Assembly: GCA_050949565.1 (NCBI GenBank)
Contig: JBMNFY010000017.1
Coordinates: 640,001 to 704,000 of the forward strand
From: Kiritimatiellia bacterium
GTDB lineage: Bacteria > Verrucomicrobiota > Kiritimatiellia > RFP12 > UBA1067
Reading direction: 5' to 3'
DNA: 64,000 nt
Below, in pieces: positions 1-64,000 of this stretch; the stretch's first letter is position 1, and the number at the start of each line of letters is the position of its first letter. The notes under the pieces are model-generated. The model searched no databases, had not been told where the DNA came from, and saw nothing but the letters and a program-made list of their open reading frames with translations. The position numbers were made by a program, and so were the translations under genes.

Positions 1-1999
1 GCGAGAGCGAGGTGAGACGGCTGATAGCCGGCTCGACCTCCTTACCCACCGCCGCCATGATGTCGGCCACCTCGTCAACCACGATCACGATATACGGCAG
101 GCGCTTCGGGGTATCTTCCTCACCTGCGTCGGCGGCACTTCCATCGTCGAACAGATCCTCCTGCTTCACCACTTGGCGGTTGTTGAAAGCCACGATGTTG
201 CGGCAGTTGACCTTCTGAAAGAGCCGGTAGCGCTTATCCATCTCGGTGATGGCCCAGCGCAGGCCGAAAGCCACTTTCTTAGGATCATTGATCACCGGCA
301 CCAGCAGGTGCGGCAGATCATTGTAGCAGGTGAATTCCACACGCTTGGGATCGACCAGAATCAGGCGCAACTGCTCAGGCGTCCGGCTCATCAGGAAACC
401 GTTCAGGATTGAGTTCAGACAGACGCTCTTACCCGATCCGGTGGCGCCAGCCACCAGCAGGTGCGGCGCTTTGGCAAGATCGTAGATCAGGTCATTACCG
501 GCCACATCCTTGCCCAGCGCCAGCGGAATTTCACAGGTGTTGTTACGCCACGCCTCGCCCTCCACGATTTCACGGAAGGTCACCGGGCTAGCACGGCGAT
601 TAGGTAACTCAATGCCCACCGCGTTTTTGCCGGGGATCGGCGCCAACACGCGCAGACTGCGCGCCTCAAGCGCCATTTGCAGATTGGCAGTCAGACTGGC
701 GATGCGCTCGACTTTGATGTTCGGCGCCGGCCGCAGTTCGTACTGCGTGACGACCGGTCCGGGCGTCGTACCGACAACCTCAACCGGCACATTGAACTGG
801 CTCAGTGTTTCGACCAAAATCTCGGCTGTCTTGTTGATATCGCCATGATCAGCCCTGCTCTTAGAAACCGGATTCAGTAGCGAAATCGGCGGCAACCGAT
901 ACTCCTCGGGCGGTTGCGGTGCCGGCGTACGCGTCGCCGCCGGACGGGCAGGCGCAGCGGATGCAGCGGACGTAGCGGGTTTCGTAGCAACCGGCACAGA
1001 CTCCAGAGACGCGACCGGCACGGGCGCCGGAGCCGGCGACGAAGCGACAGACCGCGCAGCGGGCGCACGCCCACGTTCGCGCTCGGTGGCGGCAGCGGCG
1101 GCCCGCTTCGCCTCCTCGATACGTTTTAGCAACCGCTCGGTGGCGGGGCTGTCAAAGCGTCCCGGCTCCTTGGATTGAGCGCGCGCCTCTTTGCGCTGCC
1201 GCGCCTCTTCAACACGTGCCTCCTTTTTACGCCGGCGTTCCTCGGCACGTTCGGCCTTCGCTTTTTTCCGTTCCTCTGCGCGCGCCTGCTTTGCCTCTTG
1301 CTTGGCCTTGGCGACCTGCTCCTTGACCGCTGCTTGATCTTGGCGCTCGCGCGCAGTTTGTCCGTCATCTTGACCGATCTCGTCTTCGTCCTGCGCCGCC
1401 TGCCGCGCCTCCCACCAACCCGTCAAACGCCCCAGTCCATCAAAGAGCGTCCGCAGCCCGATGGCCATCAGCAAGGTGAAGAGCATGATGCTCACCATCA
1501 GCATGCCGCCGCCCACCGGACTGAACCAGCGTTCCAGCAGACAGGTCATCAGCCAATAGCCGATCGCACCGCCGGCGTTGGGCTTCATGTTGATCCGCTC
1601 CAGTGCACCCGCAAAAATCGTCTCGCTGCCCAGTTGCGTCAAACAGCAAAGCGCCACGACAAACAGCAACATCCAGAAGGCGCGCCGCCCCATATGCACA
1701 ACCCGGCCATACAACAGCAGGCCGCTGAAAATCAGCGCGAAGAAGGGCACGACCCAAACCGTCAGCCCCATGACGCTATAGCCGATAAATGCAGACCACG
1801 CACCGACTAGGCCTATCAGGTTTGCCGGTGGCGAGAGCGGCGGCGCATTCAGCCACGAGATATCGCGCCAGTTATAGGTCACAAGGCTGAGCAACGGAAA
1901 CAAAATGATTGGAAAGAGCAACACACCGATAACGCGTCGATAACGCCTGCGCTCCAACTCAATTCTGTCTTTCCCGAAATCTTTAGTTTTAGCACCCAT
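1..1999 (-). CDS. ftsK: DNA translocase FtsK/SpoIIIE (runs off the left edge of the window)
   Basis: Manual translation of the minus strand from ATG at 1999: N-terminal TM segments, charged/Pro-Ala linker, then GPVVTQYEL, PIPGKNAVGIE, Walker A PHLLVAGATGSGKS, LILVDPKRVE and Walker B LPYIVIVVDEVAD. Not in the ORF track because it has no stop in the window. Confidence 0.95.
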   Translation of the reverse strand, partial: MGAKTKDFGKDRIELERRRYRRVIGVLLFPIILFPLLSLVTYNWRDISWLNAPPLSPPANLIGLVGAWSAFIGYSVMGLTVWVVPFFALIFSGLLLYGRVVHMGRRAFWMLLFVVALCCLTQLGSETIFAGALERINMKPNAGGAIGYWLMTCLLERWFSPVGGGMLMVSIMLFTLLMAIGLRTLFDGLGRLTGWWEARQAAQDEDEIGQDDGQTARERQDQAAVKEQVAKAKQEAKQARAEERKKAKAERAEERRRKKEARVEEARQRKEARAQSKEPGRFDSPATERLLKRIEEAKRAAAAATERERGRAPAARSVASSPAPAPVPVASLESVPVATKPATSAASAAPARPAATRTPAPQPPEEYRLPPISLLNPVSKSRADHGDINKTAEILVETLSQFNVPVEVVGTTPGPVVTQYELRPAPNIKVERIASLTANLQMALEARSLRVLAPIPGKNAVGIELPNRRASPVTFREIVEGEAWRNNTCEIPLALGKDVAGNDLIYDLAKAPHLLVAGATGSGKSVCLNSILNGFLMSRTPEQLRLILVDPKRVEFTCYNDLPHLLVPVINDPKKVAFGLRWAITEMDKRYRLFQKVNCRNIVAFNNRQVVKQEDLFDDGSAADAGEEDTPKRLPYIVIVVDEVADIMAAVGKEVEPAISRLTSLS

Positions 2000-2008
2000 G
2001 ATAAAAAC

Positions 2009-3217
2009 TTAACCTTCGTGGCATGGGCGTCCCGCCCATGAAACACGGGCAAGGTGCCTGTGCCACACTTGCGAGCGAGGGGGTTTGCAAGCGCCTCCTT
2101 CAACAGGCTGCGACGCGGCCGGCTCGGCCGGAGTTGAGACTGCGGCGGGAGCGGACGCAGGCGCCGAATCTGGGGTTGGGGCGGCGGGCGCAGGCGCCGG
2201 GGTCGGAGCTGGAACTGGAGTTGACGCTGGGGGAGTTGGGGCGGGAGTCAAGCGCACCACGGGCGGCGTGGCCTTGAGCTCATCCACAGCGAGCCCCTGC
2301 TGCACGTGCACCGTCACCGGCACGTCATTAGTGGCAGTCAGCGTGGCCACCGGGATTGTGCCATTCACCGAAGCGATGACCTGCCCAAAGGTGATCGCTT
2401 TGATCACCTCCGACCGGCCGGCCACCTCAATATCGACCCAGGGAGGATCGACCAGCCAGCGATTGGCGTCACCTGGCGGCTGCATCACGACAACTGGCAC
2501 ACGTTCCAGCCGAATCGTCGCCTTTTCGCTGATAACCAACACGTTGACCACCATGTCAGAGGGCTCCACCACTGCGTTCACCGCCTCACCCGGCGGATAG
2601 AGCTTCACACGCGCGGTGAAGGGTTGCGAACGCCCCTCGACGTCAATCGGGTCGGTCTGAACCCGCACGGCATCAAGGTCCAGCGGGCTCAGCACCCGGC
2701 GCGAACCTTTCACAACGGCGTTGGTCTGATCGTAGACGAGTTGCACCCGACCGCGCGCTTTGCCGCGGATCTCCGGCGGCGCGACCGCCACATTCAGCGA
2801 CATCGGCACGTCGAACTTGACCACCGCCTCATTCGGATCGATCGACACGACACGCACGCCACGCACGCCGCGCAGGTTCGAGGCTCGGATTTTCACCGTT
2901 ACCGTATCGAGCAACGAGGTGATCTTTTGCTTGGGCCGCACCACACAGCTCATCTGAGCGGTGTCGAGCTTGTTGACCTCAGAGTAAGAGCCTCGGAAGG
3001 TGATCTGCACCGCACGCGGCTCAATCGACTCAATCGCGGCACCCATGCTGGCGGCGTCGAAATCGGCCTCGACCGGAATCGTCACCACGCGCAGATGGCT
3101 GATCTCTGCACGGATAGAGAAGTGGACCAGAACCGCGATGAACAACGAGAGCAACTTCCAGTGGCCGTTTTTGACAAACACGATCCTGAGAACGGTAAGC
3201 ACCTGTTCGCGCGTCAT
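2009..3217 (-). CDS. cdaR: CdaR/YbbR-like diadenylate cyclase regulator with Pro/Ala-rich tail
   Basis: N-terminal 'NGHWKLLSLFIAVLVHF' TM segment and repeated YbbR-like beta domains. Translationally coupled (ATGA overlap) to cdaA. Confidence 0.8.
   Translation of the reverse strand: MTREQVLTVLRIVFVKNGHWKLLSLFIAVLVHFSIRAEISHLRVVTIPVEADFDAASMGAAIESIEPRAVQITFRGSYSEVNKLDTAQMSCVVRPKQKITSLLDTVTVKIRASNLRGVRGVRVVSIDPNEAVVKFDVPMSLNVAVAPPEIRGKARGRVQLVYDQTNAVVKGSRRVLSPLDLDAVRVQTDPIDVEGRSQPFTARVKLYPPGEAVNAVVEPSDMVVNVLVISEKATIRLERVPVVVMQPPGDANRWLVDPPWVDIEVAGRSEVIKAITFGQVIASVNGTIPVATLTATNDVPVTVHVQQGLAVDELKATPPVVRLTPAPTPPASTPVPAPTPAPAPAAPTPDSAPASAPAAVSTPAEPAASQPVEGGACKPPRSQVWHRHLARVSWAGRPCHEG
2011..2097. 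mobile_element. Degenerate copy of the 100-bp REPIN-containing MITE, overlapping the cdaR 3' end
   Basis: Colinear with 18673-18772: GTGGCATGGGCGTCCCGCCCATG-AAA-CACGGGCAAGGTGCCTGTGCCAC...GGGGGTTTGCAAGCGCCTC. One TIR retained. Confidence 0.8.
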
Positions 3218-4065
3218 GGCGTCTCCTTCCGCGCGTCCCCGCGGGCATTCAGCAGCTTTGTGACACGCGCCTTCAACCAGTCAGTGAGCGTCGGCGGACC
3301 GCTAGTCTCATGCGGCATGGCTTTTTTCAGCCAACGCAACAAGACCTTCTCGACCTTCTCATCGCTGTAGCGGTGCAGACGCCCGTTGTGCGCCACGGAT
3401 ATCCTGCCGGTCTCCTCGGAGACCGCCACGATCACCGCGTCGGTCTCTTCGCTCAACCCCACCGCCGCGCGGTGACGCATGCCGGAGGTCGCCAACTCTG
3501 GTTGGTTTGAAACCGGGAAAAGACAGTGTGCGGCGGCGATGCGCCCATCCTGCAGGATGACCCCGCCGTCATGCAACGGCAACGGCGGCGTAAAAATCGA
3601 GATCAGCAGTTCGTGGCTGATCAGCGCGTCCAGCTTCACCCCGGAGTCCTCATAGCTGCCCAGCGAAATACCCCGCTCGACCGCGATCAGCGCGCCGATG
3701 CGCGCCCGCGACAGGTGGGTGACCGCCTGACAGAGCTTCTCCGATGCCGACGGCTCCCGCAGGACATACTGCCGGCCGAACAGGCGCTGCCCGCCCACCA
3801 ATGCAAGCATACGCCGAATCTCCTGCTGAAACACCACTACCATGCTCAACGCCAGATAGATCAACAGGAAATAAAACACTCTGGCCAACACGTCAAAACG
3901 GAACAGATACGTGAACAGCAGCAACGAGACCACCAGCAGACAAAACCCCAGCAAAACCTGAGCATTACGCGTGCCCCTTACGAAACGGATGAGGGTATAG
4001 ATCCCGAGATACAAGATCAGGATCTGCACCACATCATTAAAACCAATCTGGACTCCGCCGAACAT
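3214..4065 (-). CDS. cdaA: Diadenylate cyclase CdaA/DacA (3 TM + DisA_N domain)
   Basis: VVVFQQEIRRML, GALIAVER, PLHDGGVI and GMRHRAAVGLSEETDA motifs. Confidence 0.93.
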   Translation of the reverse strand: MFGGVQIGFNDVVQILILYLGIYTLIRFVRGTRNAQVLLGFCLLVVSLLLFTYLFRFDVLARVFYFLLIYLALSMVVVFQQEIRRMLALVGGQRLFGRQYVLREPSASEKLCQAVTHLSRARIGALIAVERGISLGSYEDSGVKLDALISHELLISIFTPPLPLHDGGVILQDGRIAAAHCLFPVSNQPELATSGMRHRAAVGLSEETDAVIVAVSEETGRISVAHNGRLHRYSDEKVEKVLLRWLKKAMPHETSGPPTLTDWLKARVTKLLNARGDARKETP

Positions 4066-4117
4066 GTCAGCCTAGTTTGCCAAATTAATGGCTTAAGGAA
4101 AAGCCGCAAAGTTAAAA

Positions 4118-4400
4118 AGTGAGTAAGAAGTAATAAAGTAAGAGGTAAGAGGTAAGGGGTAATAAGGCGCGGGGCGCGGTGCCGGGATCGATTGTTGCAA
4201 CCACGCAATGGCTCGCAACCGTGAGAGTAAAAGCGCAATTTCAGCGTTATGAGTTCGATGTTCAGATGTTCAGCGTTCGCGGCGTTTCCCCTTGCATCTT
4301 CCCGCTTTTGACCCTACCATGGGCGGGAGCTTGGGTGAAAGGTAAGGTTTTCCACTTATTACTTATTACCCATTACCTATTATTTCTTATTCGTTATTCA
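4118..4400. repeat. Oppositely oriented degenerate heptamer tandem repeats in the cdaA/xylR divergent intergenic region
   Basis: AGTAAGA/GGTAAGA runs at ~4120-4167, GTTCAGC-like run at ~4240-4278, and TTATTAC/CTATTAT runs at ~4354-4400. Confidence 0.7.
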
Positions 4401-4406
4401 CTCTCC

Positions 4407-5582
4407 ATGAAAGGGCTGCTTCAAAAAACACCCAAGGTGGTGCTGTTCTTGGCCACAAACGAAAAGGCGGGACGTGACAAACTGCAAGGCATCTTGCGCT
4501 ATGTCCGGCTCCACACCCCTTGGACCATCCACCTGCTGGAGAATCGCATCGGCGAGCAAAAGCTCGGCGATCCGCGTGCCTGGGGCGCGACCGGCATCCT
4601 CGTGGCGCGTATGCCCGACTCCATCCGGACGGTCGCGGATGCCGCCCTGCCGACCGTCGTGATGGACTCGCGCCTGCTCTATGCAGAGCGCTTGCCGCAT
4701 GCCTCTTTCGTCACCAGCGACTCCTCCGCCATCGGCTATGCAGGCGCAGATTTTTTTCTCAAACGCGGTTTCACCCACTTCGCCTATGTGGCCGACGCCG
4801 AGGCATGGGACTGGTCCACGCTGCGCTACCAAGCCTTCAGCGAGCGCTTACAGCAGGCCGGCCACACCTGCGAGCTGTACGGTAACGTCTCTAAACTGGA
4901 GCGCGTCGACTGGAGCGTCGACCAGCAGCGTCTGGCGCGTTGGTTGCTCGAGTTGCCCAAACCGACTGCCATTCTGGCCGCGCACGATCGCCGTGCCCGG
5001 CAGGTGCTTGAAACCTGCCAGCTCGCGGGACTGGAGGTTCCCAGCGACATCGCCCTGCTCGGCGTCGACAACGAAGATATCCTGTGCGAAAACACCACGC
5101 CCACCCTCTCCAGCATCCTGCCTGATTTCGAGGCGGGCGGTTACGAAGCCGCGCATCTGCTCGAACAACTCATGCGCCGCACCCTGCGCACCCCGCAGAC
5201 CCTTTTTTACGGGGTCAAGCAGATCGTCTCGCGCGAATCGAGCCGACCGAGTCTTATCTCTGACCGACGTTTTCTGAAGGGCATTGAGTTCATCCGCCTG
5301 AACTCCAGCGAGAACATCGGCGTTCCTGATGTCGCCGAACACATGGGCGTGTCGCGGCGCATGGCCGAAATGCTGTTCCGCAGATTCGCGGGGCACTCGA
5401 TTCTCGACGAAATCCGCCAGACACGCCTCGCGCGCCTCAAAACATTCCTTCTCGAAACCGCCCTGCCCATCGGCCAAATCAGCGCGCAGTGCGGGTTTCA
5501 GAACGAAATGCACGCCAAGCGCGTTTTCAAGCAATACACCGGCCAGACCATGCGGCAGTTCCGCCGCGGCGCTTCAACCTGA
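4407..5582 (+). CDS. XylR-type regulator (periplasmic-binding-protein-like sensor domain + C-terminal AraC HTH)
   Basis: LPKPTAILAAHDRRARQVL, VPSDIALLGVDNE and AraC HTH 'ISAQCGFQNEMHAKRVFKQYTGQT'. ATG at 4407 chosen over the upstream repeat-derived extension. Confidence 0.9.
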   Translation: MKGLLQKTPKVVLFLATNEKAGRDKLQGILRYVRLHTPWTIHLLENRIGEQKLGDPRAWGATGILVARMPDSIRTVADAALPTVVMDSRLLYAERLPHASFVTSDSSAIGYAGADFFLKRGFTHFAYVADAEAWDWSTLRYQAFSERLQQAGHTCELYGNVSKLERVDWSVDQQRLARWLLELPKPTAILAAHDRRARQVLETCQLAGLEVPSDIALLGVDNEDILCENTTPTLSSILPDFEAGGYEAAHLLEQLMRRTLRTPQTLFYGVKQIVSRESSRPSLISDRRFLKGIEFIRLNSSENIGVPDVAEHMGVSRRMAEMLFRRFAGHSILDEIRQTRLARLKTFLLETALPIGQISAQCGFQNEMHAKRVFKQYTGQTMRQFRRGAST

Positions 5583-5605
5583 TAAGAACAACGCTCTTCG
5601 GTTTC

Positions 5606-6260
5606 ATCCACAGATTCTCACAGATTACGCAGATTGGGGGGGATGGCACGGCTCGGGTTTCGGTTTAACCACGAAATACACGAAATACACGAAAAGGCAT
5701 GGCTACGGGTTCGTTTAACGCAGAGGCGCAGAGGTGTGGCACGGGCATCTTGCCCGTGTTTCATGGTTTCATTTTTCGACATGATTAACATGATTGACAT
5801 GATTTCTCGCTGCGCGAGCGCATAAAGGTTGTGACGAAGCGTAGGGACGAAGTGTCGCGACGAAGTGCGGCTCGTGGAGACACTCGCCCTCCCGACCCAC
5901 TTGAAAGTTGAGCGTTGAGCGTTGAACGTTGAGCGTTCGGGATTGAAGTGCCCTTTCAGGGCACGCTGGCGCGGAGCGACGGCACCCAGAGCTACGCTTC
6001 GCTTGCCCTGGGCTAAGGTGAAGCCGCCCCTTCGGGGCTGTGCCTCCACGCACAGCGCGGAAGAAAAACTCTCAACGCTCAAGTGGCGCGGATCGCGGGG
6101 ACGCTCGCCCCCAAACAACCTCTGTGCCCTCTGTGTTCTCTGTGGTTAAACAAACCCGAGTAGCGCCACCAAAAAAACCTCTGCGCCTCTGCGCCTCTGC
6201 GTTAAAAAATCCCGAGCAGCACCACCAAAAAATCTGTGTCCATCTGTGTAATCTGTGGAT
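5606..6260. repeat. Composite intergenic repeat island (triplet-linker arrays at both ends, REP-like hairpins and heptamer runs inside)
   Basis: CACAGATT x3, ACACGAAAT x3, ACATGATT x3, GACGAAG x3, GTTGAGC x5, GTGGCACGGGCATCTTGCCCGTG, CGGCTCGTGGAGACACTCGCCCTCC, GCCCTTTCAGGGC...GCCCCTTCGGGGC, CTCTGTG x3, CTCTGCG x3, ATCTGTG x3. Confidence 0.9.
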
Positions 6261-6264
6261 TCAC

Positions 6265-8229
6265 TCAGCTTAGGCGGATCTTGCCGGCCAGCCGCATCAG
6301 GCAGATCGTCGACACGACCGATATCACGCACAGCAGACAGCCGACACCAATCGCACCGTACAGCAGTTTCCCGACACCGAACAGCGCAGTCCAGACCGCC
6401 AAGCATCCGACCATCATGCAGAGCAGGCCGGTCGGCACGTCCCAACCCTCGGTCGCCTTGGGCAGGTCCGAGGCTTCCTCGACCTTGCGCCAGCCCGAAC
6501 CGCCTGCGCGGATCTTGGTGCAGAATTTCGCCAGCACGTCCTGTTTTTCGGGCGGCGTCAGATAGGTCACCGTGAGCCAGCCCGCCGTTGTGATCAGGAT
6601 GCCGATCACTAACTTCCATGCGCTGTAGTCCATAATGTTAAAGAGGCCGGCCTCGCGCATCGCGGTTTCAATACCCAACGGTCCTGCCCCCCACTGGAAG
6701 AAGCAGGCGACCGCGAACGAGATGATCATCGCCGAGATTTCGCTCCAGGCGTTGATGCGCCACCAGAACCAGCGCAGGATATAGAGTAGACCAGTACCCG
6801 CGCCAATCTGCAGCAGGATATCGAACGAATCCTTGGCGTTACGCATCCAGAGCGCGACCAATCCGGAGAGCACCAGCAATGCCAGCATCGTGACCCGGCC
6901 GATGGCGACCGCCTTCTTCGGCGAGACGTCAGGATTGATGAAACGCGTGTAAAAATCCTGCACCACGTAGGATGAGCCCCAGTTGAGATGCGTCGCGATG
7001 GTGGACATATAGGCCGCAATCAACGACGCCACAATCAACCCCAGCCATCCTTTCGGCATCGTGGAGATCATGCCGGGGTAAGCAATGTCGTTACGCAGAA
7101 ACTGATCGTCCACCTTGGGGAAGGCACGCGCCAGACTACCCACGCCGGCCGCCTCGGCCTTGCGCTGGCGAACCTGCACACGCGCCTCGTCCGGCATGCT
7201 TTCTTTGGCGGTCTCGTACTGCTGAACCTCCGCCGTGTTCGCGGCCAGCCAGGCGCGCGCGGCCTCCTGCTCGGCCGGAGGCGTCACCGGGAACTCGACC
7301 AGCGAGACCAACGCAACGATGATCCACGGCCAAGGGCGCATTGCGTAGTGCAGGAAGTTGAAGAGCAGCGTGGCACCCACGGCATTCTTTTCATCCTTCG
7401 CCGACAGCATGCGCTGCGCGATATAGCCGCCGCCGCCCGGCTCGGCCCCGGGATACCAGACGTTCCACCACTGCACCGCGATCGGCAGAATCAAGACCGT
7501 CATCAGCGAGGAAAGCCCGCCCGCACGCGACGGAAACATCGACATCTTGGCCTGCACGTCGACATTCGCAAACAGCTCTTTAAGTGTCGTCAGGCCGCCG
7601 ACATCAGGCGATTTGACCGCATACACCGCCGCGAAAATCGCACCGACCATCGCGATCGTGTACTGATAGAAATCGGCCCAGATCGACCCCGTGAGTCCGC
7701 CGAGTGTCGCGTAAATCCCGACGCCTGCCGATGCGTACACCAGCGTCATGACCGGCGACAACCCGAACATCACCTGTCCGATCTTAATCGCGGCCAACGA
7801 CACCGTTGCCATGATCATGATGTTGAAAAACACACCGAGGTACAACGCACGGAAGCCACGCAGCACCGCCGCCGGCCGGCCACTGTAGCGGATTTCATAA
7901 AAGCCGAGATCGGTGTCGAGCGCTGAACGCCGCCACAGCTTGGCGTACACGAAGACCGTCAACATGCCCGTCAGCAGAAACGCCCACCAAGCCCAGTTGC
8001 CCGCCACGCCCTGCGTGCGCACGATGTCCGTCACGAGATTTGGCGTGTCGCACGAAAAAGTGCAAGCCACCATCGACACTCCAAGCAGCCACCACGGCAT
8101 CGAGCGGCCGGAAAGGAAAAAGTCCGACGCACTCTTACTGGAACGGCGCGCAGCGGCCGACCCCACCAGAATGACCGAAACCAAAAAACCGATGATGATC
8201 ACCGCATCCAACAACGAGATCTTTAACAT
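6265..8229 (-). CDS. Sodium:solute symporter (SSS family)
   Basis: DFFLSGRSMPWWLLGVSMVA, GGGGYIAQRMLSAKDEK, AAYMST and many TM helices. Confidence 0.93.
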   Translation of the reverse strand: MLKISLLDAVIIIGFLVSVILVGSAAARRSSKSASDFFLSGRSMPWWLLGVSMVACTFSCDTPNLVTDIVRTQGVAGNWAWWAFLLTGMLTVFVYAKLWRRSALDTDLGFYEIRYSGRPAAVLRGFRALYLGVFFNIMIMATVSLAAIKIGQVMFGLSPVMTLVYASAGVGIYATLGGLTGSIWADFYQYTIAMVGAIFAAVYAVKSPDVGGLTTLKELFANVDVQAKMSMFPSRAGGLSSLMTVLILPIAVQWWNVWYPGAEPGGGGYIAQRMLSAKDEKNAVGATLLFNFLHYAMRPWPWIIVALVSLVEFPVTPPAEQEAARAWLAANTAEVQQYETAKESMPDEARVQVRQRKAEAAGVGSLARAFPKVDDQFLRNDIAYPGMISTMPKGWLGLIVASLIAAYMSTIATHLNWGSSYVVQDFYTRFINPDVSPKKAVAIGRVTMLALLVLSGLVALWMRNAKDSFDILLQIGAGTGLLYILRWFWWRINAWSEISAMIISFAVACFFQWGAGPLGIETAMREAGLFNIMDYSAWKLVIGILITTAGWLTVTYLTPPEKQDVLAKFCTKIRAGGSGWRKVEEASDLPKATEGWDVPTGLLCMMVGCLAVWTALFGVGKLLYGAIGVGCLLCVISVVSTICLMRLAGKIRLS

Positions 8230-8273
8230 ACTTCTCTCCTTTTACCTCTACCTAACTTGACAGGCACCCCTGC

Positions 8274-10724
8274 TCACTGACCGACGACTTGTTTAGGCGT
8301 CAGCGAGGTCAGGCGCGAGGTGTCGATCGTAACATCAAACCCTTTGGGCACCGTGTAGGCATAGTGGAACTCACCGCCCTGCTTGGTCCAACTCAGCGTG
8401 ATCGCATCTTTGCCAACCGGGACCGTCCCGGAGCAGTATGTCAGCGGAACCTCCGCAAAGCGGAAGGTCACGCGCCGATTGACGGCGTCGATCTCACCGA
8501 TCCCCAGCACATCGCGATAGTACATGCGCGTGACGTGGCTCGCGAAACCGTGACAGCAACTCGCAGTCGGCGTGTCGTTCTCCCAAAGTGTCCCGGTCCG
8601 CTCCTCCATGCCTTGAAAATATCCCTTGGTCTCTTCCAAGATCTGCGCGGACAACCCTTGGCGGGAGAGCAGCTCCAGCCGCAGATAATTTCCGATAAAG
8701 GCGTTCGAGAAATGGATCTCCGGATGCTTGCGGGTCTGCTTCCGCTGCGGCCCGAAATCATCGCGTAGACGCGCCCACAATGCGGGGTGCGTCTCCGGCG
8801 TGGCAGTGCGGAAGAAGAAGGCGTAATACTGGCAGGTCTCGGTGCGCTCGCCCGTGACCGCGAGCGTGCTGTCCGGACGCCGCTTGGCATTATCCACGAA
8901 GTAGGTGCCGTCATACGACTGGCGCCGGACCGTCTCGCGCACGGCCTCTGCCTTAGCGCCCAGTTCCGGCATGTCGTACATACGCGCGACGCACGCCAGC
9001 ACCTCGGCGTATGTCATGTTTGAGGGATAGTTGACATCCTGCACCAACTTGTTAGCGTGCGACCATTCGACAAAGACCCAGGCCGGCAATTTCTCCAGCA
9101 GGCCGTCGCTGTTTTCGTATTGTTTGAAAAACGCCAGCAGTTCGAGAACGCGCGGCTTGAGTGCATCAATCGTCGCACGGTCGCCGCTGCGGTGCAGATA
9201 CTCTTCAAGTTGCACCACGAACCACATCGCCCAGTTGGGAATGTAGTTGCTATTGGGATGATCCGCTGGATAGCACATCGGCAGCATGCCCTTGGGCAGA
9301 GCTTCAAAGTGTTCCGGCAGCAGGTAGTTCTGGAAGAACATACGCTCCATGTCGGTATTGCCGCACAGGTCAGCAGCGACGCGGCCGATGAAAAAGCTGT
9401 CGCACAGCCAGCCCGCGCGTTCACGGCCGGGGCAATCGGTAAAGACATCCACCGCGTTTTGCTTGAAGGTCTCGCGCGCGGCTTCGAAGATGCGATTGAG
9501 CACCGGGTCGGACGACCTGAATGTCGCCCGTTCGGTATCCGGATTCACGTACTCACGGAAACCGAGATCCAGCAACTCGCAAGTCCCGCCGTCAACCATC
9601 ACTTTCAGGTATTTCAACTCGTATGGTTCGAACGATTCAAGATGATAAGTACCGGCCCGCATCAGATCGTAGGTCACGACATTGGCACATGAATACCGCG
9701 TGACGTTCACCTCGCCATCGCTCAGGATTTCATCAAACACAAAATAGATACGCGCTGGCGCATCGCAGTGTACCGTGGCGCGGATGAAGCCAGCGTTGTT
9801 GCGGACAAACTCAAAGGTGCGGAACTGGTGGTGCCCCACGACGCGGGTCTCACCGTTTTTCCATGGTTTCTGCTCGCGTGCTTGTTTTGCGGTTTCGAGC
9901 CGCTGCACCTCATAGAGCGGGATCGTCGTCAGTTCACTCTCCGGGAAGCCGGCGAAAAGCGGCCCCACGCCCTTGATCGCACGGTCCGACCAGACCTTTT
10001 TGTCCGGGTTGAGCGTAAGCGTCCCGGAGGCGACTTCGCGGACCGGCTTCAGCACGTGAAACGCCGGATAGGGCGCGATACGCGGCAGCAACGGCCGCTG
10101 CGGACGCACTGCCAACTTCACCGGCACCAAGGGACCGCCCGTGCGCCAAGTATCCGTATAAGGGGTCAGGCAATACACTTCAGAAAAAGTACGCTGGAAG
10201 CTGTAGCGCTGAACCTTTTGCACGCGGCTGGTCAGCAGATGCGCCTCGAAGCCCGCCTTATCGCGGCCGGTTGCGGCCAGCACCCTACGGCGTCCCGCTA
10301 CAATCTCAGCCTGCAGGTACGAAGGTTGATTGAGATGGTAATAACTGTTGGCATTGTAGCCCGCGACCTCGATAGCGATCACGTTCGGCCCAGGTTTGCA
10401 GACTTCTTTGAGCGGCCACTCATCCACCCGGTCATATCCGTGCGGGCCACGCGCAGGGCCATACCCCACAAACTCGCCGTTCACGAAAAGGCGGTAGACC
10501 GTCGCACCGGTCAACCGCACGACCGCGCGTTTGGCGGCTCTGCCGTCGACCGTCGCACGGAACCCGACAAACAGGTTCATCTCCTTTTCGCGTCCTTCCG
10601 GCCAGACCGGCTGGGCAGCAACGAACGACGGCGCGGCATCCCGGCCCCCGCTCTTATTAACCATCAGCGAAGAACACCCCACAATCCCCAACACTGCCAA
10701 GATCAGCACCACTCTCATCGACAT
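8274..10724 (-). CDS. GH78-like alpha-L-rhamnosidase family glycoside hydrolase, probable lipoprotein
   Basis: Lipobox IVGC, YRLFVNG, catalytic-region DCPGRERAGWLCD, and GTLWE...ASCCHG. Confidence 0.8.
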   Translation of the reverse strand: MSMRVVLILAVLGIVGCSSLMVNKSGGRDAAPSFVAAQPVWPEGREKEMNLFVGFRATVDGRAAKRAVVRLTGATVYRLFVNGEFVGYGPARGPHGYDRVDEWPLKEVCKPGPNVIAIEVAGYNANSYYHLNQPSYLQAEIVAGRRRVLAATGRDKAGFEAHLLTSRVQKVQRYSFQRTFSEVYCLTPYTDTWRTGGPLVPVKLAVRPQRPLLPRIAPYPAFHVLKPVREVASGTLTLNPDKKVWSDRAIKGVGPLFAGFPESELTTIPLYEVQRLETAKQAREQKPWKNGETRVVGHHQFRTFEFVRNNAGFIRATVHCDAPARIYFVFDEILSDGEVNVTRYSCANVVTYDLMRAGTYHLESFEPYELKYLKVMVDGGTCELLDLGFREYVNPDTERATFRSSDPVLNRIFEAARETFKQNAVDVFTDCPGRERAGWLCDSFFIGRVAADLCGNTDMERMFFQNYLLPEHFEALPKGMLPMCYPADHPNSNYIPNWAMWFVVQLEEYLHRSGDRATIDALKPRVLELLAFFKQYENSDGLLEKLPAWVFVEWSHANKLVQDVNYPSNMTYAEVLACVARMYDMPELGAKAEAVRETVRRQSYDGTYFVDNAKRRPDSTLAVTGERTETCQYYAFFFRTATPETHPALWARLRDDFGPQRKQTRKHPEIHFSNAFIGNYLRLELLSRQGLSAQILEETKGYFQGMEERTGTLWENDTPTASCCHGFASHVTRMYYRDVLGIGEIDAVNRRVTFRFAEVPLTYCSGTVPVGKDAITLSWTKQGGEFHYAYTVPKGFDVTIDTSRLTSLTPKQVVGQ

Positions 10725-10752
10725 TTGACACCCTCCTCACGGCTCTTTCGTC

Positions 10753-10781
10753 ATGTTAGACATTCCCCCGCGTCAAGTCAA
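10753..10781 (-). promoter_or_regulatory. Putative sigma70 promoter of the GH78-SSS operon
   Basis: TTGACT-17 nt-TAACAT on the minus strand, about 30 bp before the start codon. Confidence 0.55.
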
Positions 10782-10819
10782 CCGCACACCGCGCTACGCG
10801 CGGATTTAGGATTTAGCTC

Positions 10820-10933
10820 TTTGCAGGGCTGTCTCCCCGCGCGCCCCTCATTGCATGTCCCGCGCGCGCTCGGTGCCCATCCTCGTGCCCGTTTTTACAC
10901 TCATCATTGCGACCACTGGGTGGTCGCAATAAT
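10820..10933. repeat. ~115-bp dispersed repeat ending in a perfect 11-bp hairpin (copy 1)
   Basis: Shares GTTTTTACACTCATCATTGYGACCACTGRGTGGTCGCAATAAT and upstream similarity with 22156-22267. Confidence 0.8.
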
Positions 10934-10962
10934 TCGCGATTAAAAAAATGCGGCGACCACAC

Positions 10963-11324
10963 GGGGGCGAATAAGCCGGATTCTGTTCACCGCCCGGAGG
11001 CGGCTCCGATCATTCATCTAAGCAATCTACCCGGAACCCTATCCGGCTATTACGCCGGAGCGACACGGGCCGCGTCTCGAGTCCCCTATTTGATCTTGCT
11101 CCAGAGGGGGTTTGCCCTGCGGCGGCGCTCTCGCGCCTGCCCGGTGGTCTCTTACACCACCTTTTCACCCTTACCCGGCGCGAACGCCGGGCGGTTTGTT
11201 TTCTGTGGCGCTTTCCGTCGGCGCCGATCTGGCAGCGCCCCTCCGGCCTTAACGGCCGGACCTCTTACCCTGCGGAGTCCGGACTTTCCTCCCCTGCCAA
11301 AGCAGGAGCGATCGGTCACTCCCC
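10963..11324 (-). ncRNA. rnpB: RNase P RNA (bacterial class A)
   Basis: The minus strand contains GAGGAAAGTCCGGACTC near the 5' end, GGGTAAGGGTGAAAAGGTGGTGTAAGAGACCACC, GGCAAACCCC and the 3' AACAGAATCCGGCTTAT signature. Confidence 0.96.
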
Positions 11325-11411
11325 ATGCGGCCGCCGCAAAGCATCGCTAGCGGCAACCCAAACCGTGGAGAGCCGCCCCGCGGCGAATCTCTCCCATCGG
11401 CTAAATCCATC

Positions 11412-11443
11412 AAAAAAGGCACCCCCTTTGCTGGGCGTGCCTG
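11412..11443 (-). terminator. Rho-independent terminator after the zinc-ribbon gene
   Basis: AGGCACGCCC-AGCAAAG-GGGGTGCCT followed by a T tract on the minus strand. Confidence 0.6.
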
Positions 11444-12169
11444 TCATTGCTTCATAAAAAGGATGCGTCCGCACATCTGGCAGGCCACAATTCCCTGATT
11501 GCGCCGCACCATCTGCCCGACCGAGGGCGGCTGCACCAAGTGGCACCCACCGCAGACACAGTCATCGCCAAGTTCCACCACCACCGGCCACCGTTTGGAG
11601 AGCAGGCGCTCGTAATAAAACATGAACTGCGGTGTCACCTTCTTGGCCGCTTCGGCGCGCTCCGTTTTGACAGCGGCCAGTTCTTCCTGCACAGCGACCA
11701 ACCGCGCGTCCAGTTCAGCGGTATAGGCGTCCACGGCCTCTTGGTCCTCTTGAAGCTTAGCCTGCGCTTCAGCGACACGGTGCTTAACCGGGATCACGTC
11801 GTCCAACGCCACGATCTGGCGCGATTCGTAATTGGCAATCTCACCCTCAAGCTTGGCAATCTCCAGATTGTACATCTGAAACTCTTTATTCGTCTTGAGC
11901 AAAACCTGATTTTTTTTCAGGGCTTGGATTCTATCCTGACGGGCTTCGATCTCCAACTCCACCTCGCTGACTCTCAACTGGGCATTTTTCAACTCCGCCT
12001 GCGCATGGTCCAGAGCCTCGCGGGCGCCACTCAGACGCTCCTGCTCTTGGTCTTTGCGCTGCGGAATGTCACGGATTTCCTGCTGCAGGTCTCGGATGCG
12101 ACCATCGATTTCCTGCAGATCGAGCAACGGTTGAACGACACTCACTGCGGCACTTCCTTCCGGATACAA
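11444..12169 (-). CDS. Coiled-coil + C4-type zinc-ribbon protein (DUF164/CT398-like)
   Basis: LLDLQEID start, long coiled coil, CGGCH...CQMCGRIL. The true start may be slightly downstream. Confidence 0.88.
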   Translation of the reverse strand: MYPEGSAAVSVVQPLLDLQEIDGRIRDLQQEIRDIPQRKDQEQERLSGAREALDHAQAELKNAQLRVSEVELEIEARQDRIQALKKNQVLLKTNKEFQMYNLEIAKLEGEIANYESRQIVALDDVIPVKHRVAEAQAKLQEDQEAVDAYTAELDARLVAVQEELAAVKTERAEAAKKVTPQFMFYYERLLSKRWPVVVELGDDCVCGGCHLVQPPSVGQMVRRNQGIVACQMCGRILFMKQ

Positions 12170-12241
12170 TTGATAAAGATCACGTACGAGTTGGATAGTT
12201 TACCAACTCTACCGTGAGAGTCAAACACCGATCTGCTCCGA

Positions 12242-15200
12242 TCATCTGATTAAGACGGTTGTTCCCCGCGCAGTAAACAGATCAAGCGTTTGGGTGGTCG
12301 GGTTTAGCACGACCCGAGTGTGGGAATTACCTCCCGACACGTTCCACGTGACCGTATCAAGAGGTTCAACTTGCTGGTAGTGGATCACCGGAACGCGCAC
12401 CGGCAGGTTACCCTCGCCGGTGACGTGCAGCGTCACCGTACCGCCGCCACTGAGACTGCCGACCTCAAGAAGACCGCCGATCCCGTCGATATGGCTCCAA
12501 TCCACATGCGCGCCGTCATTCAACCAAAGCGTCTCCACCGCTAACGCCGTCGGCGCGTCGATGCTGATCCTGCCGCCATCCGCCACGGCCAGCGTGCCCC
12601 GCACCGCACCGGCACCGCGCAGCGTTTGTCCGCCGCGTATGGTAACAGGTGCGGACTCGGCGACTGGCACGACCAGCGCCGCGCCTGCCGCGATCTCAAC
12701 ATCGCCCCGCCCGAGCCCCGTGGGCTGCGGATTGAGCGTATTGCCGCGTGGGACAGGGCGCACACCGAATTTAGTCCCCATCTCGGTCGACAGCAGGGCC
12801 ATCTCGGACAGAGTCAACGCACACTGCGGCAGGAAACAGAAAGCCGCGATATCACCGGCAAAGAACTGCTCGTTCAGTGCGTTCAACGAACCGACCACGA
12901 TCCGATAGGGATTGCGGGGGGTCAGGTGCTGCGCGACCGTGTGGACGACGTCCAGCCCGTCGATCATGATCCGGGTCTGTCCACCCAGCGCGTCATAGGC
13001 GATGACCGCCACATGCGGCATACCGTCATGCAGGTCATAGACTTTGGAGAGACTAGTGGCATCGGGTCCGCCGATACCTGCCATGATGCGGCCCGAACCG
13101 GAGAAAGCGATTCCCCAATCGTTCTGGATGCTCGCCTGTTCGGCATCGATCAAACCGACGCTGCTATACCACGCCGGCACATCCTTGCCAGGGACCGTCG
13201 TACGGAAAACAAGCGCCACCGTGAAGTTGGTTGATCCGGCCACCGGGCTGTCGCCGGCCGGGATTCCCAAAGCGTTCCTCACGCCATCAAATCGGACACC
13301 GTTATGTCCGTAGAAGGCATCCGTCACCAGTGTCGGCGCTGTGATACCGGTCTTTCCGACGCCCGCCGGCGTGGCCTTACAGGCACCGTTCGTTGATGCC
13401 CATTCATCAACAGGACTGCCGTTTTCCCCAGTCAGCGTGTCGGCATCCCACACCACCGCTTCGTAAGGCAGCGTATCGCCCGCCGGGCTTGAAGGCACAC
13501 CCATCTCGCCAATGGAGGGCGTGACGATCGCAGGCTCCTCGAACAACGCATCGGAGACACCGTAGGCCGCCGCCAACTCGCTGCCGATGAGGTTTTGTTC
13601 GTCCGGCGAGAGTGCGTGATTGCGATAGATACGGATCTCGGCCATGTCGCCGTTGAAGTACTTGCCATTCTCAAGATTGACCGAGCCGAACAGCATGCGA
13701 TAAGCGTTGCGGGCGGCGACCGTGGTGGCTGTCGACGCGGCGGTCGTGACACGGCCGTCCACGTTCATCGTGAGATTGGTACCCTCCCACGTGTATATCG
13801 CGACATGCGGCTGATTGTTGACCACGGAGCGTCCGGCTGCAGAATAGACGGTCGTATCTTTGTTCGCCGTGGGGAGGAACCCCGCACCGCCGCCGACCTG
13901 ACCGGAGGCATTGTAGACCAAGCCCCAATCGTTTTGAATACCGCCTTGCTCGCCATCGACCAAACCGGTGTTGCTGTACCAGTTAGCGGCACCGCCACTA
14001 CCGGCCGTCCCAGTCTTGAACACGATGGCGATTGAGAAACTGGTGGCACCAGAGATCGGACTCTCCGCGGCATCAATCGCCAAATACTGCTGCGCCGCAT
14101 TGGAGAACCTCACAACGCTGTGCCCGTTTAGTTCATTACGGACCAGGCGCGGCGTCCGCGCCTCGACCGCATTTGTGGCCGAGACCAAATTGTTCAGCGC
14201 GGGCCATTCAGAGACCAGCGCGTTATTCGTTCCGGCAAGGCTATCGGCCGTCCACCGATAGCAATCGGGGCCGGAACCGGTACCGGCCACCGCGAGCGTG
14301 CCGGCCTCGACAACGGTCTTCCCCTCATACGCCGCCTCGCCGGCCAGCACCAGCGTGCCCGCCCCGCGCTTGGTAAGTTGTCCCGGACCGTAGACCGCGC
14401 CGCTGAGCACGATACGCCGTCCGACGCCGTTCGTATCGGCGGTATTGAACACGGTGCCGCCGTCAGCGTCACTCAGCATCAGATCCAGCGGCGACGACCA
14501 AGAGTCGCCGGCTCTCAACGTGCCGCCTTGAAGTTTCATCGCGTAAGCCGATCCGGACGCACCGTTGTTCCAAGTGCGTCCCGCATAAAGCCCGCGCGCG
14601 CCCAGCAGCAATTCGCCGCCGGTCATCTTGAACATTGAGTACGCGTTGGTAATGGCATAGGCCGGATTGTCTATCGACCGGCCCAAAACAATCTGGTCGA
14701 TGTCAGCCCGTCCGCCCCGCATCAGAAAAACACCCGATATACTCGGTGCCGGTGTGTAGACGTAATCGAGCCATGACAGGTGTACCCCCGAATCCACACC
14801 GCGGGCACCTGTGATCCGGAAGTCACCACCGGTCAGTTCAAGCGTATTGAGCCCCCAGAAGTTGCCGCTGCACCAGCCGACCTTGACGCTGTTAACCGAA
14901 ACCGTACCGCCTGTCTGCAGAAAGCGGCTTTCTGTGCTGAGCGACGACGTGCCATTACCGATCAGTATGCCGCTTGTCAACGCAAGCGAACCGCCATTGA
15001 CGGTGTGCCGCGCGTTGTAAGTAGAGTACTGCACTTGAAGTTCGTAACCACTCAAGGTGCCTCCGTTTTGAATGCCGTACCCATTGTCGATCGTGAACCG
15101 TCCGCCGGGAAAAAGGAAAGTGTCGCCCTCCTCGAATTGCAACGTGCCGCCGGCGGTCAGCCCGTTCCAGCATGTGACGGAGGCCAGGCGATCAGCAAAG

Positions 15201-15865
15201 AGATCAGACCAGAGAATGGAATCCTTGAACGTCATCTCCCATCTTCCACCTCCCTTGATCGTGAAGGCTTTCGCCCAGCGGCCGGACTTTGTGAAGCGAC
15301 TGGTAGATACGGCATTTGTGATGGTCAGGTTGCCCGAATATCCGGATGCGACGTTCCACATGGTCTGGCTGGGCATATCAAGTGTCCAATCAGAGGCCCC
15401 CGAAACCGTTTCGTTGAACGTCACGTTACGCCGGTCGAGCTGCCAGACCTGCGGGGCGCTCAGCGCCAGCGGCAGCCCCAACGAAAGTGCAAGCCCCGAT
15501 CCGCTCAACTCCACACCGCCCGCGCCGAGTGTCAACGTCGCCGCATCGGTACCATTGGTGGTGAGCACCGCTGTACCGAGCACGCCGGACACGGGAGACG
15601 TTTGGTTGGTGAAGACAATCCCGGCCCACGCAAGGTCATCCGTCACGACAAAAGTCAGCGTGTTGGTGGTGACCCGTTCGTCAAAAACCGCCACATCTTC
15701 GGGGCCCGGCACAATGCCACCCTCCCAACTCAGCGGATCATTCAGCGATCGCGTATTGTCCGCCTTATACACCCAGCCGCCGAACGCGGAAGTGCCGAAC
15801 CCGCCCAGCGCCCCCATGACAGCAAGTGTGCGGATGACCCCATACCTTCTCCAAGTTTGTCTCAT
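12242..15865 (-). CDS. Large secreted protein with autotransporter-associated beta-strand repeat and two LamG/ConA-like domains, no beta-barrel
   Basis: Signal peptide, 'GPGQLTKRGAGTLVLAGEAAYEGKTVVEAGTL' repeat, and two homologous 'W.AD.L.G...FSIAIVFKT...FNGDMAEIRIY' domains. Confidence 0.8.
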   Translation of the reverse strand: MRQTWRRYGVIRTLAVMGALGGFGTSAFGGWVYKADNTRSLNDPLSWEGGIVPGPEDVAVFDERVTTNTLTFVVTDDLAWAGIVFTNQTSPVSGVLGTAVLTTNGTDAATLTLGAGGVELSGSGLALSLGLPLALSAPQVWQLDRRNVTFNETVSGASDWTLDMPSQTMWNVASGYSGNLTITNAVSTSRFTKSGRWAKAFTIKGGGRWEMTFKDSILWSDLFADRLASVTCWNGLTAGGTLQFEEGDTFLFPGGRFTIDNGYGIQNGGTLSGYELQVQYSTYNARHTVNGGSLALTSGILIGNGTSSLSTESRFLQTGGTVSVNSVKVGWCSGNFWGLNTLELTGGDFRITGARGVDSGVHLSWLDYVYTPAPSISGVFLMRGGRADIDQIVLGRSIDNPAYAITNAYSMFKMTGGELLLGARGLYAGRTWNNGASGSAYAMKLQGGTLRAGDSWSSPLDLMLSDADGGTVFNTADTNGVGRRIVLSGAVYGPGQLTKRGAGTLVLAGEAAYEGKTVVEAGTLAVAGTGSGPDCYRWTADSLAGTNNALVSEWPALNNLVSATNAVEARTPRLVRNELNGHSVVRFSNAAQQYLAIDAAESPISGATSFSIAIVFKTGTAGSGGAANWYSNTGLVDGEQGGIQNDWGLVYNASGQVGGGAGFLPTANKDTTVYSAAGRSVVNNQPHVAIYTWEGTNLTMNVDGRVTTAASTATTVAARNAYRMLFGSVNLENGKYFNGDMAEIRIYRNHALSPDEQNLIGSELAAAYGVSDALFEEPAIVTPSIGEMGVPSSPAGDTLPYEAVVWDADTLTGENGSPVDEWASTNGACKATPAGVGKTGITAPTLVTDAFYGHNGVRFDGVRNALGIPAGDSPVAGSTNFTVALVFRTTVPGKDVPAWYSSVGLIDAEQASIQNDWGIAFSGSGRIMAGIGGPDATSLSKVYDLHDGMPHVAVIAYDALGGQTRIMIDGLDVVHTVAQHLTPRNPYRIVVGSLNALNEQFFAGDIAAFCFLPQCALTLSEMALLSTEMGTKFGVRPVPRGNTLNPQPTGLGRGDVEIAAGAALVVPVAESAPVTIRGGQTLRGAGAVRGTLAVADGGRISIDAPTALAVETLWLNDGAHVDWSHIDGIGGLLEVGSLSGGGTVTLHVTGEGNLPVRVPVIHYQQVEPLDTVTWNVSGGNSHTRVVLNPTTQTLDLFTARGTTVLIR

Positions 15866-16076
15866 AGCGGCACCTCCTTACAAACCATACACAACGTCGT
15901 TATGTCGTTTTATAGCACATCGCCACAAGGTTCGACAATGAAAATTGCACACGGCATGAGGCTCTTGCAAAACCCCCACACCGCAACGCCTGACGGCCTG
16001 CGGGCGGGACGTCTTGTCAGCGAACCATCCCACCGCCCGGCGCGGCCGGGCATGACGCTCCGCCCCACGCCGCGTC

Positions 16077-16218
16077 GCCTTCTGCACGGCACCATACCGC
16101 GCCCAAAACGAACAGGGGTATTGTCGCACATTCCGGGGTGTTTGTCTGCCTTCTGCACGGCACCATACCGCGCCCAAAACAAACAGGGGTATTGTCGCAC
16201 ATTCCGGGGTGTTTGTCT
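16077..16218 (+). repeat. 71-bp direct tandem duplication (2 copies, 1 mismatch) inside the IS left end
   Basis: GCCTTCTGCACGGCACCATACCGCGCCCAAAAC(G/A)AACAGGGGTATTGTCGCACATTCCGGGGTGTTTGTCT at 16077 and 16148. Confidence 0.95.
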
Positions 16219-16321
16219 ACCCCCCCCGATTTTTGTTGTATCTTGTTGCCGCGCAATATGTTACAATGCCTCCATCATCCGTAAGGACGGAAAAACAAAC
16301 GCGGAAAGGAGACAAAAACGC

Positions 16322-17437
16322 ATGAAGGAAACGCGACATCAACCCCCTCTGGGCCAGTTGTGGAACAGCATCCAGTCATGGCTCTTCCCGATGCTGGAGG
16401 ACGAGATCGGGGAACTCGACGAGAAGCACCGCCAGTTCGTCGCGGTCTGCGAGCTGTGCGCCCCGCAGGATCACATGGGCGCCTACCGCTGGTGCGGCAA
16501 CGGCTGCCCGCCGTGCGACCGGCTGGCGATGTGCAAGGCGTTCATAGGCAAGACCGTCTGGAACTTCGACACCACGAGCGGCCTGATCGACGCCATCCGC
16601 CACCGTCCGGCCCTGCGCCGGCTGTGCGGCTGGGAGACGCTCGGCGAAGTGCCCTCGGCGTCGACCTTCTCGCGCGCCTTCGCCGAATTCGCCAAAAACG
16701 GGTGCCCGCAGGAAATCCACGAGGCGATGGTCAAGGCCCGCTATGGCGACAAGCTCGCCGGGCACGTCAGCCGCGACGCCACCGCGATCCGCGCCCGCGA
16801 GAAGGCCGCGGCCAAGCCGGAGACGGCCCCCGCCCCCGAGCGCGGCAAACGCGGCCGGCGCAGGAAGGGCGAGCCCCCGGCGCCGCCGCCGGATCCGACA
16901 CGGCTGCAACTGCAGCTCAACCGCGGCTTGAAGGAAAACCTGGCCGACCTGCCCGCGTCCTGCGACTGGGGCTGCAAGAAGAACAGCAAGGGCAAGACAG
17001 AATGCTGGCGCGGCTACAAGGCCCATCTGGACGTGATCGACGGCGATATCCCGGTCAGCTTCATACTCACTTCCGCCAGCCTGCACGACAGCCAGGCCGC
17101 CATCCCGCTGGCGCAGATGACCGCCGGACGGATCGTCAACCTCTATGATCTGGCCGACGCCGCCTACGACGCCAAGGAGATCCGCGAGATGTCGGCGCGG
17201 CTGGGGCACGTGGCGCTCATCGACCACAACCCGCGCCGGGGCGAGAAGATCGAGTTCTCCCCGGCGGAAGCCCGGCGCTACCACGAACGCACGGCCGTCG
17301 AGCGCGTCAACAGCCATCTGCACGAAGAGCACGGCGGACGGAACGTCCGGGTGCGCGGCCCGGCGAAGGTGGCGGCGCATCTGGCCTTCGGGCTGCTGGT
17401 CATCGCCGCCGAGCAGATGCTCAGAATGCTTCCCTGA
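16322..17437 (+). CDS. DDE transposase (IS4 superfamily fold; IS5/IS1182-like)
   Basis: LRRLCGW, VPSASTFSR, HVSRDATAI, WRGYKAH, ASLHDSQ, LADAAYDA, RTAVERVNS. RBS AGGAG upstream of ATG 16322. Confidence 0.92.
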   Translation: MKETRHQPPLGQLWNSIQSWLFPMLEDEIGELDEKHRQFVAVCELCAPQDHMGAYRWCGNGCPPCDRLAMCKAFIGKTVWNFDTTSGLIDAIRHRPALRRLCGWETLGEVPSASTFSRAFAEFAKNGCPQEIHEAMVKARYGDKLAGHVSRDATAIRAREKAAAKPETAPAPERGKRGRRRKGEPPAPPPDPTRLQLQLNRGLKENLADLPASCDWGCKKNSKGKTECWRGYKAHLDVIDGDIPVSFILTSASLHDSQAAIPLAQMTAGRIVNLYDLADAAYDAKEIREMSARLGHVALIDHNPRRGEKIEFSPAEARRYHERTAVERVNSHLHEEHGGRNVRVRGPAKVAAHLAFGLLVIAAEQMLRMLP

Positions 17438-17681
17438 CCGGCCCCGCGGCAGACTGCCCTCCCTGAAAACCCGCCCGCGACCGGGCGGAGGCGCCGGGGT
17501 CTGCCCGGAAACATCCGAAAAACGGGAAAAACGCCCTGTCGCGTCCGTTTTTCAGCAACCGCTGCGCCTCTTCGTCAGAAAATCCTGCAAAATCCCTTGC
17601 GTGCAGGCGTGGCACGGGCATCCTGCCCGTGTTTCATGGGCGGGACGCCCATGTCACGAGGGGGTTTTGCAAGAGCCTCGG

Positions 17682-18659
17682 TTACTCGGGACGGATGCCC
17701 AGTCGGCGTTCGAGGTCGCGGTCACGCGCGCCCCCGAGCTTCACGGCCTGGCGATAATACATTTCGGGCTCGTCGAGCTTGCCGGGCGTCATCTCCAGCA
17801 ACAGCCATGCCATATTGAGATAGCTGTCCGGACGTTTCGGATTGACCTTGAGTGCCTTGTCCAGCGTGGTCATGGCGCGGGAGTAGCCGCCGGATGCCGC
17901 ATAACAGCCTGCGGCCAGCAACAAAACCGATTCGTCGTCCGGCACATCCTGCAAAAGGTCGTCCAAGACCACCAGAGCGTCGCGGTGCTTGCCTTGCTGC
18001 ACATTCGACAACGCCATCAACAGACGGGCATCGACATTTTCGGGATCCTGCTTCAACACTTTGATCAACGAGGCCTCGACCTCATCGAAACGGTCGACAG
18101 ACAACATGTCCTTGGCCCACTCCAACTCACTGCGGATGTTGACGGGTTTCCCCGTCTCCTTTTTTCCGTCGGCTGTCGCGTCGGACGCAGGCTCAGGCAC
18201 TTCGCCTTTTTTAGGAGCCAGCTTAACCGCCACTTCCGGCAGGTTGTTGGTTTCGGCCTCCTTCTTACGGGCCGCGCGCTTGGCCGCTAGTGTTGACGTA
18301 TCGGTAACTGCCACGGTCCGAGCCGTGGCGTTCATCTCTTCGAGCATGATGCGGTCGATCTCAGTCTCGCACAGCGCCTTACGGAAAAGGACTGGCGCGA
18401 ACTCAGAGCTTGTGGCGCGTGCGGGGTTCTCGCGCTCCAGGCGCACCAGTTCGGCGAGCGCCTTGCGGTACCCCTCGATGGCCTCCTTGGCTTTGCCATC
18501 GATATACGCAGCCGAGGCCTCTGACATCATATCGTTGGCCGGTTGAAGCAACTCAGTGACTTTGGGCTCCTTGTCTTTGCTTTTGCTCCAAACATCCAGA
18601 GGAATGGCGCAAACCCAGGCACCCAACAGGAAAAGGCAGATCGTTTTACAAGCACGCAT
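17682..18659 (-). CDS. Secreted tetratricopeptide-repeat protein
   Basis: Signal peptide MRACKTICLFLLGAW and TPR-like helices (ALKVNPKRPDSYLNMAWLL). The ORF-track extension upstream is MITE-derived. Confidence 0.8.
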   Translation of the reverse strand: MRACKTICLFLLGAWVCAIPLDVWSKSKDKEPKVTELLQPANDMMSEASAAYIDGKAKEAIEGYRKALAELVRLERENPARATSSEFAPVLFRKALCETEIDRIMLEEMNATARTVAVTDTSTLAAKRAARKKEAETNNLPEVAVKLAPKKGEVPEPASDATADGKKETGKPVNIRSELEWAKDMLSVDRFDEVEASLIKVLKQDPENVDARLLMALSNVQQGKHRDALVVLDDLLQDVPDDESVLLLAAGCYAASGGYSRAMTTLDKALKVNPKRPDSYLNMAWLLLEMTPGKLDEPEMYYRQAVKLGGARDRDLERRLGIRPE

Positions 18660-18672
18660 GTTCAAACACTCC

Positions 18673-18772
18673 GAGGCTTTTGCAAAACCCCTCGTGGCAT
18701 GGGCGTCCCGCCCATGAAGCACGGGCAAGATGCCCGTGCCACAACTACAGGCAAGGGTTTTGCAAGAACCTC
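18673..18772. mobile_element. 100-bp MITE with IS-type TIRs, internal REP doublet and 5-bp target-site duplication
   Basis: GAGGCTTTTGCAAAACCC...GGGTTTTGCAAGAACCTC flanked by ACTCC on both sides (18668-18672, 18773-18777). Confidence 0.88.
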
Positions 18773-18794
18773 ACTCCGAGTTGGCCCAAACATA

Positions 18795-19610
18795 TCACAC
18801 ATCGGGGACCACCTTCACGCATAAAAAGAGCGGCTCGTCGGGGTTCACGCCGTAGCGGCGGGCATCAATCGCCGGCAAGCACTCGGCATGCTTGACGAGC
18901 GTGAGCTGAAATCCGGGCGCACGGATGCGGTCGAACAGGTCGCACCCGTAGAGCCGCACATGATCCTCCTGCCCGTAGAACTCAATGCGCTTGGCGTCCG
19001 TCGCAATTTCCGGATCCTCTAAGCTCGTTTCCAGGCCCGAGGCGAACGGGGTTTGCAGGATGGCGCTCCCCCCCGGACGCAGGACACGCCAGATTTCATT
19101 GAGTGCGCGCGCATCGTCCGGCACATGCTCCAGAACGTGGTTGCAGATCACCCAATCGAACGAAGCATCGGCGTGAGGGATTTGCGTCACATCAATGCGC
19201 TCCACCCCTTCACGGCTCGGAACGAGGTCGCCTTTGACATACCGTTCCGGTTGACACGTCTCGATACGCGCGGCGAGATGTTTTTCCGGCGCCAGATGCA
19301 GGATCGACGCGCCCGCCAACTTGCCCCAGATGCCCAGTTGGTCGAAGTAGAGCATCAGGTGGCGCTCGCGGTCATGGCTGCGACAGAAGGGACACCAGAA
19401 GTTATCGAAATCGCTGCCGGTCCATTTGACATTGTGCAGGTAGGGCGAAAAGCTTTTCCAGCCGCCGCGGAATCGCGAGAAACGGAAAAAGCTGTGACCG
19501 CAGACGCAGCACTGCCGCGCACGGCCGAGGCCATTCACAAAACGCCGCATCCGCCGCAGCGCACCGACCTTCTCCTGTTTGGCCCGGTATTCCATACACG
19601 TCCCTTTCAA
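18795..19610 (-). CDS. Class I SAM-dependent methyltransferase with N-terminal CxxC motifs
   Basis: ILHLAPE, DVTQIPHADASFDWVICNHVLEHVPDD...WRVLRPGG, EFYGQEDHVRLYG. Alternative ATG at 19595. Confidence 0.85.
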   Translation of the reverse strand: MKGTCMEYRAKQEKVGALRRMRRFVNGLGRARQCCVCGHSFFRFSRFRGGWKSFSPYLHNVKWTGSDFDNFWCPFCRSHDRERHLMLYFDQLGIWGKLAGASILHLAPEKHLAARIETCQPERYVKGDLVPSREGVERIDVTQIPHADASFDWVICNHVLEHVPDDARALNEIWRVLRPGGSAILQTPFASGLETSLEDPEIATDAKRIEFYGQEDHVRLYGCDLFDRIRAPGFQLTLVKHAECLPAIDARRYGVNPDEPLFLCVKVVPDV

Positions 19611-20380
19611 CTGCCGATATGCGCCTCACCGGAGTAGACCGGCACCGCTCCCTGCGGCGTCACCAACCGCAACGCGCCATCCGGCAGAATGCCGTCCGCA
19701 CGGCCCGCCAGACGGGTTCCCGCCTGATCCACCTCAATCTCCTGCCCGCGCAACGCATCCCGTTGCGCCAGGCGCGGCAACAACGGCTCAAGCCCCTCGA
19801 CACGCCAGCAGTCGTAAAGTGGCTCAAACGCATTCAAGATCGCAGCCAGCACTGCCTCGCGCGAGAAGTCGCGCCCCGTTGCGATACGCAACGAGGTGGC
19901 GCGTTCACGCAACTCGACGGGCAGCATGGCGCACGTAAGATTAACGTTCACGCCGATACCGAGCGTGATGTGGTGAACACGACCGGTCTCAGCCTGCATC
20001 TCGCAGAGCACGCCGCAGAGTTTGCGGCCGCCACTCAGAATATCGTTGGGCCACTTGATCATCGGCGCACAGGCCGGCGCCGTCTGTTCGAGCGCCTCGG
20101 CAACCGCCAGCCCCGCCACCAATGGCAACGAGGCGGCATGCCCCGGCTCGATCATCGGACGCAGCAGCAGAGAGAAATAGAGATTCACGCCGGGCGGAGA
20201 GAACCAGACGCGCGTCATGCGGCCGCGCCCCGCGCTCTGCTGGTCAGCGACAACCACCACCCCTTCCGGCGCACCGGTCTGCGCCAGCGCCGCAATATCA
20301 CGGTTGGTTGAGACGCTCTCCGCCACATAGCGCAAGTCGCGTCCGATCCGCTGCGTGGTTAAAAGTGATGCCAGTGTCAT
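19607..20380 (-). CDS. birA: Biotin--[acetyl-CoA-carboxylase] ligase (no N-terminal HTH)
   Basis: STN, QSAGRGR..RVWFSP, IKWPNDI, KLCGVLCE, GIGVNVN. ATG 20380 overlaps the upstream stop. Confidence 0.93.
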   Translation of the reverse strand: MTLASLLTTQRIGRDLRYVAESVSTNRDIAALAQTGAPEGVVVVADQQSAGRGRMTRVWFSPPGVNLYFSLLLRPMIEPGHAASLPLVAGLAVAEALEQTAPACAPMIKWPNDILSGGRKLCGVLCEMQAETGRVHHITLGIGVNVNLTCAMLPVELRERATSLRIATGRDFSREAVLAAILNAFEPLYDCWRVEGLEPLLPRLAQRDALRGQEIEVDQAGTRLAGRADGILPDGALRLVTPQGAVPVYSGEAHIGS

Positions 20381-21015
20381 GTGAAGTAGGGATTGCTTCG
20401 TTTCTCCGCTCCCAACGTGGTCATCGGACCATGCCCGCATATCACACGCGTCTCATCCGGCAACTCCTGCAAGCGCCGCAACGAAGCCTGCAACTCATCC
20501 CAACTGCCGCCCGGGAAGTCGGTGCGCCCGACCGACCCTGCAAAGAGCGTGTCGCCCGCGACCAGCAAGCCGTCGGCCTCGAAATACAGGCACCAGCCGC
20601 CGGGCGTATGTCCCGGCGTGTGGATCAAACGCGCCGTCAATCCGCCGAACGACAGCGTATCGTCATCGCGCTTACTCGTGTCCAGCGTGGCCGGACGGCG
20701 CGTCGCCGGATAGGGCGGCATCGCGTTCAGCGGCGAGAAGGCGAATGTCACGTCGTCCGCATGCAGATAGACCGGCACCGGATGAGCGGCGACGATGTCG
20801 TTCACCGCCGAGATGTGATCAAAATGGGCATGCGTCAGCACGACGGCGGCCGGCGTGAGCCCGTTGCGCCGCAGGGCTTCCAGCAGCGTGCCGCCATCCG
20901 CGCCGGGGTCCACCACCCACGCCTGATCCGGCTCCTGCCAAAGCAACACACTGTTCGCCGCGTACGGCCCGACTGGAATCACCTCGATATGGATCACACC
21001 CCTACTCCCGTTCAC
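20377..21015 (-). CDS. MBL-fold metallo-hydrolase (glyoxalase II-like)
   Basis: THAHFDH, HTPGHTPG, GDTLF.GSVGRTD, CGHG. Possible GTG start at 20997. Confidence 0.92.
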   Translation of the reverse strand: MNGSRGVIHIEVIPVGPYAANSVLLWQEPDQAWVVDPGADGGTLLEALRRNGLTPAAVVLTHAHFDHISAVNDIVAAHPVPVYLHADDVTFAFSPLNAMPPYPATRRPATLDTSKRDDDTLSFGGLTARLIHTPGHTPGGWCLYFEADGLLVAGDTLFAGSVGRTDFPGGSWDELQASLRRLQELPDETRVICGHGPMTTLGAEKRSNPYFT

Positions 21016-21849
21016 TGTCCCGCGCGGCGCACACAGCGGAAGCCGCCGAACACACTCGCCTCGCCATTGCCGCTGTTCTCACTGCGGTAGCCGCACCGCA
21101 CGCCGCCGCCGTCCGCATCCCAGCTCCCGCCGCGGAAGGTGCGGCTGGCACCCTTCGGCGCCCAGCACCACTCCCAGACATTGCCTGCCATGTCGTAGAG
21201 CCCGAAACCGTTGGGCTCGAACGACGCAACCGGAGAAGTGTAGGGCATCGCCGCCTTGGCGTAATCCGGATGGTGCCCGCGCGTCGTGCTCACATCGTTG
21301 GTGTCGCCAGCGAGAGCTGAAATAGTTGGCCTGCTTCTGGCTGATGGTATCGCCCCACGGATAGCGTTTGCCGACCTGCCCGCCGCGCGCCGCGTACTCC
21401 CACTCGATATGGGTGGGTAGCCGGTAACCGGAAGCCGAGAACGAACAGTCGGGCGCGCCGCCCGAACGGCGGCATATCACGCCGCCCACGCGGTAGCAGG
21501 GGCCGAGCCCCTCCTTCTCGCTGCGGGCGTTGCACCACTTGACGCTGTCGACCCAGTTGACGCCCTGCACCGGATGGTCATCCGCCTTGCCGGCGCCCAC
21601 ACCGGCCAGATCGTCGTACCCGTTAGTGACCGCCCAATCGCGCACCTCACGCCAGTGGGCCCACGTCACCTCGGTCGCATCCATGTGGAAAGGCTCCTCC
21701 ACCGTCAGCGCATAGTCGCCGAAATCCGGATCCTTCCCTTCGTTGGTACCCGCCGGTATCCGCACCGCCGCCGGGCGGCCCACACCCTCTGCGGCCCATC
21801 CGGCCCATGCCAGCGCCGCTATCGTCACACACATCACACCGCGCATCAT
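21012..21849 (-). pseudogene. FGE-sulfatase (SUMF1/C-type-lectin fold) domain secreted protein, split by a frameshift at ~21311-21316
   Basis: 5' part has HPVQGVNW, YRLPTHIEWEYAARGG, YPWG; 3' part in another frame has PNGFGLYDMAGNVWEW, RGGSW, GFRCVR. May be a sequencing error. Confidence 0.8.
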
Positions 21850-21922
21850 GCTCCCCGATCTCCTTAAAAAAAATGGCTTACCGCAACGGGAGTCCCCGCC
21901 AGAATGCGGCATTTCGACTTTC

Positions 21923-21951
21923 ATTATGTGGGGGGGCGGAAAAACAGTCAA
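21923..21951 (-). promoter_or_regulatory. Putative sigma70 promoter with a C7 tract in the spacer
   Basis: TTGACT-17 nt (GTTTTTCCGCCCCCCCA)-CATAAT. Confidence 0.6.
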
Positions 21952-21983
21952 TCCCGTTCTGCAATCGTTTCATTTTTCACACT

Positions 21984-22367
21984 TCGGCGTTCTGAGTTGG
22001 GCGTTCGGTATTCTGCGTTCAAAAAGCCGAGCACAGCTTTTACACTCGCCGTTGCGAGCCACTTTTTGTGACCACAGAGAGGTCACAAAGACGAGATTAA
22101 AACCTCACCATGCAGCCGCGCCGCGCCCATGATCATTCACAGCATTTGGGGGCACTTTGTGGGCGGTCTCCGCGCACAACGCCATTGCATGCCCTGTGCG
22201 CACCCGGTGCCCGTACACTCGCCAGTTTTTACACTCATCATTGTGACCACTGAGTGGTCGCAATAATCGATACCGATACCGATTCCGATAGCGATACCGA
22301 TTCCGACGGGGCCTCTCTCCACGCGCAGTTCCTGAAACCAGCCTCTGCGTCTCTGCGCCTCTGCGTT
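21984..22367. repeat. Composite repeat island, including copy 2 of the ~115-bp hairpin repeat (22156-22267)
   Basis: GCGTTC heptamer run, TTTGTGACC-ACAGAGA-GGTCACAAA hairpin, hexamer run ATACCG/ATTCCG x6, CTCTGCG x3. Confidence 0.8.
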
Positions 22368-22417
22368 AAAAAAAACGCGCCCCGCCCGCGCGGCTGAAAC
22401 CGCGCGTGACGGAGCGC
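22368..22417 (-). terminator. Rho-independent terminator of the dnaK-groES-groEL operon
   Basis: GC-rich stem CGCGCGG-TTTCAG-CCGCGCG extended by GCGC pairs, followed by a T8 tract. Confidence 0.7.
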
Positions 22418-22434
22418 TGACGGCTCTGCGTCTC

Positions 22435-24060
<1,626 letters not shown>

Positions 24061-24096
24061 TTTAGAATTCTCCTTGAGGAGTCATTGTGAATGTGT

Positions 24097-24387
24097 TTAC
24101 AGAATCACGCCCAGCAGGTCATCTTCGCGAACGAGCTGGTAGGTCTTTTCGTCAATCTTGATTTCCGTGCCGCCGTACTTGGGCAGGAGCACTTTGTCGC
24201 CGGCCTTCACGTCGAACGGAATCTCTTTGCCGTCCTCATCACGCTTCTTACCGACGGCAATGACCTTACCCTCCATCGGCTTCTCTTTGGCAGAATCGGG
24301 AATAATGATACCGCCTTTGCTGACTTCCTTAACGTCAAGTGGCTCGACCAACACGCGGTCGCCGAGCGGACGAATCTTTGTCGCCAT
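24097..24387 (-). CDS. groES: Co-chaperonin GroES
   Basis: [26 protein letters not shown] at 24387 with an AGGAG RBS. Confidence 0.98.
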
Positions 24388-24463
24388 GTTTTTTCTCTCC
24401 TTTTTGGGGTTAAGTTCGGAGGGGGCAGTCACCCCGCCCCCTTACGATTGTTTCGGGTTAAAA

Positions 24464-26408
24464 TCAGTTCTTCTTGTCGTCGTCCATCATGGTGTAGTCG
24501 GCATCGATCACGCCGTCATCACCAGGCGTTTTCGCGGACGAGGCCGAGGAGTCCTCGGTCGCGGTGCCGCTGTCGGACGCGCCGCCGAAGCCTTCCGCAC
24601 CGGGCTGGCCATCCGGCTGCTGGGCGTACATGCCCTCGGTCACGGCGGACATCGCCTTGTTGAGCGCTTCCTGCTTGGCCTTGATCTCGTCGATAGACCC
24701 GCCCTTCAGCGCCTCCTTCAGATCCGCAACCGCCTTCTCGACCGGTGCCTTCTTGTCGGCCGGGATCTTGTCGGCGCTCTCCGAGAGCAACTTCTCGACC
24801 TGATAGCAGAGGTTCTCCGCCTGGTTGCGCGTCTCGACCTCCTCGCGCCGCTTGGCGTCCTCGGTCGCGTGCATTTCGGCGTCCTTGCACATGCGGTCGA
24901 TCTCTTCCTTGGAGAGACCGCTGGAGGCCGTGATCGTGATCTTCTGCTCCTTGCCGGTGCCGAGATCCTTGGCGCTGACATTGAGGATGCCGTTGGCGTC
25001 GATATCGAAGGACACCTCGATCTGCGGGCGTCCGCGCGGTGCGGGCGGGATGCCGTCCAGATGGAACTTGCCGATGGTCTTGTTGTCGCCGGCCATCTTA
25101 CGCTCGCCCTGGAGCACGTGGATCTCGACCGACGGCTGGTTATCCGCCGCCGTGCTGAAGATCTCGCTCTTCTTGGTCGGGATCGTCGTGTTGCGCTCGA
25201 TGAGGGGCGTCATCACGCCGCCGAGCGTCTCGATGCCGAGCGTCAGCGGGGTCACGTCCAGCAACAGCACGTCCTTGACCTCGCCCTTGAGGATGCCGCC
25301 CTGAATCGCCGCGCCGACCGCCACCACCTCGTCGGGGTTGACGCCCTTATGCGGCTCTTTGCCGAACAGCTCCTTGGCCTTCTCCTGCAACTCTGGGCAT
25401 GCGCGTCTGGCCTCCGACCAGCACCACCTCGTCAACGGTCTTAAGATCGGCATCGTCCATGCACTTGCGGCAAGGTTGCGCCGTGCGCTCAATCAAGTCA
25501 TCGGTAAGCTGCTCCAGCTTGGCGCGGGTCAACGTGACCATCAGATGCTTGGGGCCACTGGCGTCTGCCGTGATAAAGGGCAGGTTGATGTCGGTGTTGG
25601 CCGCCGAAGAGAGTTCGCACTTGGCCTTCTCCGCAGCCTCCTTCAGGCGCTGCAGGGCCATCATGTCCTTGGAGAGGTCGATCCCGTTCTCCTTGCGGAA
25701 CTCTTCGATCAGCCAGTTCATCACCGCCTGGTCGAGATCGTCGCCGCCGAGATGGGTATCGCCGTTGGTGGCCTTCACCTCGAACACGCCGTCGCCGATG
25801 TCGAGCACCGAAATATCGAACGTGCCGCCGCCGAAGTCGTAGACCGCGATCTTCTCATCCTTTTTCTTGTCCAGCCCATACGCCAGCGAAGCGGCCGTCG
25901 GCTCATTGATGATACGCAGCACTTCGAGCCCCGCGATACGTCCCGCGTCCTTGGTGGCCTGGCGCTGGCTGTCATTAAAGTACGCCGGCACCGTGATGAC
26001 GGCCTGCGTGATCGTGGTACCAAGATAAGCCTCGGCATCGGCCTTCAGCTTCTGCAAGATCATCGCCGAAATCTCCGGCGGCGAATAGGTCTTGTCGTCG
26101 ATCTTCACATGGGCGTCGCCGTTCGCGGCGCGCACGACCTCGTACGGCACCATCGAGACCTCATTCGCCATCTCATCATAACGGCGTCCCATGAACCGCT
26201 TGATCGAATAGACCGTGTTCTTGGGGTTGGTCACCGCCTGCCGCTTGGCCGCCTGGCCCACCAGACGCTCACCACTCTTGGTGAACGCAACAATGGACGG
26301 CGTCGTGCGCATCCCTTCAGCGTTCGGGACCACGACCGGCTCGCCGCCTTCCATAACGGACATGCAGGAGTTGGTCGTTCCTAAGTCAATTCCTAAAACT
26401 TTTGCCAT
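24464..26408 (-). CDS. dnaK: Chaperone DnaK with an apparent +1 frameshift at ~25388-25390
   Basis: [25 protein letters not shown] in one frame; [27 protein letters not shown] in the next. Removing one base gives [18 protein letters not shown]. Confidence 0.95.
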
Positions 26409-26482
26409 AGTTGTTCTCTGCTCCATTCCATCCGTCTGGGTTCTCGCTGTAACAAAACGAATGCGACGGACGCCCTTAATCA

Positions 26483-26498
26483 AGCAACCGACATGCCA
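26483..26498 (-). promoter_or_regulatory. Sigma54 (-24/-12) promoter upstream of dnaK
   Basis: TGGCATGTCGGTTGCT, with the GG-N10-GC spacing of the TGGCAC-N5-TTGCW consensus, 75 bp before the dnaK ATG. Confidence 0.75.
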
Positions 26499-26654
26499 TC
26501 TTTTTTAAACACATTTGACGAAACAATACATAACATGCTTAACCACAACGTGTTATGACTTTTTCACCCCGTCTCTGCCCATTTGATCGGGACACGCTCG
26601 AAAACATTATGTCACACCCAATCTGTCACTTTGAGCCAAAATCGGGCAATTATG

Positions 26655-26765
26655 TCTCACACAAAGGCACAAAGGACGCGAAGGGGTTTTTGGAGCCTGC
26701 TCGGGGTTTGTTTAACGCAGAGGCGCAGAGACGCAGAGGTGTGGCACGGGCATCTTGCCCGTGTC
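26655..26765. repeat. Triplet-linker-triplet unit plus GTGG REP hairpin
   Basis: CACAAAGG/GACGCGAAGG triplet, linker GGTTTTTGGAGCCTGCTCGGGGTTTGTTT, ACGCAGAG x3, GTGGCACGGGCATCTTGCCCGTG. Confidence 0.8.
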
Positions 26766-26821
26766 TGGAGTGCAAGCACTGCTAAAAAACGCGGGCTGCA
26801 CAGAGGTTGCCGGCGGCTCAA

Positions 26822-27001
26822 TCAATCGTCGATCAATGTGCCGAGTTTGTTCAGAACATCATGCACGACTTCTTGGGTGGGCGCACAACAAAAAGATGCC
26901 TGACGCGCCTTCCAATCCAGACTTTTCACCTGATCTGCCAGAATCACGCCGGACACCTGTAGCCCGTGCGGAAGGGCAACCTCGAAGGGATATCCTACCA
27001 T
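26822..27001 (-). pseudogene. mazF: Truncated MazF/PemK toxin (C-terminal half only, 59 aa)
   Basis: Manual translation MVGYPFEVALPHGLQVSGVILADQVKSLDWKARQASFCCAPTQEVVHDVLNKLGTLIDD matches the MazF C-terminal GYPFEV...ADQVKS.DW.AR motif. The N-terminal region is absent. Confidence 0.85.
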
Positions 27002-27108
27002 CCTTCCTTTCCAACGGCGGCTCCGCTTGAAATCTCATCATGCCGGTTGTAGTAGTTGCACGTCGCGCACTTCTTATCCGTCACTCTGAATGTTCCATAG
27101 GCGCTCAT
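26995..27108 (-). pseudogene. 37-aa chimeric ORF: CxxC peptide fused to a MazE antitoxin C-terminus
   Basis: MSAYGTFRVTDKKCATCNYYNRHDEISSGAAVGKEGW. The tail resembles the MazE C-terminus and its stop overlaps the mazF ATG. Confidence 0.65.
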
Positions 27109-28157
27109 TCTTCGTCCTCATCCTCATCCTCATCATCTTCTTCTTCGCAATAAGCCGCGTACTTGTCGCAAGCTTGTACAGCGAGGCCCATGAACATGTC
27201 TCTGCACGCAATAAGAACAGACCTACGACGTCTGGGGTTTAAGAGCTCCAAGACTGTAAACGTAAGAAGTGACTGCACGTCCGAAATGGACTCGACAGCG
27301 TTTTTTGCCTCATTGGCATACATTTCACGTGGGTCGGGAACTTCTGTCTCGGGATATTCCTCCGACTCATCATCATCGATTTCGATCGGGGTATCACCGG
27401 TTTCGATGAATCTTTCTGCGAGGGTCTCCGCCCCCTTGACCGAGAGCATTTCGGGAACCTTTTCCCAGTCAAGATCCTCACCCCTAGCGAACAATGAACG
27501 AGCGTAGTGCGTTAACATCCGCTTTTGGAGCGCAAGAAGCTCATTGCCCAGTTCTTTCTTGATCCCTCCAGATACATCCTGCCCCAAGTACTCGTATCCG
27601 GCGACCAGTGCGGTAAGGCCAACGATTCGGCAACAACTTCCGAGATTTTCGTCTTCCAATTCGCCAAGTATGTTGGATGCCTTGATCGTGTAGTGGCGCA
27701 CGGGGGTCAGGTGCTGTGTGATAATCCGCTCTGCTAGTTCCCTATCTATATTGTTTTCGGCAAGGATGGCTTTCATGGCCGTGACGCTTGCTTTCAGGTC
27801 GTCGAGTGCGTTCCGCGCACGATCACGTTCCATTTTCTCGATGACGGTAAGTGACTCAGATTTGATGAGCGTACCAAGGATTTCCGTGCTTTGCTTGATG
27901 GTCCGTTTGAGTTGATCTTGACTCCGAGCGACAATCATGAGTGCTTCCGTCTGGATTTCCGCGCTTTGCCTGATGGCCCGCTCGAGTTGATCTTGATTCT
28001 GAACGATAGTCTCAAGCGCTTCCGTCTGGACTTTCGCGCCGGTAGCGCGATCTGCAAGCCCCAACGACTTGTCTACAAAGCCGATTATGCTGTCACCATG
28101 CTTATCCAAGATACCCACGGCAAGGCCGACTACACCTATGATTCCCGCTCCTGTCAT
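27105..28157 (-). CDS. Hypothetical protein (coiled-coil internal repeat, acidic C-terminus)
   Basis: 350-aa ORF with an AAGG-type RBS. Codon usage is visibly less GC-biased than its neighbours. Duplicated QTEAL...QDQL.R.I.QS.EI segment. Confidence 0.75.
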   Translation of the reverse strand: MTGAGIIGVVGLAVGILDKHGDSIIGFVDKSLGLADRATGAKVQTEALETIVQNQDQLERAIRQSAEIQTEALMIVARSQDQLKRTIKQSTEILGTLIKSESLTVIEKMERDRARNALDDLKASVTAMKAILAENNIDRELAERIITQHLTPVRHYTIKASNILGELEDENLGSCCRIVGLTALVAGYEYLGQDVSGGIKKELGNELLALQKRMLTHYARSLFARGEDLDWEKVPEMLSVKGAETLAERFIETGDTPIEIDDDESEEYPETEVPDPREMYANEAKNAVESISDVQSLLTFTVLELLNPRRRRSVLIACRDMFMGLAVQACDKYAAYCEEEDDEDEDEDEE

Positions 28158-28394
28158 GGTTACACCTTACTCCTTCTTCAATTTCTCGTGAACACGTTTC
28201 CGGCAACATTCGGCACCAGAATAATTCCAACCCCATCGAGCCCACCTCACAAGGCGGGCAGACTCAAAACAACACGGTCATGATAATCGCTCAGGTTGTA
28301 TATGGTCAAGCGCACATTTTTTGGTAATCGGTTGGTGACAGGGTTATGCGAGTTTGGAGCGTGTTTTGTGCCCATCTCGGCACACACAGGTCAA

Positions 28395-28675
28395 GCGAAG
28401 GATTTGGAGGCGGCGGCAAGTGGCGTTCCGCGCGACGCCGCTTTTTGAACGCAACTAAGGGACAGGTGTTCAGACTGCCCCAACTTCTGATTGAAACCAC
28501 GAATGGCACTAAACAAACGAAAACAAAGCCATGTCTTTCCATGTTCTGTGTTCCGTAGTCAAACAATCGATCCCGATAGCGATCCCGATCCCGATTTGGA
28601 TGAAACCATGAAACCTTGAAACCTGAAACCAAAAAGAGTTGAAGGTTCAACTGCTCTTTTGGTTTAAACCGATGT
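28395..28675. repeat. Composite repeat island ending in a palindromic element shared with 63241-63290
   Basis: GGAGGCGGCGGCAAG...CGACGCCGCTTT hairpin, ATCCCG hexamers, GAAACC(A/T)T octamers, AAAGAGTTGAAGGTTCAACTGCTCTTTT. Confidence 0.7.
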
Positions 28676-28763
28676 TTAAAAAATTTGTTTAAGTCGGCAA
28701 TAGGTTGGTCGCTACACCGTTTAACCAGTTGACTGTATACGCCAGAATTGCGGATCGAGTCGC

Positions 28764-28792
28764 TTGACGTCCCCATTCTGAGCGTTTACAAT
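28764..28792 (+). promoter_or_regulatory. Near-consensus sigma70 promoter
   Basis: TTGACG-17 nt-TACAAT, 52 bp upstream of ATG 28845. Confidence 0.7.
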
Positions 28793-28844
28793 CATAGACT
28801 CGGAGTTACGAACTGTTCACCATCGCGGGAGAAAGGGGAACGAC

Positions 28845-31166
28845 ATGGACAACTTGAAACGCACTATCTTGGTCGCCGCCATTTTCGCGGCAATGGGTTC
28901 CGTTGCCCGTACACGCAACAGCTCGTTCAGCGACCGCAGTTCACGGAGCGCTCCGTCTCGCAGTGCTTCGCAATCCGCCCCCGCGCGGTCTTCTTTCAGC
29001 CAGTCTGCGAGCCGCTCCTCCGCAGCGATGCCCGCGCCACGTGTCCAATCCGCACCGCGTGTCAGTGCGCCGCGTGTCAGCGCACCGCGTGTTCAGTCTG
29101 CGCCGCGTGTCAGTGCGCCGCGTGTCAGCGCACCGCGTGTTCAGTCTGCGCCACGTGTTCAGTCTGCGCCACGTGTTCAGTCTGCGCCGCGTGTCCAATC
29201 TGCACCGCGCGTCAGTGCGCCGCAGCCGACGGTAACACGTCCCGCGCCCCCGCAACCCGCGCGTCCCGCGGTGTCGCGTCCGGCCAGCACGCCTAGCGCG
29301 GCACCGGTACCTCAGACGCGCACCGCTCCAGTCGTCACGCGTCCGGCCACGCCGTCGGTTGCCACACCGCGCGCACCGGTCGTCCAGCCCCCTGCGTCCG
29401 CCGCACGTACACCCAGCACCGACCGTAGCACCCCGGTCCAGACGCGTCCGGCCACGCCGTCGGTTGCCACACCGCGCGCGCCGGTCGTCCAGTCCCCTGC
29501 CACCACGACACGTGGCGATGCCAACCGTGGCGCTCCGGTCACCGCGCGTACACCTGATACCAGCCGCATGGCACCGGTCCAGACACGTCCGACCGTCACA
29601 CGCTCCGATCCGGCCGCGCCCGCCACACGCACACCCGACACCAGCCGTAGTGCCCCGGTCGTCACGCGCACGCCTAATACCAGCCGTGCGGCACCAGTCC
29701 AAACACGTCCGGCTGTCACGCGCTCCGATCCGGCCGCGCCCACTCGGACACGTCCTGAAATCAGCACCACGCGCGCACCCGCCACTGATTCGAGCCGTGC
29801 AACATCGCCCGCCACGCGCAGTGCGCTTCCAACGCGGACGACGGCTGTCGAACGCCCGGCCTCCGCGCGCACCAGCGCGGCACGCGTCGATCGCGACGCC
29901 CTCAGCCGTTTGCCCTCCGCAGCCGACCGTGCAGCGGCCACGCGCCTCATGCGTCCTGACGAGAATTCGCAGATCCGAGCCGCTACACGCGGCACCACCA
30001 GCGCCATACGCCCGAGCGGCACCGCCGACGGCCGTCTGGCTTACGCGCCGTCCGCACTGCGTTCCGATACCAGCCGCCTCACGACGCGCGGCACCTCGCT
30101 GTCGGACACGCGCCGCAGTGTGCCTGCACGTGTCAAGCCGGGCCTGTCGGACTTGCGCCGTAGCCCCAGCCGTTATCACGACGGACGCTATTCGGTCTAC
30201 ACGCCTCCCGCCCGCCGCTACGACGGTGGCCGCCACCATCACTACCATCATCATTACCACCACTATGATCGCCATCACCGCCGTCACCACCACTCCAGCT
30301 TCTATCTTAATCTGGCGATCGGATCCGGCTGGTATACGCCCGGCTGGTATGGCCCTTCGTGGTATGCCCCCGCATGGTACGGCCCTGCATGGTACTATCC
30401 CGCCAGCGGTTTCGGCTTCTCCTGGAGCAACCATCGTTACGGCCTCTCCATCTGGAACAGCGCGCCGGTCTACGCCACGCCGTACTACGATAGCTGGGTC
30501 TGCGGTGGATGGGGTTTCAGCAGCCTCTACTACAGCGGCTGGCGTTCCGGTTGGTACGGAGGCGTCTCCTACATCTACAACCCTTGGCCGGTCTATCGCA
30601 CTGCTTATTTCTACGAGCCCGCGCCGGTCGTGACCAGAACCGAAACCGTCTACATCACGCAGCCCGCCGCGCAAACCACGGTGGTCTATGAGGAGCCGCA
30701 AACTTATGCGACTGCGCCCGCCACGCAAACCACGGTGATCTATGAGGAGCCGCAGACCTATGCCGTCGCGCCCGCCGCGTCGCCAAGTGGCAGCCTGCAA
30801 TCCGCGCCTGCCTCCACCACCGCACCGGTGTTGCCACTCCCCGTGCCCGGCGCCCCCGCCCCCGCCGAAGAGCCTGACAACCACACATTATGGGATGCGG
30901 CGCCGGCCGTGGCACAGGTCGAAACAACGGCCATCGGCTGCTTCTGCCCCTGCCGCTGCAACGGCAAGCGCCCCTGCATCTGCGATTACCCGTGCGGTGC
31001 CGAATACGCCATCGGCCGTGAAGAGTTTAATCTGAGCCTGAACTTCGCTTCCTATACCGACACGCTGGATCCTGAAGCGATTTGGCTTTCGTATGCCGGA
31101 CTCGACCGCAGTGCCGCGCTGGCCGGCGACGTCCTGTACGCCGGCTCCGCCACGACAGCCTATTAA
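28845..31166 (+). CDS. Secreted low-complexity repeat protein (Arg/Pro/Ser/Thr repeats, His-rich tract, Trp/Tyr/Gly-rich region, Cys cluster)
   Basis: Signal peptide, RVQSAP/RVSAP x~11, HHHYHHHYHHYDRHHRRHHH, WY.P repeats, CFCPCRCNGKRPCICDYPC. Has promoter and RBS. Confidence 0.8.
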   Translation: MDNLKRTILVAAIFAAMGSVARTRNSSFSDRSSRSAPSRSASQSAPARSSFSQSASRSSAAMPAPRVQSAPRVSAPRVSAPRVQSAPRVSAPRVSAPRVQSAPRVQSAPRVQSAPRVQSAPRVSAPQPTVTRPAPPQPARPAVSRPASTPSAAPVPQTRTAPVVTRPATPSVATPRAPVVQPPASAARTPSTDRSTPVQTRPATPSVATPRAPVVQSPATTTRGDANRGAPVTARTPDTSRMAPVQTRPTVTRSDPAAPATRTPDTSRSAPVVTRTPNTSRAAPVQTRPAVTRSDPAAPTRTRPEISTTRAPATDSSRATSPATRSALPTRTTAVERPASARTSAARVDRDALSRLPSAADRAAATRLMRPDENSQIRAATRGTTSAIRPSGTADGRLAYAPSALRSDTSRLTTRGTSLSDTRRSVPARVKPGLSDLRRSPSRYHDGRYSVYTPPARRYDGGRHHHYHHHYHHYDRHHRRHHHSSFYLNLAIGSGWYTPGWYGPSWYAPAWYGPAWYYPASGFGFSWSNHRYGLSIWNSAPVYATPYYDSWVCGGWGFSSLYYSGWRSGWYGGVSYIYNPWPVYRTAYFYEPAPVVTRTETVYITQPAAQTTVVYEEPQTYATAPATQTTVIYEEPQTYAVAPAASPSGSLQSAPASTTAPVLPLPVPGAPAPAEEPDNHTLWDAAPAVAQVETTAIGCFCPCRCNGKRPCICDYPCGAEYAIGREEFNLSLNFASYTDTLDPEAIWLSYAGLDRSAALAGDVLYAGSATTAY
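29030..29222 (+). repeat. Intragenic 15/18-bp tandem repeats (GCGCCGCGTGTCAGT / GCGCCACGTGTTCAGTCT)
   Basis: Directly visible; encode APRVS and APRVQS. Confidence 0.9.
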
Positions 31167-31213
31167 CTAACCCGGCCACGAATGATGCTGCAGCTCTGGA
31201 CAGCGCCCAAGTG

Positions 31214-31275
31214 GAACCATGAAACACATGAAACTTCATGAAAAACAGGGGCACCTTGGCGCCCTTGGCGGTTCC
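31214..31275. repeat. Nonamer triplet ACCATGAAA-CACATGAAA-CTTCATGAAA plus CCTTGGCG doublet
   Basis: The triplet is identical to 34007-34035. Confidence 0.75.
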
Positions 31276-31391
31276 AGAAGACGCTCAGGTAAGTGTCGAA
31301 ATTTGTGCGGTGACAAGAACCGCGCTGTGCGCGGGTCGCGGCACCGCTTTCTCTCCGCGCTGTGCGCGGAGACACGCTTAGTTCTCTCACC

Positions 31392-32321
31392 ATGAACACA
31401 GTACCCTACTCAGACCTGATCTCGTACTACGTCGAGCGCTCCGACCGACGCGCGGTAGACCTGCGTGAAGCGGGTGTGCCGGAGTGTGTGGTGCTTGGCC
31501 AGGCTCTGTACCGGCGCGCTTATCCGCCGCTGCAGGAGCACCGCCATTACGGTGTGGCAGAACTGGCCTACGTCGAAAGCGGGTTTCAACCCTACAACGT
31601 GCTGGACAACGAGTTCACGCTGTTCGGCGGCGAAGGCACCATCATTCCGCCGGATACCGGCCACGGCTCGTCGGGGCAACCCTCCTACCCGTGCAAAAAA
31701 GCATGGGTCCAGTTGCGGCTACCGGATGCGGACAGCACGTCCGACTGGCTGGGCCTATCGCCCGAGGAGGCACAGCCGATCCTAGCGATGCTGCGCCACC
31801 CCGTGAACCTCTATTCGAAATGGCCGGCCGACTTCCCCCAACTCATCAGTCGGCTCTTCGCGATCGCCGACCGCCCCCCATCACCCACACGCACCGCCAT
31901 GTTGCGCGCCGGCTTGCAGCACATCCTTTTCGAGTTGCTCGACCGCAACGTGCCCGAAACCGCGCACGCCCACCAACTGCGCGTACGCAAGGTGATCATG
32001 TGGCTGGAGACGCATATCAGTGAATCCCCGACCGTCGACCATCTCGCCCGCGAAGCCGGTCTTTCATCCTCAAGCTTCAAGCGGATTTTCCACTCCGTCA
32101 CTGGCATGACGCCCCACGCGTATATTCTCCATAAGAAGATCGAGCGAGCCATGGGGCTCCTGCTGGAGGCCGATATGCGCGTCACCGATGTCGCGCAGGC
32201 CTGCGGTTTCTCCACCTCGCAGTACTTCGCCACCGTCTTCAAACGCATGACCGGCGTAAGCCCCAACGATGTTCTCCGCAAACGCGGCATCGCCCTCCCC
32301 ACTAACACTGACGGACAATGA
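31392..32321 (+). CDS. AraC family transcriptional regulator
   Basis: N-terminal cupin-like EHRH..AEL.Y and C-terminal LAREAGLS...VTDVAQACGFSTSQYFATVFKRMTGVSP. Confidence 0.92.
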   Translation: MNTVPYSDLISYYVERSDRRAVDLREAGVPECVVLGQALYRRAYPPLQEHRHYGVAELAYVESGFQPYNVLDNEFTLFGGEGTIIPPDTGHGSSGQPSYPCKKAWVQLRLPDADSTSDWLGLSPEEAQPILAMLRHPVNLYSKWPADFPQLISRLFAIADRPPSPTRTAMLRAGLQHILFELLDRNVPETAHAHQLRVRKVIMWLETHISESPTVDHLAREAGLSSSSFKRIFHSVTGMTPHAYILHKKIERAMGLLLEADMRVTDVAQACGFSTSQYFATVFKRMTGVSPNDVLRKRGIALPTNTDGQ

Positions 32322-32331
32322 TTCTGACGCC

Positions 32332-32979
32332 ATGCCCACGTACCTGACCTTGCCGATGATCACGGCTGCGGCCGGCATACTGGCCGGAGCCGGTTTCCCC
32401 GCATTTGCCGCAGCGGCGCTGGGTGCCGCCGCGGCGGTCTGGTTCGCACGCTTGAAACATTCAGGCGGTTTCTACCTTCACGTCACGCTGGACCCCGACG
32501 CGCCGGACAACGGCATGCTGGCAGAGGCGCTCCGCGCGGCCGTGCGTCAGTTGCAACACACACAAAGCTCGGTCACGCTCCGCATCGCCGCGCTACGCGC
32601 CTCCCCGCACCCGCGCATCAACCTCAACCTGACCCGCGACGGTGATCTTGAAGTCCTGTGCGACAGAAAACGGCCATGCGCGCTCGGCCATCCCGGCCTC
32701 TGGATCGCCGACCACCCGCTGCCCCTCTGCATTCCTCACATGCGCAGCATCACCCTGCATCTCACGCCGGCTGTCAGAGAACGCCTGCGCGTGACATGCG
32801 ATAGCGCCGCCTCCGTCACGCGCAACGGCTGGATCGCCATTCTGCTAATCGTCACTGCCGCCTGCGCGTTCGATCTCTCCGGCCTGCTCGCAACCGCGCT
32901 CGGTTTTGCGGGCCAAGCCTATCTGCTGGAGCACCACCCCGAACGTCCGCGCCGCCAACGCAAGGTCAAACCGCACTGA
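32332..32979 (+). CDS. Hypothetical membrane protein
   Basis: ATG 10 bp after the araC stop; hydrophobic segments at both ends; no recognised family. Confidence 0.55.
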   Translation: MPTYLTLPMITAAAGILAGAGFPAFAAAALGAAAAVWFARLKHSGGFYLHVTLDPDAPDNGMLAEALRAAVRQLQHTQSSVTLRIAALRASPHPRINLNLTRDGDLEVLCDRKRPCALGHPGLWIADHPLPLCIPHMRSITLHLTPAVRERLRVTCDSAASVTRNGWIAILLIVTAACAFDLSGLLATALGFAGQAYLLEHHPERPRRQRKVKPH

Positions 32980-33717
32980 GCGGTGGCACAGATAATAGAC
33001 ATCGAGCAGGCACATCTCGTCGAACGTGAGCTGATTGCGGCCCGACACCTGCCAGAGCCCCGTCATGCCCGGCAAGCCCTCCAACCGTAGCGCGTGTCCC
33101 GGCCGCGTGTAATGTCCTTGGTCGCTCTCCGGCAACGGCCGCGGTCCGATCAAGCGCATCTCTCCCCGCACGACATTGACCAGTTGCGGCCACTCATCAA
33201 TGAACGTGTGCCGCAAAACGTTTCCAAGCCGGGTCGCCCGCGGATCATGCTCAAGTTTGAAAAGCCGTTCCGGTTGCCCGTCCTGCCGCTGCAAGTCAGC
33301 ATGCAACCGTTCGGCATGTCGCGTCATGGTCCTGAACTTGAATACAGTGAAAGGCGCGCCCCGATACCCGTAGCGCGTCTGCTTGAAGATCACCGGCCGC
33401 CCGTCGCACACCCAGATCAGTAGCGCCGTCAACAGCATCACCGGCGAACAGACAACCAGCAGGCACACCGCCAGTACGCGTTCCGCCATTCCGCAACGCT
33501 GCGGCTGGGCATCCAGTCGAAATTCAAACATCCCCTCACGATTCGGTCGGCAGCGCCCCTCCCGCGTCAACACCGGCACACACGCGGCCGGCACCGCCGC
33601 GTTATTCCCTTCTCGAACAGCCAACGCCAAGAAGTCGAGCACCTCCCCCGCCCCGCCATTCCCCTGAGTTGTAAAGACTACGTGCATGTCCGGGACACAG
33701 TATCCGCTTTCTTCCAC
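32845..33717 (-). CDS. Bacterial sugar transferase (polyprenyl glycosylphosphotransferase, WcaJ/CpsE C-terminal-type)
   Basis: FKQTRYG..GAPF..FKFRTM, DPRATRLG..LR...DEWPQLVNV.RGEM.LIGPRP, PGMTGLWQVSGR. Start uncertain. Confidence 0.9.
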   Translation of the reverse strand: MEESGYCVPDMHVVFTTQGNGGAGEVLDFLALAVREGNNAAVPAACVPVLTREGRCRPNREGMFEFRLDAQPQRCGMAERVLAVCLLVVCSPVMLLTALLIWVCDGRPVIFKQTRYGYRGAPFTVFKFRTMTRHAERLHADLQRQDGQPERLFKLEHDPRATRLGNVLRHTFIDEWPQLVNVVRGEMRLIGPRPLPESDQGHYTRPGHALRLEGLPGMTGLWQVSGRNQLTFDEMCLLDVYYLCHRSVRFDLALAARTFGVVLQQIGLARKTERGCEQAGEIERAGGSDD

Positions 33718-33733
33718 GTCGCTTCAAGCCTTT

Positions 33734-34147
33734 CCCTTCCGCGCTGCGCGCGGAGTTAACATTTAGGAGTTAGGATTTAGGAGTTTTTTGACTTCTGCGT
33801 TCGACGTTCGACGTTCAGCGTTCAGAAGCGGCGGTGCCGCGCAAGACAGGCGAATGGCCGGTGCCAAGCTATGTGGCACGGGCATCTTGCCCGTGTGGCG
33901 GCGCGGAGCGCCGCCCGGACGAGCAACGCTCGTCCCTCCCAGCGCAGCACAAGCCAGAGATGGCACCCCCTAAAAACCTCTGCGTCTCTGCGTTAAATAA
34001 ACCCGAACCATGAAACACATGAAACTTCATGAAAAATCATGCCATGCCTTTCCGTGTGTTCAGTGTATTCCGTGGTCAAATAAACCCGAGCCATGCCCCC
34101 CAAAAAAACCTTCGTGCCCTTCGTGCCTTCGTGTGAGAAAACCCAAC
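33734..34147. repeat. Composite repeat island with triplet-linker array
   Basis: CCGCGC..GCGCGG hairpin + TTAGGAT heptamers, GTTCGAC heptamers, GTGG and GGAG REP hairpins, and four triplets joined by AAATAAACCCGAGCCATGCC-type linkers. Confidence 0.88.
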
Positions 34148-36729
34148 TCAGAACTCAAAGAGGCGGGTCTCGCCCGGCGCCATGTCGAGCGTGAAGACCG
34201 GGCCGTCCGCGATGTTCTTTCCCGTGAAGAAATCCTTCACAGGACCGGCGACGCCTGTGTCGAAGGTCACCTTGCCGCCCTGCTCATCCGCCATTGCCGA
34301 GAGCCATCCTCCGCCGCCCAAATCGCCGCGTTGCCGTCCTTTACGTAACGGTGAACGCCCGCAAGATCCGCGAGAGCGCGAACCAATTCCGGCGGGCAGG
34401 CTGGCGTGCCGAGAAACACCTCGTTCCCGCCAAACGCATTTTTACGCACAGCGATGGCGGGCGTGCCGTCCTCAAATCGCGCCCACGTCTCTGCGTCGGT
34501 GGCCTCTACGCCGAACAGATCGACGAACGGGTGCTTGTCTTTCGCCGCAAGGCGTTCGGGGAGTCCGCGCCGCCGCCCCTCCTCGGTCGCTGTCGCGCTG
34601 CCATCCGTGGACGCGAGCGCCTTGCCCTTGAAACCGGTGAGCGCCTCGATGCCGCCCACGTCTTTGCCGCCGGGCGTGAGATAACCCGGCGCCCAGCACC
34701 AGACACGCGTGACATCCGGCTTCGCGGCGCGCTGCGCGTTGATCGCCGCGATTCTTTCAGGCGTCATGTACCACGCGCTTTGAAAAATCTGGAGCTTGGC
34801 GTCGAGCGGCCTTTCCAGCACATCCGAAAGCAGGTATTGTCCGTAAGGCGCGCCGGCGCGTCCATACGCCGCGCGCGGCACCGACACGAACCTCGAAGAG
34901 ACGCGCCCGAGCGACAAATACATCATGGAGGTCTCGTCCACGATCGCCGCCACCTCCGGCGTGAACGGCCGGGCGCGGTTGAGCATCGCACGGTCGAACG
35001 GCCCGAGCCGCGCCATCAAATCCCAGAGCCGCGTATCCATGTACCAGCCGCACGCAGGCAGATCCATCCACCAACTGCCGAAGCCGCGGATGGCGGTCTG
35101 CGCGTTGTTGCGCAGCAGCACCTGCCGCGTCTGCGCGAGATCCATGCACACGCCCTCACCTTTACGCGCGGTCTTGTCCGGATCCAGAAACGTGCGCGAG
35201 TCGTCCTCGAAGAGCCACATCACGCCATGCCGCATGATCGTCTCGGCGGCGCTCATCGCAGACGCGGTCTGCCCCCACGCGCGGTCGAGATAGGAGATGG
35301 GCGAACAGAGAATATCGAGATCCTTCGCGGCCTTGTCGAGAAGGTACTTCAGCGCGTAATGCCCCGACGTACCCGCGCCGCGTGCGTGTCCCGCGAACTC
35401 CCATTGATAGCCGTAGAAGATGATGACGAGTTTCTTGCCGCCGGACGCCTTGCGGCAGACGGAGGCGACCTCCGCGACAAAGTCCGCCATCTCCTCTTGC
35501 AGGTAGAGACGGAAGTCGACGAGTACGCTATCCTTCACCGGATCGGCGAGCGTCGGCGATTTAAAAATGTCCAGCTTGCGTTCGGCGAGCGTCGGCACCT
35601 CTGCCTCGGGGCGTCCGTGTTTGCGACGCCACGCCTTGAACGCCGCCTTCGTAGCGGGGTCATAGCCGAAGAAGGGCTTTGACCACGTATCCCAGTAGAA
35701 GAACTCGCTCGAGTTCTGCGCCGCCGGATGGATGCCGGCGAAGCGGTCGGGATACTTCTCGCAGAGGTGGCGCGTCATCGCCTCAAGGAACCGGCACGCC
35801 TTTTCGCGGTAGTGGCGACAGGCGACGGAGGGCGCCGGACCCTTTGATCCATCGGCATAGGTGATCACATCGTCCGGATATTTCCGCGCCCACCATCCTG
35901 CTGTTTCCAGCTTGATGCGGGGAACGAGCAGCGCCTTCGGGTTGATGGCGATGACCTCATCGCAGAGGTCGTCCAGATCCGCCCAGTCATAGGTGTAGTC
36001 ATCCTTCCAGATTGTCTTCGGCACCATGAACGAAACCAAGTCGACACCGGCGTCTGCGGCCATCTTCACCTGCGCGGGAAACGGATCGCGACCTGTGAAT
36101 GGCCAACGCGTATAGTTCCCCGCGTAGCAGGTATAGGCGGCGGGTCTGAGAAGAACGTCATCCTCGGACGCCTTCGCCTCGAACGAGAGCACGTAACGGC
36201 GGCCTTCGACGAACGGCGTCCGCTTCGTGTAGCAGTGGAACTGGGGCTTGGGCTTCGGCCCCTTGTTTTTGGCCCACCCTTGGATCTTGAGGCATCCGTC
36301 CGCTGTCACGTCCGCGTGACCGAGAGTGTCGTTGTCGAAAACCGTCCACGCTTTGGCGAAGGCCTCCGCCGAGGAGAGCGACGCGGGATCGAGATAGTCG
36401 GCACCAGTCACCGTATCGACCACCCGCACGTTGCGCAGGAACACCACAAGCGCCCTGTCGGACGGTATCCGGAAGTGGATCGTCCCCGGATCGGCGGCCT
36501 TGGGCGTGAAGGCGAGTTCAAAGCGCTCCCACGCCGTCCCCACGATGATCGGCCGGTGCCCGCGCCAGCCCCAGAACATCCGCGCCGGCACCGCCTTACC
36601 GTCCACATGGATCTGCGGCGCACCCGCCGACCCCGGCTTAACGCGCACCTCCACTTCCGCCCCCACTGCCAACACAGCGAGCGCGGCCATTGTCAAAACG
36701 TTCCATCTTTTCACATCAGCTCCGGACAC
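34148..36729 (-). CDS. GH42-like beta-galactosidase-type glycoside hydrolase, apparent 1-bp deletion at ~34307 near the C-terminus
   Basis: Signal peptide, TIM-barrel motifs (QNSSEFFYW, FYGYQWE, LCSPISY, WLFEDDSRT) and trimerisation-like domain. Restoring GAG-GGA-TGG extends the frame to ...GETRLFEF* at 34148. Confidence 0.7.
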
Positions 36730-36735
36730 CTTTTA

Positions 36736-39700
36736 TCACTGGACGAGAATGAGGGTTCCCGACGGAATGATATCCAGCCACACGCCGTCCGCTGCGGTAC
36801 GCAGTTTGGCAGTCGAGCCGTCGGCCATGCCGGTTGTCGAAAGCGTGAAGAGCGTATCCGCATTCACCAGTGTGCCGTCGATCAGCTTGTAAGACCCCGC
36901 GTTCGGCTTGGACGCGAAGGCGACCGTCACCGTCACTGCGTCCGGCAGCGAAATGGCGAGTCCGGCGGCTCCGATTGGATTCGTGACCGGCGTTTCGAGC
37001 ACCGGGTCAAATGCGAACGCGAGGCTGTCGCCCGTCAGGAACACCCTGCCCGTGAATGTGGGCGCGATCTGCGGCAGATTGTCCCATGCGGCCGCCTTGA
37101 CGTCACCCGCGCCGGAGACCGTCGCGTCCGTGAAATCGCCGTAGCCGGTCGGCGCGATGCCCACCCACTTGAAGAGCAGGTAGTCCTCGATCGTCTTCAC
37201 CTGCGCGGCGGTCAGCTCGGTCGAATACATCAAGATCTCGCCCAGCATTTCCCCATAGCCAGATGTTTGTTGCGAATTGAAGAAATTACCGAGAAGACCG
37301 AGCTTCACCTGATTCGTCGTAACGAGCGACAGCACTTCGGGTGCGCCCGTATAACCCGTCACGGTTCCGTCTACCACTCGACCGTTGAGCCGTGTCGTGC
37401 CCTTTGTCACGGCACCGCTTGCGTTTTTCCAGATCGACACAGTGTGAGACACCTTGCCGCGGTCGCCGAAATCACCACCATCCATAACCGCTTTTCGGAG
37501 CGGATCGCCGCCGCCGCGGAAGGAGTCGGACACAAAGACCACCGTGCGGACGTCTTTCTGCACATCAGCACCGCCGTAAGCGTCGCCGATCCCGCCTGCA
37601 GGCCAGACCTTGAAACGTAGCGTGTTGCCGTCGTCACCGCTAGGCACATGCGCTGCCGGATGGTCGAAATCAATCCAAGTACGCGTCCTGCCAAAGCCAC
37701 GCGCGCCTAGATGCATAAAGGGGCGCCGCGAGGTGACGCCGTAGAAGAAAACGTCGCCGACCTCCATCGTGGCCTCGGTGCTGCCGCGCGGCCAGAACCC
37801 GTAAATGGTCGCAGCGTTGTCTTCCGTCGCCGTGCGGAAGGTGTCGGGATAATCCGGGTCGAACCAGCCCACGCGCCCTTCGGCGGGAATCACGGGCGCG
37901 TATGTCGGCGTCACCACGAGCGTGCCGCCCGCGTTCACCGTGATCGCCCCCGAATACGTACCGGAAAGCTGGATGTGTCCGTCGATCTCCACGTTGCCCG
38001 TGCTGCCATAGAGGAAGGCTTTGGCCGGATGCTCCGTAACCGCCGCAACACCTTGATATTGCGCCGTGAGCCCCCACTTGTTCGCGAGGTAGGTTTCCAC
38101 GCTCACACGCTCGGCATCAGCGAGAACCTCGTTGAAGACCAGGATCTCGCCGTAATTCTGCCCGCCGCAGTTCGTGTAGTCTTTGGCCCAGCCGAAACCG
38201 TTGACGTTGTGTCCCGAGACATCGAGCGAGATGATCTGCCAGCCGCCGGACAGTCCCGTCGTCATGGGGTTCACCTTCACGCCGTCCACCCAGGCGTCGA
38301 TCACGATCGGCGCGATCGGGTCATCCTTCGTGAAGGCGGAGCGCAGCAGTGCGCCGTCAGACAGGCCCACCAGCGCTTTGCCGCCGCCGTTCTGCGACCC
38401 GAACACCATCGTCACGAACTTCGTTCCGGTGAGTGCCGGATTGGCGGGAGGCGTCAAGTTGGCCGTGTCCAGCGAGCCCGCGCTCGTCTGGATGCGGCGT
38501 GACGACCCCACGGGGCCGCAGGAGAAGGTGGCGAGGCCGTTCAGGCTGTTCTGAACACGATAAGGGAAAACATGCGGCAGGTCCTCGAAATCACTCTTCG
38601 TGCCGGCTTTGAGACCGTCGTAATGGCGCGTGTGGCGGAGGAAGCGCGTCGTCTGAAACGAACGCTTGTCTGCGAACGCCTCTACGAGGTCGTTGCCGCT
38701 GTAGGTCGTGGTGAGGACCACACTGCCGGCGGCCTTCGCGCGGATGTAATCCGGAACGGCCGTATTCAGTTTGTAAAACGTCGAGTTGTCCGAAGGATCG
38801 ATCCAGAGCAAGGCCCGATAGCAGACGTTTTCGGCGAGTTTCAGCGTTCCCGCTCCGCCAACGAATTGCGGTGCGCTGACGGTGTCCACGCGGGCGGAAA
38901 CGGTCGTGCCCTCGCCGGCGGCGACTTTGACCGTGCCGAGCTTGGCGGGGTCGTTGAACGTCGTGTCGACCGGCAAGACGCTATACGCCGTCAAATCCGC
39001 AGTTTCGAACCCGTTAAAATTATAGTCGCCGTCAGCATCCGGGAAAACGTGCCACGTTCCCTCAGGCACAGGGATCTCGACGGGCGTCTTCCCGGCCGGG
39101 AACTGAAGCGCCACGCCCGTGCCCTGCAACAGCCGCGTACCGTCGTTCACAGCATTCACGACGACCGTCGCCGTCGAGTTCGTTGTCCGGCCAAACCTGA
39201 GTGTGCCGCCGAGTTCCGCGAAGGTGTGGGTGAGGTCGCCCGGCAGGTTGACCGCGCTGGTCATGCCGCTTCCCGAAACCCGGGCTGAAAAGGTGCAGCC
39301 GACTGTGGATTCGAGGGTCAGCGTGCCGGAGAGGACGATCGGATGAGTCGATACAGCGTACTCGCCGAGCGCACTCCAGGGCCGTGTTTCGTGGTCCTTG
39401 TCCGTCTGGAGGAGATCGCTCAGGTCGGGATCGATCTCATATCCGGCAAGACGGCAATCGCAGCCGACACCGATGTGCAACGTCTTGCCGGCGGGAATGA
39501 ACGCGTCGTCGAAGATGTAGACGACCGGATTCGCAAACGCGGTGCCATAGACGTTCATAAAGTCCGGCCCGGCGATCGCGCTGGTGTGGCCGCTCAAAAT
39601 GCTGGGGACCGTGATTCCGCTCTGCGGAAAACCTTTAACCGTGCAACTTTTCAGATCCACTGTACCGATGCATGGAGTGCCGGTCGCCGTCACGAACGAA

Positions 39701-40128
39701 ACATCCCGCACATCATAGACAGGGTATCTGTTGGCGGTCGTGCAGCCGATCATCATTGACGTTGTGTTTGAGATGACGAGCGCGCCTGTCTCGCCGAGAA
39801 TGACGCTGCGCTGGAAAAGCGGTGCGAAGTTCTTGACATCCTTCGCATCGACCACCACCGTGCCGTTGGTGATGAGGTAGTTGCGCCAGATCGCCCACGA
39901 AGTGGGGTTGGCTGAGGCCGGCGTGTACGTGCCGTGGATCGTGCCCGACCCCTCGAAGAACATCGTGAAAGAGTTGTTGTTCAGGTTGTTATCACCCGCG
40001 CCTTGGCACCCCACATCCACTACCGCACCGTCAGGCCACGGGATGATCTAGGCCCGCGCCTGCATTGACACAAACGAAACGCCCGCGACCATCGTCGCAA
40101 ACAAGAAACCGCAGACCGTCTTTTTCAT
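36736..40128 (-). pseudogene. Large secreted LamG/ConA-like repeat protein with in-frame TAG (40048-40050) right after the signal peptide
   Basis: ATG 40128 MKKTVCGFLFATMVAGVSFVSMQARA-TAG-IIPWPDGAV is in frame with the 1094-aa ORF. Domains LWIDPSD...GEILVFN...ETYLANKW occur twice. Confidence 0.75.
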
Positions 40129-40375
40129 GTACCGACCCTCCATGTTTACCGGATGCTCACGCTCTGAAAAGCTTCATGCGCCCAAGGATGTTTCCATCCC
40201 CACCTTGGCATTGGGTATTACTATAGCCGAACCTCGCCTGTCAAGCGTTCGATTTCGGACCTGGACTTTTTTCAAACATCCTAAACTTTGAAAAGGGTGC
40301 TTGCATCTTCCCTGAGAATCAGCCATGATAACTGCCGTTTTTTTACCACAAGAGGAACGATCTGGAGGAGTTTTC

Positions 40376-40738
40376 ATGGGTACAGGCCGTACATTGAACA
40401 AAAATCCGCGCACACGCCCGATTAAGAGCCAGGGCGAAAAGAACCGCCGTTACAAGGTACAGCGTGCCCGTTTGGTCAAGCTGGGTATGGACGAAACGGT
40501 TGTCGCTAAACTGCAGCCGAACGAATTGCGCACGCTGGTACAACAGCCGACCAAGGTGAAGAAAATGGTAGCGACCAAGGTATCCGAAGCCGCAAAACCA
40601 GCCAAGGCCGAGCCTGCTGCTAAAGCTGCTGCCAAGCCGGCGAAGACTAAAGCCGCCCCCAAACCGCGCGACAAAGCACCGGCTGCCAAAAAAGCGCCCG
40701 CAAAGGCGAAAGAGTCCGCGTCCGCAAAGGCGGAATAA
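40376..40738 (+). CDS. Small, very basic protein with Lys/Ala/Pro-rich histone-H1-like tail
   Basis: GGAGG RBS, TTGCAT-17-CATGAT promoter candidate, own terminator. MGTGRTLNKNPRTRP...AAKPAKTKAAPK. Confidence 0.8.
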   Translation: MGTGRTLNKNPRTRPIKSQGEKNRRYKVQRARLVKLGMDETVVAKLQPNELRTLVQQPTKVKKMVATKVSEAAKPAKAEPAAKAAAKPAKTKAAPKPRDKAPAAKKAPAKAKESASAKAE

Positions 40739-40760
40739 CGCCGTGCCGGACCGAGTGTTG

Positions 40761-40800
40761 AAAACGCGCCCCGCTCTCGAGGCTGGCGCGTTTTTTTTAT
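40761..40800 (+). terminator. Rho-independent terminator
   Basis: AAAACGCGCC-CCGCTCTCGAGGCT-GGCGCGTTTTTTTT. Confidence 0.8.
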
Positions 40801-40836
40801 CCACGACTGTCAGATCTTAAATTGAGGAGTTGAGCC

Positions 40837-42141
40837 ATGGCCCCTGTCCCTGTAAACCGTGAAAGCGTGCTGGATTTTCACCAAGGTGGAAAAGTCGGCG
40901 TGCGTTTGACCAAGCCGTTGAAGACGCAAAACGATCTTTGCCTGGCCTACACACCCGGCGTGGCGCATGCCGTGAAGGAGATCGCCGCCCGCCCCGACAG
41001 CGTGTACGACTACACCGCCAAGCGCAGCCTCGTGGCCGTGGTTTCCGACGGCACCGCGATCCTCGGCCTTGGCGATCTCGGCTCCGCCGCCAGCATTCCG
41101 GTGATGGAGGGCAAAGCTGTGCTCTTCAAGGCATTCGGAGATGTCGACGCTTGGCCGGTGCCGTTGGCGCGTTGCCGCCGCGACGGTGCCGACACCGGTA
41201 AGACCGACCCACAGCGCGTGATCGACGCCGTGCTGGCTCTCGCCCCGATGTACGGCGGCATCAACCTCGAAGACATCGCGGCTCCGGCCTGTTTCGAGAT
41301 TGAAGACCGGCTGGATGCTCTGCTCGATATTCCGGTCTTTCATGACGACCAATGGGGCACGGCGGTCATCACGCTGGCCGGCCTGCTTAACTACGCGCGC
41401 CTCTGCGGCCGCGAAATGTCCGAACTCCGCGTCGTCATGAATGGCGCCGGTGCGGCGGGCATCCGCATCGCCGACATGTGCAAAGCCGCCGGCGTGACGG
41501 ATCTTGTCATGTGCGACAGCCGCGGCGTGATCCACAGCGGACGCACGGACCTCAACGACCACAAACGCCGTCACGCTTCGGACACTTCGGCGCGTACCCT
41601 GCAGGAGGCGTTGCGCGGTGCGCACGTCTTCATTGGCGTTTCGGTAGCAGACTGTGTGACGACGGACGACGTGCGCGGTATGGCCGACTACCCGGCGATC
41701 TTCGCCATGTCCAATCCCGACCCGGAAATCCATCCCGGCATCGTGGCCGAAACTTTAGGCGACAAGCCGTATGTCATGGCCACGGGTCGCTCCGACTACC
41801 CCAATCAGATCAACAACGTGCTGGGCTTCCCCTACCTGTTCCGCGGTGCGCTGGATGTGCAGGCGCGCACCATCAACATCGAGATGAAGGTAGCAGCCGC
41901 CGAGGCGCTGGCCGAGCTGGCGCGCGGGCCTGTGCCTGCCGACGTGCAGGCGCTTTATCCTGCCGAGCGGCTCGAATTCGGCAATGGCTACGTGATCCCC
42001 AAACCGTTTGACCGTCGCCTCTTTGTAGAGGTCTCGTTCGCGGTAGCACGCGCAGCGGTCGAGTCCGGCGCGGCACCAGCCGACTTCGATCTCGCCGCAC
42101 TCCGCGCCAGCCTCGAAGCCCGCAACGCCAACCGCGCGTAG
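40837..42141 (+). CDS. NAD(P)-dependent malic enzyme (no PTA domain)
   Basis: LAYTPGVA, SDGTAILGLGD, PVMEGKAVLFK, INLEDI, PVFHDDQ, GAGAAG, ATGRSDYPNQINNVL.FP. Confidence 0.95.
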   Translation: MAPVPVNRESVLDFHQGGKVGVRLTKPLKTQNDLCLAYTPGVAHAVKEIAARPDSVYDYTAKRSLVAVVSDGTAILGLGDLGSAASIPVMEGKAVLFKAFGDVDAWPVPLARCRRDGADTGKTDPQRVIDAVLALAPMYGGINLEDIAAPACFEIEDRLDALLDIPVFHDDQWGTAVITLAGLLNYARLCGREMSELRVVMNGAGAAGIRIADMCKAAGVTDLVMCDSRGVIHSGRTDLNDHKRRHASDTSARTLQEALRGAHVFIGVSVADCVTTDDVRGMADYPAIFAMSNPDPEIHPGIVAETLGDKPYVMATGRSDYPNQINNVLGFPYLFRGALDVQARTINIEMKVAAAEALAELARGPVPADVQALYPAERLEFGNGYVIPKPFDRRLFVEVSFAVARAAVESGAAPADFDLAALRASLEARNANRA

Positions 42142-42154
42142 CGCGAAGGAAAAG

Positions 42155-42318
42155 CGGCGCCGCGCCCCGCGCACAGCGCGGCGCTTGTCATCGCAAGATG
42201 CGTCACCAGACCTGTGGGCGGCGTTCACGCCGCCACCTCTTCAGGTTTCACGCCTTTGCGTGATAAAAAATCCTAAATCCTAATTCCTAAACGCAAACTC
42301 CGCGCACAACGCGCGCGG
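42155..42318. repeat. Short repeat island between convergent genes (hairpins + CCTAAAT heptamers)
   Basis: ATCCTAAATCCTAATTCCTAAA-N-CCGCGC..GCGCGG, the reverse complement of the module at 33734 and 10788. Confidence 0.7.
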
Positions 42319-44274
42319 TCAGTATCCGTCGCGGAACCCAAAGTTCTCGCGCGTCAAACCGCGCGGCAGCTCCTTGATGAAACGCGAAGGCTTGCAATAG
42401 AACACACCGCCGTCACGTGTACGCCGCATGCCGGGCGCACACAGCACCAGTTCGTCTTTGGCGCGCGTGACCGCCACATAAAAGAGGCGACGCTCCTCGG
42501 CGTCGTTTTCGTTCTCGCCCATCGATCGGCTCGACGGAAACATCCCTTCGGCGGCCCAGATGACGATCACCACCGGCCACTCCAGTCCCTTGGCTTGATG
42601 GACGGTGCTGAGATGCAGCATGTCCGCATGTTCGCGCGCCATCTTATCGTATTCGTGATCCACGTTGGTGAGCAATGCCACCTCTTGCAGGAAGCCCACC
42701 ACCCCGCCATCACCCCTATCAATCTGCAACGCCAGTTCGAGAACATCCTCCTCGCGCTTATCGGCGTTGTCATAGGCCTTGGCTAGGTGGGCGCGGTAGA
42801 ACACGTCGCAGAACCGCTGCACCGCTTCACCGCCGTTGGCCGAGAGATGCTCGTCGTGGTACGCCTCCAGCAGCCGGTCGATCTCCTGCCACTGACCACG
42901 CGCGGCGGGCTTGAGCGCCGCGACCAAACGCGCGCGCTGCTGCGGGTCGCGCGTCTCGAAGTGACCGTTCAAGGTTTCCCACAGCTTCTCGATGGTCTTT
43001 TCGCCGACACCGCTGAGCAGGCCGAGCAGCCGCCCGAACGCCACGCGGTCAGAACCGTTTTCGCAGACCCGCAGGAAGGCGATGACATCCTTGACGTGCG
43101 CCTGTTCGAACACACCAATACCCGAGGTAATCACAAACGGCAGACGCGCGCGCCCGAGCAACATCTGCAGCTCAATCGAATGAAAATGCGCTCGGTAGAG
43201 CACCGCCATGTCACGCAGCGCATAGCCGTCCTGCTGGAAGCGCCGGACCAAGGCCAAAACCGTGCGCGCCTGCTCGTCCCCGTCGCGCAGGAAGAAGACC
43301 TGCGGTTTGTTGCGCGTCTTACGCGTAGGGCGCAGTTTCTTCTGGAACTGCTCTGGATTACCTCGAATGCAAGCGTTCGCCACCGCCAGCACCTCTGGAA
43401 CGCTACGATAATTGCGCTCCAACTTGATGATGCGGCAACCCTCCCAGCGTTTTGGAAACTCCATGATGTTTTTGAAGTCCGCGCCACGCCACGAATAGAT
43501 ACACTGGAAATCGTCACCCACCGCCATCACGTTGCGGTTACGGGCTCCTAGGATATCGACCATACGTGCTTGCAGCAGATTGGTGTCCTGATACTCATCG
43601 ACCAGCACATGCCGGAAGCGGTTCTGATAGTAGTCACGCACCGCTTCATGCTCCACCAGCAGCCGCAGTCCGTTGACCAGCAGGTCATCGAAATCCATCG
43701 CTCCCATCTCAAGCTTGCGTTCGTTGTACAGGTTGGCGACCTTGATGATCTCCATCGGATCCACGCAAAGGTCATGGATCCTCTGTTCCAGCACGTCCTC
43801 AAGATCGCACGCACGGTTAGCGGCAGAACTGATCAAGGATGCGATGACATCTTTCTTGGGAAAATCCCTCTTATTGCGCACGGCATCCTTGATGCAGTGG
43901 TCAATCAGCGTGTGCGACTCATCACGGTCGAGGATGGTAAAACTGTTGGGATAGCCGAGCCGGTCACCGAAACGCCGCAGAAAGCGATTGCAGACGTGAT
44001 GGAACGTGCCGCTGAGCAGACTACCCACCGCATCGCCAGCAACCTCCTGAGCACGCTCCAGCATCTCACGCGCTGCGCGATTGGTGAAGGTCAACAACAA
44101 CAGACCATCGGGATGTTCACCGCGTTCAATCAGATACGCCACACGGTACACCAGAGTGCGCGTTTTACCAGTACCGGCTGCGGCGAGCACCAGCAGCGGG
44201 CCATCGCCCGCTGTCGCAGCTTCACACTGTTCCGGATTCAAAAGCTTCGAGTAATCAGTCATGGAGGAGTTCAT
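42319..44274 (-). CDS. UvrD/PcrA-family ATP-dependent DNA helicase
   Basis: LAAAGTGKT, LTFTNRAAREM, VDEYQDTN, VGDDFQCIYSWRGA, LERNYRS, STVHQAKGLEW, EERRLFYVAVTRAK. Confidence 0.95.
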   Translation of the reverse strand: MNSSMTDYSKLLNPEQCEAATAGDGPLLVLAAAGTGKTRTLVYRVAYLIERGEHPDGLLLLTFTNRAAREMLERAQEVAGDAVGSLLSGTFHHVCNRFLRRFGDRLGYPNSFTILDRDESHTLIDHCIKDAVRNKRDFPKKDVIASLISSAANRACDLEDVLEQRIHDLCVDPMEIIKVANLYNERKLEMGAMDFDDLLVNGLRLLVEHEAVRDYYQNRFRHVLVDEYQDTNLLQARMVDILGARNRNVMAVGDDFQCIYSWRGADFKNIMEFPKRWEGCRIIKLERNYRSVPEVLAVANACIRGNPEQFQKKLRPTRKTRNKPQVFFLRDGDEQARTVLALVRRFQQDGYALRDMAVLYRAHFHSIELQMLLGRARLPFVITSGIGVFEQAHVKDVIAFLRVCENGSDRVAFGRLLGLLSGVGEKTIEKLWETLNGHFETRDPQQRARLVAALKPAARGQWQEIDRLLEAYHDEHLSANGGEAVQRFCDVFYRAHLAKAYDNADKREEDVLELALQIDRGDGGVVGFLQEVALLTNVDHEYDKMAREHADMLHLSTVHQAKGLEWPVVIVIWAAEGMFPSSRSMGENENDAEERRLFYVAVTRAKDELVLCAPGMRRTRDGGVFYCKPSRFIKELPRGLTRENFGFRDGY

Positions 44275-44484
44275 GATACGCGACTCACCCACGAAACTCA
44301 ATGCCGCATGACCGCAATCGTCAATATCGCGATGTGCCAAAAAAGCCACGGTTCTTTTCTGTTTAACGGATTACGAGCGTATTCCCGATTGTCTGCATCC
44401 CCGGTTGTCTTGTTGGAATCAGACGAAAGCCGAGAAGGCGGTGGGGAAGGCGATTAAAATGAAATGGGCACCCCATGGCTGGTT

Positions 44485-44818
44485 CATGCCTATTTCCACA
44501 CCTTGAAAGGTGTGGAAGTAACCTGCTTACAAAAGAAAGAACCTCAACACGCCAATAAACATGCTAAATATCCCCATTTTAAAGGCTTTTCTGCTCAAAC
44601 ATAGCAACACGCCGATTCGGCTTTGTTCCCCATGCTTTTTCCACACCTTGAAAGGTGTGGAAGTACAGACTCGATAACCATTCGCGGAAAAATACAGTTC
44701 TTATGCCGAGAAATCAGCAAAATATCCCAAAATTAAAGGTTGTTTTTTAAAATTCGATCATGTGTTGACTTGTCACCGCGCATCATGCTAATTTCCACAT
44801 ATTGAAAGGTGTGGATAC
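44485..44818. repeat. Three ~150-bp-spaced 24-bp palindromes TTCCACACCTTGAAAGGTGTGGAA in an AT-rich region
   Basis: Copies start at 44494, 44639 and 44793, each preceded by CATGC. The third copy is variant and overlaps a TTGACT...TGCTAATTT promoter candidate. Confidence 0.92.
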
Positions 44819-44879
44819 CAGCAAAGCATTGCGGTACTACCGCAGTGCATGCGAATCGACTCAGGAACGGGGAACACTA

Positions 44880-45467
44880 ATGAGTTACCATCCAACCATT
44901 TGGCGCACATGCCGGGTCTTGGCCAATGAACGCAGACTCCGCTGCCTTGAGGTCGTGTTGCGCCAGCCGGGCCTGTCAGTCGGCGAGATCGCCAAACAGG
45001 TCGCCATCCCCGAGAACCAAGCCAGCTTGTGCCTGAGAGCACTGCAAGCGCGAGGACTCCTTAGCGCGAGACGGCGGAGCCGTTGGGTCCATTACTTTCC
45101 CTCGCCAGATCCACTCGTCCCCGCTGCAGCGCATATTTTGGCGGTTGTCAGCCAAGCGATCCTCACGGCGAAATGGTCGGCCGACCGAATCATCCATCAT
45201 CTGACCGCCTACACGCATCCGCGGCGGTTGACCGTGTTGCACTGTCTTCTGATGAAAGACAGCCTCACCACCCCCGTTCTCGCGCGGGAAACACATATTT
45301 CTTGGCAAGCGTTGACGCGGCATTTGAACAAACTTTCCGAGCGAAAGATGATTGTCGACAACGACGCGGCATGGTCGCTCCACCCCGACCGCGACTTTTT
45401 CTCGGAAACGTTCTTGCAACTCATCGCACAGCACGCGGACTTGTGGGTGCGTAACACTATGAACTAA
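44880..45467 (+). CDS. Tandem (two-domain) ArsR-like winged-HTH DNA-binding protein
   Basis: LANERRLRCL...SVGEIA...ASLCLRALQARGLL...WVHY, then YTHPRRLTVL...LARETHISWQALTRHLNKL. Confidence 0.8.
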   Translation: MSYHPTIWRTCRVLANERRLRCLEVVLRQPGLSVGEIAKQVAIPENQASLCLRALQARGLLSARRRSRWVHYFPSPDPLVPAAAHILAVVSQAILTAKWSADRIIHHLTAYTHPRRLTVLHCLLMKDSLTTPVLARETHISWQALTRHLNKLSERKMIVDNDAAWSLHPDRDFFSETFLQLIAQHADLWVRNTMN

Positions 45468-45482
45468 GGGGAGCAACCTATC

Positions 45483-46985
45483 ATGAAGAAAAACTCTTTC
45501 ATCTTGTCACTTGATCAGGGTACCACCAGTTCAAGAGCCCTGCTCTTCGACCGCGAACTCAATATCGTTGCGATGGCCCAGCAAGAGTTTGACCAGTTTT
45601 ATCCGCAGCCCGGATGGGTCGAACACGATCCTGAAGAGATCTGGCGGTCACAGCGCAAGGTCATGGCCAATGTCTTGAAGCAAGTGCCTGACGGTCCGGC
45701 TGCCGTCGCGGCAATCGGCGTGACCAACCAGCGGGAGACCGTCGTCGTCTGGAACCGCCGAACGGGAGAGCCTATCTATCCCGCCATCGTGTGGCAATGT
45801 CGCCGGACTGCTGATTTCTGTTCGGAGCTGAAACGTCGTGATTACGGCCCGCGCATTCGCGATAAAACGGGCTTGGTGATTGACGCCTATTTCTCGGCCA
45901 GCAAGCTGCGTTGGATCCTAGACCATGTCGACGGTGCGCGGGAGGCGGCGCAACGCGGTGAACTGCTTTGCGGCACGATCGACTCTTGGCTGCTCTGGAA
46001 GCTCTCGAACGGTACCGCGCACGTCACCGATTATACGAACGCTTCCCGTACCATGCTCTTTAACATCCGTACGCTTCAATGGGACGCGGAACTCCTTGAT
46101 CTCTTCGGTATACCGTCTTCCATGCTGCCAACCCCGGTCCCTTCATCGGGCGAGGCCGCCCGGTGCGCCCTGCCGGAGTTTGAGGGACGCGAAGTGCCCG
46201 TGCTCGGCGTGTCGGGCGACCAGCAGGCCGCGCTCTTCGGTCAGGGATGCTTTGCCCCCGGACAGATCAAAAATACGTACGGCACGGGATGCTTCCTGCT
46301 CATGCACACGGGCGGCGAAGCGGTTTCATCCGCGAACGGACTGGTGACGACGCTGACCGCGCAGACCCTTGCCGGAGCGCCCTCTTATGCGCTCGAAGGC
46401 AGTGTCTTTGTGGGCGGTGCCGTTGTTCAGTGGCTACGTGATGAACTCCGCATCGTGACACGCTCTTCCGATGTCGGGCCGATTGCGGCATCAATACCTG
46501 ATACCGGCGGAGTCTTTCTCGTGCCGGCCTTCGCGGGGCTTGGCGCGCCGCACTGGGACATGTACGCCCGGGGCACACTGGTCGGCATGACCCGCGGCAC
46601 AGGGCGCGCCCAAATCATCCGTGCGGCGGTGGAGTCGACCGCCTATCAGTGCTGGGATGTGGTCGAGGCGATGCGTGCGGACTCAGGACAACCGATCGCC
46701 TCCCTGCGCGCGGACGGTGGCGCCTCGGCCGATGATTTCCTGATGCAGTTTCAGGCCGACCTGCTTGAATGCCGCGTCGAACGGCCGACCTGTATTGAGA
46801 CAACCGCGCTCGGCGCCGCTTCATTGGCGGCTCTTGCGCTCGGCTGGCAAACGTCCGAGACGCTTGCCGGCCGACCGGCCGCCAGCGTGTTCACGCCAAA
46901 CATGCCCAAGACGCAACGCAATGCTTTGCTCGCCGGATGGCGCAAAGCCGTTTCGCGTGCAGCACACTGGGAAACCGAGAATTAA
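45483..46985 (+). CDS. glpK: Glycerol kinase
   Basis: LDQGTTSSR, GVTNQRET, IVWQCRRT, TDYTNASRTML, GDQQAALFGQ, KNTYGTGCF, YALEGSVF. Confidence 0.97.
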   Translation: MKKNSFILSLDQGTTSSRALLFDRELNIVAMAQQEFDQFYPQPGWVEHDPEEIWRSQRKVMANVLKQVPDGPAAVAAIGVTNQRETVVVWNRRTGEPIYPAIVWQCRRTADFCSELKRRDYGPRIRDKTGLVIDAYFSASKLRWILDHVDGAREAAQRGELLCGTIDSWLLWKLSNGTAHVTDYTNASRTMLFNIRTLQWDAELLDLFGIPSSMLPTPVPSSGEAARCALPEFEGREVPVLGVSGDQQAALFGQGCFAPGQIKNTYGTGCFLLMHTGGEAVSSANGLVTTLTAQTLAGAPSYALEGSVFVGGAVVQWLRDELRIVTRSSDVGPIAASIPDTGGVFLVPAFAGLGAPHWDMYARGTLVGMTRGTGRAQIIRAAVESTAYQCWDVVEAMRADSGQPIASLRADGGASADDFLMQFQADLLECRVERPTCIETTALGAASLAALALGWQTSETLAGRPAASVFTPNMPKTQRNALLAGWRKAVSRAAHWETEN

Positions 46986-46991
46986 GGAGAC

Positions 46992-49151
46992 CTACTCCCG
47001 CTTCCAAGACAGCGTGAAGGGAACTTCCCGCGAGACGCCGCTGAGCAGCTTCACCGCGACCGCGCCGTTGGCTTCCGCCGTAGCCTGACAGGTAATGCCG
47101 TCGGCAGAGCTTGCCGATGCGAGCGCGAAACCTTGTGGTACGCGGAAGCGCAACGTGACCGGATAGTCCTTGACGGCCTTGACCGCGCCGGTCAATACGT
47201 TGCGCGCGCCGTCCCAAGCCAGCCCTGTCAACTCCACGCCGCCTTGTGTGACGTGGCGGTCGCTGCTGAGGAACTGCGGCACGGCCTGCGCACGGTGTAC
47301 CGCCAACAGCCGTACGCCGTGCCCCGGCACCGGCATGTCGAAACGCGCCTTGCGCACACCTTGATAAGCACCGGTCCAAAACTCGTAGATCGCGTAATCG
47401 GCCGCGGCATCCAGTCCCAGCTCATCAAAAGTGAAGCCCAGTTCGGCCTCCTTCTCATCCCAGTTGAACAGCGCCACCACCTGCCACTCCGCAAACGGAC
47501 GCCGCACATGCAGCGCCCAGACCGGCAGCATATCGAAGACCGGGAAGAGATCCATTGGGCGTACGTCGCAAACCGGCAACGCCTGCTGCAACAACCGCAT
47601 GCGCTCCGGCTTCAGTTCGGCAAGCTTATCGCCGGAAAACATCATCTGTCCCGGCAACGCCACGACGGTCGTCGCCAGCCGCGCCTGTTCGATGCCGAGG
47701 TAATCGCCGACCATCAGGGTGTCGGGATCGGTGAAGAACACGATGTTGTTGACGAAGATCTGATTGAGCGTGCAGCGCGCCTGATTCAGCAAGTTCGGCC
47801 ACTTGGCGGGCTGGTTCGGATGCACGATGTCGGCCCCGGTGCGCGAAGCATCGGCGTAGGCGGCCTCGGGGCCAGTGAAATGTCCCTGGCAAGCGAGAAA
47901 CACGCGGTCTTCGCCGATACCCTCACGGAACGCCCGCACACAGCGCTCGAACGGATCCGGGCAAGCCGGATCTTTAAAGCGGGCGCGGATCTCAGGCCGC
48001 TCGAAAAAATGGGCGCAGTAACCGGGGCCGCGCCCCGACATGCCGTCGATCTTGAAGTACTCATATCCCCACTCGCGCGAAGCGATGCGGTGAATCTCGC
48101 GCAGGTGGTTGATCACCTCGGGATGCGAAGGGTCGATGGTGAATTTGCCGTTCCAGGTTGACAACGGCTTGCCGTCCGAACCGTGCAAGAACCACTCTTT
48201 GTGCGCCAGATAGAAGTTCGTGCTGCCGGTGCCGAAGGGCGCGGTCCAGAGCCCCGGCCTGAAACCGAGCGCCCGAATATCGTCGGCCAAACGCTTCATG
48301 CCAAGCGGGAATTGATGCTGATTGGGCTTCAGACTGAGGTTGTCAAAGTTGCTGACCGGCAGCGAGTCGGAGTTGTCCTGCCACGACTCGATATGCCAGA
48401 ACTCCATGCCGAAGGGCTGCAAATGCTTTTGGCCGATGCGCGCCTCGGCCAGATTGTCTTCGGCCGTGGCCTTGTCAAAGTAAATGTTCCAAGACATCCA
48501 ACCGGTGGGCGGCGACGGACAACGCTTGCGGTCGATCGGTTTGTAATAGGGAACGTAACGACTGCGATAGTAATCGCGCTCGACCGTAAAACTCCAGACC
48601 GCTTCAGCCGCTTCGTTTATCGTCGCCTCCAGCGTGAGTCCGTAGCGCCCACCTCCCTGACTGGCGAGCCGCCGTGCGGAACCGCCGCGCAATAGCAGGC
48701 AACGATCGCGCTCCGAATCGAAAAGCGAATCGTTGAGGTCAGTGTCCGGGCGGCCGGTTCCGAGTTGGAGCACGCGCGAACCTTTAAGCGGTTGCGTGCG
48801 GCAAGCGAAGCTGTCCGGCGTGAACGCGATGTTGCCGGTCATGCGCAATTGCCCGGCGTAATTTTGCGCGGTACGGTGGTAGGCCAACAGCGAGAGGCGG
48901 TCGCCATCGCCTTGAAACGCCAGATAGCCCTGTACGTTGCCGCGAGGATCAAGCAGCGCGAGACGGTTCGCCACCGCGTCGTGCGGTGCCGCCACGCGCC
49001 AGATCTGATCGCCGGATGTAAAGCCCAGCGTGCCGCTGATGTGCACCTCGCCAGATGCGTTTACCAGTTCGAGACGCGCATCCGCCTCCTGAAAAGTCAC
49101 CTGCCAGTTACCCAATGTCAAACTGACCAATGCCGCCGCAAGAGCTCCCAT
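46992..49151 (-). CDS. Alpha-galactosidase-like glycoside hydrolase (GH36/GH27 clan D)
   Basis: PPTGWMSWN, FP.GMK.LAD.I...GFRPGLW.APF, WGYEYFKIDG, SRTGADI, DPDTLMV. Confidence 0.8.
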   Translation of the reverse strand: MGALAAALVSLTLGNWQVTFQEADARLELVNASGEVHISGTLGFTSGDQIWRVAAPHDAVANRLALLDPRGNVQGYLAFQGDGDRLSLLAYHRTAQNYAGQLRMTGNIAFTPDSFACRTQPLKGSRVLQLGTGRPDTDLNDSLFDSERDRCLLLRGGSARRLASQGGGRYGLTLEATINEAAEAVWSFTVERDYYRSRYVPYYKPIDRKRCPSPPTGWMSWNIYFDKATAEDNLAEARIGQKHLQPFGMEFWHIESWQDNSDSLPVSNFDNLSLKPNQHQFPLGMKRLADDIRALGFRPGLWTAPFGTGSTNFYLAHKEWFLHGSDGKPLSTWNGKFTIDPSHPEVINHLREIHRIASREWGYEYFKIDGMSGRGPGYCAHFFERPEIRARFKDPACPDPFERCVRAFREGIGEDRVFLACQGHFTGPEAAYADASRTGADIVHPNQPAKWPNLLNQARCTLNQIFVNNIVFFTDPDTLMVGDYLGIEQARLATTVVALPGQMMFSGDKLAELKPERMRLLQQALPVCDVRPMDLFPVFDMLPVWALHVRRPFAEWQVVALFNWDEKEAELGFTFDELGLDAAADYAIYEFWTGAYQGVRKARFDMPVPGHGVRLLAVHRAQAVPQFLSSDRHVTQGGVELTGLAWDGARNVLTGAVKAVKDYPVTLRFRVPQGFALASASSADGITCQATAEANGAVAVKLLSGVSREVPFTLSWKRE

Positions 49152-49293
49152 GTAAACCTCCTCACTACCGTCCTCGTGTTAAAGCGTAATTCCGGCAGTG
49201 TAGCGAAAAGGATGCGGCACTGGCAAGCAATCGATTGGTGGTGTCGATCGATTGGTGGTTGACAATCGGTTAGTTGTCCAGAATCACTTCACG

Positions 49294-52200
49294 TTACTTT
49301 GACAACTCCTGACGAAGTTTCTCCAGAAAGTCGCCGACACGCTCGACCGCCTGTTCGCTGACGGCACGCTTCAGCATATCGCCCAACGCGCGCGTGTCAA
49401 GACGCGGCGCGTCCACAGTGCCCGTGACCGGGATCTTGATCGACGTGCCTTTGAGTATGCGGGCTGCTGACGTGCCGACCAGTCGCTCCGTCACCGGCAC
49501 CTCAATCACATAGTTCACTGCACCGTCGAAGGCCACCCAGCCGCCGATGATCACCGGTTGCTCTTCGATCACCATACGCACCGGATCGGCCTGAATCCGT
49601 CCATTGCGCACCGTCACATGAATCGGCAGGTTCTTCACCTCGTACACATGCGTCTTGACCTTGATCATGCCAAGCAACTCGCGTAACGCGGGGCCCAACT
49701 CCAGTTTCAAGTTTTCGAGCGCGATGTCCATATCCAAGGCCACACCGCGTTCCGGGGGCACGCCCGGCTCAATGCGGCAGCTCCGCAGATCCAGCGTGAC
49801 CGTTCCGCTACGCACGCGACCACCCTGAAACAACGGATTAAAGTTCACCAGCAACGTATCAAGCATCTCTTGCGTCAGTGCCACGCGCTCCAGCAACCGC
49901 GTGCGCGGCGGCAGTATCAGCGTGCCGCCCCCGCGTCCGCCGACCGCGAGCTCAGGAACCAGCCGCAACCGTCCGTTGTTGAGCGCCGGCTCATACCCGA
50001 CGCGCAATACGCCTTTGGACAGACGGAAGACGGCGTCTGCAGGCCCGGCACGTAACCCGAATCCAACGACCGACCCCACATACACGGCGGCTTCGAGTTC
50101 GCCCTCCGACAACACCGTCGACGCACCGCCCGCCAGCGGCGAGGTAAAGCGGAACGGCCGGAACTCGCGTCCGGTCAACGTAAACTCATCGATCCCCTTG
50201 GCCGCCAGCAGTCGCGTCACCGCAGCGGCGTCCACTGCCGTGCGGCCCTGTGCCGTGAGCAAACAGCGGCCGGACAGTTCGTTCGCCGCCGCCTCAGCCT
50301 GCATCGCGAACAGGCTGCTCGCCACATCCAACTTGGAGACCTTGACGCTCGTTCCGTCTGTTGCAATGACCGCCTCTGCGATCACACGCGCCGACGGTTC
50401 TGCGAACACGGCGGTGCCGTCACGTTCCAGTATGGCGCCGCCTTGCGCCGTCAGCGCGATCTGCATCCCGCGCTTGGCACCATCGCGCACCACGCTGCCT
50501 TCAACCCGCACATCCGGCACACGCCACACACCGCCGTCTTCGACACGTGCGGTGATCGCGAGCCCGGCGGCATTCAGGCGCGCCTTTACCCCTTCCCCCA
50601 CAACCTCGGCCGTTGCATTAGCCACCACCCGGCCTTGCCATGCCGACAAGCGGCGCTGCGCGGCAATCGGCAGAAAACCGCCCATCAGACGGCGCGCGCC
50701 GGCCAGTTCCATATCGCTGGAGAAGGTAAACCCGCGCACCTGCAAAGGACGCTTCTCGCCGGGAGGCACCAGCCGTTGGCACGCGCCGGACATCCGTCCG
50801 CCATCAAGCGTCAGCTCAACGGACGCATCGTGCACCTCGGCCTGCGGCTCGTTACCTTGCAACGGCACACGCCCTGAGAGCTTCAGCGTTCCCTGCGGCA
50901 CCACTGTGCGCTGACCCGGCTGCACCTCCACCGCCACGTCGGCCAACTTCAGGAAAGAGGCAAGCGCAACCCCTGCCCCTTCGCGCCGGCTTGAGGCGTC
51001 CAAATAGATTGATCCCACCATTGGCGGACACGTCTTGAAGATGCGCGTGGCGTCACGGGCAAACCGCGTCAGATCGAGCTGTGCCTTGAGAGTCGCCGCG
51101 TCAAAGCGGCCACTGGCATAGACATCGGCAAACGGGGCTTTGAGATGCAAGCGTTCAATCTCAGGCCACGCGCCGTACGGGAAGCGCGCCTTCACTTGCA
51201 ACGAGGGCTCCGGCTTGAACGTGATCGGCTGCTTCCCGACCTTCATCGCCAAATCGGACGTCACCGCGTCCGCCTGCACCTGCAACGCTGTGTCGCTCCC
51301 CTCGACCGCCACCTCGGCGCGCAGCTCGCCGCCGCTCATCGTGAAGGCCTTGGAGAGTCCGAGCGCCGGCCCGAAGTCCCGTGCTAGCGCCGCGAGTTGA
51401 ATCGTGGTCTTGCCACTCACCGCCCCGGTCATCACGCCTTTTTTCTCTGCTGCCTGCAACCGGCCTTTGGCCTCAGCGCGTATCCACGGCGAAGCCAGAT
51501 CGAACTGAGTGATTGTGAGCGTCTTGCCGTCAACCCCAAGATTCGCCATCAGCGCCACATCGCCGGGCGGCGACGGCTTCTCGCCCTGCGCTCCGACCGA
51601 AAGTTGGCTGACAGCCAAGCCGCCCTCGATCATCCCCAGCTTGGAACTGCGGATTGCGGCGGTCAGCGCGCCCTCCAACTTGCCGCTACGGATCCATGCG
51701 TCGCCGGTCATGTGCTGAATCAACGGCGCGAACGCTGTGATATCTACATCAACCGCTTTCAGCGTGATGCGTTCCGGCTGCTCCGTCTCGGTGCCCTTGC
51801 TTAGATCACGGATGCTCTGGATGCGTCCCTCCAACGCCACCAAACCACCGCCTATCTGCGCGCGCGTCTTCACCTCAATCGGCTTGCGGTACGAGGTTAA
51901 CGCTACACGCCCCTCCACCTGCTCCGCCACGCAACGCCCCGCGCTGCCGCCGTGGATCGCGACACGACCACCCGTCACATTCAGGGTGGCTGCGATATCG
52001 ACGATCGGCAGGAAGAAGGTGCCTTTCTTCTCTTTCTCCTTCCGGGCCTTTGGCTCAGCCGGCGGCGGGGGCGGCGCAAGGTCGAGGTCAAGCTCAGGCG
52101 CACTGAGCGTCACCTCGCCCAGATCAAGCACCCCGATTGGCAACAGACGTAGCAACCCGCGGTCGAACGCAACACGCTTAGCCGACATCGCGATTCCGTG

Positions 52201-52491
52201 CTGCGGATCGCTGAACGAGAACGCCTCCAGAACCGGCGCACGGAACCAACCCAGCGACCAACGCTCAAACGACACGCGCGCCGGTTCGGCCGCCTTGTTG
52301 ATCGAAGCCAGTACCCATCGGCGGCCGCCATCCATTGAAAGCAACGTCGGGATCAGCGCCACGAGAACGACCAACGGAACCAGCAGAAACAGAATCAACT
52401 GAAGACCTCCCCGCAGACAGCCTTTCCGCTCCTCTGCCGCCTCATCCACCTCATCATCACGAATTGCATCAAATTGCATGACGATCAGCAT
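49294..52491 (-). CDS. AsmA-like membrane-anchored beta-rich envelope protein
   Basis: Single N-terminal TM helix, long beta-strand-rich body, and C-terminal 'GWVAFDG..NY...IKIPVTGTVDAPRLD'. Confidence 0.65.
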   Translation of the reverse strand: MLIVMQFDAIRDDEVDEAAEERKGCLRGGLQLILFLLVPLVVLVALIPTLLSMDGGRRWVLASINKAAEPARVSFERWSLGWFRAPVLEAFSFSDPQHGIAMSAKRVAFDRGLLRLLPIGVLDLGEVTLSAPELDLDLAPPPPPAEPKARKEKEKKGTFFLPIVDIAATLNVTGGRVAIHGGSAGRCVAEQVEGRVALTSYRKPIEVKTRAQIGGGLVALEGRIQSIRDLSKGTETEQPERITLKAVDVDITAFAPLIQHMTGDAWIRSGKLEGALTAAIRSSKLGMIEGGLAVSQLSVGAQGEKPSPPGDVALMANLGVDGKTLTITQFDLASPWIRAEAKGRLQAAEKKGVMTGAVSGKTTIQLAALARDFGPALGLSKAFTMSGGELRAEVAVEGSDTALQVQADAVTSDLAMKVGKQPITFKPEPSLQVKARFPYGAWPEIERLHLKAPFADVYASGRFDAATLKAQLDLTRFARDATRIFKTCPPMVGSIYLDASSRREGAGVALASFLKLADVAVEVQPGQRTVVPQGTLKLSGRVPLQGNEPQAEVHDASVELTLDGGRMSGACQRLVPPGEKRPLQVRGFTFSSDMELAGARRLMGGFLPIAAQRRLSAWQGRVVANATAEVVGEGVKARLNAAGLAITARVEDGGVWRVPDVRVEGSVVRDGAKRGMQIALTAQGGAILERDGTAVFAEPSARVIAEAVIATDGTSVKVSKLDVASSLFAMQAEAAANELSGRCLLTAQGRTAVDAAAVTRLLAAKGIDEFTLTGREFRPFRFTSPLAGGASTVLSEGELEAAVYVGSVVGFGLRAGPADAVFRLSKGVLRVGYEPALNNGRLRLVPELAVGGRGGGTLILPPRTRLLERVALTQEMLDTLLVNFNPLFQGGRVRSGTVTLDLRSCRIEPGVPPERGVALDMDIALENLKLELGPALRELLGMIKVKTHVYEVKNLPIHVTVRNGRIQADPVRMVIEEQPVIIGGWVAFDGAVNYVIEVPVTERLVGTSAARILKGTSIKIPVTGTVDAPRLDTRALGDMLKRAVSEQAVERVGDFLEKLRQELSK

Positions 52492-52527
52492 ACCACGCCC
52501 GTCTTATGGCGACAAGCGCGACCGGTA

Positions 52528-52665
52528 CGGGTTTCAGGTTTCGGGGTTTCAGGGTTTCACTTGAGCGTTGAGCGTTGAAAGTTGGGCGTTGAACGTTATT
52601 GAAGCGCCCTCTTGCAGTGCCCAAAAAAATCTTAGTGCCCTTCGTGCCTTCGTGTGAGAAAAACA
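52528..52665. repeat. Repeat island (GGGTTTCA octamers, GTTGAGC heptamers, linker + CTTCGTGC triplet)
   Basis: Directly visible; same families as at 5903 and 34110. Confidence 0.8.
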
Positions 52666-52674
52666 ACTAACGCA

Positions 52675-53298
52675 CTAATGAACTGCTCCCGCTTCCTGCC
52701 ACACGGCTTGCAGCCTGCGGATGGCGGCCGCAGGATCGGACACTTGATTGACCGCGCGCACCACCGCGAAGGCGGTGGCGCCGTGACGGCGCACCTCCGC
52801 GAGATTCTCTGAGTCGATGCCGCCGATCGCCACAGTCGGCACGGGTGAGGCATGGATAATCACCCCCATCTCCTCAAGACCGAGTACCGGATCGGGGATC
52901 GCCTTGGTCGGCGTGGCGAAGACCGGCCCCACGCCGATATAATCCGGCGCGTATGCAACCGCATGTGCGGCCTGCTCACGGCTGTGCGTGGAAAGGCCAA
53001 AGACTTTGCCCGTCACCGGCCAGAGCCGCCGCGCTTCATCCAGCGGCATGTCGTCCTGACCCAGATGCACGCCGTCGGCGTCGACCTCGCGCGCGATCTC
53101 GACATCATCGTTGATCACCAGGCGCGTCGCCGTACCGCGCGTGATGGCGCGCAGCGTGTGCCCGACCGCAATGATCTCATCACGCGGCGCGCGCTTCATC
53201 CGCAACTGCAACCACCTCACGCCGCACGCCACCGCCGCTTCGGCGCAACGTTCGTATCCCGTCACCGGATTCGTCAAAATCAGATACAGTCCTTGCAT
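52675..53298 (-). CDS. thiE: Thiamine-phosphate synthase
   Basis: [46 protein letters not shown]. Confidence 0.96.
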
Positions 53299-53304
53299 CT
53301 TGCA

Positions 53305-54063
53305 TCACCCTCTCGTACGACACATTTTACATGAACACCCATTCCGACGCATTACGCGCACCGTCCGCGCGGTCAAGTGCCAAGCGTCGAACACAAATAG
53401 ACGATTTACCAGCAATGTCTCGGGCGGTGCCTCAAGCAACAGCTTGATCGCTTCGGTCGCCTGCACCGTACCGATCACGCCCGGCAACGTACTCAGCGGC
53501 CCGCGCGGTGTGTCCTCTTCCGCCGTCGGAGGTTGCTCGAATACACAGCGGTAACAGGCGCTGCGCCCCGGAATCACCGTCATCGCCGATCCCTCGAACG
53601 CACGGATGCCGCCATGCACCACCGGCCGTCCGGCCGCATGACAGAGGTCCGCAATCAGGAATTTCGCCGCAAAGCTGTCGGTCGCGTCGATGACCACATC
53701 GTACCCCTCAATCATTTCGCGACCGTTCGCCGCCGTCAGGTGTTGCGGGATCGGCACGATCGTGACCTCGGGATTCAGCGCGTTCAGAGTATCCGCCGCC
53801 GATACCGTTTTGGGGCGTCCAAGATCAGCCGTGCGGTGCAGGATCTGGCGTTGCAGATTGCTCAATTCCAGCGTGTCGCCATCCATCACGCCAATCCGTC
53901 CCACCCCCGCCGCCGCTAGATAAAACGCCGCAGGCGAGCCGAGTCCGCCCACACCGACAACCAACACGCTGCCAGCGGCCAGACGCGCTTGTCCGGTCGC
54001 GCCGATCTCCGGCAACTCCAGATGCCGCGCGTAACGCGCTTTTTGATAAGAAGAGAGATTCAT
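53305..54063 (-). CDS. thiF: ThiF/MoeB-family sulfur-carrier adenylyltransferase
   Basis: RYARHL.LPEIG..GQ.RL, GVGGLGSP, SNLQRQILH, CYRC; lies within the thi operon. Confidence 0.9.
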   Translation of the reverse strand: MNLSSYQKARYARHLELPEIGATGQARLAAGSVLVVGVGGLGSPAAFYLAAAGVGRIGVMDGDTLELSNLQRQILHRTADLGRPKTVSAADTLNALNPEVTIVPIPQHLTAANGREMIEGYDVVIDATDSFAAKFLIADLCHAAGRPVVHGGIRAFEGSAMTVIPGRSACYRCVFEQPPTAEEDTPRGPLSTLPGVIGTVQATEAIKLLLEAPPETLLVNRLFVFDAWHLTARTVRVMRRNGCSCKMCRTRG

Positions 54064-54345
54064 GTTTGTTTAACGCAGAGGCACAGAGACGCAGAGTTTT
54101 TTATGGTGTAACGGCGTGACCGCCGCTGGGGAGGGACGAGCGTTTGCTCGTCCGCGGGCAAGCAGACGCTTGCCCCTCCCGGTGCTCCGCAATGAAACCT
54201 GAAACCGTCCTTCCGCGCAGCGGAAGGCGGCTCGTGGGGACACTCGCCCTCCAAAAAACGCTGAACGTCGAACTCTGAACTCTGAAGTAAAAAAACTCCT
54301 AAATCCTAAATCCTAAATCCCGCCTTCCGCGCGCAGCGCAGAAGG
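54064..54345. repeat. Repeat island inside the thi operon; 54112-54254 is an inverted copy of 62937-63081
   Basis: Three GGAG-type hairpins, ACGCAGAG triplet, and CCTAAAT heptamers overlapping the thiH stop. Confidence 0.88.
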
Positions 54346-55482
54346 CGGCGACAGTACCGACCGGTACGCGCTATCCCAGTTTTTGAAAACGGGGTCTAGT
54401 CCGTGCGCGCGCAACATCGTGCAGAAGGCTGTCACGTCACGACCATCCGACACCGCGAACTGTCCCGTGTCCTCAGCACGACCATCATAGCCGCCCACCG
54501 TTGTGCGGCTGCCGGCACTCATGCGATTGATACCCACCCCGGCCAGACCATCGCGAAACGCCGGTGCCTCGCGTGTCGAAAGTACCAACGTGGTCTCCGG
54601 CAGACAAATGCGGAAAGCAAAAATGAGCTGCGCCAGCCAACGGTCGCCGACCGGATGCGGCGCTTGAAAGCCCCCCGCCTCAGGCCGCAACCTGGGAAAC
54701 GAAACAGAGAACGCTGCGCGCCAGAAACGCTGTTGCAACACGCGGACATGCCGGAAGAGCGCGAGTGCGTCGGCCAATGGATCGGCCAGTCCCAGCAACG
54801 CGCCAAGCCCCACGCTCGCGACACCGCCGGACAGCGCACGCGACGGCGCGTCCAACCGCGCCGCATAGTCGCGCTTCGGACCCCATCGGTGGAAACGTTC
54901 ATAGGCATCGGGATCATAGGTCTCCTGATAGATCGTCACGCCGGTGCAACCGGCCTCCGCCAGCGCGCGATACTCGTCAACCGTCATCGGGAATGCTTCC
55001 ACCGTGACCTCGTGAAAGAGACGCGCCGCCATGCGCACGCCCGCAAGCAGATAGTCGAAACCGGCGTGCGGCGTACGTTCGCCCGTCAGCAGTAGCACCT
55101 GCTCGAAGCCCAACCGCTTCAGCGCGGTCAACTCGCGTTCGATTTCGTCGGGTTCCAACCGATGACGCACTTGGTCGCGATCGGCGGCAAACCCGCAGTA
55201 AGCGCAACCGCCGGAGCAGTAATTCGAAAGATACAACGGCGCGTAGAGCTGGATCGTGCGACCGAACTGGCGGCGCGTCAAAGCCTGTGCCCGTTGCGCC
55301 ATGGCCTCCAGCCAGCGCGTCGGCTCCGCGCGCACCAGCGTGACAAACGCCGCTTCGTCGGGCTCTTCTGTAGTCAGCGCGGCGGCGACCGCCCGCGCAT
55401 CTGGCGGTGGCAACTCCAACCAAGGACGCGGATCCAGTTCGCGGGGCATGTCGCCGCGCGGCGATGATGAGACCGCATTCAC
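54313..55482 (-). CDS. thiH: 2-iminoacetate synthase (radical SAM tyrosine lyase)
   Basis: [56 protein letters not shown]. Confidence 0.95.
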
Positions 55483-56276
55483 ACGCGCTCCCCTCCTTGC
55501 AGAAAGGTGGTCAATGGACTGCTAGCCTGCGCCTCCTGTCCCACGGGCATGAGGCCGGCTCGCCGGGCGCTACGACCGGCCGCCACCGCCTGCGCAAAGG
55601 CCGCAGCCATGGCCGGCGGATCGCCGGCATCGGCCACCGCCGTGTTAACGAGCACTGCGTCACAGCCCATCTCCAACGCGGCGGCGGCCTGCGACGGCGC
55701 ACGCAGTCCCGCATCCACGATCACGGGGATGCACGCCTCGCGCACAATGATCTTCAGCAACTCGGCCGAGGCCAGCCCCTGGCCGCTGCCGATCGCTGCG
55801 CCCAGCGGCATGACCGAGGCACAGCCGACCTCTTCGAGGCGTTTGGCCAAAACCGGGTCGGGGGGGATGTACGGCATCACCAGCCAGCCATCGGCCGCCA
55901 GCACGCGTGCGGCCTCATAGGTCTCGATCGGGTCGGGCATCAGGTGGCGCGGATTGGGGTGGATTTCGACTTTGACCAAACGGCTGCCGCACAACTCGCG
56001 TGCGATGCGCGCGGCCTGAATCGCCTCCTCAGCGTTACGCGCGCCCGACGTGTTGGGCATCAACGTGACACCCTCCATCGCCAACAACGGCGTCAGTAGC
56101 GCATCGTCCGGGCGATCGCGGTCAAAGCGCCGCAGTGCCACAGTCACGATCTGTACACCTGACGCGGCCACGGCGCGCGCCATGACGTCGGCACTGGCGA
56201 ATTTACCTGTCCCTAACAGTAGGCGTGAAGTGTAGGCGTGATCGCCCAACACCAAAGCATCATCTTCTTGATTCAT
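55479..56276 (-). CDS. thiG: Thiazole synthase
   Basis: [33 protein letters not shown]...[15 protein letters not shown]. Confidence 0.97.
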
Positions 56277-56299
56277 GTTTCGTTGTCCTTTTCATCACA

Positions 56300-56494
56300 T
56301 CAGCCGCCGCCCGCGAAGGTCAACAGTTCCACACGGTCGCCCTCGGCGAGTGCCGTGGTGGCCTGTTCGGCGGCGGGCACCACGCGGTCATTCACCACGG
56401 CGGCCACGCGCACAGCGGGTGCTTGTTCAGCAATCAATTCCGATACAAATCGCGCCACGGTCTCGTAAGGTTCGCCATTCAGCAAAATTTTCAT
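56300..56494 (-). CDS. thiS: Sulfur carrier protein ThiS
   Basis: MKILLNGE...VAAVVND.VVP...LAEGDRVELLTFAGGG, with a GGAGG RBS. Confidence 0.95.
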   Translation of the reverse strand: MKILLNGEPYETVARFVSELIAEQAPAVRVAAVVNDRVVPAAEQATTALAEGDRVELLTFAGGG

Positions 56495-56520
56495 CGTTGC
56501 ACTCCTCCCGACGGCGCCGG

Positions 56521-56560
56521 AAAACAAAAAAGGAATGCACGCCGGTCGGGTGCATTCCCT
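56521..56560 (-). terminator. Riboswitch expression-platform terminator
   Basis: GGAATGCAC-CCGACCGGC-GTGCATTCC-TTTTTTGTTTT between the aptamer and thiS. Confidence 0.85.
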
Positions 56561-56564
56561 GTCT

Positions 56565-56655
56565 GAGTCTCCCTTCGCCGGCATGATCCGGATCAGGTTC
56601 TGCGGGTGTGATCTCAGCTCTTCCGCGCGGAAGAACACCCCGGCCGTTTGGTGTC
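56565..56655 (-). promoter_or_regulatory. TPP riboswitch
   Basis: GGGGTG...GCTGAGATCACACCCGCAGAACCTGATCCGGATCATGCCGGCGAAGGGA upstream of thiS. Promoter TTGACA-17-TACGCT at 56686-56658. Confidence 0.96.
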
Positions 56656-56713
56656 ACAGCGTACGCCAGCGGGTCCGGATTGTCAATCCGGTTTGAAACG
56701 CCTATAATGCGGC

Positions 56714-57367
56714 ATGAAAAAAATTCTGCTGACACTCGTCTTTTTGGCGGCGGTCTCAACGGCCATAGCTGATTCAATACAGCTTTTCAATGGACGCGAC
56801 CTCACAGGCTGGAAGGTCGCCGACCTGTTTGAAAGCGGCAAGGTTGAGGTGCTGCCGGACGGCTCTGTCGAGTGCGGTTTCGGCAATCCTATGACCGGCA
56901 TCGCCTATACCAACACGCCGCCGCGCATGAACTACGAACTCTCCCTGCAAGCCGTTCGCGTCCAAGGCGCAGATTTCTTCATCGCGCTCACCCTGCCGAT
57001 CGAAACCAACTATTGCACCATCATCATCGGCGGTTGGGGCGGCAGTCTGTGTGGCATCTCGTCCGTCGATTACATGGACGCCTCGGAAAACCAGTGGAGC
57101 GAAAGCATCAACCTCGAGAACGAGCGCTGGTATACCCTGCGTGTGCGCGTCACGCCCGGCGTCTTGCAGGTCTTTCTCGACGAGACGCTTTTCACCGCCC
57201 GCGTGGAAGGACCGCCGTCACGCTTCAGCCTGCGATCGGGCAGCGACATCGACAAGACGGGGCCGCTGGGCCTCGCTACCTACCGCACCAAAGCCCGTTG
57301 GCGTAATTTCACTCTCACGCCGATCACGGAATTGGGGCCCAAGGACAAGCCGATGCTGGACGAGTGA
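56714..57367 (+). CDS. DUF1080 (3-keto-disaccharide hydrolase-like) secreted protein
   Basis: Signal peptide, LFNGRDLTGW, NYEL.L, and IIGGWGG...GISSVDYMDASEN. Confidence 0.85.
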   Translation: MKKILLTLVFLAAVSTAIADSIQLFNGRDLTGWKVADLFESGKVEVLPDGSVECGFGNPMTGIAYTNTPPRMNYELSLQAVRVQGADFFIALTLPIETNYCTIIIGGWGGSLCGISSVDYMDASENQWSESINLENERWYTLRVRVTPGVLQVFLDETLFTARVEGPPSRFSLRSGSDIDKTGPLGLATYRTKARWRNFTLTPITELGPKDKPMLDE

Positions 57368-57379
57368 GCCGCCGCCCGC

Positions 57380-59803
57380 TCAGTACGTGACCCAGCGCAC
57401 GCCGCCCACCACCAGCCGCACACGGCTGTTGCGCTCGGCGTTGATGCCGATCATCACGGCCTTGATTTCGGTCGGCGACAGCTTCCCGTCGGCATCAGGG
57501 CGCGAATGCGTGCCCCATATCGCCTTGTCAAAAAAGGCCGTGAGCGTCTGCCGTCCTCGCCGGGAAAAGTCGTACGGCAACTCGCACAGGTAGCACGAGC
57601 CCCCCGCCTCGACAAACTGCACACGCAACGTACCCGTGCCTTCCAGCACCTCGACCTCGGTCTGCATACCGTCAGCCCCTTCCGGCGGACGCTCCGTCGC
57701 GGCAAGTGTGAGTCGAGGGTAACCCCACGGGTCTTGGTTGCCGAACCGCATGTCGAAGGCCATGCCGCTGTCTTGCAGTGCATGCGTCATCGTCGCGCCG
57801 CCCACAATGTTGTCGGCCCAAGCCGCAGGATCGGTCACCGAGGCGATCTCTCGTACATGCGACGGCGTCACGGCGGTCGCCGGACAGGCCAACCGGAATG
57901 CGAGCCGGGGCTGTCCTGCCGCGCCGAAATCGCCGTGCAGACGTACCGGCACACCGAAGACCGCCTGACGGCCGGCCTGCGCCGGGATCACGACCTTGAG
58001 CGCCATAACCTGACGCTCCATCGGACGCAGTTCAATCTTCTCCGTCGGCAGCGTCACGCGCCATCCCTCCGGCACGACATCGACCTTCAAACTGCCGCGC
58101 ACGGTCGCTTCGCTGAAATTGTAGAGCGCGACTGGCACCTGTTTTTCTGCATCCAGTCCCACCTCATACGCCTGAATGTCGAGCCGTGATTGCGCTTGCG
58201 GCATCACAACCTGAAACACCACCGGCGAAGGCGCAAGCGAATCCGATGAAGGCGCTGGTGACACACGCAACGGCTTCTCCACCGCAAACTGTTCGCCCGC
58301 GCCCGACGGCAGCACCGCAAAAAACGGTGCTTCTGTCAGCGTCGCCGGTACGCCATCACGCAGCGGCCGCCCGTATCCATCGTAGACCGCCTCGACTGTC
58401 ACGCCGCGCAGCATGTCAGCCGACGTCTGGCCCTTGTCGGCCCAAGCGACCAGAACATCGCGCGCCGCGCCGTCCGGTCGTGCACGGAAAGCGTAGACGC
58501 GTGCTGCGCCGTTGGTCATGCGCCCCAACGGCTGCGCGCCAGCCAACAGTCGCCCTGTAGCGGCCAGCGCGAGATAACCGCGGCGCGGTGTGAGATCGCG
58601 ACGCAACAGACCAAACTGTATCTGTCCTTCACAGTAGTTGCCGAGGATGAAAAAGTAGTGCTGCGACACGCCCGCAAAAAGACTTGTCGCGAACGACTTC
58701 GGCACAAAGCGCGCCTGACGCACTTCTTCCGCTTCCGGCAGATCGCCGTGCTCACCGTTCCACCGCACATGAATCCCGCACTCGCTGAGCCAGATCGGAC
58801 GCCCGCACGCGCCCTGACGGGCGGTCTCGAATTCGCCCGTGTACTTTTCGACGCCGCTGTAGGTGTGGTTGTTGTAGGTGTCGTAATACGGCCAGGCCCC
58901 CCCCTCGATCACGCCCTCTACGTGCAGCGCTGACCCCGACCCGGCGTAGACGTTCCAGCACACGGTCAGCGACGGATCACCCGCCTTAAAACCGAGATAC
59001 GATGCTTTCTGCAACGCAACCATCTCGTCGATGAGATGCCCGCCAAAACCGGGGATGTTGGCCTCGTTCCAAGGTTCCCACGCCTGAATGACGCCTTTGA
59101 AGCGTTCAGCCATCGCGCGACAGAAACGGAACGAATCACGCAGGTCACGCGGAAAGCGCTTGTAGGGCTTGCCCTCCTCCAGCCGTGGCATTTGCGCCCA
59201 CGACGGCGTGCTGTGATAGACCTGCAACACCTCAAGCCCCGCGCCGCGCAGAATACGCGCCGAATCGTCATAACGCGTCGCCGCATGGAACTCGCCGGGC
59301 GCGTGCTCAAGATCGCCCCACGTCAACCGGTCCCGCACACCGCTCACGCCCGCCAGCGCCGCGAGACTGGCGAATGCCGCCATTTTACGGCGGTCCCGCT
59401 CCGGCTCACCCGTGCGTGTGAACCAAGCGTTCGCGGTATCAATCCGAATCGGCGAGTCAGACGGGACGGGCACTGCCAGCCGCTTCAACACCGCTGCGGT
59501 CGTCCAGGCGACCGGCTTGCCAGCGCCATCAAGCCCTTCGATCCGGTACCAGCCCACCGGTTGCCGCCCCAGTTCGACGTGCGTCATTCCCGCTTTGTAC
59601 GCGCCCCGCACAACGTTCTTACCATCGAGATCACGCGCCTCCCAACTCACCGCCTTGTCAAAGCCGGCTGGCAACACGACGCGCACCTCATCCTTTTCAG
59701 TGCAGACATTACCTGGCCGCTCCGGCAGGGGCAACGGTACCGTCGTCGCCATACACGCGCCTCCGTACACACACAACAACACCTGTGCAAACGTCTTCAT
59801 CAT
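57380..59803 (-). CDS. Clan GH-A glycoside hydrolase (GH39/GH5-like) with C-terminal beta-sandwich
   Basis: VRDRLTW..LE, WEPWNEAN acid/base motif, IWLSECG nucleophile motif, FGLLRRDLTPR. Confidence 0.75.
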   Translation of the reverse strand: MMKTFAQVLLCVYGGACMATTVPLPLPERPGNVCTEKDEVRVVLPAGFDKAVSWEARDLDGKNVVRGAYKAGMTHVELGRQPVGWYRIEGLDGAGKPVAWTTAAVLKRLAVPVPSDSPIRIDTANAWFTRTGEPERDRRKMAAFASLAALAGVSGVRDRLTWGDLEHAPGEFHAATRYDDSARILRGAGLEVLQVYHSTPSWAQMPRLEEGKPYKRFPRDLRDSFRFCRAMAERFKGVIQAWEPWNEANIPGFGGHLIDEMVALQKASYLGFKAGDPSLTVCWNVYAGSGSALHVEGVIEGGAWPYYDTYNNHTYSGVEKYTGEFETARQGACGRPIWLSECGIHVRWNGEHGDLPEAEEVRQARFVPKSFATSLFAGVSQHYFFILGNYCEGQIQFGLLRRDLTPRRGYLALAATGRLLAGAQPLGRMTNGAARVYAFRARPDGAARDVLVAWADKGQTSADMLRGVTVEAVYDGYGRPLRDGVPATLTEAPFFAVLPSGAGEQFAVEKPLRVSPAPSSDSLAPSPVVFQVVMPQAQSRLDIQAYEVGLDAEKQVPVALYNFSEATVRGSLKVDVVPEGWRVTLPTEKIELRPMERQVMALKVVIPAQAGRQAVFGVPVRLHGDFGAAGQPRLAFRLACPATAVTPSHVREIASVTDPAAWADNIVGGATMTHALQDSGMAFDMRFGNQDPWGYPRLTLAATERPPEGADGMQTEVEVLEGTGTLRVQFVEAGGSCYLCELPYDFSRRGRQTLTAFFDKAIWGTHSRPDADGKLSPTEIKAVMIGINAERNSRVRLVVGGVRWVTY

Positions 59804-59862
59804 CTTTGGTTTCCTGATAGAGTGGTTTTAGTGATCATCGGCATTAACGAAGATCCGAGCCG

Positions 59863-62535
59863 TCACTGCAGAGACGCCGTCAAACGTTTTACTAGTTCGT
59901 CCGGTGACAGAGAACTCGCTGCATAGCGCATTGTACCGGGGAGGGTGGCCGGATCAGTCAGCGCGTTGCCGAAGAGATCGGTCCAGCGGATGGCAGGATC
60001 TTGGACAAACGGCAACTTGGCGTCGCGTCCACCGCAGAGCACCGCGCAGCTTCCGCCGCGACCCGCGAAGAGATAGACGAAGCGGTTCGCGCCCAGATCG
60101 ACTTTGCGCACGAACGGCTTGCCTTCCAGCGAACGCGTGAGGTGGGAATAGGCAGCCAGTCCCGGATGCGGATAGCCGTCCGCTCCCAACAACACCATGA
60201 AGCTCGGCGCGGTGGCGAGGGATGAGTAACCGTGCGCCGTGTAAAGGAAGACCTTGGCTATCTTCTGCGCCAGCAGACTGACGGTGTAGCGGCAGTTCCT
60301 CTCAGCCAAGTTGACCGTATCCTCTTCCGGCTGCCAAGTGATGGTGTGTTTGTACAGGCCCGTCATGCGCTGCTCGCCTCTGCCGGAGCCTGTGCTACCA
60401 CCCTGTCCCTCGCTCATGTAGATCGGCTTGCCGCCCGCGTTCGGGAACTTGTCGAAGATTTCACCGACCGCATAGTGATAGGCCTGCGCCACGCTGTCAT
60501 CCGCGAGGCATGTCGCGTTCTTGGTGTAGAGGTGGAAGTCGATGGTATCGCACACCTCCATGCCTCCGGCGGCAAGCACACCCGCCGTCCACAACTGACC
60601 GCTCCCGCCGCCTGTGGAATTGAATCCGGCGACCTTGATGGTGGGGTCCACGGCCTTGACGGTCCGGTAGGCTCCGCGACAAAGCTCCGTGAAATCGCGC
60701 TCGGCGTCATCCTTCCCGAAGAACTTCGCGTCCTTTCCCGACTTCCACCATCCGCCCCAAGGCTCGTTCCAGACGAAATATTCGTCGATCACCCCTTTGT
60801 AGCGCGTGACGAACGTCTTCACATAGGCGTTGAACTCTTCATTATTTTTCGGGCGCATGAATTTTTCAAAGTACCCCATGTGCTTGCAGCCCAAGTCGTC
60901 GTAGTGCGAGGCCCAGGCCGGCGCAGTTCCCAACTGCGCGAAAATCTTGATCCCGTTTTTACGGTAACGCTGGAGGTCCGCGTCCATGAAGGTCCACTCA
61001 CCTTTTTTCTTCTCAAGATTCCACCAGCCGCAGTACTCGGTACCGGCGTCGTGCAGACGCGCCCAGTTGATACCGCACGCTTTCATCATGCGGATGGTCG
61101 ACTCCAAAGCGATAAAGTGACAACCGAAGGGTGAGTCCGGTGCGTCCTGCCCCCAGAAAACCGGACGTTCCAACCGCGTCATCACGATCTCGTTGTAGGG
61201 CGAGATGCGCGTGCCGTCGCGTTCCACCCACGCCTCGATCCGGAATTGACCGAGGGGCCGGGCGGGAAAAACGTCGAACCGCAACGTGCCGTCAAACTGC
61301 TTCGATCCTGCCGGCACGCGCAGATCTGCCAGCGGTACGCTTGTTCCGTAAAGGTCTGTCACGCAACTTTTCAGTACCGCGCCGCCTGCCTCGCCTGTCA
61401 CGCAGAAACGCACTTCGGCGCGCTCGTCTGCGAACTGAATACGCGTCTCGGCAATCTCGGAGGTTCCCGGAGCGAGCGCCACCTCGCAGGCGCGGTCCTT
61501 CAGGTCGGCGGCCGCCGAATCAGCGAACGCACGCAAGGCGTCCAAGCGGAAGGTTCCGCTCCCGGTGAAACGCAGACAGAAACAGAGTGCCTCGCCGGGC
61601 AGCACGAAAGCCAGCTTGGCCGTCTGCCAACCGTTTGAAGGCGTCAGCGTCTTGCCGCCCATGGCACGACCGTCACGCATCAGTTCCACGCGACACGCAT
61701 TGTCGGCTTGGTATGCGAACGTGATCGTGTGGGGCTTGTCCGGCTGATTGGTTTGGAAGGGCTCGGAGTACAGCGCGAACCCCTCGCCGGATGTGACGAC
61801 AAGCGAAGGGACGCCCCCTTCACCGGGATGCGCGGTGTCGGCTCCGTAGGTGGCGGTACGGCTGTCGCGGTCGATGTTCCAACCACAGGGCAGCCCCAAC
61901 GGGAAGCGGCTGTTGCGGAAGAAGTTCTTCACCGAGGCGTCCGGACGCGGCACCGTGGCAGCAAGCTCCTCTTTGCTGAGACGCGCCAGTTCCACCGAGG
62001 CAATGTCCGTAATGCCGCCGCCCAAGTAGAAAAAGATCGCCACACGTGATTCGCTGCGCTCCCGTGTCTGGATGACGAAGCGCCGTTCCTTCCATCCGTC
62101 GGCAGGCAGGAACTCCGCCGTGCCGAAACTCCGATAGGGCGCGCCCACCTGACGCAGACCGAACTGAAGGGGGGCGGCGTGCGGGCGGGCCGTCACAACC
62201 AGCTCGAACACGCCCGGCAGCGCGATCTCGCCGCCACTGATCGAGAACTGCACAGCCGAATCGATCTTTTCCGTGTGGAACCGCAAAAATGTGCGCCCGT
62301 CTTCCGTGAGCCGTTCCGTACGCGCCACAGAGGCGTTCCACGCGGCGAAGTTCTCGCTCACCCTCGGTGGCAGCGTGCCTTGAAAGCGGCCGATCTTTTC
62401 GTACGAGCAGGCTCTTCCTTCCTGTCCAAAATCTACGCGGAACACCGTTTCTCTGGCTTCCGCCAACTGCATCCATCCCGCGCAGAAAGCCGCGCCGATC
62501 AGTATTGTGAGCCACCGTTTTGAGTGAGTCGTCAT
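59863..62535 (-). CDS. Clan GH-A glycoside hydrolase with N-terminal CBM-like domains
   Basis: Signal peptide, SPFGCH, WARLHD, YFVWNEP, DFHLY, IYMSEG. Confidence 0.75.
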   Translation of the reverse strand: MTTHSKRWLTILIGAAFCAGWMQLAEARETVFRVDFGQEGRACSYEKIGRFQGTLPPRVSENFAAWNASVARTERLTEDGRTFLRFHTEKIDSAVQFSISGGEIALPGVFELVVTARPHAAPLQFGLRQVGAPYRSFGTAEFLPADGWKERRFVIQTRERSESRVAIFFYLGGGITDIASVELARLSKEELAATVPRPDASVKNFFRNSRFPLGLPCGWNIDRDSRTATYGADTAHPGEGGVPSLVVTSGEGFALYSEPFQTNQPDKPHTITFAYQADNACRVELMRDGRAMGGKTLTPSNGWQTAKLAFVLPGEALCFCLRFTGSGTFRLDALRAFADSAAADLKDRACEVALAPGTSEIAETRIQFADERAEVRFCVTGEAGGAVLKSCVTDLYGTSVPLADLRVPAGSKQFDGTLRFDVFPARPLGQFRIEAWVERDGTRISPYNEIVMTRLERPVFWGQDAPDSPFGCHFIALESTIRMMKACGINWARLHDAGTEYCGWWNLEKKKGEWTFMDADLQRYRKNGIKIFAQLGTAPAWASHYDDLGCKHMGYFEKFMRPKNNEEFNAYVKTFVTRYKGVIDEYFVWNEPWGGWWKSGKDAKFFGKDDAERDFTELCRGAYRTVKAVDPTIKVAGFNSTGGGSGQLWTAGVLAAGGMEVCDTIDFHLYTKNATCLADDSVAQAYHYAVGEIFDKFPNAGGKPIYMSEGQGGSTGSGRGEQRMTGLYKHTITWQPEEDTVNLAERNCRYTVSLLAQKIAKVFLYTAHGYSSLATAPSFMVLLGADGYPHPGLAAYSHLTRSLEGKPFVRKVDLGANRFVYLFAGRGGSCAVLCGGRDAKLPFVQDPAIRWTDLFGNALTDPATLPGTMRYAASSLSPDELVKRLTASLQ

Positions 62536-62667
62536 CGTTTCTCCCTGAGTTCTGTTTACGCCGCCATCCCGCGCCCTTGCGCCTTTTTGCATACCTCAGA
62601 ACTGTAACCCCGAAATCACTTTGGAACAAGCGCTTTCTGCGGCAGCGCGGTAATCGGTTAGTGACAG

Positions 62668-63290
62668 GGGTGTGGTGCTCGGTTTTTTTATCACACGAAG
62701 GCACAAAGGACACGAAGGTTTTTTTGGGGGGGGCATTGCTCGGGTTTATTTAACAACGGAATACACTGAACACACGGAAAGGCACAGCTCTGCTGTTTCA
62801 CGCGAAGACGCGAAGATTGGAGGGCGAGTGTCCCCACGAGCCGCCTGGACGCGGCAATGGAGGGCGAGTGTCCCCACGAGCCGCCTGGACGCGGCAATGG
62901 AGGGCGAGTGTCCCCACGAGCCGCCTGGACGCGGCAATGGAGGGCGAGTGTCCCCACGAGCCGCCTTCCGCTGTGCGGAAGGATGGTTTCAGGGTTTCAT
63001 TGCGGAGCACCGGGAGGGGCAAGCGTCTGCTTGCCCGCGGACGAGCAGACGCTCGTCCCTCCCCGGCGGCGGTCACGCCGCCACACGGGCAAGACACACA
63101 CCTCTGCACCTCCGTGTTAAAAAAACCGATCCTCCAAAACCCTTTGCGTTCTGTGCGTTCTTTGCGGCTATTACCGTAGCCATGCTCCAAAAATCTGCGG
63201 CATCTGCGAAATCTGCGGATCAAAAAAACCGAGCCTTGCCAGAAACCAAAGAGCGTTGAAGATTCAACTGCTCTTTTTAGGCTAACCGAT
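62668..63290. repeat. Composite repeat island with oppositely oriented triplet-linker arrays at both ends and a REP core
   Basis: Left arm mirrors 34044-34140; core contains a 40-bp tandem and the 142-bp module; right arm has three triplets joined by AAAAAACCGA-type linkers. Confidence 0.88.
62819..62966 (+). repeat. 40-bp perfect tandem repeat x3.7 of a GGAG-type REP hairpin
   Basis: GGAGGGCGAGTGTCCCCACGAGCCGCCTGGACGCGGCAAT at 62819, 62859 and 62899, with a partial copy at 62939. Confidence 0.95.
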
Positions 63291-63486
63291 TACGCGAGGG
63301 TTGGCGGAGCGCCGCTTGCCTCCAATCTGTTCGATAGCTTTGCGGAGCATCGCGAGTATCAATTTTGAGAATTTTTAGGGTTGACTTTTCCCCCCCCCGC
63401 ACAATGCGTGCCAACCATAGGGACCGGTGGGTTGCCGGTTAATCCTACGTGATGGTAATGAACAGAACCCAACTGAAAGGCTATTT

Positions 63487-64000
63487 ATGAACAGAAACAC
63501 TGTATCCTGTTCCGCGTTCCTCTCCCGCCTGGGGCGCCTCTGTGCGCTCGCCGTGGCGGGGCTGTTCGCGGCAACAGCCACCGCCGACCCGTACCTCACC
63601 TTCTCGAGCGCGCAGTCGTTCACGATCACGCCGCAGGAAGCGTTGTGGAACGGGACGCTCGAATACTCCACCGACGCGACGAGCTGGGCGGTCTTCGACA
63701 CCGCCGGCGCGACCGCGGCGGACGACGGCTCCGGCACGTACAGACTGTATCTCCGGGGGACGGGCAACACCAGCATTTCAGCAGCCACCGTGTATGCGCT
63801 CGGCTGGACGTTGACCGCCGCCGGGACGGTCGCCTGCGAGGGCAACATCGAGACCCTGCTCGACTATGCGAAGGTGATCAACGGCGAGCATCCGGTGATG
63901 TACGGCTACTGCTTCGCCAACCTGTTCCAGGACTGGACGGCGCTCACGGAAGCGCCCGCCCTGCCCGCCACGACGCTGGCCGATTACTGCTACTCCGGCA
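63487..64000 (+). CDS. Secreted/surface protein with BspA-like repeat start (partial, runs off the right edge)
   Basis: Manual translation: signal peptide, YLTFSS, LEYSTD, GNIETLLD, CFANLFQDWTALTEAPALPATTLADYCYS. Confidence 0.8.
   Translation, partial: MNRNTVSCSAFLSRLGRLCALAVAGLFAATATADPYLTFSSAQSFTITPQEALWNGTLEYSTDATSWAVFDTAGATAADDGSGTYRLYLRGTGNTSISAATVYALGWTLTAAGTVACEGNIETLLDYAKVINGEHPVMYGYCFANLFQDWTALTEAPALPATTLADYCYSG

Follow-up and report, generated by a model that had tools for sequence, protein, structure and literature searches.

What are the short direct repeats that recur between the genes of this Kiritimatiellia bacterium, and where do they come from? The window, the 64,000-nt stretch of DNA analyzed here, belongs to a genome of 4.66 Mb (coding fraction 85%, completeness 92%). 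It carries modules of about 27 bp, each consisting of exactly three 7-9-nt words with spacers of 1-3 nt between the words, which are joined by a linker of about 29 nt (consensus AAA-CCGAGC-nn-TGCC(C)n-AAAAAA). Module and linker together form a repeating unit with a period of about 55-59 bp. The original prediction had reported this triplet-linker grammar at a number of sites in the window, with inverted arms facing outward around REP-like cores, and all of the sites were as described. Island 1 (5583-6264) was composed of the following parts.

5606-5634, minus strand: outermost left arm, an ATCTGYG-type triplet reading ATCCACAGAT / TCTCACAGAT / TACGCAGAT on the plus strand; the same arm type stands at the orthologous site of G004
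5635-5668, minus strand: linker in reverse sense (TGGGGGGGATGGCACGGCTCGGGTTTCGGTTTAA), a linker-profile match aligned with other linkers
5669-5694, minus strand: TTTCGTG-type triplet (CACGAAATA x3), period 9, 2.8 copies, 100% matches
5695-5718, minus strand: short linker variant (AGGCATGGCTACGGGTTCGTTTAA), by sequence inspection
5719-5734, minus strand: CTCTGCG-type doublet (CGCAGAGG x2), from the sequence and tandem array
5735-6118, no strand: island core with REP-like hairpins at 5735-5759, about 5945-5964 and about 6020-6040, and with the core triplets CATGATT x3 (5779-5804), GACGAAG x3 (5833-5867) and GTTGAGC x4 (5907-5937)
6119-6147, plus strand: CTCTGTG x3 module with tail GTT, from the sequence and tandem array
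6148-6177, plus strand: linker AAACAAACCCGAGTAGCGCCACCAAAAAAA, aligned with other linkers
6178-6205, plus strand: CTCTGCG x3 module with tail TTAA, period 8, 3.0 copies, 100%
6206-6231, plus strand: linker variant AAAATCCCGAGCAGCACCACCAAAAA, from the sequence and the comparison of adjacent modules
6232-6260, plus strand: outermost right arm, ATCTGTG x3 ending in GGAT; the gene at 6265-8229 (minus strand) has its stop codon 4 nt away

Both outer ends of island 1 read ATCTGTGGAT / ATCCACAGAT, the arms at 5606-5634 and 6232-6260 being the same word in inverted orientation, and its inverted ends measured 29 nt. True REP-like hairpins were confined to the island cores, while the modules themselves were direct triplets. 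DNA contigs from two other studies matched positions 3500-5743 and 6191-7480 with zero differences, so the arms do not stem from faulty assembly. The RNA and DNA contigs broke inside the core of island 1, and no unit-level variants were found among them. The remaining chains of the window were as follows.

26656-26739, minus strand: chain of a CTTYGTG-type triplet (26656-26684), a linker (26685-26715) and CTCTGCG x3 (26716-26739), followed by a REP-like hairpin
33959-34141, plus strand: chain of a half-linker, CTCTGCG x2 (33977-33997), a linker interrupted by a CATGAAAC x3 module (34007-34037), a TTCCGTG-type x3 module (34050-34077), a linker (34078-34108) and CTTCGTG x3 with tail TGAGAAAA (34109-34141)
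52614-52663, plus strand: half-linker (GCAGTGCCCAAAAAAA) and CTTAGTG/CTTCGTG x3 with tail TGAGAAAAA
62671-62816, minus strand: left arm of island 2, with a half-linker, CTTCGTG-type x3 (62691-62718), a linker (62719-62753), TTCCGTG-type x3 (62754-62779), a stub and CTTCGCG x2 (62800-62816)
63101-63241, plus strand: right arm of island 2, with a degenerate CTCTGCG-type module, a short linker, CTTTGCG x3 (63140-63170), a linker variant (63171-63192), ATCTGCG x3 (63193-63220) and a half-linker (63221-63241)

The genome-wide counts confirmed that the triplet-linker-triplet arrays are real and far above chance. The linker pattern matched 89 times compared with 0 for the reversed control, and the first 500 kb of contig C17 held 114 tandem arrays compared with 5 in shuffled sequence. 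Among 302 period-8 arrays, 225 had a copy number of about 3.0, as did 105 of 138 period-9 arrays. Three copies formed the ceiling in the main module families (TCCGTG, 154 modules with three copies and 47 with two; TCTGTG, 115 and 53), which is the arm design of GxxExxY cassettes, and 644 of the 728 modules with at least three copies lay outside called genes. Linkers were tied to triplets, a dependence that had been put forward as a test: among 278 linker-profile matches, a strict triplet was present on at least one flank in 233 and on both flanks in 90, compared with 309 and 24 of 3000 random intergenic points.

About ten module families recurred throughout the genome, and they were arranged combinatorially, with 73 distinct X-linker-Y combinations in which both orders were found. 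This rules out a single MITE with a fixed module order, the alternative named in the original prediction, as does the unit-wise turnover between species described below. Island composition varied, and no two islands were copies of one element. The 109 distinct adjacent same-sense module pairs included 50 with a strict linker core, while inspection by eye gave about 28 further pairs with diverged linker copies and 7 in which the linker was split by a CATGAAAC module. The split point was CCCGA| at 7 distinct places and at 34007 in the window. Chains started with the 3' half and ended with the 5' half of a linker, whose core was not palindromic and was nearly invariant except for two middle positions that were free to vary.

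The alternation of a constant 29-nt repeat with interchangeable modules had suggested site-specific acquisition. A CRISPR-like adaptive array would be one form of it, and the dimensions would suit one (repeat of about 29 nt, 'spacer' of about 27 nt, period 55-59). However, the 'spacers' were not unique but belonged to about ten recurring families, each of them an internal triplet; most chains contained only 1-3 linkers; more than 140 sites were scattered over the genome; the linker belonged to one sub-clade; and the repeats were not palindromic and matched no Rfam family. An adaptive array is exceedingly improbable, and acquisition in this sense was not supported.

The linker was found in 3 of 131 class genomes searched, with pattern matches numbering 36 in G004 and 13 in G002 in addition to the 89 in this genome (G000), and the other 128 genomes searched gave 0-1 matches. 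Exact linker matches in 596 Gb numbered 63, compared with about 70 expected by chance. The CTCTGCG module occurred in 17 of 31 relatives. Congeners without the linker chained their arms via a bare T-run (T7), and G026 carried a different constant linker. The linker is young and the modules are old. Its restriction to this bacterium and the two species most closely related to it is a new result.

The T-runs bring up a different reading, in which the linker core of about 17 nt (CCCGAGCnnTGCCCCCC) is a tiny mobile insertion that targets the A/T run between neighbouring arms. Small dispersed repeats in Nostoc would be its analogue. The linker does look like a T-run plus about 17 nt, since congeners without it join the same arms by bare T7, and the near-invariance of the core and its restriction to one sub-clade are also what such an insertion would leave. 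However, the core was almost never found away from arms, the matches other than the 233 beside a triplet being mostly weak. It lacks palindromic symmetry, its inner half also serves as the leader of a gene-bearing cassette, and no pair of empty and filled T-runs was found at the orthologous sites compared. We consider a mobile core quite unlikely.

Comparison of orthologous sites revealed extensive turnover. The site of island 1 was empty in G001, G003 and G005 and held a minimal 80-bp pair of the outer arms in G004, the closest congener; no target-site duplication was visible against the empty sites of G003, G001 and G005, where the left junction was not clean. Between G004 and this genome, a single 57-bp unit differed that was exactly one triplet plus linker and left a chimeric linker behind, and in a sister species one module was exchanged between identical flanks. 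All 15 orthologous sites compared differed in presence or content, whole islands included, and at three other sites the outermost module was the conserved one. The alignments show that units are gained, lost and swapped between sister species; this turnover and the state of island 1 in the congeners are new results.

The chains faced outward from the islands, as cluster polarity was '-+' in 43 cases and '+-' in 1. At 150-bp clustering, 347 of 397 clusters were one-sided (177 '+', 170 '-'), with the same sense within a chain. Such polarity could arise by Russian-doll nesting, in which complete palindromic elements insert into the centre of a resident one, so that the outer arms are the oldest and the linker is an inner stem. 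Island 1 fits this scheme in several respects: its outermost ATCTGTG arms match, its CGCAGAG/CTCTGCG arms match in nested order, as single-stranded DNA it folds into one long hairpin (z = -9.0), and G004 has the outer arm pair alone; the conserved outermost modules at the three other sites fit as well. However, the types of left and right arm modules matched only weakly genome-wide (longest common subsequence 15 versus 9.9 +/- 3.5 shuffled, with 133 of 2000 shuffles reaching 15), the arms of island 2 had no type in common, most clusters were one-sided, and two facing linkers with a short loop were present in none of the 43 '-+' clusters. Since left and right module types are rarely alike, the islands are not simply nested whole elements, and we regard nesting as unlikely.

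The chains might instead be useful to the host, either as binding arrays for nucleoid or regulatory proteins or as 3'-end elements that stabilise or end transcripts like the E. coli REP/BIME. In one-sided chains, it was the outer end that lay closer to a gene in 103 of 127 cases, and 73 of these 103 faced the 3' end of the gene, 41 of them within 40 bp, although the gene calls came from a simple ORF scorer and the orientation counts are approximate. RNA-library contigs extended from both flanking genes into the arms of island 1 (X15, 4342-5743 and 6190-7480; X16, 5336-5662 and 6172-6945), where DNA carry-over is possible and the contigs give neither RNA ends nor strand. In 10 comparisons of islands with their flanking genes, the island was more conserved in four (two marginally) and less conserved in four, one case being 99.6% for island DNA versus 89.0% for the flanking genes. 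Higher island conservation could mean constraint, which the copy number of exactly three also suggests. However, the same intergenic sites were empty or otherwise filled in congeners, the module content varied by site, and the neighbouring genes were unrelated. A terminator and promoter scan of island 1 found nothing in the arms and no terminator-like hairpin, and no Rfam family matched the arms, the only matches of the window being RNase P and a TPP riboswitch elsewhere. A host function of this kind is very unlikely.

A source of the modules was indicated by GxxExxY genes (TIGR04256/PF13366), whose flanking by similar triplets had been put forward in the original prediction. This link held: all five intact genes of this genome lay between inverted triplet arms of their own word, and 14 of 27 loci across the class had an inverted match of at least 16/20 plus triplets on both sides, compared with 0 of 30 control ORFs. 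GxxExxY genes of this genome with known arms include one of the CATGAAAC type (C17, 565156-565494) and one of the CTCTGCG type (C15, 17355-17708). The TIGR04256 search gave 7 matches in the genome and none within the window; the window copies are therefore gene-less derivatives of the same arm design, which is compatible with the proposed non-autonomous family whose enzyme is encoded elsewhere. In a gene-bearing cassette of the CTCTGCG type in G004, the left arm was followed by TTTTTTGGGGCATTGCT and then by a ribosome-binding site. This leader aligned base for base with the window linkers, and 'arm + leader' copies were stacked upstream. In this alignment, the inner half of the linker equals the leader that separates left arm and gene in a gene-bearing cassette, which is also new.

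The arrays are probably gene-less, non-autonomous remains of GxxExxY palindromic cassettes, which form BIME-like 'arm + leader' mosaics reshuffled at the linker. The comparisons show how the chains are built, that their linker is confined to one lineage, that units turn over, and that half of the linker is homologous to the leader of a real cassette; recognition of the arms by the GxxExxY protein or another enzyme, and the enzymatic or recombinational step that makes the changes, are inferred. The parent cassette is a small selfish element with a gene for a PD-(D/E)XK nuclease of about 130 aa between two inverted arms, each comprising three copies of one 7-9-nt word. One unit of about 55-59 bp would represent one cassette end, in which TTAAAnAAACCCGA is the outer extension, the triplet arm comes next and a leader stub (A-run, C-run, GCAnnGC) lies on the inner side. 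The linker would consequently be a junction where the leader stub of a unit meets the outer extension of the unit that follows. A leader of the linker type would have arisen in the last common ancestor of the three linker-carrying species, and the units would be stacked head to tail, their outer ends facing the flanking genes. Since the linker is common to all units and the arms are different, recombination within the linker, or cleavage and rejoining there, could delete, add and exchange units, in parallel to the diversification proposed for E. coli BIMEs at their linkers.

The presence of a CTTYGTG-type cassette with its gene in G004 counts for the cassette-end reading, as does the outward polarity of the chains. 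Counting against it, the match between linker and leader was good over the first ~22 nt only and the remainder differed, the leader of this genome's own CTCTGCG-type cassette copy had diverged, and at one site the module common to G002 sat within the G002 chain and not at its outer end. The weak match between left and right arm types and the islands that are conserved better than their flanking genes also weigh on this side. For the abundant types ATCTGTG, CTCTGTG, CTTCGTG and CTTGGCG, no cognate gene was found in this 92%-complete genome. The numbers of GxxExxY genes were alike with or without the linker, five congeners having 1-4 (the linker carriers among them 3 and 1) and this genome 6. 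The GxxExxY proteins may act on the arrays in trans. Matches to the four-helix-bundle family TIGR02436 numbered 15 in the genome, and all nine genes inspected lay between inverted heptamer arrays; since these genes also have analogous repeat arms, the arms may be used by a machinery common to both families instead of by the protein encoded between them.

A more far-reaching version of the cassette origin treats the three-word arms as a recognition code, with GxxExxY variants assembling head to tail on their own word, chains acting as docking or homing pads of multiple specificity, where several nuclease variants, resident or incoming, could cut and rejoin, and the linker as an enzymatic exchange site. 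If true, the arms would belong to a DNA-recognition system of a new class, small, modular and sequence-specific, but we regard it as a long shot. Structure prediction bears on the cassette origin itself. The predicted GxxExxY structure was confident (pLDDT 93.4), and three predicted copies docked head to tail with a score of 0.47 versus 0.19 for the best of 3 controls, with at least 81% contact agreement between runs and a partner pLDDT of at least 80. In a calibration that used two copies and different alignments, 20 of 30 proteins solved as same-chain pairs and 1 of 23 solved as single chains attained this docking mark. Direct repeats would call for such head-to-tail packing; the score may also reflect resemblance to solved oligomeric relatives (Cas4, lambda exonuclease). 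No sequence match to GxxExxY was found among solved structures, and the fold search gave only a weak likeness to Cas4/lambda exonuclease (E ~5e-4, TM 0.55). In a 2012 survey of PD-(D/E)XK proteins, PF13366 was entered as of function unknown. A search of mainly open-access literature on GxxExxY, TIGR02436 and heptameric repeats found no account of triplet arms or such linkers. Beyond the arm design itself, the head-to-tail chaining by one sub-clade linker and the unit-wise turnover are new.

The 23S rRNA intervening sequences carry a four-helix-bundle ORF (PF05635/TIGR02436) between inverted repeats, and the TIGR02436 genes of this genome resemble them in having a small ORF in such a position. 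These loci differ from the triplet chains in the protein fold and in the variable copy number of their arrays, and no linker chains were seen at them. Island 1 resembles a MITE in its 29-nt inverted ends and its absence from the orthologous sites of congeners; no target-site duplication was seen at a left junction that was not clean, and in contrast to MITEs the islands are not near-identical copies of one element. The closest parallels were offered by the E. coli BIMEs, for which array diversification by cleavage and rejoining in the linker was modeled (Ton-Hoang et al., 2012, PMC3333891; a related REP/RAYT reference is Nunvar et al., 2010, PMC2817692). Both systems are intergenic mosaics of few unit types with short, in some cases well conserved linkers, and both vary from locus to locus in copy number and make-up, undergo tandem amplification and prefer gene 3' ends. 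REPs are imperfect palindromes of 20-40 nt in which REP and iREP alternate, whereas here each unit is built from three direct words of 7-9 nt and a chain keeps one orientation; the associated gene is a PD-(D/E)XK GxxExxY gene and not a Y1 HUH transposase (TnpA_REP/RAYT), and the conserved GTAG-type tetranucleotide is absent. The REPINs of Pseudomonas with their RAYTs (Bertels and Rainey, 2011, PMC3116915) are likewise short, non-autonomous, lineage-specific intergenic repeats that are presumed to be mobilised by the product of a single-copy gene; in contrast to REPINs, which are doublets of one palindrome replicated as a unit, the islands here vary in their combination of about ten arm types.

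The arrays represent a second mosaic repeat system that is unrelated to REP/BIME-RAYT and follows the same logic of units and linkers, locus variation and amplification, with the ends of a very widespread, uncharacterised nuclease cassette as the probable source of the mosaic. The sub-clade linker provides a natural tag that dates an expansion after the split from four congeners. The arm, the linker and the CCCGA|GC junction are concrete substrates for probing GxxExxY function. Chains at hundreds of sites break assemblies of this common anaerobic-digester organism, which was present in digesters and landfills of 15 studies.

The linker was also considered as a decayed ribosome-binding site with start codon, which was rejected because ATG occupied the variable pair in only 24 of 97 distinct linkers; ORFs running from the linker (11-161 aa) were unrelated and included no real gene. 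As a separate observation, the left arms of real cassettes are indeed followed by G-runs. The genome also contained a separate true MITE of 286 bp in 40 copies.

The repeat arrays of the window are real and strongly non-random, and they represent a lineage-specific elaboration of a selfish-cassette system that is apparently undescribed in print. In this genome (4.66 Mb, 60% G+C, 21 contigs), modules consisting of three, sometimes two, copies of a 7-9-nt word are joined into chains by a constant linker of about 29 nt. Island 1 is bounded by the stop codons of the convergent genes 4179-5582 (+) and 6265-8229 (-), and comprises two arms, both facing outward, and a core of REP-like hairpins with the extra triplets CATGATT, GACGAAG, and GTTGAGC. 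The triplet-linker-triplet arrays of the original prediction were correctly placed at all listed window sites, each of which was checked.

Modules and linkers in the window
5606-5634, reverse sense, ATCTGYG-type triplet (island 1, left)
5635-5668, reverse sense, linker (island 1, left)
5669-5694, reverse sense, CACGAAATA x3 (island 1, left)
5695-5718, reverse sense, short linker (island 1, left)
5719-5734, reverse sense, CGCAGAGG x2 (island 1, left)
6119-6147, forward sense, CTCTGTG x3 (island 1, right)
6148-6177, forward sense, linker (island 1, right)
6178-6205, forward sense, CTCTGCG x3 (island 1, right)
6206-6231, forward sense, linker (island 1, right)
6232-6260, forward sense, ATCTGTG x3 (island 1, right)
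26656-26739, same module-linker grammar
33959-34141, same module-linker grammar
52614-52663, same module-linker grammar
62671-62816, same module-linker grammar
63101-63241, same module-linker grammar

The window occupies positions 640001-704000 of contig C17, whose first 500 kb contained 114 short-period arrays, compared with 5 after shuffling, and a copy number of about 3.0 was found in 225 of 302 period-8 and 105 of 138 period-9 arrays. A search for words matching NTYNGYG returned 728 modules of at least three copies, 644 of them outside called genes. Three copies were the maximum in the main families and were never exceeded (three and two copies, respectively: TCCGTG, 154 and 47; TCTGTG, 115 and 53; TTCGTG, 83 and 36). 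Each module type had its own tail (CTCTGTG-GTT, CTCTGCG-TTAAA, ATCTGTG-GAT, CTTCGTG-TGAGAAA, CTTGGCG-GTTCC). Local amplification of module-plus-linker units had also produced tandem arrays of 10-20 copies, their periods being 45, 115, 120, and 128 bp (C17:453127-455436, C17:1432020-1432972, C17:114-1800, and C15:16570-17290).

The linker pattern AACCCGAGCNNTGCCNNNNAAAA, with at most one mismatch, matched 89 times in this genome and 0 times as a reversed control, while a 29-nt profile with the consensus AAAAAACCCGAGCAATGCCCCCCAAAAAA matched 278 times. A strict triplet lay on at least one flank of 233 of the 278 profile matches and on both flanks of 90, compared with 309 and 24 of 3000 random intergenic points. 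The core AAA-CCGAGC-nn-TGCC was almost invariant, its two middle positions varying freely (CA 24, AA 24, AG 23, and AC 12 among 97 linkers), and successive linkers were spaced 55-59 bp apart. The strict core was present in 50 of the 109 distinct adjacent same-sense module pairs; by reading of the pair list, about 28 more had a diverged linker, and in 7 a CATGAAAC module interrupted it. Module order was variable: of 73 distinct X-linker-Y sequences only 8 had the same type on both sides, and both orders occurred (CTCTGCG before CTCTGTG five times, the reverse seven times). Clusters were '+' only in 177 cases, '-' only in 170, '-+' in 43, and '+-' in one; since '-+' clusters so outnumber the single '+-' cluster, the arms point outward, as had been proposed. 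Of the 127 one-sided linker-bearing clusters, 103 had their outer end closer to a gene than their inner end, and in 73 of these 103 that gene presented its 3' end.

The association of such triplets with GxxExxY nuclease genes, named in the original prediction, held in this genome and across the class. TIGR04256 (Pfam PF13366) gave seven matches here, representing five intact genes and one broken gene, and every intact gene had its own word as inverted triplets on either side, as in AACCATGAAACACATGAAACTTCATGAAA ... gene ... TTTCATGAAGTTTCATGTGTTTCATGGTT. Among the 27 loci that were usable in other genera of this class, with 30 ORFs of the same loci as controls, a flank-to-flank inverted match of at least 16/20 occurred at 14 loci versus 0 controls, triplets on both sides at 14 versus 0, and triplets on at least one side at 21 versus 4. 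The abundant CTTYGTG type, gene-less in this genome, flanks a GxxExxY gene in the congener G004. On these grounds the window modules are gene-less copies of cassette arms. A literature search found no published description of GxxExxY triplet-arm cassettes. Four-helix-bundle genes of the 23S-rRNA-IVS protein family (TIGR02436, 15 matches) also lay between inverted arrays of a locus-specific heptamer in 3 to >20 copies (GGAGTTA...TAACTCC, TAGTGGC...GCCACTA), at C20:20564-20884, C17:395446-395766, C17:399225-399545, C18:11315-11632, C8:62233-62547, and other loci; they represent a parallel system whose protein is unrelated.

Judged from sequence comparison, the linker is young and the modules are older. 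Of 31 relatives, 17 carried CTCTGCG x3 followed by TTAA; copies numbered 199 in this genome and 2-55 in congeners. The linker pattern matched 36 times in G004 and 13 times in G002, the closest congeners, 0 times in the four other congeners and 24 further relatives, and 0-1 times in each of 100 further genomes from the class. In 185,579 species, one genome each, an exact 17-base version matched 63 times, where chance alone predicts about 70 matches, and only one Kiritimatiellia MAG had it on more than one contig. In congeners that lack the linker, the same arms are connected by a bare T7 run. Because G026, which belongs to a different family of the order, uses a different constant linker, TTTTAACTACGACTTTTAAAAA, constant-linker chaining is a recurrent habit and the linkers are lineage-specific. 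The CTCTGCG-type chains of G026 sit inside a larger recurring repeat (L110-L112: C96:9400-10500, C100:31700-32300, and C14:2300-2998 of that genome).

A gene-bearing CTCTGCG-type cassette in G004 runs from the left arm through TTTTTTGGGGCATTGCT and AAGGAGAG to the gene, with stacked arm-plus-leader copies upstream. Since its leader, the stretch between left arm and gene, aligns with the window linkers across the T-run, the G-run, and GCATTGCT, and since chains begin with a 3' half-linker and end with a 5' half-linker, the linker seems to mark where two cassette pieces meet, with the leader stub of one cassette end abutting the outer extension (TTAAAnAAACCCGA) of the following one.

Presence or content differed at 15 of 15 sites compared between this genome and G004 or G002. 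At the island 1 site, the stop codons in G003, G001, and G005 are 7-17 bp apart with nothing between; G004 has a minimal arm pair only, ATCCGCAGAT...-23 bp-...ATCTGCGGAT, and G006 another filler with CTGTGGAT at its end. Four congeners carry unrelated repeats at the site of 33959-34141. When this genome was compared with G004 or G002, a single [CTTCGTG x3 + linker] unit was the exact difference in one chain, with a chimeric linker in the shorter allele; one site with identical flanks carried CTCTGTG x3 or CTCTGCG x2, depending on the species; and at another the outermost module was retained and the one following it was not. Linkers are tied to triplets (233/278), and the 73 combinations and the single-unit difference speak against diverged copies with a fixed module order. 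In the same comparisons, five other orthologous islands were at least 96.5% identical across the called intergenic stretch. At C17:174680-177679 and its G002 counterpart (L107), island intergenic DNA was 99.6% identical (470 nt) and flanking coding DNA 89.0% (2530 nt); island identity above that of flanking coding DNA may stem from recent exchange, gene conversion, or constraint.

Two other studies yielded DNA contigs that matched both island 1 arms without a difference, and contigs of two RNA libraries extended out of each flanking gene and into the adjacent arm, which fits 3'-UTR transcription, DNA carry-over being possible and the contigs giving neither ends nor strand. In the island arms, an Rfam search found no family and a terminator scan no terminator-like site.

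Beyond the directly observed anatomy, polarity, age, and turnover of the repeats, the shared linker may be where units are reshuffled, through homologous recombination between the 25-nt repeats or by an enzyme that would cut and rejoin there. The enzymatic route would resemble the action of TnpA_REP, which cuts and rejoins at BIME linkers in vitro (PMC3333891). The CATGAAAC module lies within the linker directly after CCCGA at seven distinct places and at window 34007-34037, and the same border delimits the unit indel, which hints at a preferred joining point. Strictly nested insertion as the origin of the islands finds weak support.

The structure model of the GxxExxY protein, the candidate enzyme, was confident (pLDDT 93.4), with a weak likeness to Cas4 and lambda exonuclease (E about 5e-4). 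Three copies were predicted to dock head to tail, helix 29-45 on strands 62-73, with a score of 0.47 versus 0.19 for the best of three controls, at least 81% contact agreement between runs, and a partner pLDDT of at least 80. The docking mark was reached by 20 of 30 proteins whose solved structures are pairs of one chain and by 1 of 23 solved as single chains, in a calibration run with two copies and with other alignments. Packing of this kind would be suitable for direct repeats, but the docking result may echo solved oligomeric relatives. A simple account in which the protein reads its own arm is countered by similar arms around four-helix-bundle genes, by several arm types without any gene in this genome, and by GxxExxY gene counts that are not in step with the expansion. 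The arrays share the logic of BIMEs but fall outside REP/BIME, MITE, and CRISPR by the defining features of each; their main interest is that, being tagged and recently active, they make GxxExxY protein function testable.

Several other repeats were noted. A 286-bp MITE of about 40 copies, with 19-bp inverted ends GCCTAAAAAGAGCAGTTGA ... TCAACTGCTCTTTTTAGGC (full copies, for example, at C17:1869852-1870137), contains a TTCCGTG-type arm pair whose 14-nt spacer includes the linker core GAGCCATGCC; one end lies at window 63265-63283. The repeat end CTGTCACTAACCGATTAC (window 62650-62670 and 63284-63294; 85 genome sites with at most two mismatches) often forms facing pairs 250-700 bp apart, occurs also in G005 and G006, and directly adjoins a CTTCGTG module and half-linker in five cases, window 62650 included. 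A perfect 40 bp x 3.7 tandem array of TGGAGGGCGAGTGTCCCCACGAGCCGCCTGGACGCGGCAA occupies 62818-62966, and elsewhere in the genome this sequence regularly precedes CTTCGCG modules. Many further 7-8-nt arrays lie beside genes (4138-4382, 33752-33825, 42268-42291, 52529-52597, and 54257-54320), with the units GTAAGAG, TATTACC, GGAGTTA, CGTTCGA, AAATCCT, GGGTTTCA, TTGAGCG, and TCCTAAA; AGGATTT-type (88 arrays) and AGGAGTT-type (48) units are among the commonest in the genome. The window also encodes a class A RNase P RNA (10956-11327, -, 208.8 bits) and a TPP riboswitch (56553-56652, -, 61.9 bits), both ordinary and unrelated to the repeats.
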